DNA of 20,000 nucleotides from an uncultured virus (IMG/VR IMGVR_UViG_3300010157_000055) (IMGVR_UViG_3300010157_000055); one strand, 5' to 3'; counted from the first letter of the stretch, positions 1-20,000 are shown. Notes: generated by a model from the sequence alone, not told the origin. Numbers and translations: made by a program.

Positions 1-1
1 G

Positions 2-241
2 AAACAGTTGACCAGTGATTTAAGTCGTATGGGCTATAACGCATCCAACAATGTGGATGCTGTCCGACAACTCATTTCCACTTTCAAAGCAAAAAACAAA
101 AATCTAGTAGCCGATGTCAATAACGATCAAGTTATGTTAACAACTGTACCAACTGCTGATAATCAAGACAAGGTAGAACAAGACAAAGAAAAAGTCAGCA
201 AAGATGCAGTCGGTCAAGCAAGAAAGGCACTGGGACTATGA
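2..241 (+). CDS. Hypothetical protein, 3' part (frame is open from the window edge)
   Basis: Frame is open from position 2 to TGA at 239-241, overlapping the next ATG (ATGA coupling). No recognisable motif. Confidence 0.6.
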   Translation, partial: KQLTSDLSRMGYNASNNVDAVRQLISTFKAKNKNLVADVNNDQVMLTTVPTADNQDKVEQDKEKVSKDAVGQARKALGL

Positions 242-588
242 GTAGAATAATGTTAACTGCCGGTGAGGCCAGAGTTAAATCTTTACAAGATATTATTGTT
301 ATTCGAGAAATCCGAGATATCGAAGAAGCAATTATTGAAGCAAGTTCAGACGGTGCCATGTCAGTAATACTTGGCATTACTACCACAATGGCCAAGCCAA
401 CTGCAAGTGCTCCTGGTTATGCAGTGGCCGCAGAATATTTTAATACATGGCAAGGTGATAGAGACGATCGTCAAAAGACTTTGCAAATGAACAAGGTGGT
501 TCAATACTTCAGCGACCTTGGATACACAATTGATCGACAAACCAATTTGGTATCAAATGCCACATTCCAGTGGTACATCAGCTGGTAA
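238..588 (+). CDS. Hypothetical phage protein (116 aa)
   Basis: ORF with an ATGA overlap to the previous gene, ending just before a promoter. No motif recognised. Confidence 0.75.
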   Translation: MSRIMLTAGEARVKSLQDIIVIREIRDIEEAIIEASSDGAMSVILGITTTMAKPTASAPGYAVAAEYFNTWQGDRDDRQKTLQMNKVVQYFSDLGYTIDRQTNLVSNATFQWYISW

Positions 589-596
589 AATAGTCA

Positions 597-625
597 TTGA
601 CATCTGTCGTTGTTTCGTTTATACT
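597..625 (+). promoter_or_regulatory. Sigma70-type promoter TTGACA-N17-TATACT
   Basis: TTGACA at 597-602, 17-nt spacer, TATACT at 620-625. The ATG at 634 is only 8 nt downstream, so the mRNA would be nearly leaderless. Confidence 0.8.
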
Positions 626-633
626 AAACGACA

Positions 634-1302
634 ATGATAACTTTTAATCCCAAATACAAATACGAAAAATTAACTAGGATTGATGGTCCTAGCCGTCTTT
701 ATGCTACTCCCGATGGTTCTCGGGTTCCTAGTGTAACAACAATCCTGAGTGGCACCGCAGACAAAACATTCTTAATTGAATGGCGCAAGCGTGTAGGTGA
801 TGCAGAGGCAACTCGCATCAGTACAGAAAGTGCCGGACTTGGGACACTGGTTCACAAGCATGTTGAAAACTTTATAGAAGGCATAGAACGACCACCGGGT
901 AGTACTCCTATTCATGTGCTGGCCCGTAGCATGTCTGATATGATCATCAATCAAGGACTTCCAGGTGTTGATGAAGTATGGGGCATGGAAGCAAGTCTTT
1001 ACTACCCTGGCTTGTATGCTGGCACCACAGACTTGTGCGGTGTGTACAAGGGCAAGCCCAGTATTATGGACCATAAGACTGCTAAGAAAATGAAGAAGCC
1101 CGAGTGGATGCAGGATTATTTTATCCAAACTACAGCATACGCATTGGCACACAATGAAGTACATGGCACTGACATCCAACAAGGTGTGCTGTTTATGGCT
1201 GATAGAGAAGGTGCATACGAAACATTCATCATCGAAGGTGCAGAATTTAAACACTACAGCGACCTCTGGTTGCAACGAGTTGAACAGTACTACAAACTGT
1301 AA
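634..1302 (+). CDS. PD-(D/E)XK-superfamily exonuclease (MGME1/RecB-like phage exonuclease)
   Basis: Motifs PSVTTIL, GTLVH, E, YAGTTD, MDHKT and QTTAYALA match the family pattern. Confidence 0.85.
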   Translation: MITFNPKYKYEKLTRIDGPSRLYATPDGSRVPSVTTILSGTADKTFLIEWRKRVGDAEATRISTESAGLGTLVHKHVENFIEGIERPPGSTPIHVLARSMSDMIINQGLPGVDEVWGMEASLYYPGLYAGTTDLCGVYKGKPSIMDHKTAKKMKKPEWMQDYFIQTTAYALAHNEVHGTDIQQGVLFMADREGAYETFIIEGAEFKHYSDLWLQRVEQYYKL

Positions 1303-1313
1303 TAAGTAGTACC

Positions 1314-1760
1314 GTGGAACATAGAACCCTAGAACATTGGTTCCTTGACAAGCAAGGAAAGTTATCAGCCTGGCGCGAGTGGAGACAACAGTTATCTGCA
1401 ATGGATACTGAATCTGCTTACAACGAAGCCGCTACCTGGTGGAAATTTGTTCCTTTAGTAAACAAAACCTTTGATCCTTGGAGAGAAGAAACTTGGCCTG
1501 ATCCTTGGTCATTGGTGGGCAATGGAAGTTTTTGTCCCAATGCACAAGGCCTTGGAATTTTTTATAGCCTAGTATTAACCAGCATAGATTGCGAGTTAAT
1601 GCTGGTTATTTTGGAAGACAAACCTCGGCTTATGGTATTACTACCAAACAAAACTTTGTTAAATTATTATGACGGAGAAACAGTTGACATGAAAAATGCA
1701 GACTTCCAAATTTTAAAAACATGGACGTCTAGCGACCTGGCTAGGCTGGTTAAAGTGTAA
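1314..1760 (+). CDS. Hypothetical protein, possibly a degenerate transglutaminase-like fold
   Basis: 148-aa ORF with GTG start. WPDPWSLVGNGSFC resembles the W..P..L..G.GDC segment of transglutaminase-like Cys proteases (weak). Confidence 0.7.
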   Translation: MEHRTLEHWFLDKQGKLSAWREWRQQLSAMDTESAYNEAATWWKFVPLVNKTFDPWREETWPDPWSLVGNGSFCPNAQGLGIFYSLVLTSIDCELMLVILEDKPRLMVLLPNKTLLNYYDGETVDMKNADFQILKTWTSSDLARLVKV

Positions 1761-1772
1761 AGATATTACGTC

Positions 1773-1817
1773 AGTGGTCCTGGTTAAGTATTTGACCGTT
1801 TTATGACTAGGAGCACT
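1773..1817 (+). promoter_or_regulatory. Hairpin sequestering the nrdA Shine-Dalgarno, containing a TTAAGTA promoter-like motif
   Basis: agtggtcctggtta (1773-1786) pairs with tgactaggagcact (1804-1817), 13 of 14 pairs including G-U. AGGAG at 1809-1813 is in the stem; TTAAGTA is at 1784-1790. Confidence 0.55.
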
Positions 1818-1824
1818 ACAAACA

Positions 1825-4158
1825 ATGGATAATCAAATAAGAGATATGAGCAAAAGTATAATAAATGTTGTAAAGAGAGATGGACACCGAGAGCCATTAG
1901 ATATAAACAAAATCCATTTGATGGTAGAAGAGGCATGCGAAGGGTTAACTGGAGTCAGCGTAAGTCAAATTGAAATGAATGCAGATTTGCAGTTCAATGA
2001 TGGCATTACCACTGCTGACATCCAAGAAATTCTTGTGCGTAGTGCTAGCGATTTAATTAGTCTAGACAAGCCAAAATATCAGTATGCCGCGGCCCGTTTA
2101 TTGCTATACGGTTTACGCAAAGATGTATTTGGACAATTTGATTATATCCCATTGTATGATCTAGTTAAGAAGAATGTTGAGCGTGGTGTATATGATGCTG
2201 AATTGTTGACTCAATATACCGAAGCAGAATGGCGTCAGCTAGATGTCTATATCAATCACGAACGCGACTTAGAATTCACCTACGCTGGCATGCGCCAAGT
2301 TGTGGACAAGTATCTGGTTCAAGATCGTAGCAATGGTTGTGTGTTTGAAACTCCACAGTACATGTACATGATGATTGCGGCAACATTGTTTGCCACCTAT
2401 CCAGCTGACAAGCGCCTGAGTTATATTCGTCGTTACTATGATGCAATTTCTACATTTAAAATTAATATTCCTACTCCTGTAATGAGCGGAGTGCGTACTC
2501 CTATTCGACAATTTGCCAGTTGTGTGCTGGTTGATGTTGATGACACATTACCTAGTATCTTCAATAGTTCTACCGCCGTTGGTTATTACATTGCACAACG
2601 AGCTGGCATTGGTCTAAATCTTGGTCGCATTCGTGCCATCAATTCAAAGATTCGCGGCGGCGAAGTGGCACACACTGGTGTTGTCCCCTTCTTAAAAGTA
2701 TTTGAGTCAGTGGTGCGTAGCTGTACACAAAATGGTGTGCGTGGCGGAAGTGCCACTGTGCATTTCCCAATTTGGCACAAAGAAATTGAAGACATACTGG
2801 TGTTGAAGAACAACAAAGGAACAGAAGATAATCGTGTTCGCAAGTTGGACTATTCAATCCAGTTAAGCAAACTTTTCTATGAGCGACTAATTACCGATGG
2901 TGATATCACATTGTTCTCACCACATGATGTTCCTGGCCTGTACGAAGCATTTGGCAACAACGATGTATTTGATGCGCTGTATGTAAAATACGAAAACAAT
3001 TCTAAGATTCCAAAGAAGACTGTGAAGGCCATGACATTGTTTGGACAGATGCTGAAAGAAAGAGCAGAAACCGGCCGCATCTATATCATGAACATTGACC
3101 ACTGTAACAGTCACAGTAGCTTTCAAGATATGATTCGCATGAGTAACCTGTGTCAAGAAATTACATTGCCAACAGATCCAATTCAATCCATGGATGATGT
3201 TGAAGGAGAAATTGCCCTTTGTATTCTGAGTGCAATCAATGTTGGCAATCTAAGAGAGTTGGATGATCTTAAAAACCTAACAGAACTTGCTGTTCGTGCG
3301 CTGGATCAGATCATTGACTATCAGCGTTATCCAGTTGTGGCCGCAGAACGCAGTACCAAGGCTCGTCGCAGTCTTGGAATTGGTTACATTGGCATGGCAC
3401 ATTACCTGGCCAAGAAAGGTTTGAAGTACAGCGACCCAGAAGCCGCCCGGTCAGTCAATCGTTTAACGGAAGCATTCCAGTATTACTTGATCAAGGCCAG
3501 TGTGCAGTTGGCCAAGGAAAAAGGCCCATGTGAATTCTTTGACCGTACAAAATACAGCCAGGGCATTTTACCAGTTGACACATACAAGCGTGAAGTTGAT
3601 GAGTTTCTTGGAACTGAGTTACATTACGATTGGGAAGCCCTACGCAGAGAAGTTGCAGAGCATGGCATGCGTCACAGCACACTGAGCGCACAAATGCCCA
3701 GTGAATCAAGTAGTGTGGCCAGCAATGAAACAAACGGTATTGAGCCACCGCGTGCCGCAATGAGTACAAAGAAGAGCAAGAAAGGCCCGTTGAAACAAAT
3801 TGTTCCTCAATATAATTCATTGAAAAATGATTATTCATATCTGTATGAAGAAGGTGTCAATGATGGTTACATTCGTATTGTAGCCGCAATGCAAAAATAC
3901 TTTGATCAAGCAATTTCAGGAAATTGGTCATACAATCCAAAACACTACCCAGACAACGAAGTACCAATGAGTGTGATGTTCACTGATCTACTGACCACAT
4001 ATAAATTGGGTTGGAAAACCAGTTACTACCAGAATACATACGACATGAAAGGTGAAGATGAAGATAACATACAATCTGTGTCAGACACTCATCATAATTT
4101 ACAACCAACACTATTGATACCCGATAGTGATGAAGCTTGCGAAGCTTGCACAATTTAA
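1825..4158 (+). CDS. nrdA: Ribonucleoside-diphosphate reductase class Ia alpha subunit
   Basis: N-terminal ATP-cone (VVKRDG), PTPVM, QFASCVL, SCTQNGVRGG, SNLCQEI active-site loop, KTSYY tyrosine pair and C-terminal CEAC. Confidence 0.98.
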   Translation: MDNQIRDMSKSIINVVKRDGHREPLDINKIHLMVEEACEGLTGVSVSQIEMNADLQFNDGITTADIQEILVRSASDLISLDKPKYQYAAARLLLYGLRKDVFGQFDYIPLYDLVKKNVERGVYDAELLTQYTEAEWRQLDVYINHERDLEFTYAGMRQVVDKYLVQDRSNGCVFETPQYMYMMIAATLFATYPADKRLSYIRRYYDAISTFKINIPTPVMSGVRTPIRQFASCVLVDVDDTLPSIFNSSTAVGYYIAQRAGIGLNLGRIRAINSKIRGGEVAHTGVVPFLKVFESVVRSCTQNGVRGGSATVHFPIWHKEIEDILVLKNNKGTEDNRVRKLDYSIQLSKLFYERLITDGDITLFSPHDVPGLYEAFGNNDVFDALYVKYENNSKIPKKTVKAMTLFGQMLKERAETGRIYIMNIDHCNSHSSFQDMIRMSNLCQEITLPTDPIQSMDDVEGEIALCILSAINVGNLRELDDLKNLTELAVRALDQIIDYQRYPVVAAERSTKARRSLGIGYIGMAHYLAKKGLKYSDPEAARSVNRLTEAFQYYLIKASVQLAKEKGPCEFFDRTKYSQGILPVDTYKREVDEFLGTELHYDWEALRREVAEHGMRHSTLSAQMPSESSSVASNETNGIEPPRAAMSTKKSKKGPLKQIVPQYNSLKNDYSYLYEEGVNDGYIRIVAAMQKYFDQAISGNWSYNPKHYPDNEVPMSVMFTDLLTTYKLGWKTSYYQNTYDMKGEDEDNIQSVSDTHHNLQPTLLIPDSDEACEACTI

Positions 4159-4166
4159 GGATGCAG

Positions 4167-5267
4167 ATGTCAGCGACCGTTTTTAATCAGAATAAAGTAG
4201 ACTTTACCAAACAACCTATGTTTTTTGGCGAGGCCCTAAATGCCCAGCGGTTTGATGTATTCAAGTATCCGGTGTTTGATAAACTCACACAAACACAGCT
4301 TGGATACTTTTGGAGACCCGAAGAAGTGAGTTTGCAAAAAGATCGTAGTGACTACATGGACTTCCGTGATGAACAGAAGTTTATTTTCACTGCCAATCTA
4401 AAGTATCAAATACTGCTTGACAGCGTACAAGGTCGTGCGCCAGCAATGGCATTCATGCCATATTGTTCGTTGCCTGAACTTGAAGGATGCATGAACGCAT
4501 GGCAATTCTTTGAAAACATTCACAGCAGATCATACACACACATCATTAAAAATGTTTACAGTGATCCAAGCGAAGTATTTGATACCATGCTGGATGATGA
4601 GAAAATTATTGCCAGAGCCAAATCAGTGACCAAATCATACGATGAGTTCATTGCCGCGGCACAGCAATTTACAGTGACAGGCAAAGGTTCCATGCGAGAT
4701 GTCAAGAAGAAGCTGTTCTTGGCCATGGTAAATGTAAACGCACTTGAAGCACTTAGATTTTTTGTCAGCTTTGCATGTAGCTTTGCATTTGGCGAACTGA
4801 AGAAAATGGAAGGCTCTGCTAAAATTATTAGTTTGATTGCCCGAGACGAAAGTCAACATTTAAGCATTACTAGCCATATCATTAAAAATTGGCAAAGAGG
4901 CGATGACCCAGAAATGCAAGAAATTGCACAAGAAAATTATTCGGCCATTGGTGAAATCTATGACCAAGTTGTTGCTGAAGAAAAAGATTGGGCAGACCAT
5001 TTGTTTAGCCGCGGAGCCATTGTTGGTTTAAATGAACGCCTATTACACCAGTATGTTGAATATATTGGTAATCGCCGCCTTAAAGGGCTAGGAGTTGAAC
5101 AACGATATGACCGAAGTGCTAACGATAATCCGTTACCTTGGACAGAGCATTGGACAAGTAGCAAGGGACTTCAAGTGGCCCCACAAGAAACCGAAATTGA
5201 AAGTTATGTCATTGGAGGAATTAAGCAAGATGTTAGCAAAAGTACCTTCGCCGGCTTCAAGCTCTGA
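4167..5267 (+). CDS. nrdB: Ribonucleoside-diphosphate reductase class Ia beta subunit
   Basis: FWRPEEV, LLDSVQGR, ENIHSRSYTHI (radical Tyr), RFFVSFAC, RDESQH, VAPQETEIESY. Start is probably 4161 or 4167 after AAGGA, rather than 4137. Confidence 0.97.
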   Translation: MSATVFNQNKVDFTKQPMFFGEALNAQRFDVFKYPVFDKLTQTQLGYFWRPEEVSLQKDRSDYMDFRDEQKFIFTANLKYQILLDSVQGRAPAMAFMPYCSLPELEGCMNAWQFFENIHSRSYTHIIKNVYSDPSEVFDTMLDDEKIIARAKSVTKSYDEFIAAAQQFTVTGKGSMRDVKKKLFLAMVNVNALEALRFFVSFACSFAFGELKKMEGSAKIISLIARDESQHLSITSHIIKNWQRGDDPEMQEIAQENYSAIGEIYDQVVAEEKDWADHLFSRGAIVGLNERLLHQYVEYIGNRRLKGLGVEQRYDRSANDNPLPWTEHWTSSKGLQVAPQETEIESYVIGGIKQDVSKSTFAGFKL

Positions 5268-5514
5268 GTTTTCTGAACTATATACAATGGAAGGTTGTGC
5301 GGCTTGCAAAAGCTCTATAACCAAACTTATTGATGCAGGGTATGAATTTGATATTATTCACTACACTGATGAAAGTTCAACCCGATGTAATCGGGTGTGG
5401 GAACATAGACTAGGAAAGAATCCAAATAGTGTTCCACAGTTTTGGTACAAAGGCCAATACATTGGCGGTAGTGTTGAAATTGCAAAATTTATAAAGGATA
5501 ATGATGTTACTTGA
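5230..5514 (+). CDS. Glutaredoxin-like protein (CAAC active site); start uncertain
   Basis: ELYTMEGCAAC, SVPQFW and YIGG are glutaredoxin motifs, and the gene is adjacent to nrdAB. In-frame ATG at 5230 follows GGAGG (5214-5218). Confidence 0.8.
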   Translation: MLAKVPSPASSSEFSELYTMEGCAACKSSITKLIDAGYEFDIIHYTDESSTRCNRVWEHRLGKNPNSVPQFWYKGQYIGGSVEIAKFIKDNDVT

Positions 5515-5821
5515 TATTAAGAAAAATGGCGATGTAATAAGTTTAAAAATGAGTTCAGGTGAAGAACTCATTGGAATGTATGTTGAAGAAGACAATGCCA
5601 ACTACACAATTGATCGTCCAGTTACATTGACTGTTGGCCCCAAAGGTGGTCCAGCACTGACTCCTTACCTTATGACTGTTAGTCCAGATAGGACTAGAAA
5701 TTTAAAAATCAACAAGAATCTTGTTGTCACAGTAGCATCAACTGACACGCAATTGGCTGATCAGTATACTTCTGCTTTGAGCGGAATACAAGTGGCACCA
5801 AAAGGCATGGTCTTCAACTAA
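5501..5821 (+). CDS. Phage Sm-like (LSm-fold) domain protein
   Basis: VISLKMSSGEELIG...IDRP...LTPY pattern resembles Sm-like proteins of T4-like phages. Confidence 0.6.
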   Translation: MMLLDIKKNGDVISLKMSSGEELIGMYVEEDNANYTIDRPVTLTVGPKGGPALTPYLMTVSPDRTRNLKINKNLVVTVASTDTQLADQYTSALSGIQVAPKGMVFN

Positions 5822-5822
5822 A

Positions 5823-6077
5823 ATGACAGCCGTACACAGATTAGGAGATCCCAATGAGGATAACGGTATAATTACAAGTATCCCTCAGGGAACTGTCTTT
5901 GCAAACGAACTCTTAATCAGTATTGATGGCAGTGATGTTGAAAATGAACCAAATACAGCCAACGGTAGCCCTACTGTTTTTATTGGTGGCATCCCAGTAA
6001 ACCGACAGGGTGACGAAGATGAAAGCGGTAGCAGGCGAGCTGAGGGCAGTGGAAATGTGTTTGTAGGACCCGACTAA
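5823..6077 (+). CDS. PAAR-like baseplate spike tip protein (T4 gp5.4-like)
   Basis: Repeated pattern AVHRLGD / TVFAN..ISIDG / GSPTVFIGGIPVNRQGD / GSGNVFVG. Confidence 0.85.
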   Translation: MTAVHRLGDPNEDNGIITSIPQGTVFANELLISIDGSDVENEPNTANGSPTVFIGGIPVNRQGDEDESGSRRAEGSGNVFVGPD

Positions 6078-6093
6078 TATTTTGTAAAACTTC

Positions 6094-6101
6094 TATAAAT
6101 A
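6094..6101 (+). promoter_or_regulatory. T4-type late promoter motif TATAAATA
   Basis: Exact T4 late consensus in the intergenic gap before the M15 peptidase gene. Confidence 0.6.
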
Positions 6102-6128
6102 TAGGTTTAGAAATGGGAGTTTTATTCA

Positions 6129-6797
6129 ATGTGTTCAGTAAAGCCAACAGATACCGGAGCCAGACAAACTACAGAATCGGGTCAGATTTTTTACCCTGAT
6201 ACTCCTTCTGGCCATGCCGCAGCCACTGAAGATATGAAAGCAGCCGGAGGTGGTGGAGACAAAGGACACCCACCTGATAATACACCTCCACCAACCGATT
6301 TTACTGATTGTTCAACATATTCAGATGATAAATGGGATACAGGCTGTAGTAAAAATTTCCGTTTTTCCCAAATGAAATATAAGCCAGTTGATGGACAAGG
6401 AAGTGCGCCAAAAGCAGACTTGGCATGCAATTGGCAAAAATTATGTCAACAATGTTTAGACCCAATCAAAGCACAGTTTCCTGGTATGGCCATTAATTCT
6501 GGATATCGCACACTGGCATATGACGCCACATTAGGTGGCACAGGAAAGGGCGATCACACATATGGTAAAGCCGCTGATATTTCTCTAGGCGGTCCAGAAG
6601 GTGCCAAACAAATGTTCAAATGGATTAGAGCAAACAACATACCATATAGCCAATTGATATTTGAAAATAATTGGGTACATATATCTCTGGGCGGTGGCTC
6701 TAATGCGGCGTCAGCGGTCGGAGTCACTAGAACAGGTACTGCACCATATCAATGGTATGCTAAAAATGCAACAAACTTGCCACCTGACCTAGCATAA
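6129..6797 (+). CDS. Peptidase M15A-family Zn peptidoglycan peptidase with Pro/Gly-rich N-terminal extension
   Basis: INSGYRT, DHTYGKAADI (H-x6-D) and WVHIS give the Zn ligands of the M15 fold. Confidence 0.85.
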   Translation: MCSVKPTDTGARQTTESGQIFYPDTPSGHAAATEDMKAAGGGGDKGHPPDNTPPPTDFTDCSTYSDDKWDTGCSKNFRFSQMKYKPVDGQGSAPKADLACNWQKLCQQCLDPIKAQFPGMAINSGYRTLAYDATLGGTGKGDHTYGKAADISLGGPEGAKQMFKWIRANNIPYSQLIFENNWVHISLGGGSNAASAVGVTRTGTAPYQWYAKNATNLPPDLA

Positions 6798-6807
6798 GTA
6801 TCATACC

Positions 6808-8634
6808 ATGGCAGACATTCCAGTTATACCCGGCGTTTCAGTTACCCCAATGGGGATACTCAATAGACCAATCAAAGACATCATTTGTGCTATCCTTTTT
6901 GGTGGCATCAATAACATGCTCAAAGGAAATTTACTTTGTGTAAATTTAGACTTGGAAAAATTGTTAGATGAACCAATTGTTGCAGACATAAAAGCCGAGT
7001 TGACAGATCTAAAGAATGAACTCAAGGCCATGGAAGAAGCGTCTGGTATCAAAGATGTGCTTGGCCGAGTCAATCAGGGCATCGCTGAAGTTCAAAATCT
7101 ACTGGCACTGGATGGCTTATGTAAAATTCCACTGAAGTGTCCTCCGATACCCGACATCCTGAACATGACCATTGACGCAGAGTTTGCCACTGCCAATGCA
7201 ATTTTGGATGATATTGGTAGATTAGAAAAACCAAAATTATGTATCAATGGTGCTGGTGGTCTCAATACTGGTTCATACAATCCCAGTAGCATCTTGGGTA
7301 GAATACAAAGCAACATTACCAGACTGGGAACTATTCCTGGTCATGAATTAGACATATTAAAAAGACAATTGACACGAGTGACTGCTGGACTAAAGGCCAG
7401 TCTCAATAGACAGTTGTTTCCAGATTTCAGACACAAGACAGATTTGACAACAGGCAGGCCATATGCTAAAGGTGGTGCTGGTGTAATACTGGCCAGTGCC
7501 GCTGAACAGACCAAACTGAAGGCCAAGATTGCCGCTGACTCAGCATCGCCTGCAGGCCTACTGGCATGGCAACAGGTAGCAAACATGCCTGGAGCATCTG
7601 CCGCGGATATTCAAGCATCATATCCGCCAGGTGACGCCAGTCTAAAAGATGCAGTCAACATAGCACAGACTCTGGTAGGTGGAATGAAAAAGACTGCCAG
7701 TTATCCTTCCACAGCCAATGGAATTATAAATGCAAACATGTGGCCCGGTGTGTTGGGTCCAGACATATATGCTATGGCAGTACAGGCAATGAGTCCACAG
7801 GACCCGCTATTTGTACAACAAGATCCACTGTATGATTATTGCGGTAAGTTCATTGGATACAATGAAACAGTTATAACCGGCGACTCTGCATACAAAGGTG
7901 GCGACCCAAAGAAAGATGCTGTATTGAATCCACCCAAAACAAACTTTGAATTCAATTGGATCGCAGATAGACAATGTTGGGCAGTCACTGGCGTACAAAG
8001 CGAGCAAGTGGTAAATGGAAGAAAGGACACTTATCTAGATGCAAATCCAGAAATTGAATTGCATCGAGGGTATAGTCATATTCTAAGTGTGCCAAGTGCT
8101 GACATCAGTGGATTCGTTATGAGTGGCGACTATCCAACAGCAACTAGTACGGCTCCAGAATTTTTTATATGTCGAGTTGGAAACGATCTAAGGCCACTGA
8201 TTGCCAATGGCGAAATTGTCAAGTTCAACATGGGACTAAGCAGACTTGAGACATCAGAAGTATTGGACAATGCCAATGGTTGGCTACCAAGTGAAACAGA
8301 ACATGCGGGTATTGATGGTCCAGAAGGATACAATCGTAGATTAGAAAACCCAATGGGTACCACATTGTATTTTTCAGTCGAACAACGACAATACTCGGGT
8401 ACTGTTCCTCCGCTGTACCCAAGCAAGGACATTTGGTGGTATAATCCAACCACTCTTATAACACAACAGTGGATACCAGATGGCGAGGCCAGTGGTCAAT
8501 GGGTTGTAGTATCTGATCAGGATAGAAACAATCATTGGTATGGATCAAGTCCTTTGCAGAGCGATATAAGTGCAAACTATCTGGCCTACAGTAATCGAAA
8601 TGGTTCAGTTTTTGGCCTATTAAAATTAATTTGA
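6808..8634 (+). CDS. Large hypothetical protein, probably virion-structural (608 aa)
   Basis: Long ORF after the PAAR and M15 genes, preceded by ATAAGTA. Helical N-terminal half; NPEIELHRG and PSKDIWWYNP segments recall phage tail/structural proteins. Confidence 0.7.
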   Translation: MADIPVIPGVSVTPMGILNRPIKDIICAILFGGINNMLKGNLLCVNLDLEKLLDEPIVADIKAELTDLKNELKAMEEASGIKDVLGRVNQGIAEVQNLLALDGLCKIPLKCPPIPDILNMTIDAEFATANAILDDIGRLEKPKLCINGAGGLNTGSYNPSSILGRIQSNITRLGTIPGHELDILKRQLTRVTAGLKASLNRQLFPDFRHKTDLTTGRPYAKGGAGVILASAAEQTKLKAKIAADSASPAGLLAWQQVANMPGASAADIQASYPPGDASLKDAVNIAQTLVGGMKKTASYPSTANGIINANMWPGVLGPDIYAMAVQAMSPQDPLFVQQDPLYDYCGKFIGYNETVITGDSAYKGGDPKKDAVLNPPKTNFEFNWIADRQCWAVTGVQSEQVVNGRKDTYLDANPEIELHRGYSHILSVPSADISGFVMSGDYPTATSTAPEFFICRVGNDLRPLIANGEIVKFNMGLSRLETSEVLDNANGWLPSETEHAGIDGPEGYNRRLENPMGTTLYFSVEQRQYSGTVPPLYPSKDIWWYNPTTLITQQWIPDGEASGQWVVVSDQDRNNHWYGSSPLQSDISANYLAYSNRNGSVFGLLKLI

Positions 8635-8659
8635 CAAGCCGATCAAATAAGTATATACT
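8631..8659 (+). promoter_or_regulatory. Sigma70 promoter for the tmRNA (TTGACA-N17-TATACT) with embedded ATAAGTA motif
   Basis: TTGACA at 8631-8636, TATACT at 8654-8659, ATAAGTA at 8647-8653. Confidence 0.8.
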
Positions 8660-8665
8660 GTAAGT

Positions 8666-8956
8666 TATTGCTGTATGAAGCAAAGAGAAAAGTGTTCTGG
8701 ACGGGGGTGCGAATCCCCCCAGGTCCACCATAAGCACATAGTTGTCCTAGATGAAAGAAACCTCTTAGGGCTCTAGTGGGGATTGTGTGCTTTTGATGGG
8801 CCTGACCTAGATTCGACAGGGCAACAAGTAACAGAGTGGACAGCACGACAGCGATAGTCGTAAAAACTAAACAAAAGTAACCGCAAACGACTCACAGTTC
8901 GCATTAGCGGCCTAACAGCCACTTAGGGTAAGACATACCTCGTAACAGAAACTCAG
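8666..8956 (+). ncRNA. ssrA: Circularly permuted two-piece tmRNA; tag peptide (A)ANDSQFALAA
   Basis: The acceptor piece has T-arm GGGGG-TGCGAAT-CCCCC and ends CAGGTCC-A-CCA at 8730. After a 67-nt intervening hairpin, the coding piece begins GGGCCTG at 8798, giving a 7-bp acceptor stem with G3-U70, followed by GATTCGAC. The tag frame is 8883-8915. Outer boundaries are approximate. Confidence 0.95.
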
Positions 8957-8985
8957 AAAAGGTTGCTTCGGCAACCTTTTTCTTT
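8957..8985 (+). terminator. Intrinsic terminator
   Basis: AAAAGGTTGC-TTCG-GCAACCTTTT followed by TCTTT. Confidence 0.9.
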
Positions 8986-9032
8986 ATAAGTATTTTTATA
9001 ATACGAACATTATCACACTAAAGAATATATCA

Positions 9033-9488
9033 ATGGCTGAAATATTAATTGCAACAGAACAAGATAAAAGCGGCACAGATGTGACAATTTATATGGCGCA
9101 AACAATTGCCGGAAGTCCGGTGTATCCATTTTATTTAAAAAATTATGCAGAATTAATGGATGCAGGTTTGGCTCAATCTCTGCTGTATTCATCAAATCGA
9201 ACCAAAGCAGTATATGCAACGATTGACAATAAGGTTGTTGGAAACATAGTTTATGAAATACAAGAAGATGTTTTCAAGTCCTGCTACTTGTTGTTTAGTG
9301 CAGTTGACGAAAATTTTAGACAGCGTGGAATTTTGAAATTGATGCACAACCACTTTGAAGTTATTATTAAAAAACAAGGTGCAAAAAAATTGTACAGCTT
9401 TGTCCATGTAGATAATGCGCCCCGAATCGCCAGTTGTGTGGGCCTAGGTTTAGAAAAGCAATTTTATAAAATGTATAAAGTGTTGTAA
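9033..9488 (+). CDS. GNAT-family N-acetyltransferase
   Basis: AVDENFRQRGI acetyl-CoA motif A, then VHVDN...GLGL. TATAAGTA lies upstream at 8985-8992. Confidence 0.8.
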   Translation: MAEILIATEQDKSGTDVTIYMAQTIAGSPVYPFYLKNYAELMDAGLAQSLLYSSNRTKAVYATIDNKVVGNIVYEIQEDVFKSCYLLFSAVDENFRQRGILKLMHNHFEVIIKKQGAKKLYSFVHVDNAPRIASCVGLGLEKQFYKMYKVL

Positions 9489-9528
9489 AAATACAACACT
9501 TGACCATTGTTTCCCTTTGTGCTATAAT
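9481..9528 (+). promoter_or_regulatory. Palindrome TGTTGTA-AAAA-TACAACA plus sigma70 promoter TTGACC-N17-(TGn)TATAAT
   Basis: Palindrome at 9481-9498, -35 at 9500-9505, -10 at 9523-9528 with extended TG. Confidence 0.8.
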
Positions 9529-9551
9529 ACTGTATGAAACAGGAGAATCAT

Positions 9552-10055
9552 ATGGAATTAGTAGAAAGAGCCAGAATTTTTGCAACAGCGGCCCATACCG
9601 CTGTGGCACAATTACGGAAGTACACTAATGAGCCGTACATTGTGCATCCTGCCGAAGTGGCCAGCATTGTTGCCACAGTTCCCCACACTCCCGAAATGTT
9701 AGCGGCCGCTTGGTTGCATGATGTGGTTGAAGACACTGGTGTTACCAACGAAGTGATCCGTGCTGAATTTGGCGCCACAGTTGCAGAGTTGGTTGGCTGG
9801 TTAACTGATGTCAGCAGGCCCGAACAAGGCAATCGTGCTGTCCGCAAGGCAATAGACCGGGCACATACTGCTGGTGCACCTGCTGAAGCACAGACTGTAA
9901 AGTTGGCCGACTTGATCTCCAACACCAGAAGCATCGTGGCACAAGATGTTGCCTTTGCCAAAGTGTACTTGGAAGAAAAGCGGTTGTTGTTGGAAGTGTT
10001 GACTCGTGGTGATGCCACATTGATGGCAGAAGCCAGGACCAGTGTGTCTAAATGA
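9552..10055 (+). CDS. HD-domain hydrolase of RelA/SpoT hydrolase type (small alarmone hydrolase/Mesh1-like)
   Basis: AH..QLRKY..EPYIVHP..VA, AAWLHDVVEDT and VKLADLISN. AGGAG SD at 9541-9545 favours ATG 9552. Confidence 0.85.
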   Translation: MELVERARIFATAAHTAVAQLRKYTNEPYIVHPAEVASIVATVPHTPEMLAAAWLHDVVEDTGVTNEVIRAEFGATVAELVGWLTDVSRPEQGNRAVRKAIDRAHTAGAPAEAQTVKLADLISNTRSIVAQDVAFAKVYLEEKRLLLEVLTRGDATLMAEARTSVSK

Positions 10056-10219
10056 TCAGCGAACAAGACCTTGTGTTTCGTTTGAGAAAAAGAGCAGAGA
10101 TCCGGCGGCAAATTTCGACTCGAAAGAGTGTACAAGAAGGAGCCCCGGATCGAATTGCCGACCTGTTGGAAGAAGCCGCAGATGAAATCGAAAGACTTAG
10201 AAAAAATGAACCAGCCTAG
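10052..10219 (+). CDS. Small hypothetical phage protein (55 aa; not in the ORF track)
   Basis: MISEQDLVFRLRKRAEIRRQISTRKSVQEGAPDRIADLLEEAADEIERLRKNEPA*. It has an ATGA overlap with the HD gene and fills the gap up to the kinase. Confidence 0.75.
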   Translation: MISEQDLVFRLRKRAEIRRQISTRKSVQEGAPDRIADLLEEAADEIERLRKNEPA

Positions 10220-10676
10220 ATTGTACATGTTGATTGGAATCCCCGGTGCAGGTAAAAGTACCTGGATTAAAAATCAGCCTTGGGCCTTGGGGCTGACTGT
10301 GGTCAGTACAGATGCGTTTGTAGAAGATTATGCCAGAGCCCAAGGCAAGACCTATTCCGAAGTGTTTGAGGAATACATGCCCACTGCTGTTGACCTAATG
10401 AGTCAACAGATTGTATTTGCTCGAGATCACGGTCATACTGTAATTTGGGATCAGACCAGTACCACAGTTAAAAGTCGTGCTAGAAAGTTTCGCATGTTGC
10501 CCAACTACTATCACATTGCTGTGGTGTTTAAAATACCAGACCATGTAGAATTAGCTCGCCGCTTGGCCGCAAGACCTGGCAAAGTAATTCCAGATCGAGT
10601 GCTGGATGATATGATTATTAATTGGGATGAGCCAGAAGAAGAAGAAGGCTTTGACGAGATCTGGTATATATCGTAA
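10206..10676 (+). CDS. P-loop kinase, polynucleotide-kinase-like (AAA_33-type)
   Basis: LYMLIGIPGAGKSTW Walker A, VSTD, VIWDQTST, R..ARPGKVIP and EGFDEI. Start moved to ATG 10206 because the upstream part is occupied by the 55-aa gene. Confidence 0.85.
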   Translation: MNQPRLYMLIGIPGAGKSTWIKNQPWALGLTVVSTDAFVEDYARAQGKTYSEVFEEYMPTAVDLMSQQIVFARDHGHTVIWDQTSTTVKSRARKFRMLPNYYHIAVVFKIPDHVELARRLAARPGKVIPDRVLDDMIINWDEPEEEEGFDEIWYIS

Positions 10677-11212
10677 TGAAAACATGGGTTACTTCTGACA
10701 TACATTTTAGTCACACCAACATTTTAAAATTCTGTGCTGACAGTAGGCCGTTTCACGACATCACTGAAATGAATACTGCAATTATCAACAATCACAATAG
10801 TGTGGTTGGTTATGATGATTTGGTTTACATACTGGGTGACATTGCATTTACCGATGCAATTTCAGCATCCAGGCTGTTGAATCGAATGAATGGAAAAAAG
10901 ATTCTGATCAAGGGCAATCACGATGTCAAGCTGTTGAGAGATCAAACTTTTAGAAACTGTTTTGCAGAGATACACGAATACTTGGAACTTGGTTACAAAG
11001 AATTCCGGATTGTATTGTTTCATTATCCAATTTGGGAATGGGATATGATGCATAGAGGTGCGCTACACTTCCATGGTCACTGCCATGCTAGGCCCACCGG
11101 TGTTCCTGGCAGGATCTTGGATGTCAGCATGGATGGAAACAATTGCTTTCCTTACAGTATGGATGAAGCAGTTCAATTGGCCATGAAAAAAATTGTCAGA
11201 AGTCACCATTGA
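10676..11212 (+). CDS. Calcineurin-like metallophosphoesterase
   Basis: SDIHFSH, LGDI, GNHD, FHYP and HGHCH motifs. TAATG coupling with the kinase. Confidence 0.9.
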   Translation: MKTWVTSDIHFSHTNILKFCADSRPFHDITEMNTAIINNHNSVVGYDDLVYILGDIAFTDAISASRLLNRMNGKKILIKGNHDVKLLRDQTFRNCFAEIHEYLELGYKEFRIVLFHYPIWEWDMMHRGALHFHGHCHARPTGVPGRILDVSMDGNNCFPYSMDEAVQLAMKKIVRSHH

Positions 11213-11237
11213 CAACTGCGATAACTTCAGCTATAAT
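11209..11237 (+). promoter_or_regulatory. Consensus sigma70 promoter TTGACA-N17-TATAAT
   Basis: -35 at 11209-11214, -10 at 11232-11237. Confidence 0.85.
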
Positions 11238-11268
11238 AACTTTGCAACAATCATTTTAGGAGATTTAT

Positions 11269-11802
11269 ATGATCACAATGAAAGAGTGGATGGAATTGGT
11301 TGACTATAAAATTACCGAAGGTAGTGAATATGGTTGGTCGTGTTATGGCCCAAATGCTTACTGTTTAGACTCATGGAATGGAGTACATGGTGCAGGTGGA
11401 TATAGTTTTAGCATTGTATTCAGTACTAAAACACAAAAGGTCTACGAAGTCAGTGTATGTGACTATACCAATGACCGTGCCTATCGTATGATTGTAGAGA
11501 ACAAGCAGGACAAGCACCGCAAGGAAGCAGAATCCAAAAGCGAACTGGCCAATCAAGCATGGGACGATGTCAACTATATTGATTTGGATGTTGATGATGA
11601 TTTTTTCCAAAAATCACTGGCCATCAAAGAAGGAGATGAGTATGACACTCGTATACTGGTTCCGGTTGACTTCAGTGATGACGATTTGTTGCACTACATG
11701 AAAATAGCACATGATATGGACATCACATTCAACGAATTTGTTGAAATGGCACTAGAAGAAGCCATAGCAAAGCATCAAATATTGCCAAAATCCGACGATT
11801 AA
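11269..11802 (+). CDS. Hypothetical phage protein (177 aa)
   Basis: ORF with AGGAG SD behind a consensus promoter. The C-terminal end (LHYMKIAHDMDITFNEFVEMALEEAI) loosely resembles a ribbon-helix-helix. Confidence 0.8.
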   Translation: MITMKEWMELVDYKITEGSEYGWSCYGPNAYCLDSWNGVHGAGGYSFSIVFSTKTQKVYEVSVCDYTNDRAYRMIVENKQDKHRKEAESKSELANQAWDDVNYIDLDVDDDFFQKSLAIKEGDEYDTRILVPVDFSDDDLLHYMKIAHDMDITFNEFVEMALEEAIAKHQILPKSDD

Positions 11803-11826
11803 GGTTATTACAGATTGTTTACAATC

Positions 11827-11865
11827 TATAAATAGTGTTCACAGTTAAGTATTTTCGAATACTTG
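11827..11865 (+). promoter_or_regulatory. TATAAATA late-type promoter followed by a 5'-UTR UUCG hairpin
   Basis: TATAAATA at 11827-11834; TAAGTATT-TTCG-AATACTTG at 11846-11865. Confidence 0.55.
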
Positions 11866-11892
11866 GGTGTATATAAAAAGGAAATATAATTT

Positions 11893-12453
11893 ATGAAAAA
11901 AGTCTTAGCAATTTTAGCACTAACTATTAGTGGCTCAGTATTTGCAGGTTCTATCACAGTTGAAGGTCAGAACATTGACGGTCAAAGTGGCGGCGCCGAT
12001 CAGAAAAACTTCAACATGACAGCAAAGGAAAGTATCAACAATACTTTTGCAGGCCATATTCAAGTTTCAACAACTCAGACAGATAATACCAATGCATTGT
12101 CAACTCGTCTTGAGGCTGGTTTGACCGGTTCTGTTGCAGTATTTGGTCCAGTGACTGGTTATACCACAGTTGCAGTAGGTGAGAAATACAGTTCCACTGG
12201 TAGTTTTGCTTACTACTCAGTTGAGCCAGGTCTCTCTGCACCAATTGGTAGCACTGGTCTAACTGCAAAGGTTGGATACCGTTATCGTACTTCGTTTGAT
12301 AATTCCAGCGTTAACTTGGATACAACTCAAACAGTTCGTGCTGGCGTATCATATGCTCTTAGCAAACAAGATGCAGTTGGTGTCCGTTACGACAAGGTAA
12401 CAGGCGATTCCAAGCAAAATATTATGGCAGTCAACTACACTCGCAGTTTCTAA
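11893..12453 (+). CDS. Outer-membrane beta-barrel (porin-like) protein
   Basis: Sec signal peptide MKKVLAILALTISGSVFA, alternating amphipathic strands with aromatic girdle residues, and a C-terminal VNYTRSF BAM-type signal. Confidence 0.8.
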   Translation: MKKVLAILALTISGSVFAGSITVEGQNIDGQSGGADQKNFNMTAKESINNTFAGHIQVSTTQTDNTNALSTRLEAGLTGSVAVFGPVTGYTTVAVGEKYSSTGSFAYYSVEPGLSAPIGSTGLTAKVGYRYRTSFDNSSVNLDTTQTVRAGVSYALSKQDAVGVRYDKVTGDSKQNIMAVNYTRSF

Positions 12454-12473
12454 TTTTTTAAATTAGTTTCACC

Positions 12474-12500
12474 AAAAGCCACCACTACGGTGGCTTTTGT
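12474..12500 (+). terminator. Intrinsic terminator
   Basis: AAAAGCCACC-ACTAC-GGTGGCTTTT. Confidence 0.85.
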
Positions 12501-12568
12501 GTTTTTGCAGTACATAACTATAATGTAAGACAACAGTTTTACGACACACTCAAACACAGGAGATTATT

Positions 12569-12835
12569 ATGAGTACAATTGCCCCTAACGGCTACCAACT
12601 TCGTCTTGAACTACTCAAGATGTCAAAAGAAATGCTAGAGCAAGACTGGCATGCACATCGCGAATCGCTTCGGTCTCAATGGGAACAAGAAGTTAACTTG
12701 GTCCAAATTCGAGCCCATTCAATTGATCAACCAGTTGAAGCAGTTCCAGCACAACCCGCCTTCCGACCTTTTCCTACTGAGGAAGAGATCATCAAGAAGG
12801 CCAAGGTCCTAAACGAGTTCATTGCACAGAAGTAA
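12569..12835 (+). CDS. Hypothetical phage protein (88 aa)
   Basis: AGGAG SD; NGYQLRLELLKM...FPTEEEIIKKA pattern recalls small proteins of T4-like aquatic phages. Confidence 0.8.
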   Translation: MSTIAPNGYQLRLELLKMSKEMLEQDWHAHRESLRSQWEQEVNLVQIRAHSIDQPVEAVPAQPAFRPFPTEEEIIKKAKVLNEFIAQK

Positions 12836-12880
12836 TAAACGGTAGTTTCGCCAAAAGAAGTCTATGTGGCTAACACCTCA

Positions 12881-12909
12881 TAGACTTTCTGTTTAAGTAA
12901 TGTTACAAT
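12881..12909 (+). promoter_or_regulatory. Sigma70-type promoter TAGACT-N17-(TGn)TACAAT
   Basis: -35 at 12881-12886 and -10 at 12904-12909. The -35 lies in the right arm of an inverted repeat (about 12856-12890). Confidence 0.55.
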
Positions 12910-12954
12910 GTTAAAAGCATCACAATTAGTGATGTAATAATTTAAGGAAACACA

Positions 12955-13233
12955 ATGTTAAAGAAATTTGATGAAACCACTAAACAGTATAAACTGTTCA
13001 AAGCCCTTGTTATCAATGGCGAGTCATTGACAGAAGCCGCAATTGAAAAGCGTTTTGGTATCAAGAACCCAACTGCAACAATCAGCGTTATTCGTCAACG
13101 CGGTTATGCAGTTTATGCAAATCCCCGTAAAGCAGGTAATGGCGTTCAGGTCACTGAATATCGCCATGGTGAAGCCAGCCGTCGTATGGTAGCTTTGGCA
13201 TACAAAGCACAGGCCATGGGCATCACAATCTAA
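12955..13233 (+). CDS. Small basic helix-turn-helix-like DNA-binding protein
   Basis: GESLTEAAIEKRFGIKNPTATISVIRQRGYAVY looks like a winged HTH. AAGGA SD; the gene has its own terminator. Confidence 0.6.
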   Translation: MLKKFDETTKQYKLFKALVINGESLTEAAIEKRFGIKNPTATISVIRQRGYAVYANPRKAGNGVQVTEYRHGEASRRMVALAYKAQAMGITI

Positions 13234-13256
13234 TTTGCTTAAAAATTAGACAAATT

Positions 13257-13279
13257 AGCCCCTTAATTGGGGCTTTTTT
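13257..13279 (+). terminator. Intrinsic terminator
   Basis: AGCCCC-TTAATT-GGGGCT followed by a T run. Confidence 0.85.
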
Positions 13280-13284
13280 GCGGC

Positions 13285-13340
13285 TGTAGCATAAAAACAA
13301 CAGAAAAACGGTTGACAGCAAAACAGTTTAATAGTATAAT
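13285..13340 (+). promoter_or_regulatory. Degenerate palindrome plus consensus sigma70 promoter TTGACA-N17-TATAAT
   Basis: TGTAGCATAAAAACAACA at 13285-13302, -35 at 13312-13317, -10 at 13335-13340. Confidence 0.85.
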
Positions 13341-13370
13341 ATACAAATACAAATACATGAAAGTTCAACT

Positions 13371-15440
13371 ATGAAACTCAAAGCACTAACCTTAGCAATT
13401 TTATTGGCCCTGGGCAGTACAGCCTACGCTCAGACCAAAGCACTAAATTATGAAGCGCAGGAAATTTCAACAGCACTTGTAAAAACAGGTGTACCAGTTG
13501 CATGGTCCAGGGGGTTCACTGGCAAAGGTATAACAATTGCCATTGTTGATCAGGGCTTTGATTTAACTCATGCAGACTTTGCCAATAAAATTGTTGGCAG
13601 TAAAAATTTCTATGATCCAGCATCAGCGGTAACTTGGGGCCATCATGGAACACTGATGGCCGGCATCGCGGCCGCAAATAAAAACGGTTCAGGTACAGTT
13701 GGTGTTGCACCTGATGCTAACTTATTGTTGGCTCAAGTGGGAGCTGGTGGCAGTTCAGTTGGCATTAATTTTACCGCAGTAAAGCAAGCAGTGGATTGGG
13801 CCAGTGCCAACGGCGCATCAGTTATCAATCTGAGCCTTGGATCCGTGTTTGATCCAAATTTTACCAATGGTATCTCTCAAATGTCTGCAGGAATTTATAA
13901 AGCACCTGCCGCATATGGATCATTGTATGGTTATAGTACAACCGATGTGCAAGCATTTGCTGTAGGTACCAACAGAGGAAGTATCATTGTTGCGGCCGCA
14001 GGCAATCAGGGACTGGCATACTCACAGGTACCTGGCATGTTTGCCACGCAGGTTGATAGCACAGGTAAACTAGTACTTGGCGGCAAAATGCTGATTGTTG
14101 GATTTGCTGATACCAACGGCAATATTGCCACAGCATCAAACAAGGCCGGCTCCATTTGTAATAACATATCTGGCTCTACCTGTAACGATCCTTATCTTGT
14201 CAAAGACTTTTATGTTGTTGCGCCAGGCATGCAGTTGTATGGCTCAGTGGCCAATCAATATGGATTGAAAGATGACAAAGGCAATTTGAACACCAGCGGC
14301 TCAATTGCAGTTACTGGATCCAGTGGCGCCACGGCCTATGTGTCAGGTGGCGTGGCGTTGATGAAACAGGCGTGGCCACAGTTAAGGTCAGAACAAATTG
14401 TTTCATTGATTCTAAATACAGCCACGCCAATGGGCGATTCAAATGTTACCGGTCGCGGCATGGTTAACTTTGACAAGGCAACCCAGCCAATGGGCACAGT
14501 TACACTGGCCAACATGACCAAATTGAATGGCTCTGGACCACAAGGTAAAACAGTTGGCCTCACTGGCACCGGAGTAGCTACATCTGGTGCAATTAGTTTG
14601 GCCACCAGCTCAGTGCTACAAAATACTCAAGTGGTTGACAGCATTGGTCGTAACTATACTGTAAACTTAACACAGGCAGTTGGATTTACCAACTCAATGA
14701 GTTACCAATATGCCAGTCCTTGGATGGCTATGGCTTCGTCAAACTACAGACACATGGCAGTACCATTTGGTAAAGATGGTGTAATAACATTCATGACCAG
14801 TGACACAGGTACCGCAAGTCAATATGAGTGGCAACATAGTGAGCGCACTCGACTTAACTTTGAAGTGGGTGCATTAAAGGAATTGAATAGTGTACTTGGT
14901 TCACAAGGTGGTGGCGCATTGGCATTTGGCGGTAGCAATACCACATGGTTTGGTGGCGGCGGCAGTTACAAGATTGCCGAGAATACTGCACTGATTGGAA
15001 AATATACTGTGGGCTTTACCAAAACCTCCAATGTACAAGATAGTATGGTACAATTAGACTCTACAATTATAAGCGACTCATGGAAGCTTGGAGCATCACA
15101 AGAACGAGTGTTTATCAATCAAGGCAAATTACATGATGAAATTACTCTAGCCGTGGCACAACCAGTACAAGTACGAAGTGGTAGTGCAACAGTAACTGGA
15201 GTCACATCTTACACATACACAGACAATGGTGATGGCACAAGTACTGCAAATCCGCAGTCACAAACAATGCGTTCAAGCTTGGCTCCGCAAGTTCGTGAAA
15301 TGGATCTGGTACTTGGTTATACTGTCAAACATACCAATGCAACCAGTGTTGGATTTAATGTGGTACGCCAGTTCAATGCAGGTGGTGCCGCAGGTGTACA
15401 AGCAACAGGATTTTCAATAATGGCCCGTAGCGTATTTTAA
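13371..15440 (+). CDS. Secreted subtilisin-like (S8) serine protease with probable C-terminal outer-membrane beta-barrel (autotransporter-like)
   Basis: Signal peptide, IAIVDQG (Asp), HHGTLMAG (His), AAAGN (oxyanion Asn), TGSSGATAYVSG (Ser). The C-terminal third is rich in amphipathic strands and ends in Phe. Confidence 0.85.
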   Translation: MKLKALTLAILLALGSTAYAQTKALNYEAQEISTALVKTGVPVAWSRGFTGKGITIAIVDQGFDLTHADFANKIVGSKNFYDPASAVTWGHHGTLMAGIAAANKNGSGTVGVAPDANLLLAQVGAGGSSVGINFTAVKQAVDWASANGASVINLSLGSVFDPNFTNGISQMSAGIYKAPAAYGSLYGYSTTDVQAFAVGTNRGSIIVAAAGNQGLAYSQVPGMFATQVDSTGKLVLGGKMLIVGFADTNGNIATASNKAGSICNNISGSTCNDPYLVKDFYVVAPGMQLYGSVANQYGLKDDKGNLNTSGSIAVTGSSGATAYVSGGVALMKQAWPQLRSEQIVSLILNTATPMGDSNVTGRGMVNFDKATQPMGTVTLANMTKLNGSGPQGKTVGLTGTGVATSGAISLATSSVLQNTQVVDSIGRNYTVNLTQAVGFTNSMSYQYASPWMAMASSNYRHMAVPFGKDGVITFMTSDTGTASQYEWQHSERTRLNFEVGALKELNSVLGSQGGGALAFGGSNTTWFGGGGSYKIAENTALIGKYTVGFTKTSNVQDSMVQLDSTIISDSWKLGASQERVFINQGKLHDEITLAVAQPVQVRSGSATVTGVTSYTYTDNGDGTSTANPQSQTMRSSLAPQVREMDLVLGYTVKHTNATSVGFNVVRQFNAGGAAGVQATGFSIMARSVF

Positions 15441-15450
15441 GGAAAAACAG

Positions 15451-15648
15451 ATGCAGGATCGTGACCATGTACGGCAACGAATGACTGAAATTATGGAGCT
15501 CATAGACAGCTCTATTCAGTTGACAGACGATAGAGAAGAGCTTATAATGTTAGCATGTGCCATGTTACAACGCACAGTAGAATTACTCGATGACACTATT
15601 GGTGAACAAGGTCGAGATACCATATTAAAAGGATCACTAAGTGAGTAA
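15451..15648 (+). CDS. Hypothetical protein (65 aa)
   Basis: AAGGA SD and helical acidic sequence; first of a tightly packed run of genes. Confidence 0.7.
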   Translation: MQDRDHVRQRMTEIMELIDSSIQLTDDREELIMLACAMLQRTVELLDDTIGEQGRDTILKGSLSE

Positions 15649-15895
15649 AGCCAAACACAAACCTTATCAATGGATTGACGGTGAAACAGCGGATCGTATT
15701 ACCAGCATGAATCTCAAAGACTATCGTGCGTATCTAAAGAAAGAAATCAAGCTGTGGAAGAAGAATCCCAAGACTGACACCAACCCAAGTGGCCATTGGA
15801 TGCACCCAGAGGATGTGGGCATTAACATGCAGACCATTGAGGCATTGGATTTGATCATCAGTCACTTTCCAGAAACACCGGATGAGATAAAATGA
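15641..15895 (+). CDS. Hypothetical protein (84 aa)
   Basis: GTG start after AAGGA, with short overlaps to both neighbours. Confidence 0.7.
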   Translation: MSKAKHKPYQWIDGETADRITSMNLKDYRAYLKKEIKLWKKNPKTDTNPSGHWMHPEDVGINMQTIEALDLIISHFPETPDEIK

Positions 15896-16089
15896 AAAAA
15901 TGGATATATGTAATTTTAATGGGACTATTATGGTCCATGGTTGTAGTAAGTATTTTTAGTGCAGTTGCTACCAAGCCTCCACAAGTCATGTGCCTTGGGG
16001 GTATTGTAATGACACCAGACAAAGGTGGAGACATGTGGGTCCAGAAGGGCCTATTCCCAACGCATTGTATGTCTGTAGACAAGGATTAA
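15892..16089 (+). CDS. Small membrane-anchored protein (65 aa)
   Basis: ATGA overlap, N-terminal hydrophobic helix and two Cys in the soluble part. Confidence 0.7.
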   Translation: MKKWIYVILMGLLWSMVVVSIFSAVATKPPQVMCLGGIVMTPDKGGDMWVQKGLFPTHCMSVDKD

Positions 16090-16090
16090 T

Positions 16091-16678
16091 ATGAAAAAAG
16101 AACTAGACGAATTGTTGTGCAAGAAGTATCCAAAGATGATGGTGAACCGTGAAAAGTCCATGCGAGAAACTTGCATGTGTTGGGGATTTGAATGCGGCGA
16201 TGGTTGGTTCCAAATTCTAAATCAACTCATGGGCAATATACAACATCACATTGACTGGCGTCTTCGTCAGCGTGAAGTTGCTATCAAAATGAGAGAAATT
16301 GCTGTGCAACTGAAAGCTGGCAACAGTGAGTTATTTGATCATGACATGATGGACATGATCAATCTAGAGTACAAAGAAAAGCGCCGGCAAGAACTTATTG
16401 AAGATCCATTGCGTGAAGTACCAGAGGCCATTCATCAAGTTACCTTAGACCAAGTTAAAGAGAAGTTTGGCACATTGCGATTTTACTACACTGGCGGTGA
16501 CGAATACATCAGTGGACTTGTTAGCATGGCAGAAAGCATGAGTGGTGTCACTTGCGAGGAATGTGGCAATCCTGGTAAACAAGTTGGTGGTGGTTGGATT
16601 ACAACCTTGTGCCAAACTCATGCAGAAGCTCGGGGAATCTTTTTTGACAATGAAGAAGATGAAACTGTCGACAATTAA
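16091..16678 (+). CDS. Conserved-type phage hypothetical protein with C-terminal Zn-binding motif
   Basis: GFECGDGWFQIL, QVKEKFGTLRFY and CEECG...TLCQTH. Confidence 0.8.
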   Translation: MKKELDELLCKKYPKMMVNREKSMRETCMCWGFECGDGWFQILNQLMGNIQHHIDWRLRQREVAIKMREIAVQLKAGNSELFDHDMMDMINLEYKEKRRQELIEDPLREVPEAIHQVTLDQVKEKFGTLRFYYTGGDEYISGLVSMAESMSGVTCEECGNPGKQVGGGWITTLCQTHAEARGIFFDNEEDETVDN

Positions 16679-16844
16679 TTGGGAGTTGTGTGGCGCAATA
16701 ACTGCCATGTGTGTTTGTGTGTATCTTTTGTTTACTATTCCTTGGCCAAGGCAACAGGTATACAACTGTAGCATTTCAGAAATTAGTCCCGACTATCCTA
16801 TAGAAGTCAAAGAAGGTTGCCGTAAATTACGGATAGAGAAATAA
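16659..16844 (+). CDS. Small membrane-anchored protein (about 61 aa)
   Basis: Hydrophobic segment followed by YNCSISEISPDYPIEVKEGCRK. Start is probably 16650 or 16659 rather than 16542. Confidence 0.65.
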   Translation: MKLSTINWELCGAITAMCVCVYLLFTIPWPRQQVYNCSISEISPDYPIEVKEGCRKLRIEK

Positions 16845-16845
16845 A

Positions 16846-17307
16846 ATGACAAAAGAAACAATCTTTTACATCAAGCAAGGCCGCAAGTATATCCCTCACA
16901 GCACATACAATAGTGAGTTCTGTGATGCATTTCCCAAAGGCACGCACCTGGTACAAAGCTATGCAGGCGGGAGTCTGCGTAGGTTCAATATTGATCCAAA
17001 GTATGCACCAATGATTGCCGCTGGCCGGGTCGCCGAGGAAAAGATTAGTGAAGTGTTAATGAAGGCCAACGAACTACGGCCAATGACTGCACCAATTACC
17101 CCAGCGGCTCACCGAGCATGGATGAAGCTGAAGAAAGAGCTCGGCAACGATGCTATGTTGACTAGAGGTAGTGCAAGAGAAGCGGCCGAGTCAGCAGTCA
17201 ATGCAATGGTTCAAGAAGCTGGCACTCTCATGGAACATCCAATGGTACAAGCCGCCTACCAGGAGTTTGAAGTAATCTGTAAATTGGTCAACGAGCAAAA
17301 TAAGTAA
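16846..17307 (+). CDS. Hypothetical protein (153 aa)
   Basis: Tightly packed ORF; no motif recognised. Confidence 0.75.
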   Translation: MTKETIFYIKQGRKYIPHSTYNSEFCDAFPKGTHLVQSYAGGSLRRFNIDPKYAPMIAAGRVAEEKISEVLMKANELRPMTAPITPAAHRAWMKLKKELGNDAMLTRGSAREAAESAVNAMVQEAGTLMEHPMVQAAYQEFEVICKLVNEQNK

Positions 17308-17310
17308 AGG

Positions 17311-17988
17311 ATGAAAGTACAAGCGCATCCGGACTATTTTTGCCCTTTATCGTTGAAGTTACCGCAGACCGCAAAAACCTTCCTACAAGAATTCTTTGTA
17401 GATGATTTAAAGGAACAACAATCAAAGAAAAGGCAGTTGGGTTTATATCCACTGCCTGATTCTACAGCCTTGATTGAATTAAAGGAATTGGTAGATAACT
17501 TTTTGGCGCCACTGCAATTGGCGGCCGGTTCGTATGGTGCATTTGCATTGAAAGAGTCCACGCAAGATGTCAACATACATGTTGACGCCATGCGTCTCAA
17601 TACCAGACTGAGTTTTTATGAACTTGCAGAAACACCGGGTGTTATCAATTGGTGGCAAGATGATGGAACAGGATATGAAGCATGGCGACCCAGTTACCTG
17701 GGTGGTAGCCCAATCCTTGATTATCGCTTTCCTTGGGTTGATGATTTACAAGCAGGAAAAAGAACTTGGGATGAAGTCCCCAAGCCTGTATTTGGTACAA
17801 GTACAGCAGTACCTAGTGCTTTATTAATGACAGCACTACCACACAATGTATTTCAAGGGCCAGGCTTTAGAATCACAATCACCTGCCAGATTGTTAACCG
17901 TCAAACTCGTTCAGTTGAACACACTTGGCAACAAGTACAACAGCATTTTAACTCCATTGCATTGCCTGCCAGTGCATACGAATCGTAG
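17311..17988 (+). CDS. Putative Fe(II)/2-oxoglutarate oxygenase-like (DSBH) protein
   Basis: IHVD (HxD), LPHNV (distal His) and FRITIT (Arg) follow the facial-triad pattern. Confidence 0.6.
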   Translation: MKVQAHPDYFCPLSLKLPQTAKTFLQEFFVDDLKEQQSKKRQLGLYPLPDSTALIELKELVDNFLAPLQLAAGSYGAFALKESTQDVNIHVDAMRLNTRLSFYELAETPGVINWWQDDGTGYEAWRPSYLGGSPILDYRFPWVDDLQAGKRTWDEVPKPVFGTSTAVPSALLMTALPHNVFQGPGFRITITCQIVNRQTRSVEHTWQQVQQHFNSIALPASAYES

Positions 17989-18751
17989 CATAGCCAGATC
18001 CAAAGTAGTCGGAGCCAGACATGAATTTAAACAGCTGGCCATTGTAATTGGGATTGGCAGTGATTAGTTTTATAGTTGTTTGTGCTACCTCTGCTGATTT
18101 TGCAAAGAACACTTTGTTTTTGCCCCACATGATTGGATACAGCAATTTTTCTTGATGGGCAATCACAGTGGCCCAAGTGCGTAGCGGTGCACCTGTGCAC
18201 CAGTCGTCTACAATGTAGATACCACGATCTTTTAGCTTGGGTAACGACTTTCTAATGGTGTTGAGATTTTCAGCAACACCGTCCCCGTAGTCATGATGTA
18301 TAATATCATACTGTTCATCAGCTTCTGCTTCGCTCAGGTAGCAAGTCAAGGACATTGTCCTGCCAGTCAATTGTTCAGATCTTGTGGCAATCCAGGATTG
18401 CATATCTTTGGCAGTAGATAATGTTGCTAACACTTCTATTTCTTCTTGGCTTAAACAACGATTAAAGTGATCTGTATACCAAGCACCACTAGAGTTTGTT
18501 TCCTTTGCCCCGATAAAGTTCAAATGATCAACACCGGTAAATTTTACACTATTATGACCGGTTTCGCACAATGCTTCATTAAATATTGCAAGTCCACCGC
18601 CGATGTAAGATCCAAGTTCTAGGAACTTATCAATTTTGGGTAAACTACCAAATAACAGCCAACATGCTATGACATCCTCCGGTGGACTTAACATTCCAAG
18701 CTTTAGGACATGTTGATAGATGTTGTTTAGATTTTTCCAGGAATAGTCCAC
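17948..18751 (-). CDS. Class I SAM-dependent methyltransferase
   Basis: FLELGSYIGGG motif I, GVDH, YDIIHHD and LKDRGIYIVDD. GTG start after GGAG on the minus strand. Confidence 0.8.
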   Translation of the reverse strand: MDYSWKNLNNIYQHVLKLGMLSPPEDVIACWLLFGSLPKIDKFLELGSYIGGGLAIFNEALCETGHNSVKFTGVDHLNFIGAKETNSSGAWYTDHFNRCLSQEEIEVLATLSTAKDMQSWIATRSEQLTGRTMSLTCYLSEAEADEQYDIIHHDYGDGVAENLNTIRKSLPKLKDRGIYIVDDWCTGAPLRTWATVIAHQEKLLYPIMWGKNKVFFAKSAEVAQTTIKLITANPNYNGQLFKFMSGSDYFGSGYATIRMHWQAMQWS

Positions 18752-18767
18752 TTTTTCTCCAATAAGT

Positions 18768-19310
18768 ATGTGTATGATTGACGACTTCTATGTATACGAA
18801 ACACCTGACTTTTTAGATCTTCCTTACATTAAAAAACTAGTTATGGACAAGCTTGAGGCAGAGTTTGTCCTTAAAGGGTATGTGAGAATTGACGTCAGTA
18901 CCGACGACTATCTAAAATCACTGCAAGAAAGGTTTGTATTCTTGGGTGGTTGGTTGAACATATATCATACCCCTCCAACAGGGTATATCCCCTTGCACAT
19001 CGACGGACATCGACTGGCGGCATTCAACATACCAATCAGTGGATGTGATGATACATCTGCTACAATTTACTATGAGCCAGTTGACGGCGAGATTGAAAAA
19101 GTCTACAAGCCTGACGAACGGCACTACCGAATCACGGGAGAGATGAAAGAGGTTTATAGATTTTCATTGAAGCGTCCTGCACTGATTCGCAATGATGTGG
19201 CTCACGATGTAAAACGATTTGACTCCACTGATATTAGGATCATTGCCAGTTGGGGAGTAGCAGGCACCTTTGAAGAGTGCAGAAAAAAATTCAAAGAAAT
19301 TTTGCCATAA
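18768..19310 (+). CDS. Putative Fe(II)/2-oxoglutarate oxygenase-like (DSBH) protein
   Basis: PLHIDG (HxD), AFNIPI, PALIRNDVAHDV (His) and RIIAS. The start may be 18774. Confidence 0.65.
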   Translation: MCMIDDFYVYETPDFLDLPYIKKLVMDKLEAEFVLKGYVRIDVSTDDYLKSLQERFVFLGGWLNIYHTPPTGYIPLHIDGHRLAAFNIPISGCDDTSATIYYEPVDGEIEKVYKPDERHYRITGEMKEVYRFSLKRPALIRNDVAHDVKRFDSTDIRIIASWGVAGTFEECRKKFKEILP

Positions 19311-19314
19311 GAGG

Positions 19315-19343
19315 TAGACTTCTAAGTTAAAAGGATATATAAT
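19315..19343 (+). promoter_or_regulatory. Sigma70-type promoter TAGACT-N17-TATAAT
   Basis: -35 at 19315-19320, -10 at 19338-19343. Confidence 0.75.
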
Positions 19344-19349
19344 AATACT

Positions 19350-19415
19350 ATGTTAAATGTAAAATTGTTACCAGGTAATACAGGACCAGCCACAGAGGAT
19401 ACTCCGAGGCCGTAA
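19350..19415 (+). CDS. Putative leaderless leader peptide MLNVKLLPGNTGPATEDTPRP (21 aa)
   Basis: The ATG falls at the expected +1 of the promoter, and the stop codon lies inside an antiterminator hairpin. Confidence 0.55.
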   Translation: MLNVKLLPGNTGPATEDTPRP

Positions 19416-19469
19416 CTCTACGCATAGTGAGATTACAGGCCCTGGAAATAAAAACTCCGGGGCTTTTTT
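19403..19469 (+). terminator. Attenuator-like terminator with competing antiterminator
   Basis: Terminator GGCCCTGGA (19438-19446) / TCCGGGGCT (19456-19464) plus T run. In the alternative fold, 19403-19418 pairs with 19429-19446. Confidence 0.75.
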
Positions 19470-19474
19470 ATTGT

Positions 19475-19550
19475 GCGGGCGTAGCTCAGTTGGTAGAGCA
19501 TTACCTTGCCAAGGTAAATGTCGTCGGTTCGAACCCGATCGCCCGCTCCA
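19475..19550 (+). tRNA. tRNA-Gly (anticodon GCC)
   Basis: 76-nt cloverleaf: GCGGGCG/CGCCCGC acceptor stem, anticodon loop TTGCCAA, TTCGAAC T-loop, U discriminator and encoded CCA. Confidence 0.97.
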
Positions 19551-19554
19551 GGCT

Positions 19555-19621
19555 TGTTGTAGAAATACAACAAAAATAAAGGCAGATAGTTGTTGACAGG
19601 AATGAGTAGATAGCATATACT
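19555..19621 (+). promoter_or_regulatory. Palindrome plus sigma70 promoter P1 (TTGACA-N17-TATACT)
   Basis: TGTTGTAGAAATACAACA at 19555-19572, -35 at 19593-19598, -10 at 19616-19621. Confidence 0.85.
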
Positions 19622-19662
19622 AGTTGAATACTGTAGCAATACAGCAGAAACAGTTTGAAAAG

Positions 19663-19728
19663 TGTTGTAGAAATACAACAAAAGAAAGTTAGAAAACGGT
19701 TGACATTACGGCATTGTCCGTATATAAT
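19663..19728 (+). promoter_or_regulatory. Palindrome plus consensus sigma70 promoter P2 (TTGACA-N17-TATAAT)
   Basis: TGTTGTAGAAATACAACA at 19663-19680, an A-rich tract, -35 at 19700-19705, -10 at 19723-19728. Confidence 0.85.
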
Positions 19729-19735
19729 AACCAAA

Positions 19736-19771
19736 CACTACAGCGAAAGTTGTAGTGATTGTTCTTTAAAA
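19736..19771 (+). promoter_or_regulatory. boxB-like hairpin plus boxA-like antitermination element
   Basis: CACTACAGC-GAAA-GTTGTAGTG (19736-19757), then TGTTCTTTAAAA (19760-19771); E. coli rrn boxA is TGCTCTTTAACA. Confidence 0.7.
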
Positions 19772-19787
19772 ATTTGGTGGCATTTGT

Positions 19788-19862
19788 GCTCGATTCGTCT
19801 ATCGGTTAGGACATCTGGTTTTCATCCAGGCAAGAGCGGTTCGATTCCGCTATCGAGTACCA
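19788..19862 (+). tRNA. tRNA-Glu (anticodon TTC)
   Basis: 75-nt cloverleaf: GCTCGAT/ATCGAGT acceptor stem, anticodon loop TTTTCAT, AGCGG-TTCGATT-CCGCT T-arm and encoded CCA. Confidence 0.93.
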
Positions 19863-19878
19863 TATGCAAGAATACTAA

Positions 19879-19996
19879 GGTTACCTAGACCACTAGGCGA
19901 CTGGGATGATGGCAGTGCCGACGGGTGCTGGTCAAGTCCAGGAGCATGAAACAGGCGCAAGCTGGATTTGCGGTGGACAATCTAGGAGTAATGACC
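19879..19996 (+). ncRNA. Possible structured non-coding RNA of unknown class (may extend past the window)
   Basis: GC-richer non-coding stretch after tRNA-Glu. Long-range pairing CCTAGA/TCTAGG and CCAC/GTGG, with internal hairpins including a GCAA tetraloop. Confidence 0.35.
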
Positions 19997-20000
19997 GTGC

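Follow-up and report, generated by a model that had tools for sequence, protein, structure and literature searches.

A candidate ribosome-operated attenuator ahead of the tRNA genes of a giant freshwater phage

Why phages carry tRNA genes and how the expression of these genes is timed is an old open question. The locus treated here raises the matter of timing in a concrete form: can the progress of a ribosome along a very short reading frame decide how much of a phage tRNA is made? The locus lies at the right end of a 20,000-nucleotide stretch of DNA from an uncultured virus (IMGVR_UViG_3300010157_000055), referred to below as the window. The source is a giant freshwater phage; the sequence is phage-like, with Pfam matches to the large and small subunits of ribonucleotide reductase, peptidase M15, an HD-domain protein and subtilase, and with a permuted tmRNA gene. 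Its right end is the beginning of a tRNA cluster, where tRNA-Gly(GCC) is found at 19475-19550 on the plus strand (ARAGORN; Rfam tRNA, 71.2 bits) and tRNA-Glu(UUC) at 19788-19862 (ARAGORN). Directly upstream of tRNA-Gly(GCC) stands a unit of about 160 bp. The reading we favour, and to which we give somewhat better than even chances, is that the ribosome here operates a transcription attenuator, similar in type to the trp leader, at the head of the phage tRNA cluster. Ribosome progress would then probably decide the amount of tRNA-Gly made.

Promoter, leader frame and terminator

The unit opens with a putative sigma-70-type promoter (19315-19343, plus strand), which consists of a -35 TAGACT at 19315-19320, a 17-nt spacer and a -10 TATAAT at 19338-19343 and matches the consensus at 10 of 12 positions. 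The -35 of relatives reads TTGACT or TTGACA, and all 22 aligned variants share GATATATAAT unchanged. Since promoter-like sites are mildly enriched in the surrounding 2 kb (9 found, where 4.6 +/- 1.9 are expected), the promoter call rests mainly on this conservation. An ATG follows at 19350, 6 nt after the -10, and its A is the predicted +1. With an ATG 5-6 nt past an invariant TATAAT, the mRNA would be leaderless, transcription presumably starting at 19350. Other possible leaderless genes in the phage were weighed as support and found weak: one frame, at 9534, contains an ATG at 9552 with a Shine-Dalgarno sequence ahead of it; another, at 634, which starts 8 nt after a -10 and has no Shine-Dalgarno sequence, is ambiguous; and a site at 15520 is inside a gene.

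The leader ORF (19350-19415, plus strand) has 21 codons and a TAA stop at 19413-19415, and would encode the peptide MLNVKLLPGNTGPATEDTPRP. Four segments on the same strand, at its end and beyond, can pair in alternative ways. Region 1 (19393-19397), (C)GGAG around a GAG codon, forms a small 1:2 hairpin with 19402-19406, which in the window is weak (GAUA loop, four of five pairs). Region 2 (19403-19418), the 5' strand of the antiterminator, takes in the last four sense codons, the stop TAA and 3 nt more. Region 3 (19429-19446) is the 3' strand of the antiterminator and closes with the 8 nt (19439-19446) that also serve as 5' arm of the intrinsic terminator (19439-19469). The terminator has a GC-rich stem of eight pairs, one of them G-U (19439-19446/19456-19463), a 9-nt loop (19447-19455) and a T6 tract (19464-19469); region 4 is its 3' arm, ACUCCGGGG. 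A simple consensus terminator scan did not pick up this hairpin in the window, because the scan allows loops of 3-8 nt only. RNA folding does form it (minimum free energy -34.3 kcal/mol, z = -2.19, with 5 of 200 shuffles as good).

A sequence-only reading of the window had named these parts as a candidate attenuator, and the promoter, the ATG at the expected +1, the 21-codon ORF, the terminator and the tRNA-Gly(GCC) 5 nt further on are all found where that reading had placed them. The near-duplication it saw between ACTCCGAGGC (19401-19410) and ACTCCGGGGC (19454-19463) is confirmed. In every variant region 2, which extends from CUCCG through the stop codon and a few bases beyond, nearly copies region 4, so that either can pair with region 3 and with region 1. 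Equally real is the proposed pairing of 19403-19418 with 19429-19446, by which the terminator's 5' arm would be sequestered completely: its 15 pairs, interrupted by an A/C mismatch and two single-nucleotide bulges, give a duplex of -20.2 kcal/mol, where shuffles of the 5' strand average -9.5 kcal/mol and 0 of 300 are as low.

How far could the unit reach into the cluster? The tRNA-Gly(GCC) gene begins 5 nt past the T-rich tail of the terminator, a gap (up to about 45 nt in relatives) too small for a promoter. A promoter scan finds strong promoters for the later tRNAs of the cluster at 19593 and 19700, and the switch can therefore govern little beyond tRNA-Gly. The neighbouring tRNA-Glu is also preceded by a conserved leader with a hairpin, this one without an ORF.

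Conservation of the unit among related phages

Loci for comparison were anchored on the neighbouring gene for a 180-aa protein, 13 of them viral and 31 from metagenomes, and were not chosen for presence of the unit. None of the 13 viral loci lacks the unit, and 22 of the 31 metagenome loci have it. In five of the nine metagenome loci without it the contig breaks off inside the anchor gene or within 175 nt of it, and the remaining four (L103, L104, L108, L112) have other genes downstream. In total, 23 distinct variants are known from related uncultured freshwater phage contigs, of which 22 were aligned; L097 was omitted, its frame and hairpins reading as in L008. Because the sequences fall into few clades, the variant counts given here overstate the number of independent events. 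One relative of 285 kb (G002) carries the unit before the first of 28 (Rfam) to 29 (ARAGORN) tRNA genes. Another, L023, was found by a motif scan; in it the same unit stands behind another upstream gene and before a tRNA-Gly of different sequence.

Association with tRNA-Gly(GCC) is close. The -10 and ATG are present in 20 of the 21 distinct regions upstream of this gene in the protein-anchored loci, and in the exception (L114/L115) an insertion with an HNH-endonuclease frame has divided the tRNA-Gly gene, the 5' part of which adjoins the unit. The sole tRNA-Gly(UCC) observed is without the unit. In a cultured-phage collection, megablast gave no match to the region and blastn matched only tRNA parts. 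A loose DNA pattern picked out 61 stretches in viral contigs, 14 of which are the unit, all on contigs already known. The pattern scan of genome contigs gave three matches, about the number due to chance for 19 bases, and none has a promoter or ORF; two of these three resemble plain terminators. A first covariance-model search also gave seven weak reverse-strand matches, and was hence rerun at a stricter E-value.

Is the frame itself under selection? An ORF of 20-25 codons, 5-6 nt past TATAAT, is found in all 23 distinct variants, with lengths of 63, 66, 69 or 78 nt. The distance from the ATG to an invariant GAG codon is 42, 45, 48 or 57 nt, all multiples of three, and insertions and deletions in the ORF occur at different places in different clades and are likewise always multiples of three. 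L109 stands out in having 2 nt more in the loop that follows GAGG and 2 nt fewer ahead of the stop; this compensated +2/-2 shift places the conserved CUCCG in another frame and leaves the position of the stop codon in the helix unchanged, which suggests that arrival at this stop counts for more than the amino acids encoded around it. Ahead of the structured part, pairwise differences average 0.372, 0.355 and 0.469 at the first, second and third codon positions, and the synonymous share of codon differences is 0.234 in the ORF frame as against 0.165 and 0.089 in the shifted frames, for 21 distinct frames whose sequence pairs are non-independent. Among N-terminal residues Leu2 is kept in 16 of 21, Asn3 in 15 of 21 and Leu6 in 19 of 20, the Leu and Asn by way of synonymous changes (TTA/CTA/TTG, AAT/AAC), and the residues of the middle and C-terminal parts vary freely. 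These comparisons amount to moderate evidence for selection on the leader frame, which is presumably translated.

A conserved frame might also belong to an independent small gene with a promoter and terminator of its own, be it for a micro-protein or for a peptide-encoding small RNA of about 120 nt, with tRNA-Gly reached by leaky read-through and helix 2:3 serving RNA stability or control of peptide translation. The fairly well-kept N-terminal residues, with their synonymous codon changes, would suit such a gene, but the free middle and C-terminal residues would not, nor would L109, which reads the conserved C-terminal nucleotides in another frame. No PHROG family matched four leader peptides at E <= 1, which is weak evidence, the queries being very short and two of the four starting one codon early. 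In favour of a small gene are the unusual conservation of the terminator loop (ACUAAACAC in most variants) and the fact that a hairpin followed by a U-run is the usual 3' end of bacterial small RNAs. There is a precedent of a kind in Sinorhizobium meliloti, for which trans-acting attenuator RNAs and leader peptides are reported (PMC6614838, PMC7298713). A small gene leaves unexplained, however, that region 2 copies region 4 and changes with region 3, and that the unit always stands before tRNA-Gly(GCC) with no promoter in between. We regard it as an unlikely explanation, albeit one with some weight, and keep to that of a ribosome-operated attenuator.

The helices on which an attenuator would depend were compared across the 22 aligned variants. 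Helix 2:3 ranges from -16.2 to -28.2 kcal/mol (window -20.2) and helix 3:4 from -11.9 to -16.0 kcal/mol (window -14.7). Helix 1:2 ranges from -4.0 to -14.2 kcal/mol, the window having the weakest of all (-4.0), and helix 1:4 from -4.7 to -14.3 kcal/mol (window -5.6); by these last two values region 1 is degenerate in the window's own clade. For 2:3, shuffled means lie between -5.8 and -9.8 kcal/mol, and in each of the 22 variants tested at most 3 of 300 shuffles match the observed energy. The stop codon, TAA or TGA, lies within helix 2:3 in every version. The inner part of this helix exists in at least five different sequence versions, all still complementary: GGCCGUAA with UUACGGCC, GGCUUGAUC with GAUCAAGCC, GGGGUUAAUUCU with AGAUUAAGCCCC, GGGCCUGAUUCU with AGAAUCAGCCC, and GGGCUUG with CAAGCCC. 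The 5' arm of the terminator varies as CCCUGG, CCUCGG, CCUUGG and CCCCGG, and each variant is matched in region 4 and, bulges or one mismatch aside, in region 2 also; the variable base of region 3 is C or U, and regions 2 and 4 change along. The mutually exclusive layout first proposed for the window is conserved in relatives, with the mini-ORF in 23 of 23 and the 2:3 duplex in 22 of 22 variants. As an observation the arrangement is confirmed, far beyond chance.

Covariation gives a more mixed picture. The terminator stem is paired 100% in all 22 variants, and double-sided changes are seen at two of its eight pairs, in six variants each; helix 1:2 is paired 87.3%, with one pair changed on both sides. 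In the columns of 1:2 and 3:4 together, 95.1% of cells are paired as against 27-58% when the columns are slid, and not one of 500 shuffles attains the paired share, the 14 cells changed on both sides or the covariation score; the three pairs changed on both sides are reached by 407 of 500 shuffles. Helix 2:3 is paired 80.5% in the MAFFT alignment, as against 29-53% when slid, and its covariation score is reached by 33 of 500 shuffles. An alignment fitted with a covariance model, which leans towards structure, gives 80.0% paired, five pairs changed on both sides and a score reached by 0 of 500 shuffles. The counts of 2:3 pairs changed on both sides are not above those of shuffles in either alignment, with 377 (MAFFT) and 85 (model-fitted) of 500 shuffles reaching them. 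When 17 of the 22 variants, truncated ahead of region 4, were aligned with MAFFT and given to RNAalifold, helix 2:3 was not recovered; the program instead proposed five pairs between regions 1 and 3 at -1.9 kcal/mol, and the model-fitted alignment brought little improvement. One fixed 2:3 register fits poorly because bulge positions differ between clades. Measured against slid and shuffled controls, both helices retain their pairing, and they do so through compensatory changes.

Ribosome position and the choice of fold

How would such a switch operate? Host RNA polymerase would start at the A of the ATG and produce a leaderless mRNA, and a 70S ribosome would translate the 21-codon frame, the stop codon of which lies inside region 2. 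Region 2 could then pair with region 3, forming the antiterminator, or region 3 with region 4, forming the terminator followed by U6; in most relatives, region 1 may alternatively pair with region 2 or region 4. Were a ribosome to stay close behind the polymerase and arrive at the stop, it would cover region 2, whereupon the terminator would form and the transcript end 5 nt before tRNA-Gly(GCC). A ribosome lagging in mid-frame, with its A site at about codons 10-15, would cover region 1 and leave region 2 free, so that 2:3 would form, region 4 would be left single-stranded and the polymerase would continue into the tRNA gene. By this mechanism the switch would report the pace of translation against that of transcription, not the supply of one amino acid.

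The assignment of outcomes to ribosome positions comes from folding calculations. Transcripts cut before region 4 adopt the 2:3 fold in most variants. The best fold of full transcripts is either 1:2 with a shortened 2:3 and the terminator, or 2:3 nested in 1:4, and in the ribosome-free full transcript a stem abuts the U-run in both. The 3' arm of the terminator has a pairing probability of 0.84-1.00 without a ribosome, and in many variants its partner is region 1 instead of region 3. As region 4 can in many relatives pair with region 1 while 2:3 is formed, a stem adjacent to the U-tract may form in both states. The sequence-only reading had supposed that absent translation would allow read-through, and these equilibrium values speak against it; kinetics could let an untranslated leader read through.

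A ribosome was represented by an assumed footprint in an equilibrium calculation, masking the first base of the A-site codon together with 18 nt upstream and 12 nt downstream of it, and slid along the frame. When the transcript is masked from its 5' end to 12 nt past the stop, the only structure left in any of the 22 variants is the terminator; for a ribosome with its A site on the stop codon, the pairing probability of the terminator arm is 0.98-0.99 in every one of them. The earlier proposal that a ribosome at the stop would favour termination is thus borne out, within this model. Arm pairing falls below 0.7 only for A sites at about codons 10-15, or 5-11 codons before the stop, and does so in 20 of 22 variants, with minima of 0.08-0.68; in L114, which has 25 codons, the low-pairing stretch lies further upstream. 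In the window's own clade the minimum is shallow (0.66-0.68, at codons 13-14), and L101 and L115 never fall below 0.7, with minima of 0.71 and 0.84. Read-through with a stalled ribosome is predicted for A sites some 5-11 codons before the stop, not for other positions, and only weakly for the clade of the window. As modelled, the unit would follow a three-state trp-leader logic, in which an untranslated leader and a fully translated one both give termination and a ribosome on region 1 gives read-through.

Might the helices answer something other than a ribosome, such as a protein, a tRNA, another RNA or temperature, with the frame a by-product? Two alternative folds do exist at equilibrium without a ribosome, and the conserved terminator loop could be a binding site, as could the first bases of the transcript, which in several variants are partly identical to the loop (CUAAACAC). 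A by-product would hardly be expected to show a frame in 23 of 23 variants, indels in multiples of three and one compensated +2/-2 shift, or an AUG always at the predicted +1 and a stop always inside region 2. Nor did any Rfam family, T-box included, match at E <= 1. A switch of this kind is very unlikely, and a ribosome remains the sensor that we prefer.

RNA libraries offer a view of transcripts from the locus. Part of the stretch is contained in six runs recorded as RNA, four of which were examined as assembled contigs. Three contigs from three studies bridge the terminator (19364-19900, 19361-19600, and 19397-19866), with more than 31 bases on each side, so that in these libraries the leader and tRNA-Gly are found together on a single molecule. 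The ends of two, at 19364 and 19360, fall 10-14 nt inside the predicted transcript, whereas the third has its end, 19397, next to adapter sequence. The upstream gene is covered by contigs that stop at 19376 and 19383, and these are less deep than the bridging ones from the same runs (2.5 as against 14, and 5.8 as against 58.9). The RNA contigs fit a start near 19350 and some read-through, with the provisos that contig ends and levels are unreliable and that DNA may be present in the libraries. High depth over the tRNA is due to short conserved pieces of other organisms.

Two RNA-library contigs start in the upstream gene and continue over the promoter into the leader, as would be expected if the hairpins were the terminator of the upstream protein operon, or an element for 5' processing or stability of the tRNA-Gly precursor, with no regulation involved. 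The hairpin in the tRNA-Glu leader, which has no ORF, can be read in the same sense. But the unit retains a consensus promoter of its own in all variants, it accompanies tRNA-Gly behind a different upstream gene in L023, and a plain terminator or processing hairpin requires neither a conserved ORF nor a competing helix. We consider this explanation, too, very unlikely.

The signal and its relation to known attenuators

If the unit is an attenuator worked by the ribosome, what does it sense? The leader contains glycine codons, and sensing of glycine supply had been suggested for it. This candidate was rejected: GGT and GGC make up 5.4% of codons in the genes of the window, leader frames hold 1-3 GGY per 20-25 codons, which is no enrichment, and the positions of these codons differ between clades. 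In one clade the sole GGY is so near region 2 that stalling there would favour termination. No regulatory codon run or enrichment is present at the stalling site in the leader frames. Codons in the predicted stalling window vary between clades (Thr, Asn, Gly, Pro); the only common one is GCC two codons before GAG, found in 16 of 21, and it may be kept for pairing. The leader might alternatively sample the codons read by the tRNA cluster, but the agreement is not significant (11 of 20 match the first nine tRNAs, against a background of 39%, p = 0.11). In the related clade an ATA-rich unit stands before a tRNA(UAU); if the class is real, control specific to that codon would be expected of it.

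The most economical reading is that of a sensor of ribosome lag behind the polymerase. A wider proposition would be that a leaderless ribosome-lag sensor, codon-unspecific, heads the tRNA clusters of giant freshwater phages and that slowed translation leads the phage to make more of its own tRNA, which would be a general regulation of viral tRNA genes so far undescribed; this we put forward tentatively, as possible though rather doubtful. The physiological trigger would presumably be a slowing of translation relative to transcription, possible causes being decay of the host tRNA pool, tRNA-cutting defence nucleases and starvation; a link to host tRNA cleavage or starvation is speculation. Recent work connects phage tRNAs with escape from host defences that cut tRNA (eLife 2023, PMC10264068; Nature 2024, PMC11464382; Nat Commun 2024, PMC11555353). 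Were the proposition true, the phage would measure translation performance and adjust its own tRNA supply, a feedback loop in which the supply of translation machinery is tied directly to its performance. Leader-peptide attenuation would also gain an RNA gene as its target, a viral setting and a sensor that lacks any run of cognate codons.

How does the unit compare with known systems? No Rfam family matched the leader at the gathering score, nor did any, T-box and amino-acid leaders included, match the identical locus L001 or L008 at E <= 1. A full-text literature search, in which older work on T4 and T5 tRNAs is poorly covered, found no leader-peptide control of phage tRNA genes. The unit has three structural traits of leader-peptide attenuators, namely a 5' ORF, an intrinsic terminator and an antiterminator that overlaps the end of the ORF. 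The leader-peptide transcription attenuators of enterobacterial amino-acid operons include trpL, hisL, leuL, thrL and pheL. With the trpL type the phage unit shares the short leader frame, the competition of terminator and antiterminator at the end of that frame, the capacity of region 1 to pair with region 2, and a terminator favoured, as modelled, by a ribosome at the stop. It differs in having no codon run, in being predicted leaderless with no Shine-Dalgarno sequence, in having its stop inside region 2, and in preceding a phage tRNA gene rather than a biosynthetic operon.

Antibiotic-responsive, ribosome-mediated attenuators that respond to translation inhibitors rather than to one amino acid have been found by Term-seq in Firmicutes. 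They too combine a small frame with a terminator and antiterminator, have no run of amino-acid codons, and have an output set by the slowing of ribosomes. Unlike the phage unit, they belong to resistance genes in bacteria and their frames are Shine-Dalgarno-led. For the predicted leaderless start there is a parallel in Deinococcus deserti, where fourteen leaderless leader peptides for attenuation are predicted before aminoacyl-tRNA synthetase and amino-acid genes, the transcription start being the AUG of the small frame (PMC4007540). Those peptides are rich in the cognate amino acid, chromosomal and placed before protein genes, in which they differ from the phage unit; they are likewise predictions (PMC4007540). 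Small leader peptides are also mentioned for Corynebacterium glutamicum (PMC3890552).

T-box riboswitches resemble the unit in that a choice between terminator and antiterminator is made in a leader and is tied to tRNA biology. The phage unit, in contrast, has no Stem I, specifier loop or T-box sequence, and its conserved ORF points to the ribosome, not to a tRNA, as what the leader would sense.

Tandem leader units and a second tRNA leader

One clade of related phages has an extra unit 5' of the main unit, that is, of the promoter, leaderless reading frame and antiterminator/terminator that precede tRNA-Gly(GCC). It lies at 3547-3728 in the locus L008 and is also found in L009, L010, L011, L012, L095-L098 and L102. 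In the extra unit a consensus promoter is followed by a leaderless frame of 14 codons (MMTHFSIAGSISIR or MMKHFSIAGSISIR), whose stop codon is spanned by an 8-bp hairpin that is without a T-run; 4 nt further 3' is an unusual 92-nt tRNA (Rfam tRNA 52.4 bits), which has a long extra arm and the anticodon UAU. Three ATA codons are present in the frame, while ATA represents 1.1% of codons in the genes of the window, and the probability of at least three ATA in 13 codons is 3.5e-4 in a test that was post hoc. The 14-codon frame may be a codon-matched leader or, given the resemblance of a part of it to a tRNA T-arm, a decayed tRNA.

A second conserved tRNA leader, this one without a reading frame, is found in the window itself, 5' of tRNA-Glu(UUC). 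Two near-consensus promoters, at 19593 and 19700, are situated less than 110 bp apart within 19593-19790. Downstream of the first there are short hairpins only, with no ORF or tRNA; the promoter at 19700 leads to a conserved hairpin (19736-19757) and a GTTCTTTAAAAATTTGGTGGCA stretch immediately 5' of tRNA-Glu, and it is this region that constitutes the leader.

Repeat and G+C-rich sequences in the window

The inverted repeat GTGTTGTA(G/A)AAATACAAC(A) recurs at 9480-9499, 19555-19577 and 19663-19686, its copies positioned a few to about 15 bases 5' of the -35 of the consensus promoters at 9500, 19593 and 19700, and it is kept in relatives. The runs that come after it on the given strand are of A rather than T. 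The repeat may serve as a site bound by a dimeric regulator, or it may form an RNA hairpin where transcripts end.

A G+C-rich stretch of about 210 nt separates tRNA-Glu and tRNA-Leu (19863-20000, where the window ends within it; 4096-4308 in the identical locus L001). It carries no ORF and has no Rfam match at E <= 1, and may represent a structured RNA.

Insertions, loops and a tmRNA gene

The tRNA-Gly(GCC) gene behind the main unit is interrupted in L114 and L115 (about 2258-2790), where an insertion of ~450 nt divides it after the D-arm. Within the insertion is a frame of 128 aa for an HNH endonuclease (Pfam HNH_3 E = 3.5e-6, HNH E = 1.9e-4). The insertion has the appearance of an intron, or of a homing-endonuclease insertion, within a tRNA gene of a phage.

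The 9-nt loop of the main-unit terminator (19447-19455) is unusually conserved, with ACUAAACAC in most variants and AAUAAAAAC in the window. In several variants it duplicates the first transcript bases after the AUG (CUAAACAC; window 19350-19362).

A permuted (two-piece) tmRNA gene is present on the + strand at 8617-9006 (Rfam beta_tmRNA 136.5 bits, tmRNA_permuted 121.8 bits), with the tag peptide ANDSQFALAA by ARAGORN. A site at 8631 that resembles a consensus promoter (TTGACA-17-TATACT) overlaps the predicted start of this gene.
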